Below are positions 1 through 64,000 of a stretch of 64,000 bases of DNA, in pieces. The translations under genes were made by a program, and so were the position numbers. The stretch comes from an uncultured delta proteobacterium (GTDB taxonomy: Bacteria > Myxococcota_A > Polyangia > Fen-1088). The DNA lies in contig CAVYGB010000001.1 in NCBI GenBank assembly GCA_963767925.1, positions 352,001 to 416,000 of the forward strand, given 5' to 3'. The notes beneath the pieces are model-generated. The model ran no database searches, was not told the DNA's origin, and saw nothing but the letters and a program-made list of their open reading frames with translations. The number at the start of each line of letters is the position of its first letter. Positions within the stretch are counted from its first letter, which is position 1.

Positions 1-748
1 CCTCGCGCAGCAGGGCCATGACCTCGAGGTGGTTTCGGATGAAGCCCAGCTCGACGTCGAGGCTCACGTATTCGTTGATGTGGCGGGTTGTGTCGTGGGG
101 CTCGGCCCGGAAGACCGGAGCCACCTCGTACACCCGCTCGAACACCCCCACCATGATCTGCTTGTAGAACTGGGGGCTCTGCGCGAGGTAGGCGGTACGC
201 CCGAAGTAGTCGACGGCGAACACGTTGGCCCCTCCTTCGGTGGCCGAGGCGACGAGCTTGGGGGTCTGGATCTCGGTGAAGCCGGCCTCGTCGAGCGTGG
301 CCCGGAAGCCGGCCATCGCCCCGGCGCCCAGCCGCAGCAGCGCGCGCCGGGAAGGGTGGCGGTTGGCCACGACGGCGTGGTCGAGCAACACGGGCAGGCT
401 CGCGCGCAGCTCACGCTTGTGCAGCGCCAGCGGCGGCAGCTCGGTGGCGAGCGAGAGGACCTCGATCTTCAGGTCGTGCAGCTCGGCGCCGCCGGGCGCC
501 TGGGGGGCGGCCAGCAGCCGGCCCTCGACCTGGATCACCGTCTCCAGCGCGGCGCCGGCTTCGATCAGGACGTGCACCTCGGCTTCCGACTCGGCGACGG
601 CCTGCACGAGGCCGCTGCCATCGCGCACCACCAGGAAGTTGAGGGCGCCCATGCGCCGCCAGGAATGCAGCCAGCCTTGTACGCACACGCGCTGGCCAGC
701 GTGCGTTTGCACCAGCGCGTACACCTCGGCCAACCGGACCCGTTCCAT
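1..748 (-). CDS. aspS: aspartate--tRNA(Asn) ligase (non-discriminating AspRS), 5' part; runs off the window
   Basis: Translated by hand from ATG 748 (GGAGG RBS 6 nt upstream): MERVRLAEVY...VQGWLHSWRRMGALNFLVVRDGSG (OB fold)...FTEIQTPKLVASATEGGANVFAVDYFGRTAYLAQSPQFYKQIMVGVFERVYEVAPVFRAEPHDTTRHINEYVSLDVE. These are class IIb motifs 1 and 2 of the short archaeal-type AspRS. Not in the ORF track because the stop lies outside the window. Confidence 0.92.
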   Translation of the reverse strand, partial: MERVRLAEVYALVQTHAGQRVCVQGWLHSWRRMGALNFLVVRDGSGLVQAVAESEAEVHVLIEAGAALETVIQVEGRLLAAPQAPGGAELHDLKIEVLSLATELPPLALHKRELRASLPVLLDHAVVANRHPSRRALLRLGAGAMAGFRATLDEAGFTEIQTPKLVASATEGGANVFAVDYFGRTAYLAQSPQFYKQIMVGVFERVYEVAPVFRAEPHDTTRHINEYVSLDVELGFIRNHLEVMALLRE

Positions 749-763
749 CGAGAGCCTCCAGAA

Positions 764-827
764 CAGCGGGTCTGCCGTGGACGCGAGAAGACGCGCCGGC
801 AGACCCGCTGGTCAGGCGCGCTTCTCG
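764..827 (-). promoter_or_regulatory. attenuator-like alternative RNA helices in the aspS leader
   Basis: Perfect 14-bp inverted repeat CAGCGGGTCTGCCG/CGGCAGACCCGCTG (810-797 / 777-764). Competing helix: CGAGAAG-CGCGCC (827-815) pairs with GGCGCG-T-CTTCTCG (797-784). Confidence 0.7.
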
Positions 828-850
828 AGATCGTCGTCGTCGTCAGGCAT
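812..850 (-). CDS. putative Asp-rich leader peptide MPDDDDDLEKRA
   Basis: ATG CCT GAC GAC GAC GAC GAT CTC GAG AAG CGC GCC TGA; GGAG lies 7 nt upstream of the ATG; the ORF ends 63 nt before the aspS start. Confidence 0.8.
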   Translation of the reverse strand: MPDDDDDLEKRA

Positions 851-978
851 GTGTGTGCTCCGGCGAGAATTCAGAATAGCGCAGCCGCGGGAACGCGCGA
901 CTGTTTTTGAGGACGGATCCGGCCCGGCCGCGTGGGAAAAAGCAACAACTCGGCCGGCGCATCGTAATCATTGGGGTG

Positions 979-2151
979 ATGACAAGCGCTTCGCTGATGC
1001 GGCTGGTTACGGTATGTGCGCTCGGCTCCGGGCTGATCGCGCAGAGGGCACAGGCCCAGGAGAGCGCCGGCGCCGGAGCGGGCGCCGCGCTGAAGCCGGA
1101 GAGCGACCTCATGAAGCGCATCGACAAGGCCGTCGTGGGCGGCGGCTTCGAGATGGAAGGCTACTGGATCTGGTGTCCCACGGTGACCAAGGGGGACGAC
1201 GGCCTCTTCCACATGTTCGCCTCGCGCTGGCCCAAGCGGTTGCCGTTCCACCCGGGCTGGATGGTGGCCTCCGAGGTGGTTCACGCCACCAGCAAGACCG
1301 CGGAGGGGCCCTACCGGTTCAGCGAGGTGGCGCTGCCCGCGCGCGGGCCCCAGTACTGGGACGGGCGCTCGACCCACAACCCCAAGATCGTGCGCCACGG
1401 CGCCACCTGGGTGCTCTTCTACATGGGCTCGACCCACCCCTTCGACGAACCGAAGCCGGAGCAGCTCACGCTCGATTCGCACTTCACCACGCTGGCCCGG
1501 GCCAGCAAGCGGGTCGGGGTGGCGACCGCCCGGAGCCCCTTCGGCCCCTGGACCCGCAAGGACGTGCCGGCGCTGACCACCAGGCCGGGGACTTACTACA
1601 GCTTCCTCACCTCCAACCCGGCGCCCTGGATCGAGAAGGACGGCAGCGTGGTGATGGTGTTCAAGTCGCGCGCCTACAAGGACAAGTACCCCTTCCAGAC
1701 GCCGATGAACCTCGGGGTGGCGCGCGCGCCCCACTTCGACAAGCCGTTTTCGGTGGTGACCGAAAAGCCCATCTTCGGCGTCGGCCACGGGGGTGAGGTC
1801 GAGGACCCGTACATCTGGAAGGACGGGCAGGGCTTCCACATGATCGCCAAGGACCAGCGGGGCGACGTCACTGGCGAGCGCCACGGCGGCCTCCTGGCGC
1901 ACTCTCCCGACGGCGTGGCCTGGAAGGTGGACCCGGCCCCCCGGGCTTACAGCAAGACGCTCACCTTCACCGACGGCAAGGTCCAGGTGATGGGTCAGCT
2001 CGAGCGCGCCTCGGTGCTGGTGCAGGACGGGGTTGTGACCCACATGTTCTTCGCGGCGATGGACGGCTCGGGCGGCTTCCAGAACGGGACCCGCACCTGG
2101 GCCCAGGTGGTGCGCCTCAAGCCCCAGCGCCCGACCGCCGCCGCCCGCTGA
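979..2151 (+). CDS. secreted five-bladed beta-propeller glycoside hydrolase (GH43/32/117-like)
   Basis: Signal peptide; YWIWCPTV, FHMFASRW, STHNPKI, SNPAP and EVEDPYIW motifs. Confidence 0.75.
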   Translation: MTSASLMRLVTVCALGSGLIAQRAQAQESAGAGAGAALKPESDLMKRIDKAVVGGGFEMEGYWIWCPTVTKGDDGLFHMFASRWPKRLPFHPGWMVASEVVHATSKTAEGPYRFSEVALPARGPQYWDGRSTHNPKIVRHGATWVLFYMGSTHPFDEPKPEQLTLDSHFTTLARASKRVGVATARSPFGPWTRKDVPALTTRPGTYYSFLTSNPAPWIEKDGSVVMVFKSRAYKDKYPFQTPMNLGVARAPHFDKPFSVVTEKPIFGVGHGGEVEDPYIWKDGQGFHMIAKDQRGDVTGERHGGLLAHSPDGVAWKVDPAPRAYSKTLTFTDGKVQVMGQLERASVLVQDGVVTHMFFAAMDGSGGFQNGTRTWAQVVRLKPQRPTAAAR

Positions 2152-2352
2152 CGCCCTCGGGTTGACCCGGGTCGGGCGGGCACGGATCCTCGTCGGGAAG
2201 GACGGGGCGGGGATCGGGCGCGGTTGCTCCCCGGGGCGGTGGACGCCGGCTTCTCAGCGGTCATCCTTCGAGCGAGCATCCCCCACGGGTTCGGCGGGAG
2301 TCTTGCTCCCCGTTGTCCGGGCGAGGAATTTTCGGTCAAGCCGTTCGGTGCG

Positions 2353-3186
2353 CTACGCGGCCTTGCGGGTGGCGGCCTGCTCGGATTCGGCGACTTCGCG
2401 CAGGAACTTCAGGAGGCCGAGCTTGCGGGCGAGCCAGAGGGCCAGACGGGGGGACAGCACCCGGATCAGCAGCAGCGGGGTGGGGGGCTTGCCGCTGACG
2501 AGGATCTCGGGCGCGCGGGTGGCGAGGGCGCGCAGGACGCCAGCGGCGACGGCCTGGGGGGTCACCTCGCCGACGGCGCCGGGGGCCGGGCGGCCCTTGC
2601 GGGCGAACATCCCCGCGTCGCGCACGAAGCCCGGGCAGACCGTCGAGATCGCCACCCCGCTGCCGTCTAGCTCGCCGGTCAGCGAGGCCCCGAAGCCCAC
2701 CAGCGCCGCCTTCGTCGCCGAGTAGACGCTGGCGAACGGCATCCCGAGGACACCCGCCATGGAGGCGATGTTGACGATGTGGCCGCGGCCGGCCGCGAGC
2801 ATGTCGGGCAAGACCAGACGCGCGAGGTGCAGCGGAGCGGTCACGTTGGTGGCCACCAGCCCGTCGATGCTGGCCGGGTCCTGCTCGTGGAAGGGGGCCA
2901 CCACCTCGAGACCGGCGTTGTTGATCAGCACGTCGAGGGCGCCGAACCGCTCGCGCGTGCGGGCCACCAGCGCGCGCCGCGAGCCCTCGTCGGTGACGTC
3001 GGTGGCGACGACCTCCACCTCGGCGCCGCCTGCGCGCAGCTCGGCGGCCACCGCTTCGAGCTTGTCGCGCGAGCGCGCCGCCAGCACCAGGCGCGCGCCC
3101 TGCCCGGCGAGCGCGCGGGCGATGAAGGGACCGAGCCCCTGCGAGGCGCCGGTGAGCACCACCACCTGACCGTTCAGCCTGGACAT
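2353..3186 (-). CDS. SDR family NAD(P)-dependent oxidoreductase
   Basis: TGASQGLG, NNAG, catalytic YSATK. Confidence 0.92.
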   Translation of the reverse strand: MSRLNGQVVVLTGASQGLGPFIARALAGQGARLVLAARSRDKLEAVAAELRAGGAEVEVVATDVTDEGSRRALVARTRERFGALDVLINNAGLEVVAPFHEQDPASIDGLVATNVTAPLHLARLVLPDMLAAGRGHIVNIASMAGVLGMPFASVYSATKAALVGFGASLTGELDGSGVAISTVCPGFVRDAGMFARKGRPAPGAVGEVTPQAVAAGVLRALATRAPEILVSGKPPTPLLLIRVLSPRLALWLARKLGLLKFLREVAESEQAATRKAA

Positions 3187-3479
3187 CGCCGCAGTCTAGC
3201 CCGCTGCGGCCGATCGACCTACGCGCCGTGTTCACTCCCGGCTTGGGGCGAGGGCGAGCGGAAAACGTGTCCACGAAGGGCGAGGTCACGAACAGGGCCC
3301 CTTCGCGGGCGCGACCACTCGTCGGGCGCCGACCGGGCGCGGGTGGGCCGCGCGGGTCCCGCGCTCGGGTCCTGACGGAGCGCGCGAACGTTTTTCCTCG
3401 GGCTTTTCCGGGGAGGTGGATTGGTCTAGTGTGCCCCCGGGGCCGGCCCCATTTTCGGGCTCCCCGGTGGAGGATTCAG

Positions 3480-4745
3480 ATGCGACCAGTTGCACCGGTA
3501 TTCGCTTCGTCTGTCCTGGCCGTCGCGGCCTTTGTCTGTTTGGGGGGGTGCTCCTCCGAGGCGGAGCCGGGGCCGGGTGGCACGGCTGGCACCGGCGGCG
3601 CGGGGGGCTCGGCCGGCTCGGCCGGGGGCTCCGGCGGCGCTACCCCACCGAGCGGCGGCGCACCTGCGCCAACTGCGGGAGCGGCCGGGGGCGCGCCGAG
3701 CCCGGGCAGCGGCGGCTCGGGCGGGGGCAGCGCCGGCAGCGGCGGGGGCAGCGCCGGCAGCACCGGCAGGGATGGCTCGTCGTCGGGGTCGCGGGCGGAC
3801 GCAGGTGCGCGGGATGCCAGCGGCGGCGGCGCTGCCGACGGACCGGTGGCGGTGCCGGCCGAGGGGTGGATGGGATACAAGGGCGTGGCGGACCTGTCGG
3901 TCGTCGACAGGACCGCGGGCTGTGGCAAGCCGGCGGGCATCGGGCTCAACACCTTCGTGCAGTTCGAGACCAGGGTGGCCATCCCGATGAACCACAACGG
4001 GCCGGGTGGCGACGGGACGCGCCGGTACTTCGTCAAGCTGCCGCCGAGCTACGATCCCGCGAAGGTCTACAAGCTCGTGGTCAGCCCCTCTGCCTGTGTG
4101 AACCAGGCGACGCGCCCCGCGGGCATCGACTATTCGGGGGCGACAAACCCGTCGGGCGGGGTCATCCAGATCACCCCGATCGTCGAGCCGGGCGTCCTGC
4201 AGTTCGGCGACTACATCTGCTACGACGACCACGACACGAACTCGATCGAATACCCCCTGCTCGAGACGATGCTGAAGGAGGTCGGGGACAAGTTCTGCTA
4301 CGACCGGAACAAGGTCTTCGTCCAGGGGCACAGCAGCGGCGGCTGGTACGCCAACATGGTCGGGTGCGTGTACGGCAGCACGCTGGTCCGGGCGGTCACC
4401 TCCAACGGCGGCGGCCTGGCGAACAAGGCCGGCGAAGCGCCCCCCTGCAAGGAGACGCCGACCGCCGGGATGTGGATCCACCCCACCGGTGACGACGAGG
4501 AGCCGGACGCGACGAAGCGCGCGATCGACCGGGCCCTCAAGCTGAACAAGTGCGAGGGCGGCGGCGCCGCCGGGGCCTGGCAATCGGCCCCCACCGAGCC
4601 CTACACCCTGGGCGGCGCGCGCAACTGCCGGAAGTACAAGTGCCCGGCCGCCTTCCCGGTCGTCTTCTGCGAGCCCCCCGGCGGCCACGCCCCCATCTCC
4701 TGGCACCCGGCCGCGGCCTGGGCGCTGTTCGACGCGCTCCCCTGA
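3480..4745 (+). CDS. lipoprotein alpha/beta-hydrolase (feruloyl esterase/PHB depolymerase-like)
   Basis: Lipobox LGGC, Gly/Ser/Ala linker, GHSSGG nucleophile elbow, C-terminal GGH. Confidence 0.75.
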   Translation: MRPVAPVFASSVLAVAAFVCLGGCSSEAEPGPGGTAGTGGAGGSAGSAGGSGGATPPSGGAPAPTAGAAGGAPSPGSGGSGGGSAGSGGGSAGSTGRDGSSSGSRADAGARDASGGGAADGPVAVPAEGWMGYKGVADLSVVDRTAGCGKPAGIGLNTFVQFETRVAIPMNHNGPGGDGTRRYFVKLPPSYDPAKVYKLVVSPSACVNQATRPAGIDYSGATNPSGGVIQITPIVEPGVLQFGDYICYDDHDTNSIEYPLLETMLKEVGDKFCYDRNKVFVQGHSSGGWYANMVGCVYGSTLVRAVTSNGGGLANKAGEAPPCKETPTAGMWIHPTGDDEEPDATKRAIDRALKLNKCEGGGAAGAWQSAPTEPYTLGGARNCRKYKCPAAFPVVFCEPPGGHAPISWHPAAAWALFDALP

Positions 4746-4909
4746 CGCGCGCGCGAAGCCAGGCATCCTCGACTGCGACGGCGGCCGTCCTGCTGCACCC
4801 GGGCAGGACCGGCCGCCGTTTCGTTTCCACGCGCGCCCCGCTTCTGCGAGAACGCGGGCGCCAGCGGCAGGTAATCCAATGGTTTTCCGGGCTGGCCCGA
4901 ATATCAGGC

Positions 4910-6514
4910 ATGCGCCTCCGCCTGTCGCCGATCGCCGCTTCCGCATTCGTGTTCCTGGCTGCCGCGTGCAGCCCCGACCCCGGAGCGCCGATCGACCCGG
5001 GACCCGGCGCCGCCGCCCCGCCCACGCAGCCCGGACGGCCGGCTCCGACGCCCCCCGCGCCGTCCCCGGGCGACCCGCCCGAGCCGGGACCTTCCGGCCC
5101 TCCCCCGGGCGTCGCGCCGCCGGCACCCGACCCCGGCCCGCCGCCTCCCAGCACGACGCTGCCTCCCGGCCCGCCTCCGTCCGGCGCGCCGACCGACCCG
5201 CCCCCGGCTGCCCCGCCTTCCAACCTGGCGGCGACGCCCCCCGACGAGCCGTTGCCGCCTTGCAAGCGCACCGTCCAGGTCGGCGGCGGCGGCCTCGGCG
5301 GCGCGATCGCCGCGGCCGCGCCCGGTGACTGTCTGATCGTCGCCGACGGCAACCACAGCGCGCCGACCATCACCGCCAAGGGGACCGCCGAGGCGCCCAT
5401 CGTCATCCGCGCCGCCAACCGGCTGCAGGCGGTGTTCAACGCCGGCAGCCTGCAATTCTCGGGCTCCGCGTACGTCGTCGTCGAGGGGTTCCGCTTCAGC
5501 GGGGGCGGCGGCATCCGCTTCGACAACAGCCGGAGCTGCCGGCTGAGCCGCTCGCGCGTCACCCTCGGCGGCGGCCACTGGATCGTCGTGGACGGCAACA
5601 GCGAGGGCAATCGCATCGACCGCAACGAGCTCGGGCCCAAGAACAGCGACGGCAACATGATCGGACCCACCGGGCAGTCGACGAAGACCCGCATCGACAG
5701 GAACTACCTCCACGACGTCAGCCCCGGCGGCAACGGCCGCGAGACCTTGCGGCTGGGCTGCTGCGGGGCCCAGGCCGACGCCCACGACACCTTCAACGTC
5801 GTCGAGCACAACCTGCTGGTCAACTGCAGCGGCGAGGCCGAGATCATCACCGTCAAGAGCTCGAGCAACACCATCCGCTACAACACCTTCCGCAACTCGC
5901 GCGGCAACGTCACCCTGCGCGCGGGCAAGCGCGGGACGATTCACGGCAACTTCATGTTCGGCAACGGGATCCGCCTCTACGACGAGGACCACAAGGTGTT
6001 CAACAACTACGTCGAGGGCTCGCCCGGCCCGGCGATCATCGTCGGCAGCGGCCAGCCGCCCACCAACGCCCAGACCCGGCGGGCCTTCATCGTGCACAAC
6101 ACCCTGATCGGCACGGGCGCCCTGTTCGGGCACGGGCGCCGGCCGCTCGGCGATCTCGACACGACCTTCGCCAACAACATCATCCAGGCGCCCGGCGCCG
6201 CCATCAGCTACGCCACCCCCTCGCTGAGCCCGAAGTACCTGGGCAACATCGTGTTCGGCGGTCCCGTCGGGGTGGAGGCCGGTCCCGAGGCCTTCCGCGT
6301 GATCGACCCGCAGCTCGCGATGGGCGCCGGCGCCCTCGCCCCCGGTGCCGGCAGCCCGGCCCTCGACGCCGCCAGCGTGACCTTCCCCTTCGTCACCGAC
6401 GACGTCCACGGCCAGCCCCGCGCCCAGCCCGACGTCGGCGCCGACGAGCTCTCCTCCGCGCCCGGCTCCAGCCGCCCCCTCACCCCCGCCGACGTGGGCC
6501 CCGACGCCCCCTGA
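4910..6514 (+). CDS. polysaccharide lyase family 6-like beta-helix lipoprotein (chondroitinase B/alginate lyase fold)
   Basis: Lipobox AAAC, Pro-rich linker, NGRETLRLG, GEAEIITVKSSSNTIRYNTF and LRAG motifs. Confidence 0.8.
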   Translation: MRLRLSPIAASAFVFLAAACSPDPGAPIDPGPGAAAPPTQPGRPAPTPPAPSPGDPPEPGPSGPPPGVAPPAPDPGPPPPSTTLPPGPPPSGAPTDPPPAAPPSNLAATPPDEPLPPCKRTVQVGGGGLGGAIAAAAPGDCLIVADGNHSAPTITAKGTAEAPIVIRAANRLQAVFNAGSLQFSGSAYVVVEGFRFSGGGGIRFDNSRSCRLSRSRVTLGGGHWIVVDGNSEGNRIDRNELGPKNSDGNMIGPTGQSTKTRIDRNYLHDVSPGGNGRETLRLGCCGAQADAHDTFNVVEHNLLVNCSGEAEIITVKSSSNTIRYNTFRNSRGNVTLRAGKRGTIHGNFMFGNGIRLYDEDHKVFNNYVEGSPGPAIIVGSGQPPTNAQTRRAFIVHNTLIGTGALFGHGRRPLGDLDTTFANNIIQAPGAAISYATPSLSPKYLGNIVFGGPVGVEAGPEAFRVIDPQLAMGAGALAPGAGSPALDAASVTFPFVTDDVHGQPRAQPDVGADELSSAPGSSRPLTPADVGPDAP

Positions 6515-6642
6515 TCGGCGGCCGGCCCGGGATCGCGGCGTCGAGGGGGCCGCCGCGCGCGCCCGGGTGGGGCGACCGGCTACTCACCGCCCCTCGGCCC
6601 GCCGGGCCATGTGCTCGTGGGTCCCGGCGGGGCGACCGACTT

Positions 6643-7068
6643 TCACGACCCCTCGGCCCGCCGAGCAGCGTGCTCGCGGAGCAAGGCCGCCGTCTCGGTG
6701 TGGCCCTTCTCCTCGGCGATGTCCAGGGCGGAGCGGCCGTCACCCGCCAGGCGGGCCGGATCGGCCCCGCCGTCGAGCAGCCGCCGCGCGAGGTGGGTCC
6801 GGCCCAGGTACGCCGACCAGTAGAGCGACGTCGACCAGGGCACGTGCCACTGATCGATCGCCCGGTCGACCGAGCCCGGATCTTCGGCCAGCCGCGCCTC
6901 GACGTGCTCGGGCAGGTCGAAGCAGACGGCGTCGTCCAGGTCGACCGGGCAGTGGGCCCGCATCCACGCCGCCGGCCGCAGCCCGGCCCGGTGCGCCCCC
7001 CGCAGCTCCCTGGCTTGCCGCCTGAGCTGCTCGAGATCAGGTCGCTCGGGAAGAGCACGAAGCGCCAT
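6643..7068 (-). CDS. ankyrin repeat protein
   Basis: N-terminal LPERPDLEQLRRQAREL; ankyrin-like SLYWSAYLG...LLDGGADP and SALDIAEEKGH. Confidence 0.6.
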   Translation of the reverse strand: MALRALPERPDLEQLRRQARELRGAHRAGLRPAAWMRAHCPVDLDDAVCFDLPEHVEARLAEDPGSVDRAIDQWHVPWSTSLYWSAYLGRTHLARRLLDGGADPARLAGDGRSALDIAEEKGHTETAALLREHAARRAEGS

Positions 7069-7116
7069 GTGCCGCTCCTTTCACAGCACCTGCCGTCCGC
7101 AAGCTCGGGCCAACGT

Positions 7117-7740
7117 TCAGCTCGTCGCAGCGGGGTGCCCGAGGGCCTGTCGCTCTTCCGGGCGGAGGATGCGGGGTTCGACGCGTGGGGTACGGGTCTT
7201 GTCGTCGAAGAACGGTGAGGGGGCACCGGCGCCTGTGAGCCACCATTTTCCGAGCAGCCTCACGGTCCGTCCGATGACTCTCGGCAGGGAGGAGCGCGGG
7301 CCGGCGGACGGAGCTGGCCCGGTGGCCGACTTCGTCTGAACGTGGGCGAGGGGAGCGCCCAGCACCTCGTCGCGGGCCCGGCCGTCGCGGCCATGGTCCA
7401 TGAACGTGTGCACCAGTCCGATGAAGGGGATGCGGGGGCCGAGGGTATTTCCGAGGGGCGTCCGGCACGACCCGCAGTACCAGCGGTACATGCCCTTGTC
7501 CGAGAGGCGCACGCAGCTCAGCGCGCCCAGGCCGCTGGTGATGCGCACCTTCGCCGGCGCCATCTGGAAGACGTCGGTGCCTCCCCGATCGTTGGTGATC
7601 CCGGGCCGCGCGAGGAAGCGGGCATAAGCCTGGCAGTCCTTGCAGTAGCAAACCACACGACACCCGGCGCGGGGATGGACGTCGAGGGCAGCACCTTCGA
7701 GCGCGCCACAGGTGCACCGGAGCGGGATCTCGGTCGGCAT
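7117..7740 (-). CDS. DUF6151/GFA-like Zn-binding protein
   Basis: LRCTCG, CYCKDCQ, RWYCGSCRTPLGNT. Confidence 0.75.
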   Translation of the reverse strand: MPTEIPLRCTCGALEGAALDVHPRAGCRVVCYCKDCQAYARFLARPGITNDRGGTDVFQMAPAKVRITSGLGALSCVRLSDKGMYRWYCGSCRTPLGNTLGPRIPFIGLVHTFMDHGRDGRARDEVLGAPLAHVQTKSATGPAPSAGPRSSLPRVIGRTVRLLGKWWLTGAGAPSPFFDDKTRTPRVEPRILRPEERQALGHPAATS

Positions 7741-7843
7741 CGCGCGAAGCTACCACGGTCCCGAACCCTGCGGCCGTGGGGGGCCTCGCCAGGTCGAGCT
7801 CCACCGACTTCGGCGCTGCCGGCCTCGGCGCTGCCGGCCTCGG

Positions 7844-8317
7844 TCACACGCCGCAATCGATGGGGGGGTCTGGATATTCGCCGCGGATGATCGAAGGCAA
7901 GAGGATGGCCAGGCGGCGGGGCGCGAACTCTTCGCTCGATTGCTCGATCTCGGCGAGTCGCCACCAGCGGTGGCCGACGACGTAGGAGTCGCCCAGGACC
8001 GGGTCGAGGAACGGCTCTTTCGCCCGGGCGATGAAGAAGCGCTCGTACTGGTCGTGGCGCCGTCCTCGCCAATCGAAGACGTGTCGCCGCGTCCAGACCC
8101 ACCGCTCGATCGGAAGCACCAGCCCGGTCTCTTCAAAGAGCTCCCGCTGCGCGGCCGCCTCGAAGCTCTCGCCCGCCTTCAGGCCCCCGCCGGGCGCCAC
8201 CCACCAGCGATGCCCGCCAGGCCCGTCCTGCGCTTCGAGCAGGAGGAGCCGACTCTCCTCGTCGAACAGGAGGACCCGGGCAGCAGCTCGCGCTCCCTCT
8301 GGAATGGGGAATTCCAT
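7844..8317 (-). CDS. NUDIX hydrolase
   Basis: Nudix box PGGGLKAGESFEAAAQRELFEETG. Confidence 0.9.
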   Translation of the reverse strand: MEFPIPEGARAAARVLLFDEESRLLLLEAQDGPGGHRWWVAPGGGLKAGESFEAAAQRELFEETGLVLPIERWVWTRRHVFDWRGRRHDQYERFFIARAKEPFLDPVLGDSYVVGHRWWRLAEIEQSSEEFAPRRLAILLPSIIRGEYPDPPIDCGV

Positions 8318-8340
8318 GATGGCTCGGGTCGATCTGACGA

Positions 8341-8975
8341 CTACCGTTGCTGCCGAGGTAGAGGCTCTTCGATGAACTCGACGGCGACACGCGTGTCGCC
8401 GTTCACCGTGAACGTACAGTTGAGGACCCTGCCACTGCAGACTCCGCTCCACCCAGCGAAGATCGAACCGGCTATCGGCATGGCCAGCAGGCTCACGCGC
8501 GTGCCCGTCAACACGTCGACCTGGCAGTTGCTCAGGCAGCGGAGGGGGGTGTCGGTGGCGGCAACCACGCCCATGCCGGTGCCCAGGAACTCGATGCGCA
8601 TCACCACCCTGACGACCGGGGCGCCGCCGTCAGGAGAGGGCGAACCGGCGCTGCCATCGGACGCTGGGGAGGCGCGGACTCGCCGCCGTCGCGACCGATG
8701 AGGTCCGGAAGACTCCCGTCGAGCGCCTGAGAGGCGACGTCGGGGCGCGACTCCGGCCCGCCGCCGTCACGGCCCGGGACACTCCCGTCGAGCTCGCGCA
8801 GCGAAGCCGGTCGGAAGCATCGACCCCGCGCGAGCACGAACCCGTCGGGACACTCTCCGCTGGTCGCTGCCAGGAATCCATCTACGGCAACGTCGGAACA
8901 ACCGGGCGCCGAGGCTGCCACGGCCAGCACCGCGCCCGCCACCCGCGCAATCTGAAAGGAAGAGCGTTGGATCAT
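8341..8975 (-). pseudogene. lipoprotein with C-terminal InlB B-repeat-like domain, frameshifted near 8670
   Basis: MIQRSS...APGC lipobox in one frame; ...SPSPDGGAPVVRVVMRIEFLGTG...FAGWSGVCSG...CTFTVNGDTRVAVEF in another; a single indel joins them. Confidence 0.55.
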
Positions 8976-9074
8976 GGTGAGCGCCGCGGACCCGAGAGTA
9001 GCCCTCCTCGCCCGGCGTGTCAGGTCGAAATGCCGCTGCCAGCGGCGGATCACGGCCCGCGTGGGCGACGGCCT

Positions 9075-10460
9075 TCACCGGCGCTTGCTGGGAGGCGGAG
9101 CGAGCAGGGTGAGGTCGACGGAGTGGGCCATGGCCTGGTAGCCGAGGCGGTTGGGGTGGATTCCGTCTCCGGCGCCGCCGACGGTGGTGTCGTGGGTCAT
9201 CTCGGGGCGGAGGCGGCCGGTCGCGGGATCCAGGACGGCGCGGTCGAAGTCGAGGACGGCGTCGAACAGGCCGGAGGTGCGGATGAAGCGGTTGAGGGCC
9301 TGGCGGCGGGCGTCTTGCTCGGGGTGGCCGTAGCGGCCTTCTTCGGCGCCGAGGGCGGTGGTCACGGTGGCGCCCAGGACCCGCAGGCCGGGGAGGCGCG
9401 CCTTCATGGCGGACACGCCGGCCTTCAGCGCGGCGGTCACCTCCGCGACCGAAGCGTTGCCCGAGCCGAAGTCGTTGATCCCCTCGAGCCAGATCACGCC
9501 CGCCACTCCGGACAGGGAAAGGACGTCTCGCTCGAGCCGGGCCAGCGCCGAGGGCCCGCCGGACATCGGCTTGCTCGGGGAGTACGCCTTGGGGCCGCTC
9601 ACCTGGTTGCCGCCGATGCCGGCGTTCACCACCGCCACGTTGTCGCCGTAGGCTGCGCGCAGGCGCCGCCCGAGCACGTCGGGCCAGCGATCGTCGCCGT
9701 TCAGGGTGGAGTTGGTGCCGTCGGTGATCGAGTCGCCGAGGGCCACGATGGCGTAGGCCGCGGCCGGCGCTCTCATCTCCAGGGCATCGAGGAAGTACCA
9801 GGAGGTCGTGCTGAAGGGAAAGCCCGCCTCGGCTTCCTGGGCCGCGCGGGAGCCGGCGCCGGGGGCGGTCAGATAAGACGTCTGCAGCGCCTTCGCGTGC
9901 CAGGTCATCGGCCCGCTCTCGGCGGGCACGTGGAAGCTGACCGCCAGCTTTCGACCGGCCAGCGAGGCGGCGCGCCCGCAGGCGAACGGCAGGTCCACGG
10001 GGTCGCTCCAGACCTGGTCGCTGGCCGGGACGGTGACGCGGGTCTTCCCACCAAAGCGGGCAGGGCGGTTGGTCCCCGGCACGACCGCCGAGCCCGCCTC
10101 CTGCAGGCCGACGTGGACGTCCGCGAAGGTCACCGGCTGGCTCCCGAAGGCGTTGCTGAACCGCAGCCGCGCCTGGCAGCCCCAGATCTCCGGCCGCACG
10201 ACGAGACGAAAAGACTGGTCGCGGGCGCCGCTGGCCGGCTTCGGAAGGGCGCGCGTCAGCTCGGGCTGGGCGAGGTCGTTGCCCGACGGATAGGGCCCGT
10301 GCGCCGAGCCGACCCAGCTCACGACCCACTTGGTGCCGCCCGCTGCCGGCGCCGCGGCCGCCCCCGCCGTCGAGAGAGCGGCCAGGAAGACGAAGGACAC
10401 GGCGGCGGCCATCGCCCGCCAGAACAGCATCGGACTCGAGGTGGTCAAGCGAAGCGGCAT
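9075..10460 (-). CDS. secreted SGNH/GDSL hydrolase
   Basis: ALGDSITDG, NAGIGGN, GIND, DGIHPN; signal peptide. Confidence 0.9.
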   Translation of the reverse strand: MPLRLTTSSPMLFWRAMAAAVSFVFLAALSTAGAAAAPAAGGTKWVVSWVGSAHGPYPSGNDLAQPELTRALPKPASGARDQSFRLVVRPEIWGCQARLRFSNAFGSQPVTFADVHVGLQEAGSAVVPGTNRPARFGGKTRVTVPASDQVWSDPVDLPFACGRAASLAGRKLAVSFHVPAESGPMTWHAKALQTSYLTAPGAGSRAAQEAEAGFPFSTTSWYFLDALEMRAPAAAYAIVALGDSITDGTNSTLNGDDRWPDVLGRRLRAAYGDNVAVVNAGIGGNQVSGPKAYSPSKPMSGGPSALARLERDVLSLSGVAGVIWLEGINDFGSGNASVAEVTAALKAGVSAMKARLPGLRVLGATVTTALGAEEGRYGHPEQDARRQALNRFIRTSGLFDAVLDFDRAVLDPATGRLRPEMTHDTTVGGAGDGIHPNRLGYQAMAHSVDLTLLAPPPSKRR

Positions 10461-10539
10461 CGGGCGACTTTGCCCCAGCGCCACCTCGTTGCAAAGCCGT
10501 CCTCGGAAGGGCGCGCCGAGCACGCAGGCGGGGATGCGA

Positions 10540-10887
10540 TCAGGGAAGGGCGGGGTCGGCCGCGTCGCCGGGCGGGGGGACCGGGTTGTCGGGGGCGGGC
10601 GGCGCCTTCTGCCTGGCGAGCTCGCGCAGCGTGGCCAGCGGGACCGACAGGATCACGGCGTCGCGGGCGGCGGCGACCATCTCGATGGGGATCTCGAGGA
10701 GCGCGCTCTGGAAGATGCTGCCGGAGGCGCCAATCTCCCTGGCGATCTCTCTTTTCACGCGGAGGCGGATGGCGGTCACGGTCCAGGAGTCCATGTCGAC
10801 GAGGAGCTCGTCGAGGGTGCCGACCACCTGACCGCCGGCCTCGAGGACCGTCATTCCCTTCAATTGTGCTGTCGACGCGATCGGCAT
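10540..10887 (-). CDS. PRC-barrel domain protein
   Basis: QLKGMTVLEAGGQVVGTLDELLVD...EIPIEMVAAARDAVIL; GGAG RBS. Confidence 0.75.
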   Translation of the reverse strand: MPIASTAQLKGMTVLEAGGQVVGTLDELLVDMDSWTVTAIRLRVKREIAREIGASGSIFQSALLEIPIEMVAAARDAVILSVPLATLRELARQKAPPAPDNPVPPPGDAADPALP

Positions 10888-11173
10888 GGGCTTCTCCGTT
10901 CGGGTACCCGAAGGGGCTCGCTCGGCGCCCCACCCTGGCACCCTGGCGCTCCCCCCGTCCTCGAATATGCGTTCGCGGCGCGCCCGGGAAAGCCCCCGTC
11001 CGGACCGACGCTCCTCCCTCGATCGCAGGGGGGTGACCTGACGTGGGGAGACAACGCCGCTGGCCGGCGCTGCCGGGAGCACCGGCGCGAGATTTCGCCA
11101 ACGTCGGGGGCATTCTGAGGCATGATCGCCCCCGGTCGTCGGGCGTCGGTCGCGAGCTGAAAGGAGTCTCTCC

Positions 11174-11731
11174 ATGGCTTTAGCGAAGCTGGATCTTGCA
11201 GGAGATGGGTTTTTCCACTTGGTGGATCTGCTGGAGCTGGCAAAGGCGGACCTGCCAGAAGAGGTGCCCGCCCCGCTCGACAGCGAGTTCCGGGAGCTTG
11301 CGCGCGCCTACCGCAAGGCAGATCCGGCGCTGCGCCAGCAGGTGCGCGATCAGATCCCGGACGAATACTGGTTGCCGCTGCTCAAGCTGGCCGATCGGTG
11401 CGCCGAGTGGGCCCTGGCCGACCGGGACCCCGCCCACATCGAGGACGGGCTGACCGCCTATTGCCTCGAAGACTTTCGCTTCGACGCGCACGAGAACCTC
11501 GTCCACCTCAGCCTGCTCTGGTACGCCGGCAAGACCCTGCACGCCGACTCGGCCATGCTGTTCAACCAGATCGGTCGCTACGGCTCGGCGCAGGGGCTGC
11601 AGGCGCTGAGCGCCTTCTCGGCGCGGCCCGACGAGGCGAAGTCTCCCTGGAGCATGGGGCTCGAGACCTACGAGAAAGCCGGCCACACCCGCTTCCGACC
11701 CCGGCGCCCCAAGGCGACAAAGACCGCGTAA
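11174..11731 (+). CDS. hypothetical protein
   Basis: AAGGAG RBS, typical codon usage, helical composition. Confidence 0.7.
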   Translation: MALAKLDLAGDGFFHLVDLLELAKADLPEEVPAPLDSEFRELARAYRKADPALRQQVRDQIPDEYWLPLLKLADRCAEWALADRDPAHIEDGLTAYCLEDFRFDAHENLVHLSLLWYAGKTLHADSAMLFNQIGRYGSAQGLQALSAFSARPDEAKSPWSMGLETYEKAGHTRFRPRRPKATKTA

Positions 11732-11739
11732 CAGTCCGT

Positions 11740-12660
11740 TCAGGACGGGCGAGTCACGTCGCAGGAGGGGACGGCGCGGTCGTTGATCCGGTAGGGGTCG
11801 TAGCGGGCGTCGCGGAACAGGTCCAGGATGGAGGCGGCCAGGCGCGGGTGGGTGGGCTCCAGGAACCGCAGGGTGGCGAGGCGGCCCTCCTGGTCCAGGC
11901 ACAGCCGCACCGGCGGGCGGGCGCCCTGCAGCCCGGCTCCGAACTCCACGGGGGTGCGGAGCGGATCGGCCTTCTCGAGGCGCGCCTTCTCGAGCACCGG
12001 GGGCGGACGGCTCGGCCGCGCGGCCAGCGCGGCGGCGTCGGAGCGTCGCCGCGCGATCGGCACGGCCTCGACCTGCGGCAGGATCTCCAGCGAGGGCGCC
12101 CCGCCGTCCGCGCCCGGGACCTCGGCGATCTCGAGCGTGATGATCGCCTCGGGCTCGAAGGGCACCTCGTAGCGGCGCTCGATGCGCAGCAGAGGCCCCG
12201 GGCGGCCGTCTTCGAAGCGGATGGCCTCCACCTCGACCAGCACCGGCTGCGGGGTGGTCGCTCCGGAACCGGCGGTGGGCATCAACCGCGCGCCGATCGA
12301 AGCTGACACCCAGTAGAGCCGCACGGCCGGTGACAGCCGCGCGCGGTAGGCCACATTGAGCACGCGCCGCCCCACCGTCAGCCCCTGCGCGTCCCCATCC
12401 GGCGCCGGGATCGGCCCGCTCCCCCGGGCACCCGGCGAAACCCGCCCCGGGGCCCGCACCGCCGCCGCCGCCTCGCCCCGGAGCGCCGGGCAGGCCAGCG
12501 CCACCTCCTGCCAGCGCTCAGCGGCGCGCGCCGTATCCCCGGAGCCGGCGGCCGCGCGGGCCGCCTCCACCCGCTCCGCGCAGCACCCCGCATCGTTCGA
12601 TCGACACACGACCGCCGCCATCCGCGCCTGCAGGTACGTGGGCCGGCCATGGCGGTGGCA
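11740..12660 (-). pseudogene. probable lipoprotein lacking its 5' end; TonB-C-like C terminus
   Basis: Open frame ...WACHRHGRPTYLQARMAAVVC...VRLCLDQEGRL...ARYDPYRINDRAVPSC; no proper start, overlapped by the AraC fragment. Confidence 0.45.
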
Positions 12661-12886
12661 GGCCCAGGGTGCCGCGGCCGTAGCGACGTGTGCCCTCGCG
12701 CCACAACGCGGCGAGCTCGGCCGCCGGCACCAGGGTCTCGCGCCTGTCGAGGTCGGTGCGGGACAGCCCCACCGCCCCGCACAGCGCCGCGACGTCGAGG
12801 CCCGCGGCGCCCATGCCCTCGAGGACCGCCAGCACCGACGCCGGCGATGAGCCGGTCCCGTCGCCGCGATCGAGCTCGGCCTCCAT
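12657..12886 (-). pseudogene. AraC-family regulator N-terminal (ligand-binding) fragment
   Basis: MEAEL...GLDVAALCGAVGLSRTDLDRRETLVPAAELAALWREG...TLGL; similarity stops there and there is no HTH. Confidence 0.6.
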
Positions 12887-13030
12887 GTCGCCAGAGTGGC
12901 CTCGCGGTTGGCCGGGATCAACCCCCCGCCTGCGGCGCCTGGCGGGATCTGCCAAGACGTTGGCGCCCGGGGACCATGTCCCGACGCGCGCGTGGCGGTA
13001 CCAGTGAGGGGACCAGAAGGAGGTCCTTCA

Positions 13031-13501
13031 TTGGAAAAGATCGCAACCGTCGTCCTGTGGCTCCTCGTCGTCGCGTCCGGCATCCTGGTGGGCGGGTCCA
13101 TCTACGAGACCGTCGTCGTCAACCCGCTGTGGGCCGGCGCCCCACCCGCGTCCGTGACGGCCTGGCCCTACGTGTCCATCCAGCGGAAGTTCTTCATGGT
13201 GGCGACGCCCGGGTGGGCCCTGCTCGCCCTCGTGACCTTCGCGCTCTCCTTCTCGATGCCCGGACCGGCGCCCTTCTGGGCCCGAGCCGCCGGCGTCATC
13301 GGCGTGGGCGTGATGATCTGGACGACGGTGTTCTTCATTCCCCGGGTGACGAAGACCGAGGGCAACCGCGGCGCCGGCCTCACCGGCGAGGAGATCACGC
13401 GCTTCACCCTGCAGTTCGTGCACTGGGGATACCTCCGCACCGCCCTCGCGTTCGGAGGCTGGCTCGCCGCCATCCGCGCCCTCATCCTCACATCGCGCTG
13501 A
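13031..13501 (+). CDS. DUF1772/anthrone oxygenase-like membrane protein
   Basis: TTG start after AAGGAGG; four TM segments; GGSIYETVVVNPLW. Confidence 0.7.
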   Translation: MEKIATVVLWLLVVASGILVGGSIYETVVVNPLWAGAPPASVTAWPYVSIQRKFFMVATPGWALLALVTFALSFSMPGPAPFWARAAGVIGVGVMIWTTVFFIPRVTKTEGNRGAGLTGEEITRFTLQFVHWGYLRTALAFGGWLAAIRALILTSR

Positions 13502-13641
13502 GGCGCCCGCGGTCGACCGCTGACGGCGCCAGGGCACCGGAGTGTGTGACACAATGAAACAGGCGCCGATCTCGACGTCGGCTCCGAGTCGGCTCCGAGT
13601 CCGCGGGTACAGGTGGGCAGCGTTCACGGGGGGGAGGGTTC

Positions 13642-15414
13642 ATGACCGGTTCCGGCGTTCGCCAGTCGGCAGGTGCGGCGGCCACGCTCGTCGTCGCAGG
13701 CGTCCTCCTCCTCCCGAGCTGTTCCGCTGGCGGCGAGAAGGTTCCGGATCCCGGGCCCGCGGTGCGGGCGGTGATGGACAAGGCGGGGGACGTGGCGGCC
13801 ACGTTTCCGGTGCGGGCCTACGCGGGCAGCATCCAGGGGGCGCGGGGGGCCGTGCCGCTGTATTTTCCCGAGTGGACCACGCTGGCCCAGGGGGGAGCCG
13901 AGGCCCGGGCCGCGATGCTGGCGGCGTTCACCGGCAAGGCCAGCTACCCGTCCGACCTCCGCCTGGCGCTCTATGCCTACGCGCTGGACGGCCAGCTCGA
14001 CGCAGCAGGCGCGGCCCGGCTGCGCGGCTTTCTCACCGACAACCTGACCAGCGATCTGGACTGGACGCCTCACTTCATCACCCACGCCTTGCGCCGGGCG
14101 CCGGGGGCGTCGGGGCCGGGCGAGCCGGGCTGGTACAGCGGCCTTGAGATCACGGCGGCCGCGGCCGGCCCGTCCAGCGCGAGCGCGCGGACCGCGCCGG
14201 GCGATCGGGGGTCGCTGGCCCAGACCGAGGTCCCCCCGCGCTGCAAGAAGCGCTGGCTGCTGGTGGGGGCGGACGGCAAGCCGCTGACCTACGTCGATCC
14301 CGGCGACGGCAGGACCAAACCGGTCGCCATCGAGGGGGACGAACACGCCAGCCCGACGGTGCCCAGCGATCTGGCGGCCCACTGGCGCAGCGAGGTGTCC
14401 AGAGGAGGGGGCATGTACGTGAACGACGACCCCGAGTTCGTCGGCATGCCGTCCAAGCAGTTCAACTGCGGGGGCTACGCCTTTCGCGAGCTGAACGGCG
14501 GCAAGCGCTGGACCCTCGACCCGCACCAGGCCCACGCCACGCTGGTGGCGGCCGGCATCCTGGAAGAGATCCCCGCCGCCATGGCCCGGCCGGGCGACAA
14601 GGTCTTCTTCATGGGGGTCGAGGAGCCCGACAAGGTCGCGCACGTGGCCGAGGTGAAGAGCGTGGGCGGCCTGCTCAGCACCAGCATCACCCTGCGCAAC
14701 GCCGACCAGGCCAGCGGCCTGTGGGAGACCGACCTCGCATCGAAGTATTACACCGGCGCCTTCCTGGGGCTGGGCACCAAGGCCCACTACGCGGGACACA
14801 AGATCTACCGGTACAAGGCGGGCGCGCCGCCCAGGGTCATCGTCGATCCCGCCTCGCTGACCAACCCGGCCTATTGCGGGGGCAAGCAGGTGCCCGGGCA
14901 GGGCACCCTCGAGGTCACCATCGACGTGCCCAGCCGGCTGCTCTCGTTTCGGCCGACCACGTCCTTCGCCACCCGGGAGACCGACTGCCCGGTGGCGGTC
15001 ACCATGGTCGCCTGCAAGATCGCCGCGATCCAGGGCATCGAGACCGACCTGGCGGGGGCCCTGCAGGAAGCGTTCGAGCTCGCCTTCGACGCGACCTCGA
15101 TCCGCGGTCCGGGCAGCTACGCCGTGGGCGACGCCGCCGGCTGGAACAAGCACGACGGGTCGGTGCCGGTCGTGATCAACTTCCTGTCGAAGGACTTCAA
15201 GGACGCCGACGGCATCGAGCCCTTCTTCTGGTCCAGGTCGGGCACCGTCGACCTGACCACCTGGAACCCGGCCGCCGGGGGGCGGATGGCGGGCACCTTC
15301 CAGGCCAGCGTGGCGGTCTCCTTCTGGGCCACCGGCAAGGCCGCCAACGGCGACAGCATCATCGAGGAGCTGACCGGCACCATCAGGGGCTCGTTCGATC
15401 TGCCGGTGCCGTAG
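13642..15414 (+). CDS. hypothetical lipoprotein with possible papain-like Cys-His domain
   Basis: Lipobox LPSC; FNCGGYAF ... PGDKVFF ... AHVAEV. Confidence 0.6.
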   Translation: MTGSGVRQSAGAAATLVVAGVLLLPSCSAGGEKVPDPGPAVRAVMDKAGDVAATFPVRAYAGSIQGARGAVPLYFPEWTTLAQGGAEARAAMLAAFTGKASYPSDLRLALYAYALDGQLDAAGAARLRGFLTDNLTSDLDWTPHFITHALRRAPGASGPGEPGWYSGLEITAAAAGPSSASARTAPGDRGSLAQTEVPPRCKKRWLLVGADGKPLTYVDPGDGRTKPVAIEGDEHASPTVPSDLAAHWRSEVSRGGGMYVNDDPEFVGMPSKQFNCGGYAFRELNGGKRWTLDPHQAHATLVAAGILEEIPAAMARPGDKVFFMGVEEPDKVAHVAEVKSVGGLLSTSITLRNADQASGLWETDLASKYYTGAFLGLGTKAHYAGHKIYRYKAGAPPRVIVDPASLTNPAYCGGKQVPGQGTLEVTIDVPSRLLSFRPTTSFATRETDCPVAVTMVACKIAAIQGIETDLAGALQEAFELAFDATSIRGPGSYAVGDAAGWNKHDGSVPVVINFLSKDFKDADGIEPFFWSRSGTVDLTTWNPAAGGRMAGTFQASVAVSFWATGKAANGDSIIEELTGTIRGSFDLPVP

Positions 15415-15523
15415 CCTCGCTCCTTGCTGCGCTGTCGGGGGGCGGGCCCAGCCCGACCCGTGCAGGTGGCAGGCGCGTTCACCGGGTACTCACTTTCATC
15501 CGGATTTGGCATAGTGGAGAGGC

Positions 15524-15964
15524 ATGCCCCCACTGACGGGACTACGAGTAGTTCGTTCGAGCATTCACGGCTACGGCGTGATCAGCACGCGGCCCTTCGC
15601 CGCGGGCGAGATGATCATCGAGGTCGACGGCGTGGCCCAGCGCCTCGAAGAGATCGTCGATGACGAGTACTGCCTGTGGATCACCGACGAGCTCTACTTC
15701 GACATGGTCGACCAGACCCGCTGGATCAATCACTCTTGCACCCCCAACGCCGAGGTCGACACCGAGGTCGACGAGCAGGGCAACGTCAGCGCCTGCATAA
15801 CCGCCGCGCGCGACATCGACGTCGGTGAAGAGATCACCTACGACTACGATTTCCCCACCCAGTTCGCCATTCCCTGCCACTGCTCCTCGCCCGAATGCCG
15901 CGGCCTGATCATCAACGCTGACTTGCTGTCGCCGGCGCGCCGCCAGGCGAATCGCAACGGCTGA
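15524..15964 (+). CDS. SET domain protein (with post-SET)
   Basis: SSIHGYGV, RWINHSCTPN, EEITYDY, CHCSSPECRG. Confidence 0.92.
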   Translation: MPPLTGLRVVRSSIHGYGVISTRPFAAGEMIIEVDGVAQRLEEIVDDEYCLWITDELYFDMVDQTRWINHSCTPNAEVDTEVDEQGNVSACITAARDIDVGEEITYDYDFPTQFAIPCHCSSPECRGLIINADLLSPARRQANRNG

Positions 15965-15978
15965 CCTAGCCGGGAGCT

Positions 15979-16053
15979 TAGCCGCTCGCGCCGGGGTCGC
16001 CGGGCGAGCGTCCCGCTAGCCGCCCGCGCCGGGGTCGCCGGGCGAGCGTCCCG
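15979..16053. repeat. tandem 38-bp repeat x2
   Basis: tagccgctcgcgccggggtcgccgggcgagcgtcccg repeated with one mismatch; a nearby 18-bp tandem pair lies at ~16096-16129. Confidence 0.8.
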
Positions 16054-16167
16054 TCCCCCTTGCAGGATCGCCTGGCGTCGCTGCCAGCGTGAAAGCCCGT
16101 AGGGCACCCGCGGCCCGTAGGGCACCCGCCCGCCCATACCCAGGCCAGATGGGCGAGATCCGCCCGC

Positions 16168-16196
16168 TTGACAATCAATAAGTAATTACTTATGTA
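16168..16196 (+). promoter_or_regulatory. sigma70-type promoter with perfect palindromic ArsR operator
   Basis: TTGACA at 16168; ATAAGTAATTACTTAT (16178-16193) is a perfect 16-bp palindrome over the spacer/-10 region. Confidence 0.8.
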
Positions 16197-16202
16197 TTGA
16201 TC

Positions 16203-16532
16203 ATGCAGAGCGCGGCCGCGGCCGAAGACCGGATCTTCCAGGCGCTGGCTGACCCCAGCCGCCGGGCGATCTTCGAGTCGCTAACGCGCGGCGAGGCGGC
16301 GGTGAAGGACCTCACGGGCCGCTTCGACATCTCGCAGCCGGCCGTCTCGCAGCACCTCGCCACCTTGAAGGAAGCCGGCCTGGTGAACGGCCGGCGCGAG
16401 GGGCGCTGTGTCTATTACCGGGTGGAGCCGCGCGGGATGAAGCCGCTCATCGATTGGATCGCCCACTACCGCGCCTTCTGGACCGAACACGTCGATCGCC
16501 TCGAGCAGCTCCTGGAGAAGATGGACAAATGA
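16203..16532 (+). CDS. ArsR/SmtB family transcriptional regulator
   Basis: IFQALADPSRRAI, ISQPAVSQHLATLKEAGLV, RREGR..YYR. Confidence 0.92.
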   Translation: MQSAAAAEDRIFQALADPSRRAIFESLTRGEAAVKDLTGRFDISQPAVSQHLATLKEAGLVNGRREGRCVYYRVEPRGMKPLIDWIAHYRAFWTEHVDRLEQLLEKMDK

Positions 16533-16719
16533 CTCTGCTCGGCGATCGCGGCCACCCACCCGCTTCAGCAGCCGGGGCCCCACCGCCGGCGGCCACCAGA
16601 AGACCGCCCGGGCAGGGGGTGCCGCCCGCCGACCGGACCGTCGAAATTTTCACCAAGCCGTCCGCTTGGACGAACGGCCGCGTCGCCTGCGGCCATGCCC
16701 CAACCAAGGAGCCAGCACC

Positions 16720-17094
16720 ATGAACGTTCTCTTGTGGGTCCTCCAGGTCGCGCTCGCCCTGCTCTACATCGCGGGCGGAGCGTACAAGTTGACCAGCTTC
16801 GACCAGCTCGCGAGCCAGATGACCACGCTCCCACCCGGCGGGTGGCGCGCGCTCGGCGTGATCGAGATCCTGGGCGGGATCCTGCTGATCGTCCCGGCCG
16901 CCACCAGGTGGATGCCGTTCCTCACCCCCGCCGCCGCCGTCGTGCTCGCCGTGGAAACCCTGGCCCTCGCCGCCCTCTACGCGAGCTATTCGCTCAAGCT
17001 GACCGGCACCAACCCCCTGATCTGGGCCGCCGTGATGGCCCTCCTGGTCGCCTTCGTCGCCTACGGTCGCTACGCGATCCGCCCGCCCGCCTGA
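16720..17094 (+). CDS. DoxX family membrane protein
   Basis: MNVLLWVLQVALALLYIAGGAYKL...GVIEILGGILLIVP; AAGGAG RBS. Confidence 0.85.
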   Translation: MNVLLWVLQVALALLYIAGGAYKLTSFDQLASQMTTLPPGGWRALGVIEILGGILLIVPAATRWMPFLTPAAAVVLAVETLALAALYASYSLKLTGTNPLIWAAVMALLVAFVAYGRYAIRPPA

Positions 17095-17142
17095 CCACCC
17101 AGGTGCGCCCGCCAACCTCCGGAGCCGGTGGCTCGTCGAGCT

Positions 17143-18564
17143 CTAGCGCGCTGGCGTCGGGGCTGGCGCGCGCAGGGACTCGACCTGCCGGCGCGCTTCG
17201 GCCTCGCGGTCCTTGCGATCTTCGCCCGGGGGCGCGTAGCGATTCGCCTTCACGTAGGCCTCGAGGGCAGCCTCCCAGCGACCGAGTCGGCGATGGGCGC
17301 CGGCGGCCGTTCGGTAGTAGTCGAAGCGAGCGTCGCTGCCCGCGATCGAGGCCCAGCAGAGCAGCTCCGCCAGCGCCACGCTGAGGATCGCCACCCGCGC
17401 CGCCTCGAACCGCCGCTGCCGGACGGCGGTCACGGTGACGAGCAAGATCCCCCCGCCCGCCACCTCCCCGGCGGCGAGCGCACCCGGGAGATCGACGATC
17501 AGCCCGAGCCCGGCCAATCCGGCCGCCCCCAGAACGGCCAGCGCAATCGTCGGCAAGCGCCGGTCGCCAAGACCGGCAGACCGGCGTTGCCAGCGGGCCG
17601 CGGCCCAGCGGGAGGGGGCGGTGAGCGTGCGCCCGAGCGCCTCGAGGGTCGGGGCAGGCAAGAAGAAGACCAGCGCGATCCAGATCATGTAGTAGCTGAA
17701 CCAGCCAATGCCCAGCGAGAGGCCCTCGGTGCCCAGGTGAAAACCGAGCGGTGCGAACATCGCCAGGGTCAACGCGACCCGGGTCCAGCGCCCGCGCAGG
17801 CGATCCCGCTGGGTGGCCAGAACGTAGCCCAGGCAGGTCACGATCTGCGCCGCGATGGCGCCGGCCCCGAGTATCGCCCAGAACTGGCTCGCGCTTCCTC
17901 CCGCCCCCAACCAGCCCCGCTCCCATTGCGGGAAAAAGTCCGCGCCCGCGAGCGCCCGCAGCGGATTGCCGGCCCGCCAGGCCGGGCTGAGCTTGGTGAC
18001 CGCCGTGAAAAGATAGACAATCGCGCAGCTCAGACCGAAGAGGACATGGGCCCATGCCGCTGGAGCGGGGTGGTCGCGGCGGGCGGCCCCCTCGAGCAGG
18101 CGGCCGGGCCTGCGGCGGTTCGGCTGAGCGCCCGGTGGCCCGAACACCTCGGTGGCGGTCCGGTGCGGGGCGAAGATGAGGGCAAACAGCAGCAGCGAGA
18201 GCAGATAGTGGTGCTGGTAGCTGTCGAGCATGCTCATCAGCCAGGCGTAGGTGTAGGCGACCAGCAAGACGGCCAGGCCGAGCCGCGATGGGCGGCTCAG
18301 GGCCATGGACAGGGCGAGCAGTCCGGCGCCGAGCACGAGCGTGACGTAGAGCGCGGGGCTCGGCGCCGGCTGGATCGCGTCCAGCCAGGCGAAGTGGGCG
18401 ACGTTGAAACCGCTGACGTAATAAGCGCCGCGGGGCACGAGGCCGAGCCAGCAGTCGAAGGAGAGCAGGAAGAGCAGGCCACGGGTCAGCAGGTAGGGCC
18501 GCGCCGGCGCCACGGGCGTGAAGAAGAAGCCGTAGAGCGCCTGCACCACCCGGCCTCCGCTCAT
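17143..18564 (-). CDS. HTTM-domain (VKGC/SdpB-like) membrane protein
   Basis: DSYQHHYLL, IVYLFTAVTKLSPAWRAG, GFHLG, IGWFSYYM; TPR-like tail. Confidence 0.8.
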   Translation of the reverse strand: MSGGRVVQALYGFFFTPVAPARPYLLTRGLLFLLSFDCWLGLVPRGAYYVSGFNVAHFAWLDAIQPAPSPALYVTLVLGAGLLALSMALSRPSRLGLAVLLVAYTYAWLMSMLDSYQHHYLLSLLLFALIFAPHRTATEVFGPPGAQPNRRRPGRLLEGAARRDHPAPAAWAHVLFGLSCAIVYLFTAVTKLSPAWRAGNPLRALAGADFFPQWERGWLGAGGSASQFWAILGAGAIAAQIVTCLGYVLATQRDRLRGRWTRVALTLAMFAPLGFHLGTEGLSLGIGWFSYYMIWIALVFFLPAPTLEALGRTLTAPSRWAAARWQRRSAGLGDRRLPTIALAVLGAAGLAGLGLIVDLPGALAAGEVAGGGILLVTVTAVRQRRFEAARVAILSVALAELLCWASIAGSDARFDYYRTAAGAHRRLGRWEAALEAYVKANRYAPPGEDRKDREAEARRQVESLRAPAPTPAR

Positions 18565-19094
18565 CGCGCGGTCGCCCGGCTGGTCGTGGCGCCTGCAGCA
18601 TCACCGGCGGTCTCGTCGGCGCCTGGCTGGGTGGGCTCCCGGACCGCCCCGCTGGCGCAGTCGATTGCATACTGCCGGGGCGGCAGCGGCGTGCGATCCG
18701 CGGCGACGCACCGGTTGACCAGCCTGACCTCGGACACACCCGCCTGTTCACAGCGCCACTCGAGAAAGCGACGGACGACGGGCCTCCGGTTGCGCTCGAG
18801 CTGGCTGACCCAGGCCTGGTGGACGGTCTCGTCGAGCGCAAGCAGCCGGGCGCGCTTGTGGCCTCCGGCGGTCACGACTTCGACCGCCCTGCTGCGGCAG
18901 TCGTGCATCCGCTCGGCAGAGAACATCCGCCAGGCGAAGCGCTCGTCGTACCGATCATCGCCGAGGTAGTAGGTCAGCGGCACGACGAGCTGGATCACGA
19001 GCACAGCGAGGGCGAACGCCAGCACCCGCCGTCGGCCCCGGGGGAAGTCGAGGAAAGATGGGGCCGCTGCACTCCTGTCGGTCGTTTCTGCCAT
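18561..19094 (-). CDS. membrane-anchored partner of the HTTM protein (SdpA/DUF5819-like)
   Basis: One TM segment, DERFAWRMFS motif, three Cys; ATGA overlap with the HTTM gene. Confidence 0.6.
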   Translation of the reverse strand: MAETTDRSAAAPSFLDFPRGRRRVLAFALAVLVIQLVVPLTYYLGDDRYDERFAWRMFSAERMHDCRSRAVEVVTAGGHKRARLLALDETVHQAWVSQLERNRRPVVRRFLEWRCEQAGVSEVRLVNRCVAADRTPLPPRQYAIDCASGAVREPTQPGADETAGDAAGATTSRATAR

Positions 19095-19743
19095 CGGACG
19101 CGTACTCTCGGGGACGGCGATGGGTCAATGACGCGGGCTCGCAGGATCAGCAAGCCTTCAACGAACGCGCCAACGTGGCCGGGCGGTCACAACCTGGCGG
19201 CCCTGCGACCGAGCGGTGCTCCTGGACGCGAATCCGGGCAGAGCCAGCAGCGCCCCGCTCTTGCAAAAGGCGCGACCCACGCGTGAAAAGTGCAAGGCTC
19301 CCGGGCGCTGCTTCGCCGACCCGGACATCGGCCTGGTCGGTTCTCCGGGGAGTCGCGTCGGGTGTGGGGGGGCCGGGGGCGGGGCACGATGGCGCTTCCG
19401 CCGGTCGGGTCGATTGCCGCGCCTCGTGAGCTGGTTCGCGCGCCACTATGAAGAAGCGGTGCGAAAGGCGGCGAGGTCCCAGGCGGCAGATGGCTTTCGA
19501 GCTCGTGCGGGGCCGTTGAGGTTCACGCTCGCCCCCGGTGGCTCTTCTGAATACGAGCAGGCGGTCGTAGCCCGCGTTCGCCCGGCGACGGTGTGGAGAT
19601 GGGCGACCGGTGGGTGCGGTGATCACGGCACCGACATCCGGAGCTGGTCACCGCGCACGGCCCCGTGAGCAAGCGCTCGCACCGAATGGGCCGAGAATCT
19701 CCGCCGGTAGGTACATCGTCAGCGAGGTGGGGTGGAGCCATAA

Positions 19744-20805
19744 TTGGACGTGGCGCGGGACGATGTTTCGGCTTTCGAGCCGCCGGCGGTGCTCGAGGCG
19801 GTGCTGGAGCTGGAGGGGCGCGCGCCGGGGGTGCGGCGCCGAGAGGTGAGCAACGCCGTGCCGGCGGAGCCGGCGGGTGTGTACCGGGCCGTGGCCGCGG
19901 GGCCGCGGTGCAGCCGCCATCCAGGCGTGGCGGCGGGATGGCGCTGCGACGGGTGCGACGCCCTCCTCTGCCCGGCCTGTACGAAGCTGCAGCGGCTGTC
20001 GGTGAGCAAGACCATGCAGGTCTGCGCGACCTGTGGTCGGGCCGTCCCGGCGATCACCGTGCCGCGATCGGCGGCCGAGCCCCTGTCGCGGCTCTTGCGA
20101 CAGGCCATACGCTGGCCCCTGCGACCCCCGACGCTCGTGATGATCGCAGGGCTCTCCGTCGTGGGAGCGGTTCCCATCGTCGGCTGGATCGCCCAGGCGG
20201 CGACCTGGGCTTATCTGTTCGCCGTCGTGCGGAGCACGGGGGAAGGGGCCCGAGGCGTCCTGCCGTCGGACTCCCTGAGTGAAGGCCCGGAGGATCTCCT
20301 CAAGCCCGCCTTCCGAGGGATCGCTGCTGCGGGCTGGCTCTGGATCCCCAGCGCCCTTTATCTCGAGCACCGCTACGAGTTCATCTCCGGGGGCGCCTCC
20401 ATCCTCGAGATCGCCCGCGATCCGGTCCTCTGGCTTCTTCCCCTGGTCGGCGTTCCCTCTCTCCCCATCGCCGCCATGGCCGCCGCGACGGAGGTCGCCC
20501 TCATCGATCTCTTCAACCCGGTGTTCCTCGCCCGCGCCGTCTCCCGCATCGGCCGCGACTACTGGCGGGCCGTCGCCACCATCGGCGCGCTCTGCCTGAG
20601 CGCCGGCGTCCTCCAGATCCTGGTCGCGGCCCTGGCCGGTGAAGGCTTCGTCGCCGCCGTGCTGCGGGGCCTGGTCCTCACCTATGCCTGCCTGGCCGGA
20701 GCCCGCGCCGCCGGCAGCGTCCTCTATCTCCACGGGCACGTGATCGGCTGGGGGGACGAATCGGCCTACCAGGTTGCCGTGCTCCAGCCCATCTCCGATC
20801 GATAG
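19744..20805 (+). CDS. B-box-like Zn-finger plus multi-pass membrane (DUF4013-like) protein; start uncertain
   Basis: CSRHP..CDGC...CPAC...CATC followed by ~6 TM segments. Confidence 0.65.
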   Translation: MDVARDDVSAFEPPAVLEAVLELEGRAPGVRRREVSNAVPAEPAGVYRAVAAGPRCSRHPGVAAGWRCDGCDALLCPACTKLQRLSVSKTMQVCATCGRAVPAITVPRSAAEPLSRLLRQAIRWPLRPPTLVMIAGLSVVGAVPIVGWIAQAATWAYLFAVVRSTGEGARGVLPSDSLSEGPEDLLKPAFRGIAAAGWLWIPSALYLEHRYEFISGGASILEIARDPVLWLLPLVGVPSLPIAAMAAATEVALIDLFNPVFLARAVSRIGRDYWRAVATIGALCLSAGVLQILVAALAGEGFVAAVLRGLVLTYACLAGARAAGSVLYLHGHVIGWGDESAYQVAVLQPISDR

Positions 20806-20899
20806 CGTGCCGCGAGGCCGACCGCCCGGGGCCGGCCACGCTGCGCGCCGCCGCGCCCGGGATCCTCCTCGTCGCGCAACACGCACACCACCCTCGGTG

Positions 20900-21036
20900 G
20901 GGGAAGCGGTGGTCCAGCGGCCGGAGCTATTCGGTGCGGTGGTGCCGGTGGTCGGCGTGCACGACATGATGCGCTTCCATCTGTTCGGGCAGGGGGCGGG
21001 CTGGCAGGCGGACATGGGCGCACCCGACGATCCCTC
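20900..21036 (+). pseudogene. prolyl oligopeptidase (S9) catalytic-domain fragment
   Basis: QRPELFGAVVPVVGVHDMMRFHLFGQGAGWQADMGAPDDP matches the POP segment after the GGSNGG nucleophile; the rest is absent. Confidence 0.7.
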
Positions 21037-21288
21037 AGCCTCGCCGCCCGGGACCCCCACGACGATCCGTCGGGCGCCCCTGTCCCCCCACCGCCACCGC
21101 CTTCCAGCGACCCCAGCTTCTGACCGGCACGCCCTCGGGAGCGCGGCGGGAGCCCGCGCGGGGCTCGGGCGGATGGCGCTCTCCGCTCGCCGGGCTTCCC
21201 GGAGGGGCGGGGGGCTCCCGGCTGGAAACTTCAGCGCCGAGCAGCGGGCCCATCTGCGCCTTGCCTGCTCAGCCTCCGCTTCAGCCTT

Positions 21289-22126
21289 GGGTGTAGATCC
21301 CAAACTGACGCGAAATCATTGGGGATTTCGACGACGCGCCGAGGGCCGGCTCGCCAAGGGACCGGCAGGCTACAATGAGGCCGCTGCGGAACGCTCACCC
21401 TGTACGACGAACAGGGCCAGCCCCTCCACACCGTGCGCCTGGGGCGCATGCCGGAGAAGGGCAAGGCCACCCTCAAGGAACAGATCACCGCCGAGCTCAC
21501 GGCCCAGCTCCGCCAGCGGCCCGACCTGCGGGTGGTGGGCCTCGCCGATGGTGTCCACGACAATTGGGCATTTCTGGCCGAGCTGCCAGCGGGTCGGTGC
21601 GAGGCGCAGATCGTCGATTTCTTCCACGCCGCCGAGCACCTCGATGAGGCGCTCGCCGTCGCCCACGGCGAGGCAAGCGTGCGGTGCGCGGCGGAATTTA
21701 AGAAATACCGCCACCTCCTCCGCCACGACACCGACGGCGTCGAGAAGGTCATTCGACACCTGTGCTATCTGCGCGACCAGCACCCGCGTCGCAAGAAGAT
21801 TGCGAGCGCCCTGAAATACTTCCGGCACCATCGAGGGCGGATGCGCTACGCCAGCTTCGCCCGCAGGAGGATGCCCATCGGATCCGGTATCGTTGAGGCC
21901 GCGTGCAAAACCTTGGTCACCCAGCGCCTCAAGCGCTCGGGCATGCGCTGGCGGCACCCGGGCGGCCAAGCGATTCTCACATTGCGTGCCCTCGAGCAGA
22001 GCGGCCGTTTCGATCGCGCCTGGAAGATCCTCGCGGCCACCTACCGGCACGATGTCCGACTGCCCGAGAACATCGTCGACATCCGCTCAGGCAAGAGACC
22101 CAATTGACCCGTCAGGACCTACACCC
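21289..22126 (+). mobile_element. internally deleted ISKra4-family insertion sequence (838 bp)
   Basis: Terminal IRs GGGTGTAGATCC (21289) and GGACCTACACCC (22115-22126); no flanking direct repeat. Confidence 0.75.
21341..22107 (+). pseudogene. ISKra4-family transposase, C-terminal part (N terminus deleted, frameshift ~21385)
   Basis: LADG, VDFFHAAEHL, PIGSGIVEAACKTLVTQRLKRSGMRW. Confidence 0.85.
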
Positions 22127-23267
22127 AGAGCAGAAGCTCGAGTATCTGCTTTGGGTCGATCCGGCGGCGATACCAGACCACGCGGGCCCCCGCCGGCAGA
22201 TCGCCGTCGGCGCAGCGGCGTTCCTCGTCGATCGCCAGGATCAGGTTCTGGATGCCCGCCGCACGCAGTCCCGCGAGCTTCTTCTGGATGTAGTCAGCCG
22301 TCCAGAAGCCGACGATCTCGAGCAGATGTTGTCGCCTCTGATCGAGGCGGTGGCGCAGCAGGAAGTCGGGGAACACGAGGGCAGCACCGGCCCGTAAAGG
22401 CTCGGGCTCCCGAATCAGGTCCCAATCGGGGGCGGCCTTCTTGAAGTCACGGGCGAAGCGTTCCTCCAGCTTGCTGTCGAAGGTTTTCGACTCCTCGGCC
22501 GGGAAGATGACATCGCCCGAACGCAGCCGGAGCTCAGCCTCGTCGGTGCCGAGGGTGCAGCGGGCCACGAGCTCGAAGCGGGCCGTCCGCGCAAGGAACG
22601 GCAGTAGCTGGCCCAGAGCACGACCGTAGAGCAGCGTCCGCCGAAACAGGGCGAACGGACCGGAGACTTCCAGCAGGGGAGGGGGACCCGACCAGACGGT
22701 GCACAGGAGTCCACGCAGCCGAGCCTGCCGAACGACGGGGCGCATGGCGCCTTCGGCCTGGATGCCCACGACGCTGGCCCGGAAGAGCAGGCTCTGGGCG
22801 ATAGCCAGGTTGACTCGACATGCCGCGTCCTGGACCGAAGGAATCTCGGCCGGGGGCCGGACGATGCGCTCGCCGGGTAGATCCGCGAATAGAGCCGCTG
22901 CGAGCGCCTCGGTGGTGATGCCGAGCTGGGCCGCGGCCGCCGCGATCGCGCGCGAAGGCGGGCGGCTGCCGAGCTCTGTCGCCATGGTGAACAGAGCCTC
23001 GCGCGCCCTTGGCGGATCCACCGGCGGGTCGGCCACACTCCGCCACAGCCGAAGCAGGACGGCCGTCGCCGCTCGACACTTTCGCAGCGGAGCCGCGCAC
23101 GGCAGGGGTGCGCGCAGGCGTTCCTCCAGTTCGCGGCGTGGTCGCCCCCGGAAGCGGTCGATCTCCTCCATGAGGATGCCGAGCCACGGGTGATCCTGCG
23201 GACCGAGGAATGCGGGCAGTATCTGCCCACGTTCGACCCGTGCGGGGATGGCCTTGTCAGCCAGCAA
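22119..23267 (-). CDS. DUF790 family (Bax1-like) endonuclease
   Basis: FADLPGERIV, NLAIAQSLLFRA, VSGPFALFRRTLLYG, FDSKLEERF, FPDF...LEIVGFWT; TTG start overlaps the helicase stop. Confidence 0.85.
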   Translation of the reverse strand: MLADKAIPARVERGQILPAFLGPQDHPWLGILMEEIDRFRGRPRRELEERLRAPLPCAAPLRKCRAATAVLLRLWRSVADPPVDPPRAREALFTMATELGSRPPSRAIAAAAAQLGITTEALAAALFADLPGERIVRPPAEIPSVQDAACRVNLAIAQSLLFRASVVGIQAEGAMRPVVRQARLRGLLCTVWSGPPPLLEVSGPFALFRRTLLYGRALGQLLPFLARTARFELVARCTLGTDEAELRLRSGDVIFPAEESKTFDSKLEERFARDFKKAAPDWDLIREPEPLRAGAALVFPDFLLRHRLDQRRQHLLEIVGFWTADYIQKKLAGLRAAGIQNLILAIDEERRCADGDLPAGARVVWYRRRIDPKQILELLLWV

Positions 23268-24624
23268 GGGCCCGCCGCCTTCGTCTCGAATCCCGTACTT
23301 CTTGGGTGCCTCGTACGACCAACTCGTACACGAGCGCTCGTTTGCCCGGGCGAGGCCGCAGCACGCGTCCGATGCGCTGGACGTGCTCGCGCTGTCCGCG
23401 GCGACCGGCGACGACGATGCCGACTTCCGCGTCGGGGACATCCAGACCTTCATTCAGAACCTGGGCCGAGACGAGCGCCCGCAGCTTTCCTTCGCGGAAG
23501 AGTGCCAGCGCTCGCTCTCGTTCCTTGCGGCCGATGTCACAGGTGAGCGGCATGACGAGGTTCTCGCGGGCGACGGCGTAGGCAGTCTCGTTGTCGCCCA
23601 CGAATATGAGCGTACGCGACTGCCGGTGGTGGTCGAGCAAGCGGCCGAGCGCGGTCCGCTTCGCCGCCGGGAAGGCGAGCAGGCTGCGGGCGCGATGGAA
23701 GGCGGCGATCGCCCGGCGTCCTTCGTCGGTTCGGCCAGCCGCCCGGACAAATTCCTCCCAGGGGGCGCCGGGGTTGAATCGGCAGAAGCGGGTCATCACC
23801 TCGCGGAAGGTGCGGGTCAGTCCGTCGTGCTCGGCGCGCTCCGCCGGATCCAGATCGACGTGAATGACGACGTTGTCGAAGGGCGCAAGGAACGTTCCAG
23901 CGAGATCCGAGACCGACAGCTTGTACACGACAGGCCCGACCAGCGTCGCAAGTCGCTCGCCAGCGGCCTCCCTCGGGGGTGTCGCCGTCAGCCCGAGCCT
24001 ACGGTCCGCGGTGCACATCTCCAGGGCTTCGTCCCGGACGCCGCTGCCGAAATGGTGCGCCTCGTCCACCACGAGAAGGCCGAACCGGTGTCCGATGCGA
24101 TCCATGTGGCGCCAGGCGCTTTCGAAGGTGGCAACCGTGAGCGGCGCCAGGGTCCGCTCGCCGTCGCCGAAGATGCCGGGTGAAAGACCGGTATGCTCCT
24201 TGATTGAGCGCACCCACTGGTCGAGCAGAACCCGCGTGGGCACCAGGCACAGTGCTGCCACCCCGGTTTCGACAATCGCCCCCAGCGCAAGCCGGGTCTT
24301 CCCGCTGCCCGTGGGCAGCACGACCATGCCTCGCTGCCCAGCCAGCTGCCATGCCGTGAGAGCGGCCTGCTGGTAGGGACGGAGCGTGACCGGCCCGGAT
24401 GCAGACTGTCCGAAGTTCGGTCGCTCGAGACGCCCGCTGGACACCTCGTCCGAGAACGAGACTCCGGCCGAAGCGAGCGCCGCGGACAGCCGCTCCATCA
24501 CATGCGCTGGGCAGCGAAAGGCTCCTACCCTTGAATCCCATAAGGCGCCAGGCAACCCGCGAGGATTGGCTGCAGGTGGCGGATTGAGTAACAGGAGCGT
24601 GCCACGGTCGAAGACCAGACGCAT
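23257..24624 (-). CDS. XPB/Rad25-like SF2 DEAH helicase
   Basis: LRPYQ, LPTGSGKT, VDEAHH, LGLTAT, LNEGLDVPDA, QRIGRVLR. Confidence 0.92.
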   Translation of the reverse strand: MRLVFDRGTLLLLNPPPAANPRGLPGALWDSRVGAFRCPAHVMERLSAALASAGVSFSDEVSSGRLERPNFGQSASGPVTLRPYQQAALTAWQLAGQRGMVVLPTGSGKTRLALGAIVETGVAALCLVPTRVLLDQWVRSIKEHTGLSPGIFGDGERTLAPLTVATFESAWRHMDRIGHRFGLLVVDEAHHFGSGVRDEALEMCTADRRLGLTATPPREAAGERLATLVGPVVYKLSVSDLAGTFLAPFDNVVIHVDLDPAERAEHDGLTRTFREVMTRFCRFNPGAPWEEFVRAAGRTDEGRRAIAAFHRARSLLAFPAAKRTALGRLLDHHRQSRTLIFVGDNETAYAVARENLVMPLTCDIGRKERERALALFREGKLRALVSAQVLNEGLDVPDAEVGIVVAGRRGQREHVQRIGRVLRPRPGKRALVYELVVRGTQEVRDSRRRRRALAG

Positions 24625-24797
24625 GTCGGTGCTCGTACGCAGGGGACGTGCCAACTCATGAAGGAGGGCCCGCCACGTCCGAGAAAGTGCGTGGTTCGGT
24701 CGGCGCCCGCAGGAGTTTTCAGCTGTCGACAGCTCCCGACCCGTCGATGCGGCGAGGGCCTTGCTTGCAGGGGCCTCCCTGCGCTACGACGGCCGAC

Positions 24798-25883
24798 ATG
24801 TCCATCTTTGACAAGCGCGCTGGCTTCGACCCGGGCCCCTGGCTTCGAGAGAAGACCGTCTCGTGTCTTCGCGACGTTGCCGAACTTGTCGACCTCGCGA
24901 ACGAGCCAGACACCACACCCTGGTATGCCCGCCGGCTGCGGCGAGCGGCGTCCGGGCTCGTAAGCCGTCTTGCGCCCCTCACGCAGTAAGTTCACGGCGC
25001 AGATCAAAAGGCGCTTGAGGACTCCGAGTGGAACGCCATCACCGAGCACGGTACGTTCGCGCTTGCCGCCTGGTGCGAGCGATGGCGTATCGCGGGCGCG
25101 TCGAAGTTCCTGGGGCGCACCTCGGCTCTCGACGACGATGGCGACGACAAGGACACCGCGCCCGAGGACCGGCCCCAGACGGACGACGATCTCACCAGGA
25201 CTCTCGACCGGCGTCTGGAGCTGATGGGCCTGCTTGCACGCCGCATGCTCAACGAGGATCTCCCGGATGGGGCTCGGCGGCTGCTGCTGTTCTTGATGGG
25301 CCACCTTCGGTACTCCCGGCATGCGGATATCGTGCTGGTCTCGAAGCGGTTCCTCCCCGGGGACATCGGCGTTTCGGCCGCCGATGCCGCCGACGCCTAT
25401 CGCGCGCTTTACGAGTCCGAGTTCATCGAACGCGTGGACGCGCTGACCGAGGGCGCGGAGGACGGCCTGGCGTTGAGGCTGCTCGTCGAGGGGTTCAATG
25501 ACCGCAAGCAGGCGACCGCGTACCGGGAGGAGACCTTCGGCTTTCCGGGCGCCCGGATTGGCGGAAAGCCGACGATGGGCAATATCCTCAGTCTGCCCGT
25601 CTCCGGCTTCGTCCAGCAGTCGTTGAAGGGCTGGCCAGCGCTCACCGACGAAGATCGCCAATCCCTGCGGCAGTGGCTTCAGGAGGCAGTCGGCGCGGAG
25701 CGGGCGTTCATCGAGGAGACGAAGCTGGTCGGCGATGGCGCCGCCGGAATCCTGGAGGTGAAGCTGCGGGTTCCTCTGGAGGAATCGGACGACGAGATCA
25801 GGATTCTGCTCGCGCCCGCGGCGGACGCGTGGTTTCGAAAGCACGTCGCCGGCCTTCACGGCGACGATCGCTCGGCGTCATAG
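24798..25883 (+). pseudogene. hypothetical protein interrupted by in-frame TAA at 24987-24989
   Basis: MSIFDKRAG...PLTQ*VHGADQKALEDSEW...ELMGLLARR; both track ORFs and the linker are in one frame. Confidence 0.65.
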
Positions 25884-25893
25884 CTTGTGGGCT

Positions 25894-26361
25894 TCAGTCG
25901 TTCTCGTGCTGCGAACTGGCCGGCCCGATCGCGCGCGGCTCCTCGCGTACCTCAGCCTCCGTGGTGTCCTGCTCGAAAACCACCTTCAGCACCTGGTCCG
26001 TGGCCCGTTCGAGCGTCTCCTGGAGCGCCTTCGAGAGCTCGAGGTATTCCGGCCACAGGGTCTCGTCGACGAAGCGCTTGGGCACGCGCAGCATGATGGT
26101 CGTGTAGCGCTGCCCGCGGTAGCGGAAGGGCTTGAGGCCGTATCTTCGCGCGAGTGCCATGAAGAGCTTGCGCGACCAGTGATCCGCGAGCGTGAACTTG
26201 TACTCGACCGGCGGCGCTTCTTTCTCGGCAATCGCGAGGCGCTGCTGTATGTGGCGGATGGCGTTGGCGGCGGCGTCGCGCTCGCCTGGGGTGGTGGCGC
26301 CTGCGTGGAGGGCCTCAATCCGGCGGAGCTTATCGAGCAGGGCTTTCTCGTCGAGATTCAT
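25894..26361 (-). CDS. hypothetical protein (DUF2786-like N terminus)
   Basis: LLDKLRRIEALHAGATTPGERDAA; WSRKLFMALARRYGLKPFRY; GGAG RBS. Confidence 0.75.
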   Translation of the reverse strand: MNLDEKALLDKLRRIEALHAGATTPGERDAAANAIRHIQQRLAIAEKEAPPVEYKFTLADHWSRKLFMALARRYGLKPFRYRGQRYTTIMLRVPKRFVDETLWPEYLELSKALQETLERATDQVLKVVFEQDTTEAEVREEPRAIGPASSQHEND

Positions 26362-26704
26362 GGTACGTGGACGGTCTCCTAGTCGAGGACCGGTCTCCTC
26401 GCCGAAGAGGTCGGCGCGGACGTCGAACATGCGGTCGGTCATGGTGTGACGGCGACCTACCATCTCGCCGTTCAAGACGACCGCTCAGACGGGAAGGCAA
26501 TTCAGACGGCGGCCAGCGTGACCTGGTCGGCGGACAGCCGAGGAGCGAGCAAGCCGTGCTGGAACTAATGGGCGGCAAGGCGACGGTGGACCAGATCGCC
26601 CGCCGCCTGGGCGTCCACGCATCAACCGTGTTTATGGACGACCTGGATTCCTGATCGCGGCTGGCCAGCGTGACGGGCGCCGTTCGCGGCAGGTGCCGCG
26701 CGCC

Positions 26705-27414
26705 CTACTCCCAGTAGAGGCAGCGCAGCTCTCGTGGTCCTCGGTGCACCTTGCCGTAGGTGACCGTCGCCGCGGTATCGCCCGAAGCGTTCTTACAGAG
26801 GTCGGTCGAACTGGATAAGGGCACCGTGCGCACCTGCTCGTAGACCCAGAGGATGTCGGAAACGGACTTCCGCGACAGCGTCCGCACCAGCGTGGCATCG
26901 CATATCCCCGCCGTGCTGATCGAGCGCCAGGTGTTCGCGTTGAGCTGCGTGAACTCGACGCGTTCAGGGAAGACGGAGAGCTTGCAGGTCCGGTCCTCGA
27001 TTTCCTCTTGCCACCAGCGGAGGGCGCTCCAGAGGGCCGGGCATCGTTGGCCGCGCACGCGGCGTGCATTCGTTGAAGGAACTGCTTCTCGTAAGGGGCC
27101 CTTGGTGGCGACGGCTTCTCCTTCTTAAGATTCATGCAGCTCTTCTTGAACTCGGCGTCGCCCTCTTTTGAGCGGATGAGCTTGTCGAACTCGGCAAGCT
27201 CTTTCCCTCTCTCTGCCGGGTCGACGTTGGGCTGCCTGACGATGACTTGGATGATGTTGCAGACCGCCTTCCGCGGGGCCGTCCGTTCGCACTGGACCGA
27301 GAGCGTCGAGTCCTCGGTCTCGTGGCCCACGCTGAACATCTTGGGAAGGTCGTCCGCCGCAGTGGCAAAGCCGGCGCGGCCTACCACCAGCGCGATGCAG
27401 AGAATGGGACGCAT
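26705..27414 (-). pseudogene. secreted Cys-containing hypothetical protein, frameshifted near 27040
   Basis: Signal peptide MRPILCIALVVG...; ...HAACAANDA continues in another frame as PALWSALRWWQEE...LYWE. Confidence 0.6.
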
Positions 27415-28012
27415 GCTCACCATGGCCCCCATCGTACACGGGACCCGGCGCCGGTCCCAGGCGGTGAGGTCGCTTGATGCTCGCGCGTGCGCAGGCGATC
27501 CGACGCCGACGCCGACGAGGTCGATGCTGTGCTCGCTGGCCCTGGTCTCTGTGGGCTTCGACCGCTGCGTCCGGGCCGGCGTTCCATCGGAAAATCGAGC
27601 GGTACTCGACTGGCGAGGGCACTGTTGAGGGTCGTTCACGGGCACGCGCCTCAACGCCCGCGTGAAGAAGACGACCTCGGTCGTGGAGGGCGCGATTGGT
27701 CTCAACCTGACCATCACCTTGTGGGCGGCGCCGTCGAAGAAGTTCATGCCGTGGGACGTGCTCGACTTCGTCGGAGGGCTTCACCACCACATACGATGAC
27801 GGGCGCGTGGTGACCGTCGACTTCGTACCGCTGCGCCCGACGAAGTTCGCACACGTGAAGCTCGACTGCGTGGTGTACTGGTCGCCGATGGCCATGACCC
27901 CGGATAGCAGGTCAATCTTCGCGGCGCGCCGGGTCCGGGCTGGCGTGGACATCGTGAAGAGCCGGCGCCAACGTCTGAGCGTCCAGACTCCGGACTTCCC
28001 GGCGGAGGCGAA

Positions 28013-29047
28013 ATGTTCAAACTCCTGATCGACACCTGCGTATGGCTCGACCTCGCAAGACGGATGGAACTGCGGCCGATCCTCGGTGCGGTCGAAGAGA
28101 TGCTGAGGCACGACATGGTCGCTCTGATCGTGCCTCGCCTCGTGCTGGACGAGTTCAAGCGAAACCGGGAGCGCATTGAGAGGGAGAGCGCCAAGGGCCT
28201 GTCAGCGCATTTCCGCGTGGTGAAGGAAGCCGTCAGCCGGGCTGGCGGCAGCAAGCGGAGGACAAAGACCCTGCTCGCGAAGCTGGACGACGTCGACCAC
28301 AAGATCCCGCTCATCGGCGGCGAGGCCGTCGGCGTCCTCAACCGCATCGAAAAGTTGGTGGCGGCGGTCCCGGTCGTGGAGGCCTCCGACGCGGTCAAGC
28401 TGCGTGCCGTGGAGCGGGCCGTCGACAGGCGAGCGCCCTTCCACTCGGGCAAGAACGCCATGGCGGATGCGCTGCTGATGGAGATCTATGCCGAGTGCAT
28501 GCGGGACAAGGCCGCGGCCGGCGACCGCTTCGTGTTCGTCACCCACAACAAGGCGGACTTCAGCTTGCCGAATGGGGACCAGCGCCTCCCTCACCCCGAC
28601 TTCGCCGGCTCGTTTTCGCGCATCAAATCCCTTTACTTCATCAACCTCGTCGAGGCCCTGCGGCGCGTGGCCCCCGCGATGGTGACGGACGTGATGCTCG
28701 AATACTCGATCGTCGAGGAGCCGCGCGGGCTCTCGGAGATCCTGGAGGCGGAGGACTTGCTGTTCCATCAGGTCTGGTACACGCGCCACCTCATCCTCAT
28801 GCACGGGGTGAAGACGGGGCGAGTGAAGGTCGTCGAGAAGGAGACCTATCCCCGCCCGCCAGGAGCGCCCGAGACCATCACGGGCGACACGCTGAAGGTG
28901 GCGCGGGCCGCCGGTCGCCGGGTGCTCAAGAAGTACGGCAAGAAGAACCTCGGGCCGTGGGACGACTTTTACTGGGGGATGGTTAACGGTAAGCTGTCGG
29001 CGCTCCGGTGGGTGCTCGGCAGCGAATGGGACTTCCTCGACACGTAG
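28013..29047 (+). CDS. PIN-domain protein (DUF4935-like)
   Basis: LLIDTCVWL, VLDEF, APFHSGKNAMADALL, FVTHNKADFS; GGAGG RBS. Confidence 0.85.
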   Translation: MFKLLIDTCVWLDLARRMELRPILGAVEEMLRHDMVALIVPRLVLDEFKRNRERIERESAKGLSAHFRVVKEAVSRAGGSKRRTKTLLAKLDDVDHKIPLIGGEAVGVLNRIEKLVAAVPVVEASDAVKLRAVERAVDRRAPFHSGKNAMADALLMEIYAECMRDKAAAGDRFVFVTHNKADFSLPNGDQRLPHPDFAGSFSRIKSLYFINLVEALRRVAPAMVTDVMLEYSIVEEPRGLSEILEAEDLLFHQVWYTRHLILMHGVKTGRVKVVEKETYPRPPGAPETITGDTLKVARAAGRRVLKKYGKKNLGPWDDFYWGMVNGKLSALRWVLGSEWDFLDT

Positions 29048-29149
29048 GCCCGGCGATCGACTCGTAGTCGACCGCCCCTGCTCGGAGATACCGGACGCCC
29101 CGATCCTGGTGCGCACTGAACTAACTTTCAGTGTTAGACTGGGAGCACT

Positions 29150-30337
29150 ATGGAGCTGGTGGAGTCGACACGTTCGGCCCTCGACGACGGGGTGAGGGTG
29201 ATTGTCCGTGAGCTTACGGAGAGCGCCCACAAGGACATCGGGCGCAAGATTATCGAGGCGCGGGTCAACCGTGGCTTCGCCTACCGCGAGGGCCTCCGCG
29301 AGCTGCGCGAGCGCCTGCCGGAGTACGAGAGAAGACTCATCGACCTCCATCTCGACCTCGGCGCGCGAGACCCCGAGGCCATCGCCGAGAGCATCTCCGC
29401 GGAACTTCGGCAGCACGTGTCCACGGTGGGCAGGAGCATCGCGTGCTCGTTCCGCGGGCGCGATGTGGCGTGGGCGGGACGAGAGGCGATGCAATTCGAA
29501 GCCGACATCGGGGGCTACGCGGCCGGTGTCGCGGGTCGGGTGCGCGTGGCGGTTGAGTTACAGCGGCGGAAGGATCAGGCGGGTGCGATGAAGGCGCTGG
29601 AGACACAATACCTCCCTATGACTCGAGCGCGCACGTTGGCCGAGCTGCTCACCTACGGGGAGTCGGCGTGGCTCGACTGGAAGGGCGACTTCTGGGCGGG
29701 CGTTGTCGACAGTAAGCACGTGCACCGTGAAGAGCATCGGGGCAAGCTGCTGAAGGCGATCGTCTCGATCGCGAACAGCATCGTTGATGAGCGCGGCTAC
29801 CTCGTCTTCGGTGTCGAAGACAAACCCGACGGTCGGAACGTGGTGGGCGTGAAGACCTCCTTCGACGACGCCACGTTCCAGGACTGGAGCGCGAAGGCGT
29901 TCAACCCCCCTGTGCAGTTCCGCTACCTGCAGGAAGAGCGCGAGGGCAGGCGCGTAGGGTTCTTCGAGATCATGCCGTCGTCGGACTACCCGCACGTCTG
30001 TGCCCAGGAGTTCAAGGGCGAGATGCATGTCGGACAGGTCTGGCTACGCCGCGGAACCCGGAACTCCATTGCCGCATACTCCGACTTCAAGCGCATGTTC
30101 GCGCCGGCCGAGCCGCTGCGGGTTCCTGCCCTTGAGGGCGCGGTAGTCGCTCAGGTCAAAGCGCTGTGGGAGCCCGAGGGCTGGGAGGTCTGCGGGCCTC
30201 GCCTGGACGAGCGCGACGAGAAGCTCGCGCAGGGCTGGCGGTTGGCCTACGAGCCGGGGCGCCGTCGCGAGATTCGCCTTTGCCAGGGCAACGTCGACCA
30301 CCACGTGCTGATGCTTCGCCGAAAGCGGAGCCGATGA
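29150..30337 (+). CDS. Schlafen/AlbA_2 domain protein
   Basis: GESAWLDWK, LLKAIVSIANS, GYLVFGVED..VVGV, VWLRRGT. Confidence 0.8.
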   Translation: MELVESTRSALDDGVRVIVRELTESAHKDIGRKIIEARVNRGFAYREGLRELRERLPEYERRLIDLHLDLGARDPEAIAESISAELRQHVSTVGRSIACSFRGRDVAWAGREAMQFEADIGGYAAGVAGRVRVAVELQRRKDQAGAMKALETQYLPMTRARTLAELLTYGESAWLDWKGDFWAGVVDSKHVHREEHRGKLLKAIVSIANSIVDERGYLVFGVEDKPDGRNVVGVKTSFDDATFQDWSAKAFNPPVQFRYLQEEREGRRVGFFEIMPSSDYPHVCAQEFKGEMHVGQVWLRRGTRNSIAAYSDFKRMFAPAEPLRVPALEGAVVAQVKALWEPEGWEVCGPRLDERDEKLAQGWRLAYEPGRRREIRLCQGNVDHHVLMLRRKRSR

Positions 30338-30879
30338 CGGTAACCGACCGCGTCGGTCACTCCGATCAGAAGCTGCGTCGAATGTTCGATGAGTTGCGCG
30401 CTCGGCACGAGAACAAGATCGAGCGCGGCAAGAAGCTGCTCATCGTCATCAACGGAAGGCTCGGCGGCTACGAGGCTCAGCTGGGCGGTATGTTCTCGCC
30501 GCCGAAAAATGGCCGCGATAGCTGCGTTCGCGTGCGCTTCTACCGTGATCACCAAGCCGTTCCGGGGCCGGCCCTCGACGAGGTGTGGACTCTTGCCGAC
30601 GAGCTGGGCCACTGGCGATCGTGGGCCGGGAATGAGCGGCCGTCGGGTTACGACGAGTTGGTCGCCGCGGACGCTCGCGAGCGATGGAGCGACCTACCGG
30701 AGGTCAGCCGCATGGTGATCTTCGACGAGGTCCGGGCATGGCAACACGGCAGGAGACTTGCCGCCGAAGTCGGATTCGAGGATTGGGTTGCATACGTGAA
30801 GAGGGCTCAGCAGAGCCTGCGGACGTATTGCGAGAAGCTCGGCCTTCCGCCGGAGCTGGCGGACGGCTTCGAGACGTGA
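30334..30879 (+). CDS. hypothetical protein with ImmA/IrrE-like LADELGH motif
   Basis: ATGA overlap with the Schlafen gene; TLADELGHW...DEVRAW..GRRL resembles zincin HExxH...E with the first His replaced by Asp. Confidence 0.6.
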   Translation: MTVTDRVGHSDQKLRRMFDELRARHENKIERGKKLLIVINGRLGGYEAQLGGMFSPPKNGRDSCVRVRFYRDHQAVPGPALDEVWTLADELGHWRSWAGNERPSGYDELVAADARERWSDLPEVSRMVIFDEVRAWQHGRRLAAEVGFEDWVAYVKRAQQSLRTYCEKLGLPPELADGFET

Positions 30880-31230
30880 GGTGCCCCATCGGGGCGGCTG
30901 CGACGGGACAACGCTCACGTTGTCGCCCGGCGACCCTGTGCACCCTCCCGCGCAGGGGCCTCCGCAGGCCCGCCGCACCCCCTCGGCTCAGTGCAGGAGC
31001 GCGCGGGCGCGAGCGCAGGGTTCCGCATTCTGGGCGACCCTCGGCCGGGTGATGCCCGACTACGAACAGCGCCGGGGGGACCTGCGCCGGGCGGGGGCGA
31101 GTTTCCTCTGGTGAAGGGCGAGCAGCTCGGGCGCGGACCCCTCGATGCGGGCCGATCCCAGGTTTTCGCGGTCGCTCCGCTGGCGTCACGAGATCCGTCA
31201 CGCACGGAACGCCTGTGCCACAATGCCTCC

Positions 31231-32140
31231 GTGCCCGCTGATTCCGACCTCTTGACCAGCCTTTTGCAGGCGATTAGCCAGCGCCGCTGGGAAGATGCTG
31301 TGCGTTATGGAGAGCAGATTGCCGATCGCGAAGCCACGAAGGGCCACGCCCGTGTTGCCCGGAAGCTTCGGGGTGCACTTGCGTCCCACGACGCGGACGG
31401 GGGCGCGGCATCGTCGGTCACCCCGGTGGGAGCCTCGCTGGCGGGGGCGCTCCTGCAGGTCGACCCGGTGGACGGTCTGGATGCGGTTGTCTTGCCCGCC
31501 GACCGGGCGCGCCCGTCTGGCCGAGCTCGTTCAAGAGTGGCGCCTGCGCGATCGCCTGGGGGCTGCGGGGGTCGAGCGCCGAACGAAGCTCTTGCTCCAT
31601 GGCCGCCCAGGCTGTGGCAAGACGCTGACCGCCCGGGCGCTGGGCGGCGAGATGTCGTTGCCGGTGCTCGTCGTCAGGTTCGATGGGGTGGTCGGCTCCT
31701 ACCTCGGCCAGACGGCGGCTCGGCTGCGCGAGCTCTTCCGTTACGCCGAGGCCGTACCGTCGGTTCTGGTGCTCGACGAGATCGACGCGCTCGCGCAGCG
31801 CCGGGGAAACCCGCGCGACGTGGGCGAGGTCGATCGCGTGGTCATCTCGTTGCTACAGGAGCTCGAGCACTCCCGGCCCCGGGGGCTCATCGTCGCCAGC
31901 TCCAATATCCCTCGCGCCCTGGACGAAGCGCTCTGGCGGCGGTTCGACCTGGTCCTTGGCCTTCCCTCACCGTCCCGCCCGCAGATTCATTCCTTCGCGC
32001 GAAAGCGCCTTGCCGCCGTCGGCGGCCGTCCCGGGCGCGTCCTCGACGCCGCTCTGCGAGGCGCGCGCTCGTACGCCGATGCGGACCGGGTGATCAACGA
32101 CATCCACCGGCGCCAAGTCCTGAGTCGGGAGATGGAGTGA
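31231..32140 (+). pseudogene. AAA ATPase (IetA-like), frameshifted near 31497
   Basis: N terminus VPADSDLLTSLLQAI...VVLP in frame 1; GRPGCGKT, LDEIDAL, LDEALWRRFD in frame 2. Confidence 0.8.
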
Positions 32141-32141
32141 G

Positions 32142-34538
32142 ATGGCCGAGCGCCGCACGGTGGCGCCCCGCACGTACTTCCTGAACGAGACCCACGAGCA
32201 CGCCAGGGACGATCGTGAGGGCGGCGGTAACGTAGCCGAGTACGCGCGGATCGACTGGGTCGCGAAGGGGGAACGTCTCGCGAAGTCCTTGCGGGTTGCG
32301 CGCAGGGCTGCTGCCCAGAGCTCCGACCCTCTACGGGAAAGACGCCTGTTTCTCCTCTCGCGTCCCGAAGCGAAGGTAGAGAAGGTCTCGGCGGCGAAGA
32401 AGGCAAAGGACGGGCGCATCGAGATGCAAACCGACATCGGCGGTGAGCACGCGAGGGTGTTCGAACGCCTCGGCCTGGACCTCCTTCGGCTGACCGCTGA
32501 CGGAGATGCGCTGGTGCACGCCAAGACCGAGACCATCGAGCAACTCGAGACGACCGCTGCGCGGCTCGGGGATGCCGGAAAGCGCGAGAAATCCCGCTGG
32601 GCTCTGCTCTCGGAGTTCCGTGTGCCTCCGCTGGAGACGCGGGTCGACGTCGACTGGCTCGCAACCCTCGATGACAAGATCGCTCACGAGGTCATCATCG
32701 AGCTGCAGCCGGTCCTGACGCGGGAGGAGTACGATCTGGTGAGCAGGGCGGTTCGGGACCTTCTGGCCGGGAGCCCGCTGGACGAGGTGGTGGGGGCTGG
32801 ACGCGATCTCTCGGGCAGGCGGTGGCTTCGCGCGCGCCTTGGCAAGGCGAGCATCAAGCGCCTCGGATCCGGCCTCCAGTCGCTGCAGTCCATTCACGCC
32901 CCGCTACGGTCCGTGGCGTTCGCGGGCCCCGCTGCCCGGCCAGGTACGCGATCTACGCCGCCGCACGCGATCCCGAGCCCCAGCGGTGTCGACCTACCAG
33001 CGGTCGCCGTCGTGGACGCGGGGATTCCCCGAGAACACAAGGTGCTCGCGGCGTTCCGTCGGGGCGAATACCGACACCCCGATGCCGATCAAACCGACGG
33101 TGGCGACCACGGCTCGCGGGTCGCCTCACGCGTTGTGTTCGGCGACGTCGACGCAGGCCGCGCCGCTTTCGTTCCGCCGCCGGGCGCTTGCAAGTTCCTG
33201 GACGTCGTCGTGCCATGCATGCCCGACGGCAACGGACGCATCGAATTCGATGACAAGGCCATCTTCGAAACCCTTCGAGAGGTGGCCCGCAACTACCGCG
33301 ATGTTCGCGTCGTCAACATCAGCCTCGGTACGTACCAACCGCTCGCGCGGATGACCGAACAGCAGCGGCAGGGCCGGCTCGATGAGCTGCAAGATCTGGA
33401 CAACTTCGCGTTCGAGCACGATGTGGTCGTCGTGGTTGCCGCGGGGAACACTGCCCCGGGCGTGATCCCGAACCTCGCTTACCCGGACCACGTGGACGAG
33501 CCAGACTGGGGGTTGGGTTCACTCAGCGCGGGCTTCAACACCCTGGTGGTGGGCTCCTTCGTCGGCCAGCCGAACACCGATGGCGTGGCACGCCGACCGG
33601 GATGGCCAAGTCCATTCACGCGCATCGGTCCCGGGATAGCCGGCGCGCCGGTTCCCAACCTGTCGGCCTCCGGAGGCGACGGCGACACGAACTACCGGTT
33701 TCGGGCGGGGCTGGGCGTCTGGACGCTGAGCCAATATGGCGACTGGGAGGATGCACCGGGGACATCCTTCGCTGCGCCGATCGTGGCGCGCGAGGCGGCG
33801 CTGGTAATGCAAGCGTTGCATCGCCACTGCGGCCCAGGGATTCAGCCGTTCGCTGCCCTGGTGAAGGCTTTCTTGTCGCTCGTTGCCGGTCACCGGTCCC
33901 CGGACGGACGATTCCCGTCCGGTGTGCAGAGGCTCGTCGAGAGGACGCTCGGACGAGGGCTCCCCAGCGCCGATAGATTGGCGTTGGTGCGGCCGGACAC
34001 GGCGGTGCTTCTCTGGCAGGGCACACTGGAGCGCGCTGGGCATGTAGCCCGGGTGCGCGTGCCGGTTCCGCGGGACTGGTTGAGCGAGGCGAAGGCGCCG
34101 CGGCTGCGTACCGTTGCGGCCTGGAACGGGCCCGTGTTCGCCGGCGCCCCCGGCGTATGGGGCTGTCGGCGGGTGAACGTTCGGCTGCGTCCAACGTTGG
34201 GCGGCAAGGCTCTCGTCGCGAGGGGCGCGGCGGTGGGCGCGTACCCGATCGTGGACCGCACGGACGATCTCGGCGAGGAGCACCTCTCGCGCCTGCAGAT
34301 CAATCTCGACTCGGACGAATGGGTCATCGAGCTCGACTACAACGACGTCGGGCCGTACCCGCCCTTTCTTCGAATCGATGAGCAGCAGAGGGTCGGCCTC
34401 GCCATCGAGTTGTTCGACGCGGCCGGCGTTGTGAGCCCGCAGACGGCGCTGCAGGCGATGCCGATGGTGAAGACGATGATCCACCTCGGCGGTGTCCGGC
34501 AGCCAATCTGGGCGCCCGTTCGCATTCTGACTGGTTGA
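32142..34538 (+). CDS. S8 family subtilisin-like peptidase (IetS-like)
   Basis: Catalytic motifs VAVVDAG, DHGSRVAS, AAGN, GTSFAAP; starts 1 nt after the AAA stop. Confidence 0.9.
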   Translation: MAERRTVAPRTYFLNETHEHARDDREGGGNVAEYARIDWVAKGERLAKSLRVARRAAAQSSDPLRERRLFLLSRPEAKVEKVSAAKKAKDGRIEMQTDIGGEHARVFERLGLDLLRLTADGDALVHAKTETIEQLETTAARLGDAGKREKSRWALLSEFRVPPLETRVDVDWLATLDDKIAHEVIIELQPVLTREEYDLVSRAVRDLLAGSPLDEVVGAGRDLSGRRWLRARLGKASIKRLGSGLQSLQSIHAPLRSVAFAGPAARPGTRSTPPHAIPSPSGVDLPAVAVVDAGIPREHKVLAAFRRGEYRHPDADQTDGGDHGSRVASRVVFGDVDAGRAAFVPPPGACKFLDVVVPCMPDGNGRIEFDDKAIFETLREVARNYRDVRVVNISLGTYQPLARMTEQQRQGRLDELQDLDNFAFEHDVVVVVAAGNTAPGVIPNLAYPDHVDEPDWGLGSLSAGFNTLVVGSFVGQPNTDGVARRPGWPSPFTRIGPGIAGAPVPNLSASGGDGDTNYRFRAGLGVWTLSQYGDWEDAPGTSFAAPIVAREAALVMQALHRHCGPGIQPFAALVKAFLSLVAGHRSPDGRFPSGVQRLVERTLGRGLPSADRLALVRPDTAVLLWQGTLERAGHVARVRVPVPRDWLSEAKAPRLRTVAAWNGPVFAGAPGVWGCRRVNVRLRPTLGGKALVARGAAVGAYPIVDRTDDLGEEHLSRLQINLDSDEWVIELDYNDVGPYPPFLRIDEQQRVGLAIELFDAAGVVSPQTALQAMPMVKTMIHLGGVRQPIWAPVRILTG

Positions 34539-34835
34539 GGCCATCTCAGTCCAAGCTCGGCCTCAACACGGAGCAGGCCTTTCGGTTGGGCAGGATCCTC
34601 ACCCCCTCGTCTCCCCCGGCGATATCGCCACGGAGCGTCGGCCTCGCCTCATCATCTTCCTGTTCCCGTGCGCTGCCACTGCGACGCCCATTGCTGCGAG
34701 GTCCACAGTTCGGCCTTGCAACTGCGTTCTCCATCCCGTACAGGAATTGAAGAGCCCGGATGGGCTCTCGTACCCCGATCGGGGACGCGAGGGGCTGACG
34801 CCCCGTGGACAAACCCATTGCGTAGGAGGCCAGAC

Positions 34836-35346
34836 ATGGCAGCGGTACCGTCCGCCCGGAGTTTCACGACTCATCACTCAAGAAGGCGCTCGAGGAAAGC
34901 GCACCAGCGATCGAGTCCTTCACCTCCCGGCTCGACCGATTGTCGAATGACATCAAGGCGCTGGAGGGTTATCTCGAGAAGTCCTCCATCCGAGTTGCGG
35001 TGAGAGTGAAATTTCCCGGACCCGAGGAAGAGCCGGACGAGTTCTTGGCTTGGATACCGAAGGCTGACCAGGACCGCTGGCGCGTGGTGTACGAAAAGGG
35101 CTCCGGGCGCACGTTCCACCAGGACGATGAACACTTGGTGCGTTGGAAGCGCCGTTGGAGATACGTGTGCGCGCCCGGCCGCTGCTGGCGGAATTCCTCC
35201 GAGCGGTGGCAAAGGTGGCCATGCTGGGTGACGCCGCCGTGCCCCCGAGGCGCCAGAAGAACAGTGGGCGATGGGGAGAGGCGCCTGAGGAGGCCGCCGA
35301 GCCGTCGCCCGACCCCCGGCCGAGCGATGACGACATTCCATTCTAA
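34836..35346 (+). pseudogene. hypothetical protein with two frameshifts, ending in DDDIPF
   Basis: AGGAGG-ATG; pieces MAAVP / PEFHDSSLKKALEE...LSNDIKALEGYL... / LEAPLEIRVRARPLLAEFL...PSDDDIPF. Confidence 0.6.
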
Positions 35347-35893
35347 GCAGCGGCCGGGGCACCACCATGTATCACACTCTGCGAATCGAGGTGCCGGCAG
35401 GAACCGAGCCCTTCACGGTCCTGCTCGAGATTCGCGGCCAAGCTTCCGCGACTGGTTCTCACACTGCGAAGGGGGCCATTGCCGGCGGCGGGGCCGTCCG
35501 AAGCGCCGCCGCGCGGCCCGCGCGGCGAGCAACTCTGGTTGCGATACGACGGCGCCGAGTGCGATGAGCACGGCTGGAGGCTGATGAAGTTCTAGCGTGA
35601 AGGCGGGTTGCCGGCGAAATCCTCGGTTTCCTCGGTCATCGCAACTACCCCGAGTCCGCCGACACGCTCGCGATCCCGCGCACCCTCCGGCCGACAACCA
35701 GCAGCTCAACCCGTACGCCTGGTGCCCGCCGCCCCGGCGGCGCGCAGAGTCGGCCCGACCGGCGCGTCCCCACCCCGCGCAGGCTGGCGCAGCCGTCAAC
35801 CTCGGTTGGAGGGCCACGCCGCCTCCGGCGAGCCCCTTTACACCCGTGCAACTGACCAATCAGGCGACAACTATCCCTACCGCGCACGGGTTT

Positions 35894-36391
35894 CTACGGA
35901 TTCCGATGGCCATCAACAGCACCTCCTCGTGCAGGACGCCAAGGCTCCGTGGCGCTGCTGCGGATCGAGCCGAAGAGCCCGATGGCGAGCGCTCGGGCGG
36001 TTTCGAGCAACAACACCACGGCGGTGACTCGCGGAAGCCCCGAGGCCACGACCGCCTCCCGGAGCTGGCGCGCGAAGGTACGCGTAGTTTGGTCCCTTTG
36101 GGACTGCGCTGTCTCGGCTCTCCCCGCCAGGCGACCGTACTCGTAGCCAAACTCGAAGAAACGCGATTCGCGCTCGAGGCGAAGCGCGAAGAGGGCGTCG
36201 GAGTACGCCACCCACAGATCGCGGTCCGTGATCCTGTCATCGATCCGCTTGACCAAGGTCCGAACCCTCCGGGCCAGGCGCTCGATGGCAGGTAGTTGGT
36301 CGACAAACTTGTCGACGTCGACGGGTTGGGTTCCGGCCGTCCTTATGGTGTCCGCGTGGTAGCCGCGTCGCTGCTTTCTTCGAGCGTTCAT
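35894..36391 (-). CDS. hypothetical protein divergent from the XRE regulator
   Basis: GAGG RBS; RFFEFGYEYG motif; helical. Confidence 0.65.
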   Translation of the reverse strand: MNARRKQRRGYHADTIRTAGTQPVDVDKFVDQLPAIERLARRVRTLVKRIDDRITDRDLWVAYSDALFALRLERESRFFEFGYEYGRLAGRAETAQSQRDQTTRTFARQLREAVVASGLPRVTAVVLLLETARALAIGLFGSIRSSATEPWRPARGGAVDGHRNP

Positions 36392-36426
36392 GGTCAACCG
36401 TCCTCTGTTTCCATGTCGTGGCTGAC

Positions 36427-36501
36427 AGCCCTCAGGCTCTGCAATGAAGCCTATAGGCTCACTGTAAAGCCCATCGGCTCTGGATGCAAGCCGATGGGCT
36501 C
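36427..36501. promoter_or_regulatory. array of four palindromic operators AGCC-N4-GGCT(C)
   Basis: agccctcaggctc 36427, agcctataggctc 36448, agcccatcggctc 36468, agccgatgggctc 36489. Confidence 0.85.
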
Positions 36502-36516
36502 ACTACGCTCGCGGCG

Positions 36517-36923
36517 ATGGCGAAACCTCGAAAGCGACGCTCGGCCGCCGCCCTCGGTGCAGAGCAGGTGGCGATCGAGCGAAAGCTTCGCGAGAGCTTG
36601 CCTGGGCTCATCCAGCGGGAGCGAGAGGCGCGCGGACTGACCCAGGAGCAGCTCGCCGACAAGGCGGGTATCCATTGGACTACGGTCGGAAGATCGAGCG
36701 AGGCAAGCAGATACCCAGTGTGGCGCTCCTGGCTGTGCTGGCCAGAGGATTGGACGTAGGCCTCATGGACTTGCTCGCCCCTGCGCTGCCCCCAGGGGCC
36801 GGCGCTCCGGGCGGGGACGATGAAGACGCGCTCGCGGAGCTGACGAGAACGCTGCCGAAGCCGGAACGGCGGAAGCTGCTCCCGGTGATCCAGGCGCTGC
36901 TCAGGTGGAAGGAAGGTCAGTAA
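36517..36923 (+). pseudogene. XRE-family HTH regulator, frameshifted at ~36689
   Basis: REARGLTQEQLADKAGIHWTTVG / KIERGKQIPSVALLAVLARGLDV. Confidence 0.8.
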
Positions 36924-37060
36924 CAGGCGGTGGGAGATGACGGCACGCCTATCAGGGATGATGCCACCGCCAGCGCAATGCTGGGCATGAGTTCTTCCGA
37001 TGAGCAGAAGTGGCGGAACTGGCGGAACTGGTGGCGGTCGGAGATTCTCCAGGAAAATCC

Positions 37061-37576
37061 CTACGTTCGCCCCGTGCGGCAGCCGCCGGATGTTGGCCCG
37101 CCAGTGGGGGACACCGTGCCTGAGGCATGGCGGCCATCGCCTGCGGAGATGGCTTGGCGGTGCTGACCATGTTGAAAGCCCAACTCAGCGGTCGCTGCAG
37201 CGATCTCCTCGTCGTTCAGGCCGAGTGGGATCCCAAATTGGCCGAAGAGTCGGCGCCACGACATCGACAGTCCGTCGAGAGAGGGCAAGCCTCCGACAGC
37301 GAGAGGATCTCTCGGAGAGTTTCGGCGGATCCGCAGATGGGCCACCAGGGTCGGCCACCCGCTCGGCCGAATATCCGCTCTGAATCCGAGACAGTGCACC
37401 TCGAAGTAGGAGTGGGCGTGGAACACCTCCACCTGCGGCAGCGCTGCGAGCCGCGCGGCGAGGCCGGCGACCCCGTCACCCCTGAGGAAGACCGCCATGC
37501 TCAGGCTGGCGGGCGCATCCCGCCAAACGAGGCATCTGTAACCGGCAACGGATCCAAACCGGAGAGGCTCAGTCAC
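37061..37576 (-). CDS. hypothetical protein
   Basis: GTG start overlapping the upstream gene's stop; plausible composition. Confidence 0.45.
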   Translation of the reverse strand: MTEPLRFGSVAGYRCLVWRDAPASLSMAVFLRGDGVAGLAARLAALPQVEVFHAHSYFEVHCLGFRADIRPSGWPTLVAHLRIRRNSPRDPLAVGGLPSLDGLSMSWRRLFGQFGIPLGLNDEEIAAATAELGFQHGQHRQAISAGDGRHASGTVSPTGGPTSGGCRTGRT

Positions 37577-38963
37577 CTTCGTGACCCTCCGCTCCGTCGC
37601 CTGTGCCCTGATCCGGCCGGGAGCCGGTCGAACCCTCCGGTGTCGGCCACGTCAGCGCGTGCAGCGTCTCCCCCGCGAGCTGGAGGACCGTCAGCTTGTC
37701 CTTGCGGGTCAACTTCGTCCAGGGCGTTCGGCGTGCAACGACCCCCGCAAGGGCTGCCAGGTCGCCCGCATGCGCAAGGGCGGATGCCCAGAGGGTCGCT
37801 CCGGCTGCTTCCCCATCCACCGGCGGCGGATCGATTACCTGCCCAAGGGCGTGTATGGCCATGCCGGTCATCACGGCCCGGTGATCATGCGGTAGTTGAT
37901 CCCACGTTACGCGCGAGGCGAGCGAAGGAGCGAGTCCGGTGAGCGTCTGGGTGTCAAGGGTTCCGAACAACGCCGCGCCGAACGCCGCAATCTGGGCGTC
38001 GGAGACCTGGCCAGCCGTTTCTGCTGTTGCTCGGGCCCGATTCGGATCGTCTGGTGGGCGCTGCTCATCGGCCACGGGGGTCTGCTGCCCGCCTCGGGCT
38101 GCACGATAACGCTCGGTCATCTCGGCGCGCTCGTTCTCGGGTACGTTCTGCGCCAACCACACGTTGAACATCGCCTCGTCCATCGAGGCGAACATCTTTC
38201 TTTCCTGTTCCTGAGCGAATTCATTGGGCGATTGACCGAGCTTCCCGTTCGTCAGGTGGTGCAGAGCGAGCGGGACAACGTCGAGCAGCTTCTGAAGCAT
38301 GGCGCCCTTCATTTCCTCGGCGTGGCCCTCCTTCATCCCGCGAATCTCATGTTCCTGCTGTTGAGCCTGCAGCGCGATCTCGCGCTCGAAATGCCCGCTC
38401 GCAAGTTGCTTCTGGATCGTGAAGATCTCCGCCTGCTGCCCATGGAACTTCTCGAGCATCGCCTTTTGAGCGGCGATGATGTTCTGCTGGGCATCGATCG
38501 CACCTCCGAACCCTTGAATGAAGAGGCGCATGAGCCCTTCGCAGTGTCTCTGCTCCTGGGCAAGCAGGCCACGGAGGGACGCTGGCTCGCTATCGACGGC
38601 GCCGAGCTGCTGATTCTGACCCGGGATGTTGTAGCGGAGGGCGACGCTGCCCACTTCCTTTCCTTTGACCTGCGCGCGCAACAGGTATCGTTGCATGCCG
38701 CCCATCTCGGAGGCGTCGTCGGAGGCTTCCGCGTCGACAGACGCGACGATCTTCCCCAGCTCGCGGGGATCCGGACGATCGGGGCCGATTCGCCACGTTC
38801 GAAGTGTGCGCTGAGACTGGTCCACGGCTGCGTGGACGAGCGCCAAGGTGAGCTGCTCGTTTTCAGGGAGCCCTCCCGGCTCGAAAAGCGCGCCCAGCCA
38901 GCGCGACATCCGCTGCTCGGTCGGCGTGAACGCCGCTCCCACCGTCTTCATCGGGAAGGTCAT
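37569..38963 (-). CDS. hypothetical coiled-coil protein
   Basis: Long intact ORF with a Gln-rich coiled coil and two W-x2-L helical repeats near the C terminus. Confidence 0.7.
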   Translation of the reverse strand: MTFPMKTVGAAFTPTEQRMSRWLGALFEPGGLPENEQLTLALVHAAVDQSQRTLRTWRIGPDRPDPRELGKIVASVDAEASDDASEMGGMQRYLLRAQVKGKEVGSVALRYNIPGQNQQLGAVDSEPASLRGLLAQEQRHCEGLMRLFIQGFGGAIDAQQNIIAAQKAMLEKFHGQQAEIFTIQKQLASGHFEREIALQAQQQEHEIRGMKEGHAEEMKGAMLQKLLDVVPLALHHLTNGKLGQSPNEFAQEQERKMFASMDEAMFNVWLAQNVPENERAEMTERYRAARGGQQTPVADEQRPPDDPNRARATAETAGQVSDAQIAAFGAALFGTLDTQTLTGLAPSLASRVTWDQLPHDHRAVMTGMAIHALGQVIDPPPVDGEAAGATLWASALAHAGDLAALAGVVARRTPWTKLTRKDKLTVLQLAGETLHALTWPTPEGSTGSRPDQGTGDGAEGHEGD

Positions 38964-39032
38964 GTTCGAATCGAAGTATGGAGACACGGATCGACTGCGG
39001 GCAAGCTGTAGGCCCCGTCTTTCGTCCTTCCC

Positions 39033-39068
39033 GCGACGACTGCGACGACTGCGACGGCAACGACGTGA
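39033..39068. repeat. 9-bp periodic repeat (g/a)cgacg-N3 x4
   Basis: gcgacgact gcgacgact gcgacggca acgacgtga. Confidence 0.65.
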
Positions 39069-39230
39069 ACGCGCATTTGCGACGCTGACGCTGGCACTGA
39101 GGGCTACGACGATGAGCTTTCAGTCCTGCGGGCCCGCCCTCCGAGTCTTCCTTGCGCGCAGGCTGCAGTTTGGCCTGCGCCTGCAGTCGGCAGCGTGACC
39201 TGCTCGAGTCTCGCGATAAAATCGCCAGTC

Positions 39231-39804
39231 ATGAAACGAGAGCGTGCTGTGCAGGCTGCAGGCGGACGGCCGAAAGAGTCCGACCTGTTGTTGCGCGGAC
39301 AGGTCGCGCTTCTGCTGGGAGTATCGGAGAAGGAGGTGGAGCAGATGCACGGCCAGGAGCTGCACCCGTCTCAAGACTCCGTCCGGCGATGGCGTTATTC
39401 ACCGGCGGAGGTCGCCCGACGGGTGAGCGGAGGAGTGCTGTCATCACGGGACGAGGGGAAGACGACGGCCGCGGCGTTCGCGATGTTTAGGGAGGCGAAG
39501 ACGCTGGCTGATGTGGTGATTGCCCTGGAGCTTCCCGTCGGCCAGGTTCGCCGGATGCGGACCGAGTACGATGCTTTGGCCGGAATGGTCTCGATCTGGC
39601 CAGGAGGACATCGCTGCATTACGGGAGTTGCTGGGCGGAGACGTGCCGCAGGAGGGGGCCGCCCTCGTTTGCGCGATGACAGAGGCAGTCCAGAGGGCGT
39701 ACGCGCGAGGTTACGGCGACGGCAGGAGCGAGGCAGAGGACTACGGCGAGATCATCGATTTCTCGACGGGCCAGCGGCGCCGTGTCCCGCCCGACCCTCG
39801 CTGA
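39231..39804 (+). pseudogene. MerR/Xis-like winged-helix protein with second HTH, frameshifted ~39595
   Basis: LLRGQVALLLGVS...WRYSPAEV; AAFAMFREAKTLADVVIALELP; continues as GQEDIAALRELL... Confidence 0.6.
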
Positions 39805-40084
39805 TTTCTGGCGGTCGAGCACCAGCACCCCGGGGCTGCGGTCGAGCTGGCGGCGCAAGGTCCGGCGGGGCAACTCGCCGGGCGTCGGCGTAGCGCTTGC
39901 GGGGAGTGCGCGGGCGGCGTTCGCTCAGGGCGGGCTCTGCCGGCCAGAGCCGCGTCTCAGGCTCACCACCACGCTTCGAGGGGTGGCAGACGAATGGGGT
40001 AGGTGAGATCGGCGCCACAGGCCCAGCCGCGTGCGCCCCGACGTTCTGTGACGTGTTCGCTCATGTTAGCTTTCTCCGCTGTCC

Positions 40085-40807
40085 ATGAGCACGCGCCGCC
40101 CACTCGAAGAAGGACGCAACGGCTGGGACCCCGACAAGACCCGCGATGCCCTGATGCGGGCGATCTTCGGCCCGGATTACAATCCGTCGGAGGCCCGGCC
40201 GGTGCCCGAGGAGGAGTACGCGAAGGGCGTGCCACATGGGCCGGTGATGCTCTCCCTGGCGAACCTCCTGTTCACGTATTGGTGCACAGAGCAGGACGGC
40301 CACCCTCTGCGACAGATGTTGCTGACGACTCGGTCCGTCTAGGCGGAGCTGCACAGGGTCCACGAGAAGTTCAAGGAGGCGGACGGGTATTTCCCGCAAA
40401 GGCTCGATCCCGTCCTCCACCACCTGGGCGAGCATCCGCGAACATACACCGTGGCCGGGAGGACAATCAGCGCCGCCGACTTGATCTACGAGGGATCCGA
40501 CTACATCAACGATGCGTTCGAACGGCTGCGCCAGTGGCTGGCCGCGCTGGAAAGGGCGCTCGGCGATGAGCCACGGTACGAGGAGCTCCGCTTTCTTTCT
40601 GAGATAGAGGTTCGCGATCATGTCATCGAGACCCTGCGCGATGAAGGCCTCTCGTACCGCGAGATCGGGGCGGTCATCTACCCGGACGACTTCGCCCGGG
40701 ATGAAGAGGCCGTCAAGCATCGCATTCGGATGACCATCACGCGCCTGAGGGAGCGGCGCGGAAGGGCTGGACAGGACCGCGATGAGCTGGCGTCGTCGAA
40801 GGAATGA
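40085..40807 (+). pseudogene. protein with C-terminal HTH, in-frame TAG at 40340-40342
   Basis: Track ORFs 40085 and 40451 share a frame with an open linker; LRDEGLSYREIG HTH. Confidence 0.6.
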
Positions 40808-41347
40808 ACGCCACCTCATGGCCGCCCCAGGCAGGTCTCCGGTGCGCGGCTGTGGCCAGAATCCGCTGAACGACTCTGCGGCGGCGTTTTCCTCGGGAGC
40901 ATGGCGCACGACCTGGGTAGCTGGGTAGTGCCCCCCGACGGGAACGCGGGCAGGCGCACGGCTGTGCTCGCTCGCCTCGGACACGCCCCCGCCGCGTAAG
41001 CGCTCTGAACCCGAGAGATTCGGGGCACCGGCTCACGCCGGTTTCTGATCTGCTCGGTCGCTGGTCACCCGTCTCGCTACCCGTAGGCACGACGAGGGCC
41101 GGTCGGCTGTTCACCCCACCGGCAGATGGAAATCGCCATGATCGTGCCCGGGCACAGCGCGCGTGAAGAAGTTGTGCATCTTGGCAGGTGGCCTCCGGTG
41201 ATTCATAGCTGCGCACCGGAGGTTCGAACATGCGCAAGGAGTTCTTCTTTCTTGAGCACACGGGTCCTTGGTGGCCCGGGCCGGTCATTGCCGCGGTTGC
41301 CGCGGCAGCAACGCCGTCGAGCGCGACCACTGCCGAAAGGAACGGCG

Positions 41348-41569
41348 ATGCCGGCTAGGCGGAATGACTTTCTGCTGGTGGAGGAGATCGCGGAGGAGTG
41401 TCGGGTGCCGCCAAGCACCGTCAGGCACTGGCTGAGAACGTCTCGCATGCCCAGCGGGAAGTTGGGGCGGAGGCGCGTGGTCCGACGGGAAGACTTCGAA
41501 AGATTCCTGCGACAGGCCGGGATTCCGGAGCCCGGGACGCCGGGTCCGGACGGAGGTGAGGCGAAATGA
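41348..41569 (+). CDS. excisionase/AlpA-like HTH_17 DNA-binding protein
   Basis: FLLVEEIAEECRVPPSTVRHWLR...KLGRRRVVRREDFERFL; AAAGGA RBS. Confidence 0.85.
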   Translation: MPARRNDFLLVEEIAEECRVPPSTVRHWLRTSRMPSGKLGRRRVVRREDFERFLRQAGIPEPGTPGPDGGEAK

Positions 41570-44273
41570 GGGTGCAGGAAATCCTCGAGCGCCTTCAAGG
41601 TGTCCGGCGGGTAGGGCAGGGCTGGAAGGCTCTGTGCCCGGCCCACCGAGATACGACACCGAGCCTCAGTGTCCGGCTCGTCGATAGAAAGGTGGTCTTG
41701 AAATGCTTCGCCGGTTGCGAACGGGGCGCGATTCTCGCCGCTCTCAACATCCGTGCCGAGGTGGGGACCGCCCGTGGGGCGGCTTGCGCCAGACCCATGC
41801 CAGCGTCGACGCTCCCGCCCGTGGCCGAGTGGCTGCGCATTTCTCGCGGCCTGCCGGCGTCGCAGGCGGCGACGATGCTTGCCGCTCAGACGGCGGGCGG
41901 CCCGGCCGTGGTGTTCCGCTACTGCACGTCCAAGGGCGAACCCAGCTACGAGAAGTTTCGGCTCATCGATGAAAAGAAGTTCTGGCGGACGCCGGCGGGC
42001 AAGCCCGCACTGCTGTACGGGCTGGAGACTCTCGCAGGCGCGAGCCCGGACCTGGTCCTGGTGGTGGAGGGCGAGCTGGACGCGCACGCCATTCGTGCTG
42101 GCGGCCTGGGGCCCGTGGTCTCCGTGCCGGACGGGTCGGATTCGCGCCTCTCCTCGGAGCTGCTGGCGCCGCTCGCCCCGTTCAAGACCGTGGTCCTGGC
42201 CACCGATGCGGACGAACCTGGCGATCGCCTGGCCGAGCGGCTGGCTGTAAGTCTGGGACGGGAGCGCTGCCGGCGGCTCCGGTGGCCCGAGGCCGCCGGC
42301 AAGGACGCGAACGACGCGCTCAGGGCAGGGTGGGGCCTGGCCGAGCTGCGTGCGGCCATCGATTCGGCGACGCCCATGGAAGGCACACCGGCGGCATCTG
42401 GGGACTACGGGCTCGGATCCGACGTCCCCTATCGCGTGATCGGTAACCGCATCTGCCACGTCCGCCCGAACCGTAAAGGGGGAGAGATCGTGGTATGCCT
42501 CGCCCGCTTCGACTGCCGGATTTCCAGGCAGATCAAGTTCGACGACGGCTTCGACACCTCGCTGTTCTACGAGGTGACTGGTCGCCGGGAGAACGGCGAT
42601 TCGCTGCCCCCGGTCAGGGTCAGCGCGGTGGACTTCGGAACTCTGGCCTGGGTCGCCAAGCACTGGGGCGTGCGCGGTGTCATCGAGCCGGGCCAGGGCG
42701 TGCGCGACCACCTGCGCGTTGCGATCACGCTTCTGTCGAGCCCCGAGGAGGCCACCGTGTTCCGCCACACCGGGTGGCGCGAGATCGGAGGGCACTGGGT
42801 ATTTCTGTACAACGGCGGCGCCGTCGGCGCGGACAACCTGTCAGTCGAGCTCGAGGCGCCGCTCGATCGGTACGTGTTGCCCGCCAAGGCGGAGGACGTT
42901 CAGGAGGCGGTCGCAACTTCCCTGCGGATTCTGGACTGCGGTCCGCTCTCGCTGACCGTTCCGCTCGTCGGCGCTGTCTACCTAGCGGCGGTTTCGTTCA
43001 TCGTTGAAGCCGACACCTCGATCTGGCTGCAGGGAAGCTCGGGTTCGCTGAAGTCGACCCTCAGCGGCCTTGTTCTCCGACACTACGGCCGATTTCACCG
43101 CAAGGCCCTCCCGGCCAACTGGACTTCGACGGACAACTCCCTGGAATACCGCCTGTCGCTGCTCAAGGACGTCCTGTGTGTGATCGATGATTTCACGCCT
43201 CAGCCGAGCAGCAAGGCGCAGAGGGAAATGGAGGCGCGTGCCGAGCGCGTGATTCGAAGCGTGGGCAACCGCGCCAGCCGAGGACGTATGCGCGCGGACC
43301 TCACGCAGCGGCCAGACAGGCCGCCGAGGGGCCTGCTGTTGTCGAGCGGTGAGGATCTCTCCCGGTCGGGAGCTCGCTGCTCGCTCGGCTCTTCGTCGTC
43401 GAGGTCAACCGCGGGGAACTGAACGACCAGCTCATCAAGGAGCTGGAGGGTCGGGGAGACCGTCTCGGCCATGCATATCGAGGCTACGTCGAGTGGCTGG
43501 CTCCGCAGTTGTCACGTCTTCAAGTCGAGCTGCCGGAGATCGACCTGGCGATGCGCGACCATTTCCAGGGGAAGGGGGACCACCTGCGCCAGCCCGAGGC
43601 GATGGCGCACCTGTTTCTGGGCTTCGATCTCTTTCTTCGGTTCGCCCACGATGTGGGTGTCGTGGACTCCAATGCCGTCGAGTCATGGCGCGAGAAAGCG
43701 ATTGCGGCCCTGGAGGACAGCGCGCGAGCGCAGGCGCACTCGATGTGCGACGTCGACCAAGCCGAGATGATGCTCGAGGGCTTGCGAACGCTCCTCGAGC
43801 AGGGGCAGGTGCAGCTCGCGTCGGAGGAGGGGCACACCCGCTCCGATCGCGGCCTCGTGGTGGGGAAATACGATGGACAGGACTGCTTTCTCCTACCTCG
43901 GGCGCTGAAGAAGCACGTTCACGAGTTCTACCGGCAGTCCGGGGAACAGTGGAACCCGTCGCTCAAGGCACTGGGCAGCGCTCTGCTCAGGAAACGATAC
44001 ATCCGGCCGGCGCCCGAGAAAGGACGAAACCAGGTAGAGCGGCGCATGGACGGCGCCCGGATGCTGGGCTGGCTCATGCCGGTCGCTGTTCTTCGGCCGC
44101 CCACCGGTCCCGCCCACCGGTTCTCGCGCTCAAGTGGCGATACGGGCGATCTCTCCAATGGCTCGATTTCTCGGCGGATCTCGTTCGGCGAGGCCTCGCA
44201 GCCGCCAGATCCGCCAGATCCACCGGTTTCCGAGGGGATGGGGTACTGGAATGGCCGATCGAAAGGAGGATGA
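41566..44273 (+). pseudogene. primase (Zn-binding + TOPRIM) / DUF927 helicase replicase, frameshifted at ~43358
   Basis: WKALCPAHRD..PSLSV; VVEGELDA, LATDADEPG, KDAND; HTGWR; GSSGSLKST, IDDF; apparent 2-bp CT slip in GEDL(P). Confidence 0.85.
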
Positions 44274-44274
44274 C

Positions 44275-44805
44275 GTGCCCTATGAAGCTGCGGAGATGAG
44301 GTTGTTTCTGTCAAGGCGCCTGTCCGAGGAGGCGGCGGCGGCCAGACAGCACCGGCAGTGCGAAGTGCCGGAGAGCAGGGGCGCTCCGCTCTCGGCGCCC
44401 ACGTCCTGCGATCTCACGCCGTTGCCCGGGTCATCCCGGGGCCAGCAGGTCGTCGCCGCATTCGGGGCGGTCTATCGGCGGCTCGAGCCTCACCTCGGGG
44501 ACGGTTGGATCGGAGCGTTCGCCAGGCTTGCCGGTGAGGCGCCCGCGCTCAGCTCAGGCGTCTCCGCTGCGGAGGAGACGGCGAACAGCGCTGGGATTGC
44601 CTACGTGAAGGGTGTGGGCTGCTGGAGCGAGTTTCGGTGGGCTCTTCAGCTCTTCGAGGCTGCTCTCGCCGCCGCTGCCGGCTTCCTCAGCGATCCGGCC
44701 GTCGCGACGACGAGCGGACCATCGGAGTGCCCATCGATGAAGGCCGGGCTGCCGCGCCGATCAGAGATCGAGGAGGTGACCTCGCTTCCTGGAGGATCAC
44801 GGTGA
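44275..44805 (+). CDS. hypothetical protein
   Basis: Lies between the primase and xis after AGGAGG; its stop overlaps the xis GTG. Confidence 0.4.
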   Translation: MPYEAAEMRLFLSRRLSEEAAAARQHRQCEVPESRGAPLSAPTSCDLTPLPGSSRGQQVVAAFGAVYRRLEPHLGDGWIGAFARLAGEAPALSSGVSAAEETANSAGIAYVKGVGCWSEFRWALQLFEAALAAAAGFLSDPAVATTSGPSECPSMKAGLPRRSEIEEVTSLPGGSR

Positions 44806-45045
44806 GTGCCACCGATCACCCGGGCGGACCAGCTGTCCCCGAGGGCGCGAGCGCCGGTGGCGACGGCAACGGGTTCGTCTTGCCTGCCAACACCAATCTC
44901 CCGAGTGTGCTTACGCCTCAGGAGCTTGCAGGCCTCCTCCGCATGCGCCCGCGTTCGGTCTATCAGGCCATCCAGCGCGGCGACCTGCCCGGCGTGCGGA
45001 GGATCGGGCGGAAGATCCGGGTGGATCGAGACACGGTGCTAAGAT

Positions 45046-46504
45046 CAATGCCGGTCGGTTAAGGGTTGGCATGATCGGGGCGTTTTCGCGGGAATTTGCT
45101 CATCTTGATCTTCACGGCTCGAGGGTATCGACGTGATCGGCGCCGCTCTGGAAGTATCAAGCGCGTGAAGATGTCCCGCATGTTCTTCAGTCTGGCCGGC
45201 AAAGCGCCGGGCGAAGCTACCGCACACCAGGACCAGGTATCGCAGATGATCCGAAGGGCGGTGACGAAGCTGATGCGCGTGGGCTCGACGCCGAGCTCGG
45301 CCGCGGTACGCGCCATCTCGAGACGAACCAGGTTGTACGCGAGAAGGATGCCCCAGGTTTCCTGTTCCACGCCAGCTACAGTTCGGCTTCGGATGCTCTC
45401 CAGGCGGTCGAGCATCTCGGTCTTGATCTCGTCAAACCCGAGTTCCAGCTCCCAACGCTCATGATAGAGGCCAACGACCTCTTGGGTCGGGTACCTGTCG
45501 GAGTCGAGCATGGACGTCAGCAACGTCTGCGGCTGAAAGCCCTTCATTTGATAGCGGATCGCACGGGCCAGGTGCGTCTTTGGCAAAGACGGATCGTAGC
45601 CCTTGGCCTGGGGAGACACGGTGAGTTCCACCAAATCCTCCTTCTTGGACAGGGAGCGCACGACCTTCCATTTCGTCGTGGACTTCGCGCGGGTCAGCCA
45701 GTGTCGGTTCTGGCCATCACGCGCCAGCGGAATCAGGATACCGGCTGCAAGGAACCCGCGGTCGACGACCACCAAAGAGTCGTTCGGGACGGATCGCCAC
45801 AATCCGGCGCTCAGCACGATCTCGCTGTCTCTGTACGGGCCAAATGCAGCCGCGGCGAGGATGTGCGAGCGGAGGGTCATTAGAGCTGCGACCCGAAGGA
45901 GCGGGTAGCCGCTGTCGCCTCTATCGCCGCTGGTTCCGCCGAAGTGCGCGCGATTCTCGGGCGAGTCCGCCACGCGAAGGGTAGAGCCATCCACTCCGTA
46001 GACAGCAAGGCCGCGCCACGCCTGCTCGCGCGCGCTGGCATGCGCCCATTTCTCGGCGCTCATCTCGAAGATGCGCTCGAGGGGAGCTGCTCCGAGTTCC
46101 TGTCGTGCCTCGACCACGGAGCTGGGCGCGACCGAAGCCGTCGGCCCCGGCAAAACGAGGTCCAGCTTCCCTACCAGGTCGTGGATCGGGAACTTTCGGA
46201 ACAGCGCCATTCCAATCACCAACCACACGACCTGCTCCGCCGGCAGCCGCCTCTTCCTCACAGTGGCCGTTCCCGTGGCCTCCAACGCAAGTGCGACCGA
46301 AGCGGGGTCGATGTGTTTGCGAACGTCCGCGAATTGCTCGGGAGACGTAAACGCGCTAACCGCTTTGAGAGAGTTTTCGAGGTGCATGGCTGGTTCCAAG
46401 TGCACCGCCATAATGGAAAAACTCTGGAGTAACTTCTATTGCTATTTTCTCCACAGGAAAACCGGATCAATTTCGATCGCTTGGCCGCTAACCGATCGGC
46501 ATTG
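45046..46504 (-). mobile_element. complete IS4-family insertion sequence (1459 bp)
   Basis: IRs CAATGCCGGTCGGTTA / TAACCGATCGGCATTG; 10-bp target duplication GTGCTAAGAT at 45036-45045 and 46505-46514. Confidence 0.95.
45059..46387 (-). CDS. IS4 family transposase
   Basis: VRKRRLPAEQVVWLVIGMALFR; DDE VDGS, VDRGF, YHERWELE...IK. Confidence 0.95.
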   Translation of the reverse strand: MHLENSLKAVSAFTSPEQFADVRKHIDPASVALALEATGTATVRKRRLPAEQVVWLVIGMALFRKFPIHDLVGKLDLVLPGPTASVAPSSVVEARQELGAAPLERIFEMSAEKWAHASAREQAWRGLAVYGVDGSTLRVADSPENRAHFGGTSGDRGDSGYPLLRVAALMTLRSHILAAAAFGPYRDSEIVLSAGLWRSVPNDSLVVVDRGFLAAGILIPLARDGQNRHWLTRAKSTTKWKVVRSLSKKEDLVELTVSPQAKGYDPSLPKTHLARAIRYQMKGFQPQTLLTSMLDSDRYPTQEVVGLYHERWELELGFDEIKTEMLDRLESIRSRTVAGVEQETWGILLAYNLVRLEMARTAAELGVEPTRISFVTALRIICDTWSWCAVASPGALPARLKNMRDIFTRLILPERRRSRRYPRAVKIKMSKFPRKRPDHANP

Positions 46505-46563
46505 GTGCTAAGATGGCTGGCCGATGGCCAAGGTCGCGTCTCGCGTTCAGGACGGAGGAACGC

Positions 46564-47685
46564 ATGAGCGTGAGACGGAGAACCTACCGCGACCCGAAGA
46601 CGGGCGCGGTCTGCAAGCGCTGGACAGTCGACGTGGACTTCCAGCATCCAGACGGGCGGCGCATCCGGGTGCGGAAGGTGTCGCCGGTCCAGAGCCAGCG
46701 AGGGGCGGAGCAGTACGAACGGGAGCTTCGCAGGTCGCTCCTCGATGGCAGCTACGAGCGAAAGGAGTCAGCAAACTTCGAGGTGTTCGTGAACGAACGT
46801 TGGTTACCGACCTACCCGAAGTCGGTGGGCAACCGGCCCATGTCGATCCGGGAGAAGCGGATTCATTGCCGGCTCCATCTCATTCCATTTCTGCAGAAGT
46901 ACCGCATGGATCAGATCACCGGGGAGGTGGCTGCTCGGCTGTTCGCGGAGCTGCGGTCCGAGACCGAGGAGCGGGATCCCCTCTCGGAGAAGTCGATCAA
47001 GAACATCCGGGCGACGCTGCGGCGGATTCTCGCCTCGGCGAGGGAGTGGGGGGAGATCGCGACGATTCCAGATCTGCCCAAGGTGAAGGTGCCCGATGCC
47101 GGGTGGGACTTCTACGCGAAGGAAGAGAGCGATCGGCTCATCGCCGTCTGCCGGGACGACGAGGAGAGGGCGTTGCTGCTGTTCGCGCTCCACACCGGTG
47201 CGCGTGCGGGCGAGCAGATCGCGGTCGAATGGGGGAACATCGACTGGTACAACCACCTGGTGGTGCTCCGCCGATCGGAAACGCGCGGGGAGCTCGGGCC
47301 GACCAAAAGCGGAAGGGAGCGGAAGGTGCCGATGACGTTAACGCTGGAAAAGGCGCTCCGTCACATCAAGCACCTGCGGGGCGCGCGGGTGTTCTGCAAC
47401 CTGGACGGTACGCCGCTCACGCTCGACCAGCTCCACGAACGGCTGTGGGGGGCGCAGCGACGGGCTGGCTTGCGGAAGATTCGCTGGCACGACATGAGAC
47501 ACAGCTTCGCCTCCCAGGCTGCGATGGCGGGCGTGCCGCTGCCGCAGATCCAGAAGTGGCTCGGGCATTCCACCATCGCGATGACCATGCGATACGCGCA
47601 CCTGTCGCCTGGGGCGGGGGCGGAGTGGATCAAGACGTTCGAGAACGAGCCGGCGATGTTACCACCCGCCTCGTCGCGCGGCTGA
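46564..47685 (+). CDS. tyrosine recombinase / phage integrase
   Basis: HTGARAGE, PTKSG, WHDMRHSFAS, LGHS, MRYAHL. Confidence 0.95.
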   Translation: MSVRRRTYRDPKTGAVCKRWTVDVDFQHPDGRRIRVRKVSPVQSQRGAEQYERELRRSLLDGSYERKESANFEVFVNERWLPTYPKSVGNRPMSIREKRIHCRLHLIPFLQKYRMDQITGEVAARLFAELRSETEERDPLSEKSIKNIRATLRRILASAREWGEIATIPDLPKVKVPDAGWDFYAKEESDRLIAVCRDDEERALLLFALHTGARAGEQIAVEWGNIDWYNHLVVLRRSETRGELGPTKSGRERKVPMTLTLEKALRHIKHLRGARVFCNLDGTPLTLDQLHERLWGAQRRAGLRKIRWHDMRHSFASQAAMAGVPLPQIQKWLGHSTIAMTMRYAHLSPGAGAEWIKTFENEPAMLPPASSRG

Positions 47686-47750
47686 GCGGCACCCTGACGG
47701 CACCGTGAATGTCGGCTCCGTCAGTTCCGAAGCATTTCCGATAACTTAGT

Positions 47751-47777
47751 TAGCGACCCCAGCGGGATTCGAACCCG
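47751..47777 (-). other. tRNA 3'-end fragment (Glu-like), putative att site
   Basis: Minus strand CGGGTTCGAATCCCGCTGGGGTCGC = T-arm plus acceptor 3' strand; no D or anticodon arm upstream; GGCACC-N5-GGCACC at ~47688-47704. Confidence 0.75.
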
Positions 47778-47904
47778 GGCGTGTCGGCGGGGACTGCCTC
47801 GTGCGTGGGCGGGGGCGGCGAAGGCGGGGGGGGGATGGATTCTTCGGGGGCGGGGTCGATTGCTGCGCTTCGGGGGGTGGTCTGCGCGTCACTATGGAGG
47901 GGCG

Positions 47905-50900
47905 GTGCCAAAGGAAGCGAGGTCCCGGGCGGCGGATGGCCTTGTCTCCCATTTGGGGGACGGGCGGCCCTGGTGCGCGCGTGGGCTGGCGGGGGTGGTG
48001 CTGGTTGTTGCGCTGGTGGGGGGGGCGCCTGTGGCGCGGGGGCTCGATCCGACGCGGCCGCTGGCGGCGTTCACGGTCGAGGCCTGGCGGGTGAGCGATG
48101 GGTTGCCGGGGGCCTGGGTGCGGGGGGTGGCGCAGACGGCGGAGGGATACCTGTGGGTCGCGACTTACGGCGGGGTGGCCCGCTACGGCGGCGACCGGGT
48201 GCTCACGGTGCCGGCGGAGCGGCCGTTCGAGCGGCTCTCGGACGTCAAGGGGGTGCTGGCGGCGGGAGACGGGCGGCTGTGGATCGCGCCGGCGGAGGGT
48301 GATCCGGTGTGCTGGCGGGCGGGGGCGCTGGCGCCTTGCCTGGCGGGCGGGCACAGGCTGGGCGCGGCGCCGGTGGCGCGCATCGAGGCGCTCGCGGGCG
48401 ACGCCGATGGGACGGTCTGGATCGCGGCGAGCGGCGGGCTGTTCCGGGTGGGGCGTGACGGGGTGCCGGCGCGGGTGCTCGACCGCGGCGCGCCTCCCCC
48501 CGGACCGATCGCGGCGCTGGCCCGCGATGGGCGCGGCGGGCTCTGGATCGGAGCGGCCGGCGGTCTCTACCTCGCGCGGCCAGAGCCGGACGCCACGACG
48601 AACGGGGCGGGCGTCCCCGGCGGAGGAGCGGTTCGTGGGGTGGCGTCGGCGACGGGTGAACGGTCCGGCGATCAGCCGAGGCCGGCGACGGGTGCGCCCT
48701 CGCGTGAGCCGCCGGCGATCGGGCCGGTGGCGGCGTGGACGCTGGGGGCGGTGGGGGCGATCTTCGCGGACCGGAGCGGGGGGCTCTGGGTGGCGGGGGT
48801 GGGCGGGCTGATGCGGCTGGGGCCGGGGGCGGGCGGGGCCAGGGACGGCGGGGGGGCGATCGAGGTTCACGATCGGGCGCGGGGGTGGCCGGGGGGGCGG
48901 CCGACGGGGGGGCTCGAGGATGCGGACGGGAACCTCTGGATCGCCACACGCGCGGGGCTGGTGCGGCTTCGCGAGGGGCGGTTCTCGCGGTACGGCCAGG
49001 CCGACGGGTTGCCCGACGAGGATCTCACGGCGATCTTCGAGGATCGGGAGGGGAGCCTCTGGCTGGGGACGCGCGGGGCGGGGCTGGTGCAGGTCACGGA
49101 CCGCACGCTCGACAGCCAGGCCGGGCCGCCTTCGCTGCGAAACGCCTTTATCAGCGCCCTGTGCGAGGCGGACGATGGGGCGCTGTTCGTCGCCACCGGG
49201 GCCGGGCTGGTGCGCTGGAAAGACGGCCAGGAGACGCGGTTCGGTCAGGCGCAGGGGTTGCCGAGCGACAACGTGTTGACGGTACATCCGGCGGCGGCCG
49301 ACGGCGCGCGGACCGGCGGTCCGGGGCCCGGGACGGGCGGGGTCTGGGTCGGCACGGACAGGGGGCTGGCGCGCTGGCGCGACGGGACGATCGATCGGCC
49401 GTTCGCGATCGACGCGGCGGTGTCGTCCCTGTATGTCGATGCGACCGGCGTGACCTGGGTGGGGAGCGCGCGGGGGTTGATCCGCGTGCAGGGGGGCGAG
49501 CACGCGGTGATCCCCTCGGCGCCGGAGCTCGAGGGGACCGAGATACGCGGGATCAACCACGACGACGGGGGGATCCTCTGGGCCTCGGCGGGGGGGCGGC
49601 TGGCCAGGCTGGAGGGGGGCGCGCTGCGATCGGCGCGGCTGATCATCGACGGCAGCCCGGTCATGCGGGTGCGCGCGCTCCACCGCGACGAGGCGGGGGC
49701 CCTCTGGGTAGCGACGGCGGGCGGGCTGGCCCGGCGGGCGGGCGGGCGCTGGCGCATGTTCACGATGGCCGACGGCCTGCCCGGGCACGAGCTGTTCCAG
49801 ATGGTGTCCGACGGGCACGGGTTCCTCTGGGCGGGCACCAGCCACGGCATCCTGCGTATCCCCGGCCGCACGCTGGTGAAGGGACCGCCCGACGGGGGGC
49901 CGCGCCTGGGCCTGGTGCTGTACGACACCTCGGGGCAGCGGCGCGACGTCGCGGCGACCCGGACGCGACAGCCGGGGGCGATCCGCGCGGGCGACGGCAG
50001 CCTCTGGTTCGCCACCGCGCGCGGGCTGGTGCGGATCGATCCCGCGCGCATGCGGCTGCGGCAGGTGGCGCCGACGGTGCGGATCGAGTCGGCGGTGCTC
50101 GACGGGCGGCCGGCGCGGCCGGGGGTGGACAACCACTTCGGGCCCGGGGCGGGGAACCTCGAGGTGCGGTTCGGCGCGATAACGTTGCTCGAGCCGCGCA
50201 AGGCGCGCCACCGCTACCGGCTGGAGGGGTTCGACCCGGGCTGGAACGAAGCGGGCGACCGCCGGACGGCCCATTACACGAACCTCCCGGCGGGGCACTA
50301 CCGCCTGCGGGTGCAGGGGAGCAACGCCGACGGGGCCTGGAACGAGGCGGGCGACACGCTCGAGCTGACGCTGGCGCCGCACTTTCACCGCACCGCCTGG
50401 TTTTACGGGCTGGTCGGGCTGCTGGTGCTCGGGGTGGGGTTCGCGGCCCACCGGCTGCGGGTCAGCCGGGTGCGCAGCGGGTTCGCCGCGACGCTGGCCG
50501 AGCGCAACCGCATCGCGCGCGAGCTGCACGATTCGCTGCTGCAGGGGATGGCGGCGGCGGCGATGCGGCTGCGCGGCCTGCGCAAGCGCGTGACCGGCGC
50601 GGGCGGCAACGCCCCCGATCCGCAGGCGGTGGGGCAGGAGCTGCGCGAGGTCGAGGCGCTGGTGGCGGCGAGCATCGTGGAGACCCGCCAGACGGTCATG
50701 GGGCTGCGCGAGCCGGCCGGCCCGGCGCCCGGCCTGGGGCCCGCGCTGACGGCGCTGGTCCGGCAGCTCGCCGAGGGCACCCCGGTGGCGACCGAGGTGA
50801 CGGTGGAGGGCCCGGTCCGCCCGCTCCGCCCGGCGCTGCACCACGAGCTCACGCGGATCGCGGGCGAGGCGGTGAAGAACGCCTTGCTGCACGCGGCGCC

Positions 50901-51174
50901 GACGCAGATAAATGTGGCGCTCTGCTACCGGCCCGACGCCCTCACGCTCTCGGTGCGCGACGATGGCCGCGGCTTCGATCCGGCGCTGGCCCCGGCGGCC
51001 GGGGACGGCCACTTCGGCCTGCTCGGCATCCGGGAGCGGGCCGCCCGCCTCGGGAGCCTGGAGCTGGCCAGCGCGCCCGATCGCGGCACCCATCTGGCGA
51101 TCACCGTGAACGGCCCCTACGTCGAGGCGCCGGCCTGGCCCAGCGGCGACGGCGACCCGAAGGACTTGGGATGA
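47905..51174 (+). CDS. sensor histidine kinase with beta-propeller and Y_Y_Y domains (HisKA_3); start uncertain
   Basis: Repeated DG.LWIAT..GL blades, YTNLPAGHY, TM, ERNRIARELHDSLLQ, DDGRGF, GHFGLLGIRER. Confidence 0.92.
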   Translation: MPKEARSRAADGLVSHLGDGRPWCARGLAGVVLVVALVGGAPVARGLDPTRPLAAFTVEAWRVSDGLPGAWVRGVAQTAEGYLWVATYGGVARYGGDRVLTVPAERPFERLSDVKGVLAAGDGRLWIAPAEGDPVCWRAGALAPCLAGGHRLGAAPVARIEALAGDADGTVWIAASGGLFRVGRDGVPARVLDRGAPPPGPIAALARDGRGGLWIGAAGGLYLARPEPDATTNGAGVPGGGAVRGVASATGERSGDQPRPATGAPSREPPAIGPVAAWTLGAVGAIFADRSGGLWVAGVGGLMRLGPGAGGARDGGGAIEVHDRARGWPGGRPTGGLEDADGNLWIATRAGLVRLREGRFSRYGQADGLPDEDLTAIFEDREGSLWLGTRGAGLVQVTDRTLDSQAGPPSLRNAFISALCEADDGALFVATGAGLVRWKDGQETRFGQAQGLPSDNVLTVHPAAADGARTGGPGPGTGGVWVGTDRGLARWRDGTIDRPFAIDAAVSSLYVDATGVTWVGSARGLIRVQGGEHAVIPSAPELEGTEIRGINHDDGGILWASAGGRLARLEGGALRSARLIIDGSPVMRVRALHRDEAGALWVATAGGLARRAGGRWRMFTMADGLPGHELFQMVSDGHGFLWAGTSHGILRIPGRTLVKGPPDGGPRLGLVLYDTSGQRRDVAATRTRQPGAIRAGDGSLWFATARGLVRIDPARMRLRQVAPTVRIESAVLDGRPARPGVDNHFGPGAGNLEVRFGAITLLEPRKARHRYRLEGFDPGWNEAGDRRTAHYTNLPAGHYRLRVQGSNADGAWNEAGDTLELTLAPHFHRTAWFYGLVGLLVLGVGFAAHRLRVSRVRSGFAATLAERNRIARELHDSLLQGMAAAAMRLRGLRKRVTGAGGNAPDPQAVGQELREVEALVAASIVETRQTVMGLREPAGPAPGLGPALTALVRQLAEGTPVATEVTVEGPVRPLRPALHHELTRIAGEAVKNALLHAAPTQINVALCYRPDALTLSVRDDGRGFDPALAPAAGDGHFGLLGIRERAARLGSLELASAPDRGTHLAITVNGPYVEAPAWPSGDGDPKDLG

Positions 51175-51208
51175 CGGCGCTCGGACGCAGACGGCCACCG
51201 GAGAGGCG

Positions 51209-51844
51209 ATGACGGCGGCGGGGAAGATCCGGGTGCTCGTGGTCGACGATCACGCGGTCGTGCGGGTGGGGGTGCGGACGCTGGTCAACGCGGAGGTGGA
51301 TATGGAGGTGGTGGCGGAGGCGGGGGACGCGCCGGGCGCGCTGGCCGCCTACCAGGAGCACCGGCCCGACGTCGTGCTGCTGGACCTACGGATGCCCGAC
51401 GTCAGCGGGGCGTCGCTGATCCAGCGCCTGCGCGCGCTGGATCCCGGGGCGCGCATCATCGTGCTGACCAGCTACGACGCGGGGGAGGACGTGTATCAGG
51501 CGGTGCGGGCCGGGGCGCAGGCCTATCTGCTGAAGGGGACCTTCCCCGACGGCATCCTCGAGGCGGCGATCCGCCGGGTGCACGCGGGCGAGCAGGTGAT
51601 CCCGGCGGAGGTGGCGGCCCGCCTGGCCGAGCGGGTGGCCGAGGCGCCGCTGACGCCGCGGGAGATCGCCGTGCTCGAGCTGGTGGCCAAGGGGCTGAGC
51701 AACCGGGAGATCGGGGCGGTGCTGCGCACGAGCGCGGGGACGGTGAAGACCCACCTCAAGCGGATCTTCGTGAAGATGGGGGTCACCGACCGCACCGAGG
51801 CCGCCCTGCAGGCGGTCCAGCGGGGTTTGGTCGGGTTGCGGTAG
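51209..51844 (+). CDS. NarL/LuxR family response regulator
   Basis: VVDDH, LLDLRMP, YLLK; LTPREIAVL...GLSNREIG...TVKTH. Confidence 0.95.
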   Translation: MTAAGKIRVLVVDDHAVVRVGVRTLVNAEVDMEVVAEAGDAPGALAAYQEHRPDVVLLDLRMPDVSGASLIQRLRALDPGARIIVLTSYDAGEDVYQAVRAGAQAYLLKGTFPDGILEAAIRRVHAGEQVIPAEVAARLAERVAEAPLTPREIAVLELVAKGLSNREIGAVLRTSAGTVKTHLKRIFVKMGVTDRTEAALQAVQRGLVGLR

Positions 51845-51878
51845 GGCGCTGCGCGGTTCGACCCGCGAACGCCGGAGG

Positions 51879-52048
51879 CCCCTCAACCCTCCCTCTCCCC
51901 GCTGCCGCGGGGCGAGGGCGAACGATTGGCTAGATGCCGCGATCAACATCCCGGGCGGGGATCCCCGGCGGCTTCGTCCGAGCCTTTTCGCCATCGGGTT
52001 GTGCGTTCGCCCTCGCCCCGCGCAGCGGGGAGAGGGAGGGGTGAGGGG
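51879..52048. repeat. inverted pair of REP-like palindromes
   Basis: cccctcaaccctccctctccccgctgccgcggggcgagggcgaacg (51879-51924) and its near-perfect inverse (52004-52048), between convergent genes. Confidence 0.75.
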
Positions 52049-52171
52049 TCCGGCCAGGCCGCACGCTGCTACGGGCTCGCGGCGGCTGGTGGTGCCGACG
52101 CGGGCGCTGCCGGGCGGTGGGGGTGGGGGCGAACACCCCGCGGACCACCACTTCCTGCGCCTGGGCTCGCG

Positions 52172-53395
52172 TCAGCAACACGGCGGTCGCTTCGCGACGA
52201 GCACCAGGATCCCCGCCTCCACGACGAGCTGATCCGGCGCGGCCACCTCGCCGGCCGCCAGGACGCCGGGCGCGGCCGGCGGCACCTCCGCGGCGAAGGC
52301 CGTCGTTCCCAGCCAGCGACCCGCGAAGCGCGCGCGGCTCATCCGTTCGCCGAGGGGGCCTTGCTCGGCGGGCGGCCGGGGCACCAGCGCTCGGGCCCGC
52401 CGCACGTCACATGCGACCTCCATGCCGGACGCCGCGAAGATCTCGCTCAGGCGCTCGGAGAGGGCCTGGGCGGACGAGATCTGGCGCAGCTCGAGCGGCA
52501 GCTTGGCGCCGCCTTGCGCCTGACTCAACATCAGCCAGGCGTTGAGCAGGAGCCGCTTGTAGGCAAACGCCTCGGGTTCGTCCTCGCCCAGCAGGGCCAG
52601 CGCCCGCGCCGCTTCGGCGCTGGCCGGCGACAGCTCGTCCTCGCCCGGCCGGACGGGCCTTTCGAAGATGTCCACGTAGCGCGCCAGGCGCTCGAGGGCG
52701 GCCCGGTCGATCAGATCGGTCGGGCTCGGGCGCAGCAGCGCGATGAGGCTCCGGAGCTGGGCCGACGGCACGGACACCAGATCCTGCAAGAAGTCGAGGG
52801 GCGGCAACGCCGCCTGGAGCGCCGCGGGCAGCTCCGTCCGCACCAGCGGATCCGAGAAGCAGTCGGGCAGCAGCGCGCGCCCGTCTCGCATCTCGCGCTC
52901 ACACAACCAGCGCATGCTGGGCGCCATGTCCCAGAGCTGGACCACGCAGCCGCCGGGCTTTAGCACGCGGTGGAGCTCCCGGGCCACCGCCTCCAGATCG
53001 ACGACGTCGAGCACGCACAGCCCCAGCACCCCCGCGACCGTCCCGTCCGCGAAGGGCAGGGCCTCGGCGGCCGCGACCTGCACCGCCGCCTGCGGCACGG
53101 CCTGCTGAAACCTCTCGACGAACGCCGGCTCGGGCTCGGTGTGCACCATCGCTGGCAACAGGCGCTCGGGCAACCAGCGCCGGAGCTGCCCGCCGCCGCT
53201 CCCGATCTCGACCACGGGCGCGTCGCGACCGTCCAGCCCGGCGCCCTCGAGCGCGGCCTCGACCACCCGCCGGGCGGCCGGCTCGAACAAGGTCCGCTCA
53301 CGCTGCAGGCGCTCGAGCGCCCGCAGCCCTTCCTCGTGGGCGCGACGTTCGCGCTGGCGCCTGGCCTGGCGCCGGTCCGCACGCCCCTGCTTCAC
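52172..53395 (-). CDS. class I SAM-dependent methyltransferase
   Basis: VVEIGSGGG, AEALPFADG, ELHRVLKPGG. Confidence 0.8.
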   Translation of the reverse strand: MKQGRADRRQARRQRERRAHEEGLRALERLQRERTLFEPAARRVVEAALEGAGLDGRDAPVVEIGSGGGQLRRWLPERLLPAMVHTEPEPAFVERFQQAVPQAAVQVAAAEALPFADGTVAGVLGLCVLDVVDLEAVARELHRVLKPGGCVVQLWDMAPSMRWLCEREMRDGRALLPDCFSDPLVRTELPAALQAALPPLDFLQDLVSVPSAQLRSLIALLRPSPTDLIDRAALERLARYVDIFERPVRPGEDELSPASAEAARALALLGEDEPEAFAYKRLLLNAWLMLSQAQGGAKLPLELRQISSAQALSERLSEIFAASGMEVACDVRRARALVPRPPAEQGPLGERMSRARFAGRWLGTTAFAAEVPPAAPGVLAAGEVAAPDQLVVEAGILVLVAKRPPCC

Positions 53396-53505
53396 GCTGC
53401 CCTCACGGGGAGAGTGACTACCACGCGTGCCACCCGCGAGGAAGCCACGGGCGTCGGCCCTCCGAGTTGCGCGGCTCAGCCGGCCTCCCCGCGCGGGGAG
53501 ACCCG

Positions 53506-53934
53506 CTACTCGACGACGAGCTGGATGGGCTGGCCTTCGGGCACGTGTTTCATCGAGACCGAGTTCATGCAGTAGCGCAGGCCGGTCGGCGGCGGGCCGT
53601 CGGGGAAGACGTGGCCGAGGTGGCCGTCGCAGCGGGCGCAGCGGACCTCGGTGCGCCGCATGCCGTAGGCCCGGTCCTCGATGTCGACGACCGAGTGTTC
53701 GGTGGCCGGCTTGGTGAAAGACGGCCAGCCGGTGCCCGACTCGAACTTCTGGCCTGCCAGAAACAGCGGGTTGCCACAGCCGGCGCACACATAGGTGCCG
53801 GGATCCTTGGTCCCGAGGAAGCAACCGGACCCCGGCCGCTCGGTGCCATGCTCCCGGAGCACGCCGTACTCCTCGGGGCTGAGCCGCTTGCGCCACTCCT
53901 CGTCGCTCAGGATCAGCTTGTCGACCGTGCTCAT
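53506..53934 (-). CDS. msrB: peptide-methionine (R)-S-oxide reductase
   Basis: GTERP, KFESGTGWPSF, GHLGHVFPDGP, RYCMNS. Confidence 0.97.
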   Translation of the reverse strand: MSTVDKLILSDEEWRKRLSPEEYGVLREHGTERPGSGCFLGTKDPGTYVCAGCGNPLFLAGQKFESGTGWPSFTKPATEHSVVDIEDRAYGMRRTEVRCARCDGHLGHVFPDGPPPTGLRYCMNSVSMKHVPEGQPIQLVVE

Positions 53935-54013
53935 GCCGCGAACGATAGCGCGAAAGTGCCGGGCGCGCGTTGCGGTCTCCGCACGACGCCGACCGCTTCA
54001 GCTCGCCGGGACG

Positions 54014-54238
54014 TCAGCCCGTGTAGCGGAGGGGATCGGTCTCGAACTCGGCCTTGCAGGCGAGCGAGCAGAAGCAGTAGGGCACGCCTCGGTGCTCCAC
54101 CTTCGCGGCCGCCCCGGTCGGATCCACGGCCACCCCGCAGACGGGATCTCGCGCCATCACCCGGGGTCGCTCTTCGAGCATCGGGTCCGGTGGCATCGGG
54201 TCCAGGGGCGGAAGCCCACTCTCCTCTGACTCACCCAT
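54014..54238 (-). CDS. YHS domain protein
   Basis: ARDPVCGVAV...YCFCSLACKAEFETDPLRY. Confidence 0.85.
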   Translation of the reverse strand: MGESEESGLPPLDPMPPDPMLEERPRVMARDPVCGVAVDPTGAAAKVEHRGVPYCFCSLACKAEFETDPLRYTG

Positions 54239-54424
54239 GATGCGTATCTTGCTTCAAGCTTCGTGCCGCCCCGGCGCATCACGCCTCGGGGCGGAAATCC
54301 GCGAGATCACCGGGCGGGCGTTTCAGCGGGGTAGCGTTCGGCGCGCAGGGGGCAACCCGACACGGACATCCCCCCTCAGGGCGATCGCTGGGCCAGGTGC
54401 GTCGTCGACCAGCGGGGCGCACGC

Positions 54425-55336
54425 TCAGGGGACAGTGGCGGGTGGCGTTGCCGGGGCTGATTCCTGGTAGATGGCGCCCATCTTCACCGCGGCGCGCGCG
54501 GCGGGACCGGCCGGGAGGTGGGGCGGGTGGTTGGCGTAGTCGTCGCAGGAGTCCACCGCGACCTTCGGAGCGACGGTCACCAGATCCGGGAGCTCGGCGG
54601 CCGTCCGCGCGAAGGCCTGGTCGGCCGGGGTCAGGTCGTACGCCCGGAAGGTGTCGCCAAGGGGACAGGGCTTGTCGCCGGGCGATCGGACGAAGGTGGC
54701 GAGCTCGACGTTGGCGAGGTTCGAGTACCTGGCCTTGAAGTTCTTCACGGCGGCGGCGATCTGGGCGCTCCATTCGTCGACGGAGGCCTTCTCCCAGTGG
54801 AGCGAGAGGACCGTGAGGATCACCCGGTCCGGGTTGTCCGCGTTCTTCGTGCACGGCGATGACGGCTTGCTGTCCCAGATCTTGTGGTTGGCGTCGGCCC
54901 AGTAGTTGATGAAGGCGCTGTGCACGGCCATGAGCTGCCAGCGGTCGTTGTCGACGATCTTCTCGAACCCGGCCTTGAACCAGTCGCCGGTGGCGGAGAT
55001 GCCGACGACGAGGGAGCAGGTGAACGGTCCCCGGGGGCTGGTGGGGACCGGCGCGCTCGGGCCGCGCTCGGGCGGCGGCGCCGCCGGTGGGGGCACCTCG
55101 GGCGGGGCAACAGCGGTCGGGGGCGCCTCGGTCGGGGGCGTCACGGGCGGCGGGGGCGCGACAACCGGCGGCGGCGTCGGCGCCAGGGCTGGCTCCCGAC
55201 CGGGCTGCACGGGGGCCGGGTTCACCGGCGCGTTGCCACCGCCAGGGGGCGTTGGCTCGGAGGGCGGGAGCTCGCTCGCGCCGCATGCAAGAGCCGTCAG
55301 ACCGAGGCCAAGGGTACAGAGAAGGCGATGGTTCAT
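54425..55336 (-). CDS. hypothetical lipoprotein (Pro-rich linker, SGNH-like globular domain)
   Basis: Lipobox ALAC; C-terminal D...HPPH. Confidence 0.65.
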   Translation of the reverse strand: MNHRLLCTLGLGLTALACGASELPPSEPTPPGGGNAPVNPAPVQPGREPALAPTPPPVVAPPPPVTPPTEAPPTAVAPPEVPPPAAPPPERGPSAPVPTSPRGPFTCSLVVGISATGDWFKAGFEKIVDNDRWQLMAVHSAFINYWADANHKIWDSKPSSPCTKNADNPDRVILTVLSLHWEKASVDEWSAQIAAAVKNFKARYSNLANVELATFVRSPGDKPCPLGDTFRAYDLTPADQAFARTAAELPDLVTVAPKVAVDSCDDYANHPPHLPAGPAARAAVKMGAIYQESAPATPPATVP

Positions 55337-55572
55337 GGTTTCACGCGCTGTGCTTCGTTGACGGTCTGCTGGCACTATATAGGTGACCCTTTCTCCGGAA
55401 CGTCACGAGGATCGTGGGGAATCAGCCTCTGGGCGAGGGCAGGGCGGGTTTGCCCGTCCGGCAGGGTTCCCGGTCCCGGTGGATGACGGTGTAGGCTGGC
55501 AGAGATCCAGGCTCGTCCAGCGAGACGGACCAGCCGAGGGAAGCGGACGGGAATTCGAGGCATGAAGGACCA

Positions 55573-56064
55573 ATGAATCCATCGAAACGTATCGACGAGC
55601 TGATCGCGGGACTCACGGACTGGCGGGGCAAGACCTTCGCCGGCCTCCGCAAGGTCATCCTCCAGGCCGACCGGGAGATAGTCGAGGAGTGGAAGTGGAT
55701 GGGGAGCCCCGTGTGGTCTCGCGACGGAATCATCGCCGTCGCCAACGCCCACAAGGGCAAGGTGAAGCTCACCTTCATGTACGGGGCGCGCCTCGCCGAT
55801 CCAGACGAGCTGTTCAACGCGGGCCTCGAAGGCAACGAGCGACGTGCGATCGACTTTCTCGAGGGCGACAAGATCGACAAGCTGGCTCTGCAGAACCTCA
55901 TCCGGGCCGCCATCGAGTACAACCAGAGCAAAGCGACGAAGAAGCCATCCGCGGGCGCTCGCGCGAGAGCGAAGGGGGCAGCGGCAGCCCCGAAGAGAGA
56001 GAAGGCCGCGAAAGCTGCAAAGGCGCCGCAAGCCAAGAAGGCCAAGGGCGCCAAGGAGCAATGA
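55573..56064 (+). CDS. DUF1801 domain protein
   Basis: DWRG, EEWKWMGSPVW, KLTFMYGARLADP. Confidence 0.88.
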   Translation: MNPSKRIDELIAGLTDWRGKTFAGLRKVILQADREIVEEWKWMGSPVWSRDGIIAVANAHKGKVKLTFMYGARLADPDELFNAGLEGNERRAIDFLEGDKIDKLALQNLIRAAIEYNQSKATKKPSAGARARAKGAAAAPKREKAAKAAKAPQAKKAKGAKEQ

Positions 56065-56265
56065 TCCACCGGGTGCGGGCGGCCGGTTTAGGTCACTGCG
56101 CCTGACATGACCCTGTGCCGGATAGGGTACCGCGGGTGGCCCGGCTGGCGGATCGCCCTCGTCGGTCCCTTTCGCAAAGTGGGCTCGACCTCGCATCCCT
56201 GGGCGGCGGCGATGGGCGGCGGAACCTCCCCGGTCCCACAGTCCGGACAGACGGGGAGGTGGGTG

Positions 56266-56883
56266 ATGTCGAGATGCGGGCAGTCTATCGTCCTGGCCCT
56301 GGCGGCGTTGTGGATCGGCGGGTGTGCCAGGACCACGTTCAAGTCGAGCTGGATGAACCCGACGGCCCAGTCCCAGGACCTCCAGGGCAAGCGGGTAGCG
56401 GCCTTTGTCGTCATGGATGACGAGGGCCGCCGTCGCACCGCCGAGGACGCCCTGGCGCTGGAGCTCGTCAAGCGAGGCGTGCGGGCCTTTCCGGGCTACC
56501 GGCTCACGACCCGCGAACCGGCGACAGACCTCGACGCCTTTCACGCGACGCTGCGGGAACAGAACATCGAAGGCGCCGTCGTCATGACGATCATCGGCAT
56601 CGGGCGGGAGACCCGGTACGTCCCCGGCTACCTGGTCGGCGGCCCGGGCTTCGTCGCACCCTCCGGATCCCCGGCGTACGTCAGCTGGTCTTCGGCCTAT
56701 GGCTCCGCCTATCCGATCACGACGACGAGGGTCTCGGTCGAGACAGCCGTCTACTCGGTGGCCGACGGCAAGCTGGTCTGGCGGAGCATCAGCCAGACCC
56801 TCGACCCCGTCCGGGTCAGCTCGGTCCTGAAGAATCTCACCGACAACGCCGCCAACGAGATGCAAAAGGCCCATCTCATGTGA
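56266..56883 (+). CDS. hypothetical lipoprotein (DUF4136-like)
   Basis: Lipobox IGGC; RRTAEDAL, VETAVYSV.DGKLVW. Confidence 0.7.
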   Translation: MSRCGQSIVLALAALWIGGCARTTFKSSWMNPTAQSQDLQGKRVAAFVVMDDEGRRRTAEDALALELVKRGVRAFPGYRLTTREPATDLDAFHATLREQNIEGAVVMTIIGIGRETRYVPGYLVGGPGFVAPSGSPAYVSWSSAYGSAYPITTTRVSVETAVYSVADGKLVWRSISQTLDPVRVSSVLKNLTDNAANEMQKAHLM

Positions 56884-56987
56884 ACCACCCACGACCCATG
56901 CGCGCGGGAGCGTGTCGGATCCGCGCGTTCGGCCTGGGCGAAAATTGCGGGGGCCCGGCTCGAGGTGGCCAGCCCTGGGCCGGTATT

Positions 56988-57003
56988 TGGCATCCCGGAT
57001 GCA
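56988..57003 (+). promoter_or_regulatory. sigma-54 (-24/-12) promoter
   Basis: TGGCATCCCGGATGCA, GG-N10-GC. Confidence 0.55.
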
Positions 57004-57015
57004 AAACCACACGGC

Positions 57016-57534
57016 ATGAGATCCATGCTTCTGGCGACGCTGGTTCCGATGTGTTCGCTCTTGCTCCCGATCGGGTGCGCGAGGAAGCTGCCCGCCGTGG
57101 CGACGACTCCACCGACAGCGGTGGCTCCCAAGCCGCCGCCTCCGCCGGCTACCCGAGCGGCGGTTCCTCTGCCGCAGGTGCCGAAGAAGGAGCTTCCGCC
57201 TACCGAGGTCCGGCGGGTTTCGATTCCCTTCGACTTCGACTCGTACATGTTGCGCCCCGAGGCCGGGCCGCTGCTGCAATCGCTGGCCGCCACCGCCCGG
57301 CGCGGCGATCACGCCGTGAGGATCGAAGGACATTGCGACGAGAGGGGCACGCCTGAATACAACCTGGCCCTGGGCGACGGCCGCGCGCGCTCGGCCCAGA
57401 AGTACCTCGAGCAGCTCGGCGTTCCGAAGGAGAAGACAAGTATGGTCAGCTTCGGAAGCCAGCGGCCCAAGGCGCTTGGCCACTATGAAGCCGCCTGGGC
57501 GCAAAATCGCCGCGGCGAGGTGATGATCCAGTGA
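57016..57534 (+). CDS. Pal/OmpA-family peptidoglycan-associated lipoprotein
   Basis: Lipobox PIGC; FDFDS, IEGHCDERGTPEYNLALG..RA, NRRGE. Confidence 0.88.
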   Translation: MRSMLLATLVPMCSLLLPIGCARKLPAVATTPPTAVAPKPPPPPATRAAVPLPQVPKKELPPTEVRRVSIPFDFDSYMLRPEAGPLLQSLAATARRGDHAVRIEGHCDERGTPEYNLALGDGRARSAQKYLEQLGVPKEKTSMVSFGSQRPKALGHYEAAWAQNRRGEVMIQ

Positions 57535-57796
57535 GGATCCCTCCCTGGCTGGCAGGAGCCGACAGCCCAGGCGAGGACGATGGCGCAAGCCTCGGGCGTC
57601 CGCGAGGGGGCCCGCTGCAGCTCGGTGGGAGCGTCGCAGCCCGTGGCGTGGCAATTCGCCCCGGATGGCGGTTCGCCACGGGGCGCGGCGCCTCTGACGC
57701 CGGCAACCAGCCGGTGGCGCTTGGCCCGCCGCCCTGCGCTGTGGTCCCGGGGCTGTGGCACGTTCCTTGGAGCTTCGACGCCGGGGAGCACGGATC

Positions 57797-58834
57797 GTGT
57801 CGGGAGAAGAGCACCAGGGGCTGAGGCCCGGCACCTTGCTGGGCGGGGCCTATCGGATTCTCGGGAAGCGCGGCATGGGCGGCATGGGGGAGGTCTACCT
57901 GGCCAGCCACGTTCGCTGGTCCGGCCGGTTTGCGGTGAAGGTTCTGAGTCCACGGCTCGAGGAGGACCCGGTCGCGCTGGCTCGGTTTGCCCACGAGGCG
58001 GAGATGCTGGCGCTGGTCCAGCATGCCAACGTGGTTCGCCTCGTCGAGTTCCAGTCTTCCGGCTCGCGGCCGCCGCTTCTCGCGATGGAGTACCTGGACG
58101 GAAATGATCTGGCCCAGCACATCGCCGACTGCGGTCCGATGTCGCCCCGGCGGGTGGTGGTGCTGGTGGAGCAGATAGCGGCCGCGCTGGAGGTCGCGCA
58201 CGCTCGTCGGATTGTCCACGCGGACATCAAGCCGGGGAACGTGTTCCTCCTGGCCGGCGCGGGCAACGCGGCCAAGGTGCTCGACTTCGGCGTGGCCCAC
58301 TTCTTTGGCCAGGGATCGTCGCTGGCCACACCCGCCTACATGGCGCCGGAACAGGCCGCTGGTCAGGTCGAGGCGGTCGACAGCCGCGCGGACCAGTTCG
58401 CGCTGGCGGCGCTGAGCTACGTGTTGCTCACGGGAGAAGATCCGTTTCCCGGGGATCGTACGGTGGACGTGCTGGACGGCATCCTCCATGGATGTCCTCC
58501 CGCGCTCGCTGGCCGTACGGGGTGGGCCACCGAGGAGGTCCAGGGGGTCCTCGACCGGGCCCTGAGCAAGCGCCCCGTCGACCGCTTCCGGAGCGTGTCC
58601 GACTTTGCCACGGAGCTCTCCCGCGCGGCATTCCAGAGCGCGCATGCGCTGTTGCAACAGCGGGTCGCCCGGCAGCGCTGGGTGCGGGTCTCTGACGCCC
58701 GCAACAGAACGCCCGGCAATCTCCAGCGCGCTCATCGCCGGGCCCTCGACGGCACCATCGTGGCGGCTGGGCGCCTGGGATGCCAGACCACGGTGCTGGC
58801 GCGCCGACCGCGGGTCCGTAGCCTCCTGGCTTGA
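57797..58834 (+). CDS. Ser/Thr protein kinase
   Basis: GMGGMGEVY, AVK, HADIKPGN, DFG, YMAPEQ. Confidence 0.92.
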   Translation: MSGEEHQGLRPGTLLGGAYRILGKRGMGGMGEVYLASHVRWSGRFAVKVLSPRLEEDPVALARFAHEAEMLALVQHANVVRLVEFQSSGSRPPLLAMEYLDGNDLAQHIADCGPMSPRRVVVLVEQIAAALEVAHARRIVHADIKPGNVFLLAGAGNAAKVLDFGVAHFFGQGSSLATPAYMAPEQAAGQVEAVDSRADQFALAALSYVLLTGEDPFPGDRTVDVLDGILHGCPPALAGRTGWATEEVQGVLDRALSKRPVDRFRSVSDFATELSRAAFQSAHALLQQRVARQRWVRVSDARNRTPGNLQRAHRRALDGTIVAAGRLGCQTTVLARRPRVRSLLA

Positions 58835-58975
58835 CGGCCGCACCGGGGCGCGCGCGGGGCAACTTGCCTCGACGTGGCCGATCGACACGCCGCCTGTGGT
58901 GGCCGTCGGGCTCGCATCGGCCCACGGGCGGGCGCGATGGTTCGCTCTCCTGACCCGATCAGCCCCTCGATCGCC

Positions 58976-58991
58976 GGGCACGTGGCTTGCG
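58976..58991 (+). promoter_or_regulatory. sigma-54 (-24/-12) promoter
   Basis: GGGCACGTGGCTTGCG; GG-CAC-N5-TT-GC consensus. Confidence 0.65.
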
Positions 58992-59003
58992 TCTGGTAGC
59001 CAC

Positions 59004-59435
59004 GTGGAGCGCCGACATGCAGTCCGGGGGAGTGGGAGCCCGGCGGCCGCCAGCAAGACCGTCTTGCTCGTGGAACCCGACCAGGAGATCCGGGACCTCC
59101 TTCGGGACTGCTTCGATCTGGTCGGTTACAACCTCATCGGAGTCAGCCATTGCGACCTGGCGCTCCTCTATCTGAACCTGGTGGATGGCGCGCTCCCCGA
59201 CCTCGTCATCCTCGACCTGCAGATCTCCGATCCGACGTGCCGCCGGATGCTCGACCGGATCCGACGAGATCCCGAGGTCGCCGACGTCCCGGTCGTGTTC
59301 CTCCCGGCGTGCCCGCGCGGAAGCGGGAGCGGCACCTCCGATCTCCTCCGGCCGGCGCTTCCGGTCCAGGCGCTGATCGAGCTCGTCCGAAGGTACCTGG
59401 GCGGCGGCGCGACCTTCGCCCCGCCGCCGGCGTGA
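59004..59435 (+). CDS. single-domain response regulator receiver (atypical); start uncertain
   Basis: VLLVEPD, PDLVILDL, ADVPVVF; the conserved Lys is not evident. Confidence 0.7.
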   Translation: MERRHAVRGSGSPAAASKTVLLVEPDQEIRDLLRDCFDLVGYNLIGVSHCDLALLYLNLVDGALPDLVILDLQISDPTCRRMLDRIRRDPEVADVPVVFLPACPRGSGSGTSDLLRPALPVQALIELVRRYLGGGATFAPPPA

Positions 59436-61771
59436 TGGCCCCCCCGAGACGGCCGGCCCTCGTGTTGGCAGCGGCGGTGGCCTTGCAGGCTCGGCCGATG
59501 AACCCAGCCCGGGCAGCCGGAGAGACGTTCGACCTGCCGGGGCAAAGGGCGTTCAGCCGCTGCCACCGCCTGCCAGGCGGAACGCCTCGCCTGAGGCTCA
59601 ATCTTCCACCGAACGCCGATCTGGAGGCGCTCGCCGCCTGGATGTCGGCCGTCGGGTGCGCGACGATCGTGGTTCCGGGCCCGCTGCTGAAGAAGAAGAA
59701 GGTCACTGTCTTCGCTCCGGGAAACCTCGCCCTGACCGACGCTTACCGGCTCTTCTTCGGAGCCCTCGAGGCCCATGGGCTGACCGTCGAGCCGCAGGGC
59801 AAGACTCTGCGCATCGTCGAGAGCGGGCGTGCGCGTTCGAGGGGTCTGCCCGTGATCACGGCGGAGGAGGAGCGCGGCACGCCGGACGAGCGCCACGTGA
59901 CGCGGCTCTTCCGCTTCCAGTACCTGGATCCGACGGCGGTGGTCAGCGAGCTCTTCAAGCACCTCCGGGGCGAAAAGGGGGTGGCCCTGGCCTTCGGAGG
60001 TACGATTGTCGCGACCGACCGGGCGACCATGCTGGAGCGGTTCGGCGAGATCGTGCGGGAGCTGGATCGGCCGGAGGTCGCTCGAGAGCGGCTCTGGCTG
60101 GTCCGGGTGAAGCGCGGCTCCGCGCGGGCCATGGCCGCCCGCCTGGCGCAGATCTTCCAGGTCCGGCAGCCCACGCAGCGACCCGGGCAACGCCTGGTCC
60201 CCCGCCCAGCGCCTGCGCGCCCCGCAAAGAGCCCGCCGCCGTCTCCGCGAAAGGCCGCGCACCGCCTGGATGAGCTGTTGACCATCGAGAAGCTGATCGC
60301 GGACGATCGCAGCGGCCGGTTGATCGTGGTGGCCCGGGAGCCGGCGCACGAGCTGCTGCGCGCGATCATGAGCCGCCTCGAGCTGACCCCGGATCCGGCC
60401 GAGCACGACCTGGTGCATCTCTATCCCTGCGAGTACGCGGAATGCCTCCAGCTGGCCGCCACGCTGAGCGCCATCACCGGCGTTCCGCTGCTGTCGACAG
60501 GCAGTCCTTCGCGGACCGGCTCCCCGCGAGCGCGTCGGTCCCCGGTGCGTGCGTCGCGGCCGAGGGGTCGGTCCGCTCCGTCGCCCGCTCCGGCGGAGCG
60601 GGAGCTCTTCGGGCGGGGCGTGCGTCTCGCGGTCGACGCCGGCACCAATACCCTCCTCGTCGTCTCGACCCGACCCGACTTCGAGGCGCTGCGCCGCCTG
60701 GTGGCCCGGCTCGACGTCCCCCGAAAGCAAGTTTATATCGAGGCGCTCGTGCTGGAGGTCCTGCTCGACAGGAACCAGGAGCTAGGCGTCGCCTACCACG
60801 CGGGTCGATCCGTCGACCTGGTCGGGGCGCGCGCCGTGGCGCTCGGTGGCTTCGAGCCGGGCACGACTCTGAATCCGGCGGGACTGGCCGGCGACCTGGT
60901 CGGTCTGGCCGGCGCGCTGTTCGGACCGGCGCTCGACGCGGCCGCCAGCCGGCTGGTCGGGGTCGCGCTGGATATTCCGTCGTTCGGGGCGTTCGTCCAG
61001 GCGCTGCAACGAGACGACGACATCAAAGTCCTCTCCTCCCCGAACCTCCTCATCACCAGCAATCAGGAAGGAGAGATCTCGGTCGGACAGCGGTTGCCCT
61101 TTCCCTCCGGGTTCCTGAGCGGCTCGCCCCCGGCGGTGGGGGTACCGTCCGGTCTCCTGCCACAGGTCTCCGTCCAGCGCGAAGATGTCTCGTTGCGAAT
61201 GAAGCTGGCCCCCCGGGTAACCGAGCGGGACCAGGTCCGGCTGAACGTGGACGTCGAGATCTCGGACCTGGCCGCCGCCAACTTCAACGGGCTGGGGCCA
61301 GCCACGTCCAGGCGGTCAGCCAGGACCGAGGTGATCTGTCACGACCAGCAGACGGTGGTCATCGGAGGGTTGATGGCGGATCGGACGACCGACACGAGCA
61401 CCAAGGTGCCCCTTCTCGGGGACCTTCCCGTGGTCGGCCTCCTCTTCCGGCGCAGCTCGAAGCAGGTTCAGAAGTCGAACCTCATCATCGCGCTGACACC
61501 GCACGTGATCTCGGAGGTCGGGGACTTGCGCCGGGTCGCCGAGCGCAAGATGCGTGAGCGCCGGGAGCTCGTCGAACGGTTCTCGTCCCGGCCGGAGTCG
61601 GTATGGTCCGCGATCTCCCGGGGGCTGGAGATCGACTACCGCGACCGACGCGGCATGCTCGAGCAGATAAACCGTGCCGCGCGAGAGATCGACGAGGAGG
61701 ACGCGGACCTGCGGCGCTTCCGGCTGGAGAGGCAGCAAGAGGCTGTGCCGGTCGGTCCCGGGTCGAGCTGA
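59435..61771 (+). CDS. gspD: type II secretion secretin GspD-like
   Basis: N0-N3-like domains; LDVPRKQVYIEALVLEV, VLSSPNLL, QTVVIGGLM, KVPLLGDLPVVGLLFR. Confidence 0.88.
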   Translation: MAPPRRPALVLAAAVALQARPMNPARAAGETFDLPGQRAFSRCHRLPGGTPRLRLNLPPNADLEALAAWMSAVGCATIVVPGPLLKKKKVTVFAPGNLALTDAYRLFFGALEAHGLTVEPQGKTLRIVESGRARSRGLPVITAEEERGTPDERHVTRLFRFQYLDPTAVVSELFKHLRGEKGVALAFGGTIVATDRATMLERFGEIVRELDRPEVARERLWLVRVKRGSARAMAARLAQIFQVRQPTQRPGQRLVPRPAPARPAKSPPPSPRKAAHRLDELLTIEKLIADDRSGRLIVVAREPAHELLRAIMSRLELTPDPAEHDLVHLYPCEYAECLQLAATLSAITGVPLLSTGSPSRTGSPRARRSPVRASRPRGRSAPSPAPAERELFGRGVRLAVDAGTNTLLVVSTRPDFEALRRLVARLDVPRKQVYIEALVLEVLLDRNQELGVAYHAGRSVDLVGARAVALGGFEPGTTLNPAGLAGDLVGLAGALFGPALDAAASRLVGVALDIPSFGAFVQALQRDDDIKVLSSPNLLITSNQEGEISVGQRLPFPSGFLSGSPPAVGVPSGLLPQVSVQREDVSLRMKLAPRVTERDQVRLNVDVEISDLAAANFNGLGPATSRRSARTEVICHDQQTVVIGGLMADRTTDTSTKVPLLGDLPVVGLLFRRSSKQVQKSNLIIALTPHVISEVGDLRRVAERKMRERRELVERFSSRPESVWSAISRGLEIDYRDRRGMLEQINRAAREIDEEDADLRRFRLERQQEAVPVGPGSS

Positions 61772-61787
61772 GCGGAATCCAAGCGCC

Positions 61788-62168
61788 TCAACCCGGCGGT
61801 CGGTCCAGGGGCTCGTGAGCGCGCGCGCTGAGAGAAAAGGCCACGATGCCGCCGGCTACGACGAGCTGGACCGGCGCCGTGACAGCTCGCGCGGTCGGGA
61901 GCAGGAGGCTGCCGAGCGATAGCCAGAGCGCCACCGCGACGTTCATGCAGCAGGCACACCGCCAGCCGGTCAGGCCCCGCGCGGAGTGAAAGATCACGGC
62001 GACCCCGGAGGTGAGGGCCACGGCGATCTGCTCCCGCTGGTCCTGGGCGAGGAGCTGTCTGGCCGGGTGTACGTCCGCGACGTCTCGGGCGGGCTGCTGG
62101 TCGAGCTGCGCAAGGAGCGCAGCTACCCGTGAACGCGGCTGCGGCAGGCCGGCACCGCTACTGCGCAT
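61788..62168 (-). CDS. small hypothetical membrane protein
   Basis: Three hydrophobic segments; weak support. Confidence 0.35.
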   Translation of the reverse strand: MRSSGAGLPQPRSRVAALLAQLDQQPARDVADVHPARQLLAQDQREQIAVALTSGVAVIFHSARGLTGWRCACCMNVAVALWLSLGSLLLPTARAVTAPVQLVVAGGIVAFSLSARAHEPLDRPPG

Positions 62169-62249
62169 GCCGTCACTGGTCACCGAATTTTACCTCCGCC
62201 CTACTTCTTTGGCGGCCACCGAGCCGGCCAGCGGTGGCATACCGGCAAC

Positions 62250-62999
62250 ATGACGAGCCGTCTCCCCGCCATCGCGCCCCGTCCTTCCCGCGCCTGGGCC
62301 CTGGGCGCGTTGCTCCTCACCGCCTGCGGCGAAGAACAGCCGGCGGGAGGGCTTTCACCGGGCGCCCCCGCCAGCGTCGATGCCGGCACCACCCCCGCCC
62401 CGTCCGACGCGGCCACGTCGCCAGCACCCGGCGCCGACTCCGGCGCGAACGGTGACGCCCGCGCCGCCGTCCCTCCCGACGCGCGGCCCTGCACGCCCCC
62501 GTCCCCCGCCGGCGCCCCCCGCGCCGAAGCCTACCCACCCGCTCCTTACGGCATCGGCCATTGCCAGACCGTCGGCGACGTCACGTTCAAGCGGAGCGAC
62601 GACACCCCCCTGTCTCTGGCCGACATCCGCAGGATGGCCAGCGTCGAGGTGATCGTCGTGCTCGAGGCGGGCAGCAACCAGGTTTCGCACGTCCAGCGCC
62701 TCACCCCGATTTACGCCGAGCTGGCCGCCCAGGGCGTCTACGTCCTCGCCGTGCTCGCCGAGTCCGGCAGCACCGCCGCGGCCCTGGCTGCCTGGGAAGC
62801 CGCCGCCGCCTTCCCCGGTACCTCCGTCCACGGCAGCCGCATCGCCGGCCCGGGCGGCATCACCAGCGGCTACCCCAACGTCTACATCATCCAGGCCGAC
62901 ACGATGCAGATCCACACCCGCATCACCGGCTTCGCCACCATCACCACCGACTCCGTCCGCACCGCCACCCTCCAGGCGCTGGACCGTAACCGCCCCTGA
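62250..62999 (+). CDS. lipoprotein with degenerate thioredoxin-like domain
   Basis: Lipobox LTAC; YPPAPYG..., LSLADI, GYPNVYII; no CxxC. Confidence 0.6.
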   Translation: MTSRLPAIAPRPSRAWALGALLLTACGEEQPAGGLSPGAPASVDAGTTPAPSDAATSPAPGADSGANGDARAAVPPDARPCTPPSPAGAPRAEAYPPAPYGIGHCQTVGDVTFKRSDDTPLSLADIRRMASVEVIVVLEAGSNQVSHVQRLTPIYAELAAQGVYVLAVLAESGSTAAALAAWEAAAAFPGTSVHGSRIAGPGGITSGYPNVYIIQADTMQIHTRITGFATITTDSVRTATLQALDRNRP

Positions 63000-63086
63000 C
63001 CCCCGCGTCGCCGCAGCCCGGCCCGGTCCCCGCCGCGCAAAGTGCGGGCTGAGGCTGGCGGAGGATCGACGGGCGGGGCGGGATGA

Positions 63087-63851
63087 TCAGGCGGGTTCCG
63101 GGAGGACAGGGGGCGTGGTGCTGGGGTGCGGCCCGGGGGGCGGGGTGTAGTCGAGGAGGAGGAAGGGGAGCCAGAGGCCGGGTTCGCTGGGGGCGGCGCC
63201 CGCGGCGATGTGGGCGATGCCGCGCTCGGCGTCGTCTTCGGTCGGCAGCAGGCCGTGGGCGTTGGCGCGCAGGCCGAGGGTGCGGGCGAAGGTCAGGTCC
63301 AGGCGGTTGCAGTACCAGGAGTGGGGCTGGGCGTTTCGCGCTTCGAAGCCCAGGGGCTCGAACCCCAGGACGGTGCCACCTGGGGGCAGCGGGGTGCTGC
63401 GCGCGAGCAGCGTGTGCAGGCCACCCGCCCCCTCCTCGGGCGACCGGGGAGCGGCCCAGTCCAGGTATCGGGTTGCGTGCGCGGGGGAGAGGGCGAGGCC
63501 CAGCGCCACCCAGGGGCGGCCCGGCGGGAGCTGAGCCAGCAACTCGACCAGCCCGGCCCGCGACAGCACGACGTTCGGCCAGCCGAAGCGACCGTCGTCG
63601 AATCCCGCCGTGACCAGGTCGGTGACCGTGCGGAGCGCCTCCTCGCTCAGGCCCAGCTCGGCCGCGGCGGCCTGCCGCTCTGTGGGCGTGTGGCCGGTCC
63701 AGGCGAGCGACCAGGTGTCGGGCACGAACCGGGCGAGGCAGGAGGAGGCGGTGAGCAGCGGAGTGGGAAGGCCCTCGTCGAGCTCGTCGCGCCCGACGGG
63801 TTCGGTCAGGAGGTAGCCGGCGAAGAGATACCGAGCGCGATCCGGTTCCAT
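63087..63851 (-). CDS. hypothetical protein
   Basis: Strong codon bias; LGFEP...HSWYCN...NAHGLL. Confidence 0.7.
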   Translation of the reverse strand: MEPDRARYLFAGYLLTEPVGRDELDEGLPTPLLTASSCLARFVPDTWSLAWTGHTPTERQAAAAELGLSEEALRTVTDLVTAGFDDGRFGWPNVVLSRAGLVELLAQLPPGRPWVALGLALSPAHATRYLDWAAPRSPEEGAGGLHTLLARSTPLPPGGTVLGFEPLGFEARNAQPHSWYCNRLDLTFARTLGLRANAHGLLPTEDDAERGIAHIAAGAAPSEPGLWLPFLLLDYTPPPGPHPSTTPPVLPEPA

Positions 63852-63885
63852 GGGCCGCGCTCCGTATACCTCACCCGCCGCCTGT

Positions 63886-64000
63886 TTAGAGGCAGGTCAG
63901 GCTGCCGGCGGTCACCTTTGTAGCGGCGTTGAAGCTCTGGGAGTTGGTGGAGTAGTTGAAGGTCCTGGAGGCGCCGGGGGCGAGCGAGGCGCTCGACCAC
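63886..64000 (-). CDS. C terminus of a gene entering from outside the window (CBM2-like beta-sandwich)
   Basis: ...WSSASLAPGASRTFNYSTNSQSFNAATKVTAGSLTCL*. Confidence 0.5.
   Translation of the reverse strand, partial: WSSASLAPGASRTFNYSTNSQSFNAATKVTAGSLTCL

What the first reader, a model, noticed from the sequence alone, without database searches (positions are those of the whole stretch)
746..862. Poly-Asp leader peptide with mutually exclusive hairpins upstream of aspS: candidate aspartate-sensing attenuator
Seen (minus strand): GGAG-N7-ATG CCT (GAC)4 GAT CTC GAG AAG CGC GCC TGA = MPDDDDDLEKRA. It is followed by C, a perfect 14-bp stem (810-797/777-764), TTCT, GGAGG and the aspS ATG. The leader's 3' end CGAGAAG-CGCGCC (827-815) is complementary to GGCGCG-T-CTTCTCG (797-784), which lies mostly in the loop of that stem and is very likely incompatible with it. 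Known: runs of cognate codons in leader peptides control trp, his, thr, leu and pheST by ribosome stalling. Inference: stalling on the Asp codons when Asp-tRNA(Asp) is low switches the structure and induces this non-discriminating AspRS. The stem lacks a U-tract and sits 4 nt from the RBS, so translational or Rho-dependent control is more likely than intrinsic termination. I do not know of a characterised Asp-leader attenuator for aspS.
Basis: partly seen in the sequence, partly recalled or inferred. Interest (0 to 1): 0.88.

Follow-up and report, generated by a model that had tools for sequence, protein, structure and literature searches.

The report
Aspartate-codon leader switch before extra aspS
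A tiny upstream gene with five aspartate codons in a row, wired to a two-state RNA hairpin, sits in front of a spare aspartyl-tRNA synthetase gene and most likely raises its expression when charged tRNA-Asp runs short; the same module recurs before related synthetase genes in another phylum.

Summary
On the minus strand there is GGAG (861-858), a 12-codon uORF (850-812) with five Asp codons (844-830), a perfect 14-bp stem (810-797/777-764), an alternative 13-bp helix (827-815 with 797-784), then GGAGG and the aspS ATG (748).

It is not chance:
- The same uORF and hairpin, with a compensatory stem change, precede the ortholog in the sister species, although the flanking DNA differs.
- Homologous Asp/Asn-rich uORF-plus-hairpin modules precede about 25 related archaeal-type aspS genes, mostly in Chloroflexota.
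- A genome-wide search with a model of the RNA found five more. Each lies upstream of aspS and overlaps an Asp/Asn uORF.
- Both helices covary.

In Chloroflexota the module usually lies between a T-box and aspS; the window has no T-box. A second, unrelated Asn/Asp leader in the same gene clade ends in a canonical terminator.

The window's AspRS is an extra copy: the genome also holds bacterial-type aspS, asnS, gatB and asnB. It was probably acquired horizontally together with its leader.

The mechanism is inferred. A ribosome stalled on Asp codons probably keeps the aspS ribosome-binding site out of the base of the hairpin. Intrinsic termination is unlikely because there is no U-tract.

I found no published Asp leader for aspS, and the scan's earlier notes hold no look-alike stretch.

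The parts
858..861 (-). Shine-Dalgarno (GGAG) of the leader uORF, 7 nt before its ATG
   Evidence: Read directly. An SD-like motif precedes 21 of 22 type-1 leaders.
812..850 (-). Leader uORF: 12 codons plus TGA
   Evidence: Conserved in the sister species G001 with one amino-acid change.
830..844 (-). Five consecutive Asp codons (4 GAC, 1 GAT): the proposed sensing codons
   Evidence: the only such run in the window; 0.00 expected. Related leaders carry 3-15 Asp plus Asn codons.
815..827 (-). Region A, the 3' part of the uORF. It can pair either with B (797-784) or with the aspS SD/AUG region.
   Evidence: both pairings listed. A:B covaries across homologs.
797..810 (-). 5' arm of the 14-bp stem S
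   Evidence: Eight of 10 core pairs change on both sides across homologs.
784..797 (-). Region B at the top of hairpin S. It is complementary to A, and its 5' half alternatively pairs with 785-781 in the apical helix.
764..777 (-). 3' arm of stem S
741..763 (-). Base-helix partner of 833-811. It contains the aspS SD GGAGG (759-755) and the AUG (748-746).
   Evidence: Pair list. Mean unpaired probability of the RBS is 0.24.
2..748 (-). 5' part of the archaeal-type, non-discriminating aspS. It runs off the window; the full gene encodes 439 aa (L001:928-2247, minus strand).
   Evidence: NF003483 523 bits, cut-off 353; TIGR00458 377.1 bits, cut-off 368.4
851..978 (.). 128-nt divergent intergenic region. 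It must hold the promoter of the leader-aspS transcript and is too short for a T-box.
   Evidence: no sigma-70-like site called, no Rfam family

Best explanation
This is a ribosome-sensed leader (attenuator-type) element for an accessory, archaeal-type non-discriminating AspRS.

The uORF is translated from its own SD. When Asp-tRNA(Asp) is scarce, ribosomes linger on the five Asp codons.

The RNA downstream has two states:
1. The stable state is one long hairpin of about -60 kcal/mol. Stem S is closed and the uORF's 3' end (A plus the stop codon) pairs with the SD and AUG of aspS. This is the OFF state.
2. In the alternative state A pairs with B at the top of the hairpin. This is the best fold of the nascent RNA before the 3' arm of S exists. 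It is sterically incompatible with S and leaves the aspS ribosome-binding site free. This is the ON state.

My preferred reading has three steps. A ribosome that runs through A to the stop codon melts A:B. S then snaps shut, and after release A closes onto the RBS, so expression is low. A ribosome held on the Asp codons either leaves A:B in place (early codons) or covers A itself (late codons). Either way the RBS stays open and AspRS synthesis rises.

What is shown: the elements exist, they are conserved and covary, they are tied to this gene clade, and the regulatory codons match the enzyme's amino acid. What is inferred: stalling, the direction of the response and the translational output.
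For: 1. Conservation with turnover of the flanks. G001 (AspRS 80% identical) keeps the uORF and hairpin with a C:G to G:C swap in the stem, while the DNA upstream of the uORF is unrelated.

2. Family-wide recurrence. Asp/Asn-rich short ORFs (at least 4 D/N in 8 residues) lie upstream of 23 of 154 related aspS loci on the sense strand. The antisense strand has 0 of 154, and dinucleotide shuffles give a mean of 2.8.

3. Blind recovery. Covariance model R1 of the hairpin hit the window once (57.8 bits, E 5e-13) and 19 of 162 sources at E <= 1e-4. All 19 carry such a uORF; in L067 it is a degenerate 6-codon one. In 150 further Chloroflexota genomes searched whole, the 5 best new hits all lie directly upstream of an aspS ortholog (64-73% identity) and overlap a D/N uORF. 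The 2 weakest hits do neither.

4. Covariation.
- S plus A:B on alignment A5: 86.0% of cells paired against 33-51% when partners are slid. Thirteen pairs change on both sides. The score is 0.344 against at most 0.149, and 0 of 500 shuffles reach it.
- A:B alone: 81.8-83.3% paired against 36-61% slid. The score is 0.32-0.33 against at most 0.197, and 0 of 500 shuffles reach it.
- L039, L057 and L063 keep the architecture with different helix sequences.
- Cognate A/downstream duplexes beat non-cognate ones in all but 9 of 20000 permutations.

5. RNA-level selection. The A helix sits in a different reading-frame register in the window group than in the L094 group (alignments). The RNA is conserved there, not the peptide.

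6. An independent second design. Four loci in the same aspS clade carry an unrelated leader with six Asn/Asp codons in a row, followed by a called intrinsic terminator.

7. In the window the SD and AUG are paired in the minimum-energy fold.
Against: - There is no expression, Ribo-seq or 5'-end data of any kind.
- Equilibrium folding with a ribosome footprint imposed opens the window's RBS only modestly: unpaired probability 0.24 free, 0.24-0.39 stalled, 0.42 at the stop codon. A:B never wins at equilibrium because it is 11 kcal/mol less stable. The ON state therefore needs a kinetic argument.
- Predicted RBS occlusion is no greater in leader-bearing loci (n=22, median 0.39) than in related aspS loci without the leader (n=129, median 0.43; one-sided Mann-Whitney p 0.27).
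- In the L094 group the RBS is open in every state (0.73-0.88). SD sequestration cannot be the universal output.
- Asn codons in the leader do not track absence of asnS in the 10 genomes checked.
- The loci compared are related and in part near-identical, so the counts overstate independence.
Confidence: 0.72

Rival explanations
1. The leader senses Asp codons as above, but the output is transcription. Either hairpin S acts as a U-less or factor-dependent terminator or pause, or the choice between the two folds exposes or hides a Rho loading site, so that elongation into aspS is regulated rather than initiation of translation.
For: - The RBS is not occluded in part of the family (L094 group), and occlusion does not distinguish leader-bearing loci.
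- The related type-2 leader clearly uses termination.
- Several low-GC homologs have U-rich stretches shortly after S (sequences).
Against: - No terminator-like site is called in the window's leader; S is followed by TTCT and then the SD.
- The same Chloroflexota loci use canonical U-tract terminators for their T-boxes and for type-2 leaders. A terminator would therefore be expected to look like one.
- Uncoupling by a stalled ribosome normally favours Rho, which would give the physiologically wrong sign unless the stalled ribosome masks the loading site.
Confidence: 0.15
2. The uORF is translated but senses nothing. It serves constitutive translational coupling, with ribosomes on the uORF transiently opening the hairpin for aspS, or it encodes a functional acidic micropeptide. 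On this reading the Asp/Asn richness is unrelated to tRNA charging.
For: - The base helix of the window's hairpin is opened by any ribosome that reaches the stop codon: RBS unpaired probability rises from 0.24 to 0.42.
- Leader genes without regulatory codons are common (PMC4833913, passages read).
Against: - The only peptide feature kept across the family is the D/N run itself. Length, the other residues and even the reading frame over region A vary.
- D and N swap for each other between near-identical loci (L094, L101, L107).
- The amino acids are exactly those whose tRNAs a non-discriminating AspRS charges.
- An unrelated second leader type in the same clade also has an N/D run.
Confidence: 0.08
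3. Chance ORF next to an ordinary hairpin, such as a structural or repeat element or the terminator of another transcript.
For: High-GC DNA gives many stable hairpins and spurious ORFs. One weak model hit in the window's phylum (G201, 29.1 bits) is a plain long hairpin without a D-run uORF.
Against:: conservation, covariation, strict linkage to aspS and zero expectation for the codon run.
Confidence: 0.03

Closest known systems
Classical leader-peptide transcription attenuators (trp, his, thr, leu; pheST of E. coli for a synthetase operon)
   Same: A short translated uORF with its own SD. A run of codons for the amino acid handled by the regulated gene. Mutually exclusive RNA helices whose choice depends on where the ribosome is. 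The type-2 leaders of the same aspS clade fit this kind fully.
   Different: The window's version has no U-tract terminator. The alternative helix pairs the uORF with the loop of the hairpin rather than sharing a strand with a terminator. The regulatory amino acid (Asp, with Asn in relatives) and the target (archaeal-type aspS) are not among those I found described. What I state about trp, his and pheST is from general knowledge, not from a call.
Translational attenuation of ermC / cat-type resistance genes
   Same: A leader ORF, a ribosome held in the leader, and a downstream gene whose SD and AUG sit in a hairpin that the stalled ribosome indirectly opens. This matches the window's anatomy, where the SD and AUG are paired with the end of the uORF.
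   Different: There the stall is caused by drug plus nascent peptide; here it would be caused by hungry codons. RBS occlusion is not general in the wider family. Papers on erm leaders were seen only as search listings.
Auxiliary tryptophanyl-tRNA synthetase genes of Streptomyces controlled by a Trp-codon attenuator
   Same: A second, dispensable-looking synthetase copy placed under a leader peptide with cognate codons, so that it is induced when charging fails. PMC1262725 (passages read) reports a candidate attenuator upstream of trpS2 in S. avermitilis. Vecchione and Sello 2010 is known to me only by its title in the reference list of PMC4787780; the paper itself is not held.
   Different: The amino acid and the phylum differ, and that system uses a terminator-based mechanism. 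No link to an inhibitor is known here.
T-box leaders of aspS
   Same: The same gene function is regulated in response to tRNA charging. In Chloroflexota the archaeal-type aspS carries a T-box (45.9-65 bits, E 3e-7 to 4e-12, full model length, below Rfam's gathering score of 93). A GAC stands at or next to the specifier position in the two alignments shown.
   Different: The window has no T-box and no room for one: 128 nt lie between the uORF and the divergent gene. The leader module is a separate element, inserted between the T-box terminator and aspS in 18 of 22 type-1 loci.

Membership tests
Ribosome-mediated leader-peptide attenuator (broad kind) | Short uORF with plausible SD and start codon directly upstream of the regulated gene | tested here: met
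   An SD-like motif precedes 21 of 22 type-1 leaders.
Ribosome-mediated leader-peptide attenuator (broad kind) | Run of codons for the amino acid that the regulated gene product handles, conserved in relatives | tested here: met
   Five Asp codons in the window. D/N runs precede 23 of 154 related loci, against 0 antisense. Blind recovery.
Ribosome-mediated leader-peptide attenuator (broad kind) | Mutually exclusive RNA helices, one involving the uORF, supported by covariation | tested here: met
   The window group is one column out of register in the alignments, so its cells count as unpaired there.
Ribosome-mediated leader-peptide attenuator (broad kind) | Expression responds to charging of the cognate tRNA through ribosome stalling | not testable with these tools
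   No RNA run was listed for the stretch. Needs reporters, toeprinting or Ribo-seq.
Classical transcription attenuator (trp/his/pheST type) | Intrinsic terminator (GC hairpin plus U-tract) as one of the alternative folds | tested here: not met
   One search finds none in 600-1200, and S is followed by TTCT then GGAGG. The feature is met by the separate type-2 leaders.
Translational attenuator (ermC/cat type) | SD and start codon of the regulated gene sequestered in a helix that the leader-bound ribosome can open | tested here: inconclusive
   Met in the window, G001 and L136 (RBS unpaired 0.24, 0.28, 0.35). Opening under an imposed footprint is modest, and the feature is not general in the family.
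T-box riboswitch | Match to RF00230 (Stem I, specifier loop, T-box sequence, terminator/antiterminator) | tested here: not met
   No T-box match in window 1-3000 even at E <= 10.
Non-discriminating (archaeal-type) AspRS, for the regulated gene | Score above the curated cut-offs of NF003483 and TIGR00458 | tested here: met
   523 bits against 353, and 377.1 against 368.4. tRNA(Asn) charging itself was not tested.

The most novel reading that the evidence does not exclude
A previously undescribed class of Asp/Asn-sensing leader peptides controls non-discriminating AspRS genes.

In Chloroflexota it stands in series behind a T-box. One mRNA would then read tRNA(Asp) charging directly through the T-box, and read Asp-tRNA(Asp) plus Asn-tRNA(Asn) supply through the ribosome. 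This would be a two-sensor leader, which I have not seen described.

The module works without a terminator, as a kinetic switch. The nascent RNA folds into the ON helix (A:B), and only a ribosome that completes the uORF resets it to the more stable OFF hairpin.

The module moved horizontally with its gene into the window's lineage. There it makes a spare AspRS inducible, possibly as a backup when the housekeeping AspRS is starved or inhibited.
Probability: 0.35. Interest if true: 0.8.

Novelty: new variant of a known kind. Interest (0 to 1): 0.66.

Why it matters
Leader-peptide attenuation is textbook for trp, his, thr, leu, ilv and phe. I found no description of an Asp or Asn version, nor of one for aspS. 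One survey that might list it, Lopatovskaya et al. 2010, could not be read.

Three things make the family worth a follow-up:
- It offers two independent designs, one with a canonical terminator and one without.
- It gives a natural series arrangement with a T-box.
- It shows a regulatory leader travelling with its gene between phyla.

It is directly testable. Cultured Ktedonobacteria carry it (Dictyobacter alpinus, D. aurantiacus and Tengunoibacter tsumagoiensis, by the record titles). A start-codon mutant also separates the kinetic from the equilibrium model.

It also bears on how bacteria with two AspRS enzymes divide the work between Asp and Asn decoding.

Tried and rejected
- RNA evidence: no RNA holder was listed for window 500-1100.
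- Known RNA families: no meaningful Rfam match in the window's first 3 kb. The only matches are microRNA, snoRNA and lncRNA models far below their thresholds.
- Asn codons against asnS: I expected D+N leaders in genomes without asnS and D-only leaders in genomes with it. This was not borne out.
  - asnS is over its cut-off in G000, G001 (D only), G064, G065 (D+N) and G068.
  - asnS is not over its cut-off in G061-G063 (D+N), G066 (seven D, one N), G067 (D only) and G069 (type 2).
- RBS occlusion as the family-wide output: rejected as a general rule.
- Equilibrium footprint folding: only small effects.
- A second ORF starting after region A and reading through the hairpin is seen in L022 and the L094 group. 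It is not conserved (absent in the window, and different in L013 and L098), so I dropped it.
- An anticodon-like or codon-like triplet presented in the hairpin loop (tRNA or synthetase mimicry) is not conserved across the sequences, so I dropped it.
- B pairing with the aspS SD: at most about 5 weak pairs by eye, so I dropped it.
- G201, the only other hit among the 150 other genomes searched in the window's phylum: a plain long hairpin at a contig end without a D-run uORF. Not counted as a member.
- Model R2 (A:B as the modelled helix) did not bring the window group into register. The window group therefore lowers the A:B counts.
- A maximum-likelihood tree with the default method did not finish. 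The tree cited is FastTree with SH-like supports only.
- Papers not held: PMC2897330 and Lopatovskaya et al. 2010 (seen only as a reference).
- Earlier notes of this scan: leader-peptide attenuators before phage tRNA arrays and an unrelated defence locus. Neither bears on this finding.
Full report
OBSERVATION

Read on the minus strand, the window shows these elements in order:
- GGAG at 861-858, then seven bases, then ATG at 850.
- A 12-codon ORF whose codons 3-7 are Asp (844-830: four GAC, one GAT), ending in TGA at 814-812.
- One base, then a perfect 14-bp inverted repeat (810-797 with 777-764).
- TTCT, GGAGG at 759-755, and the ATG of a long ORF at 748.

One search reports the repeat as 20 nt at 90% complementarity (758-777 with 797-816). 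The stem therefore continues into the SD region.

It is the minimum-energy fold of 829-782, the RNA that exists before the 3' arm of the stem is transcribed.

A run of five GAY codons occurs once in the 64 kb on both strands, against 0.00 expected. The region 870-740 folds with z = -4.57, and 0 of 200 shuffles fold as well.

Both the SD and the AUG of aspS are then buried in the base of one long hairpin.

THE GENE

The downstream ORF runs off the window. The full 439-aa protein was read from the genome (L001). It passes the curated cut-offs of both non-discriminating AspRS models (NF003483 523 bits against 353; TIGR00458 377.1 bits against 368.4).

The genome (83.8% complete, 13 contigs) also holds:
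- a bacterial-type aspS, matched in several frames;
- an asnS over its cut-off (633 bits);
- gatB, matched in pieces;
- three asnB-family genes over their cut-off.

The window's enzyme is therefore an extra AspRS.

It is rare among relatives. At E <= 1e-40 it was found in the sister species G001 and in none of 35 genomes of other genera of the same family, nor in 24 further genomes of the class.

Its closest relatives, at 55-71% identity, are almost all Chloroflexota. In a FastTree tree of 163 proteins the window and G001 group with the metagenome locus L136 (support 94). They sit inside a 97-row clade of Chloroflexota sequences (support 99) (SH-like supports only, midpoint root). Horizontal acquisition is the simplest reading.

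CONSERVATION OF THE LEADER

In G001 the gene has a different divergent neighbour, and the DNA upstream of the uORF does not align. From the uORF start onward the sequence is nearly identical:
- The same 12 codons are present with one replacement.
- The stem has one compensatory C:G to G:C change and one G:C to G:U change.

Among the 79 usable genome loci, seven carry short Asp- or Asp/Asn-rich ORFs 73-132 nt upstream of aspS. One locus, L064, was dropped because the match starts at the edge of the locus.

Among the 79 usable metagenome loci, 15 have at least 4 D/N in 8 residues, and one more (L098) has 3. L127 was dropped for the same reason as L064.

Over the 154 loci with at least 150 nt of upstream sequence, such ORFs occur as follows:
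- sense strand: 23 loci;
- antisense strand: 0 loci;
- dinucleotide shuffles: a mean of 2.8 loci.

At the stricter 5-of-8 threshold the figures are 22, 0 and 0.2. Several loci are near-copies of one another (L101, L103, L107, L109), so these are not 23 independent events.

TWO DESIGNS

Type 1 includes the window. Its order is: SD, ATG, D/N run, a purine-rich stretch A three to four bases after the last D/N codon, the stop codon, then a long hairpin S. The apical part B of the hairpin is complementary to A. A linker of variable length follows, then the aspS SD.

Covariance model R1 was built on the S core plus flanks. Its results:
- It hits the window exactly once on the sense strand (759-833, 57.8 bits).
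- It hits 19 of 162 sources at E <= 1e-4. Every one has a D/N uORF; in L067 it is a 6-codon remnant with two Asp codons.
- L039, L057 and L063 have the same layout with different helix sequences and are missed by the model. L114 is marginal.

As a blind test, R1 was run over whole genomes.
- In 150 other genomes of the window's phylum it found only one weak hit. This is a plain hairpin at a contig end without a D-run uORF.
- In 150 other Chloroflexota genomes it found seven hits. The five best are each directly upstream of an aspS ortholog and overlap a D/N-rich uORF. The two weakest (E 6e-4 and 7e-4) do neither. In one of the five (L171) only the last 90 codons of aspS follow.

Type 2 (L083, L143, L151, L154) forms a separate clade of four in the tree. 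It has an unrelated 17-27-codon uORF with six Asn/Asp codons in a row. In the two loci scanned, L151 and L143, the scan calls the GC hairpin plus U-tract that follows an intrinsic terminator; the alignment shows the same hairpin and U-tract in L083 and L154. The G-rich end of the uORF could pair with the 5' arm of that terminator. This is the classical attenuator layout, and the pairing is my reading of the alignment.

The same gene clade has thus placed N/D runs in front of aspS in two different ways. This is the strongest argument that the codons, not the peptides, are the point.

COVARIATION

On the model-guided alignment A5 (18 sequences), S and A:B together give these figures:
- 86.0% of cells paired, against 33-51% when the partners are slid by 1-3 columns;
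- 13 of 21 pairs with changes on both sides;
- a covariation score of 0.344 against at most 0.149;
- 0 of 500 shuffles as high;
- 8 of 10 pairs in the S core with double changes.

A:B alone gives (with 18 and 23 sequences):
- 81.8% and 83.3% of cells paired, against 36-61% slid;
- scores of 0.322 and 0.330, against at most 0.197;
- 0 of 500 shuffles as high;
- but 'pairs with a change on both sides' is not beyond the shuffles (157 and 58 of 500).

Three caveats apply:
- The tool warns that related sequences can beat the shuffles without any structure.
- The alignments are fitted to a model.
- The window, G001 and L131 sit one column out of register on both sides. Their true pairs therefore count as unpaired and the figures are undercounts for them.

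A separate test paired each leader's A region with each leader's downstream region. The cognate sum was -352 kcal/mol against a permutation mean of -305, and 9 of 20000 permutations did as well (15 representatives).

Per-sequence significance of A:B against shuffled downstream sequence is modest (z from +0.3 to -3.8).

The A helix occupies a different codon register in the window group than in the L094 group. This points to selection on the RNA.

CONTEXT IN CHLOROFLEXOTA

- 68 of 79 genome loci have a T-box-like motif within 600 nt upstream of aspS (the motif is my own regular expression).
- Rfam's T-box model matches over its full length in 5 of the 7 leader-bearing loci searched (45.9-65 bits, E 3e-7 to 4e-12). 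These scores are below the gathering score of 93.
- In the two alignments printed, GAC stands at or next to the specifier position. Which triplet is the specifier is my reading.
- In 18 of 22 type-1 loci the motif lies 43-117 nt upstream of the uORF start. The leader module is therefore inserted between the T-box terminator and aspS.
- The four type-1 loci without the motif are the window, G001, L063 (350 nt available) and L136 (only 174 nt available).
- The window has no T-box match. Only 128 nt lie between the uORF and the divergent gene.

PMC2494555 (passages read) states that the Chloroflexi genomes then analysed lack an Asn-tRNA ligase and make Asn-tRNA(Asn) by the indirect route. This would explain Asn codons in a leader for this enzyme.

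In the ten genomes I checked, however, Asn codons in the leader do not track absence of asnS. The window, G001 and L136 have Asp codons only.

MECHANISM (INFERRED)

In the window, region A has two partners: B, and the aspS SD/AUG region. The long hairpin with A on the RBS is 11 kcal/mol more stable than any fold with A:B enforced (-59.7 against -48.7 kcal/mol for 850-735). A:B, however, is what the nascent RNA folds into first.

I therefore favour a kinetic switch:
1. A ribosome that translates through A to the stop codon melts A:B.
2. S (-37.7 kcal/mol) then closes.
3. After release, A closes onto the RBS, and expression is low.
4. A ribosome held on the Asp codons leaves A:B standing or, at the last codons, covers A. 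Either way the RBS is free.

Three results weigh against a purely equilibrium version:
- Imposing a footprint raises the RBS unpaired probability only from 0.24 to 0.39-0.42.
- Across the family, predicted RBS occlusion does not differ from aspS loci without the leader (median 0.39 against 0.43, p 0.27).
- In the L094 group the RBS is open in all states.

The regulated step may therefore differ between lineages, or may not be initiation of translation at all.

Intrinsic termination is unlikely. No U-tract follows S in the window, while the same organisms use canonical terminators in their T-boxes and type-2 leaders. Rho-dependent control and mRNA stability remain open.

COMPARISON WITH WHAT IS KNOWN, AND NOVELTY

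The element works like a leader-peptide attenuator, and in the window more like the erm/cat translational kind. It fails the terminator criterion of the classical family, and its response to charging is untested.

The nearest functional precedent is an auxiliary synthetase gene under a cognate-codon leader. This is the trpS2/trpRS1 case of Streptomyces. It was seen in passages of PMC1262725 and as a title in a reference list.

Full-text searches for an Asp or Asn leader of aspS found none. The one paper holding all of 'aspS', 'leader peptide' and 'attenuation' that concerns bacteria lists aspS only as a 'tRNA synthetase leader' prediction in Shewanella, with no leader peptide linked to it (PMC2659441, passages). 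The 2010 survey by Lopatovskaya et al. is not held and might bear on this.

I rate the element a new variant of a known kind. It has new regulatory codons and a new target, a terminator-less two-helix design, a series arrangement with a T-box in the donor phylum, and co-transfer with its gene.

VERDICT

The regulatory logic is well grounded. The molecular output is a hypothesis with a clear discriminating experiment, the uORF start-codon mutant.

Noticed in passing
L013:993-1265, L022:978-1275, L053:1007-1302, L057:971-1251, L038:906-1216: T-box leaders upstream of archaeal-type aspS in Chloroflexota match RF00230 over the full model, but at 46-65 bits, well under the gathering score of 93. 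Standard Rfam annotation would therefore miss them.
   Followed up: partly
L083:1258-1338, L151:724-807, L154:754-807, L143:752-832: A second leader type before aspS has six Asn/Asp codons followed by a strongly conserved Pro/Gly/Arg-rich C-terminal part and a canonical terminator. In L143 a near-consensus sigma-70-like promoter (11 of 12) ends 10 nt before the uORF start. Whether the conserved tail is only RNA structure or also an arrest peptide is open.
   Followed up: partly
G000:C8:1370750-1372535 and G000:C10:1195492-1196933 (outside the window): The genome's bacterial-type aspS and its gatB are matched in several pieces in different open frames. This suggests frameshifts from assembly errors or real pseudogenes. 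If the housekeeping aspS were truly broken, the window's AspRS would be essential rather than spare.
   Followed up: no
L171 (G334:C213), downstream of the model hit: A complete D/N leader and hairpin are followed directly by only the last 90 or so codons of aspS (residues 351-440 of the query). This is an internal deletion or a mis-join.
   Followed up: no
window 979-2151 (+): The divergent neighbour encodes a 390-aa protein with a signal-peptide-like N-terminus and no NCBIfam match at E <= 0.001. G001 has a different neighbour at this place.
   Followed up: no
L022:1380-1500 and L094:819-885: An out-of-frame or stop-overlapping second small ORF starts just after the SD-like region A, reads through hairpin S and stops at the aspS SD. 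It is not conserved in the window, L013 or L098, judging by eye.
   Followed up: partly
L028 and L063 (record titles 'Proteobacteria bacterium'), L074 (Armatimonadota), L077, L079, L082 (Actinomycetota): Close relatives of this Chloroflexota-type AspRS turn up in MAGs assigned to other phyla. L063 carries a type-1 leader without a T-box motif, like the window. This is either repeated horizontal transfer or binning error.
   Followed up: no
G069 (genome of L083): C182:1611-2882 and C379:3669-4943: Two separate archaeal-type aspS-like genes score alike (215 bits to the asnS model, below its cut-off) in one 3.5-Mb genome, beside a bacterial-type copy.
   Followed up: no
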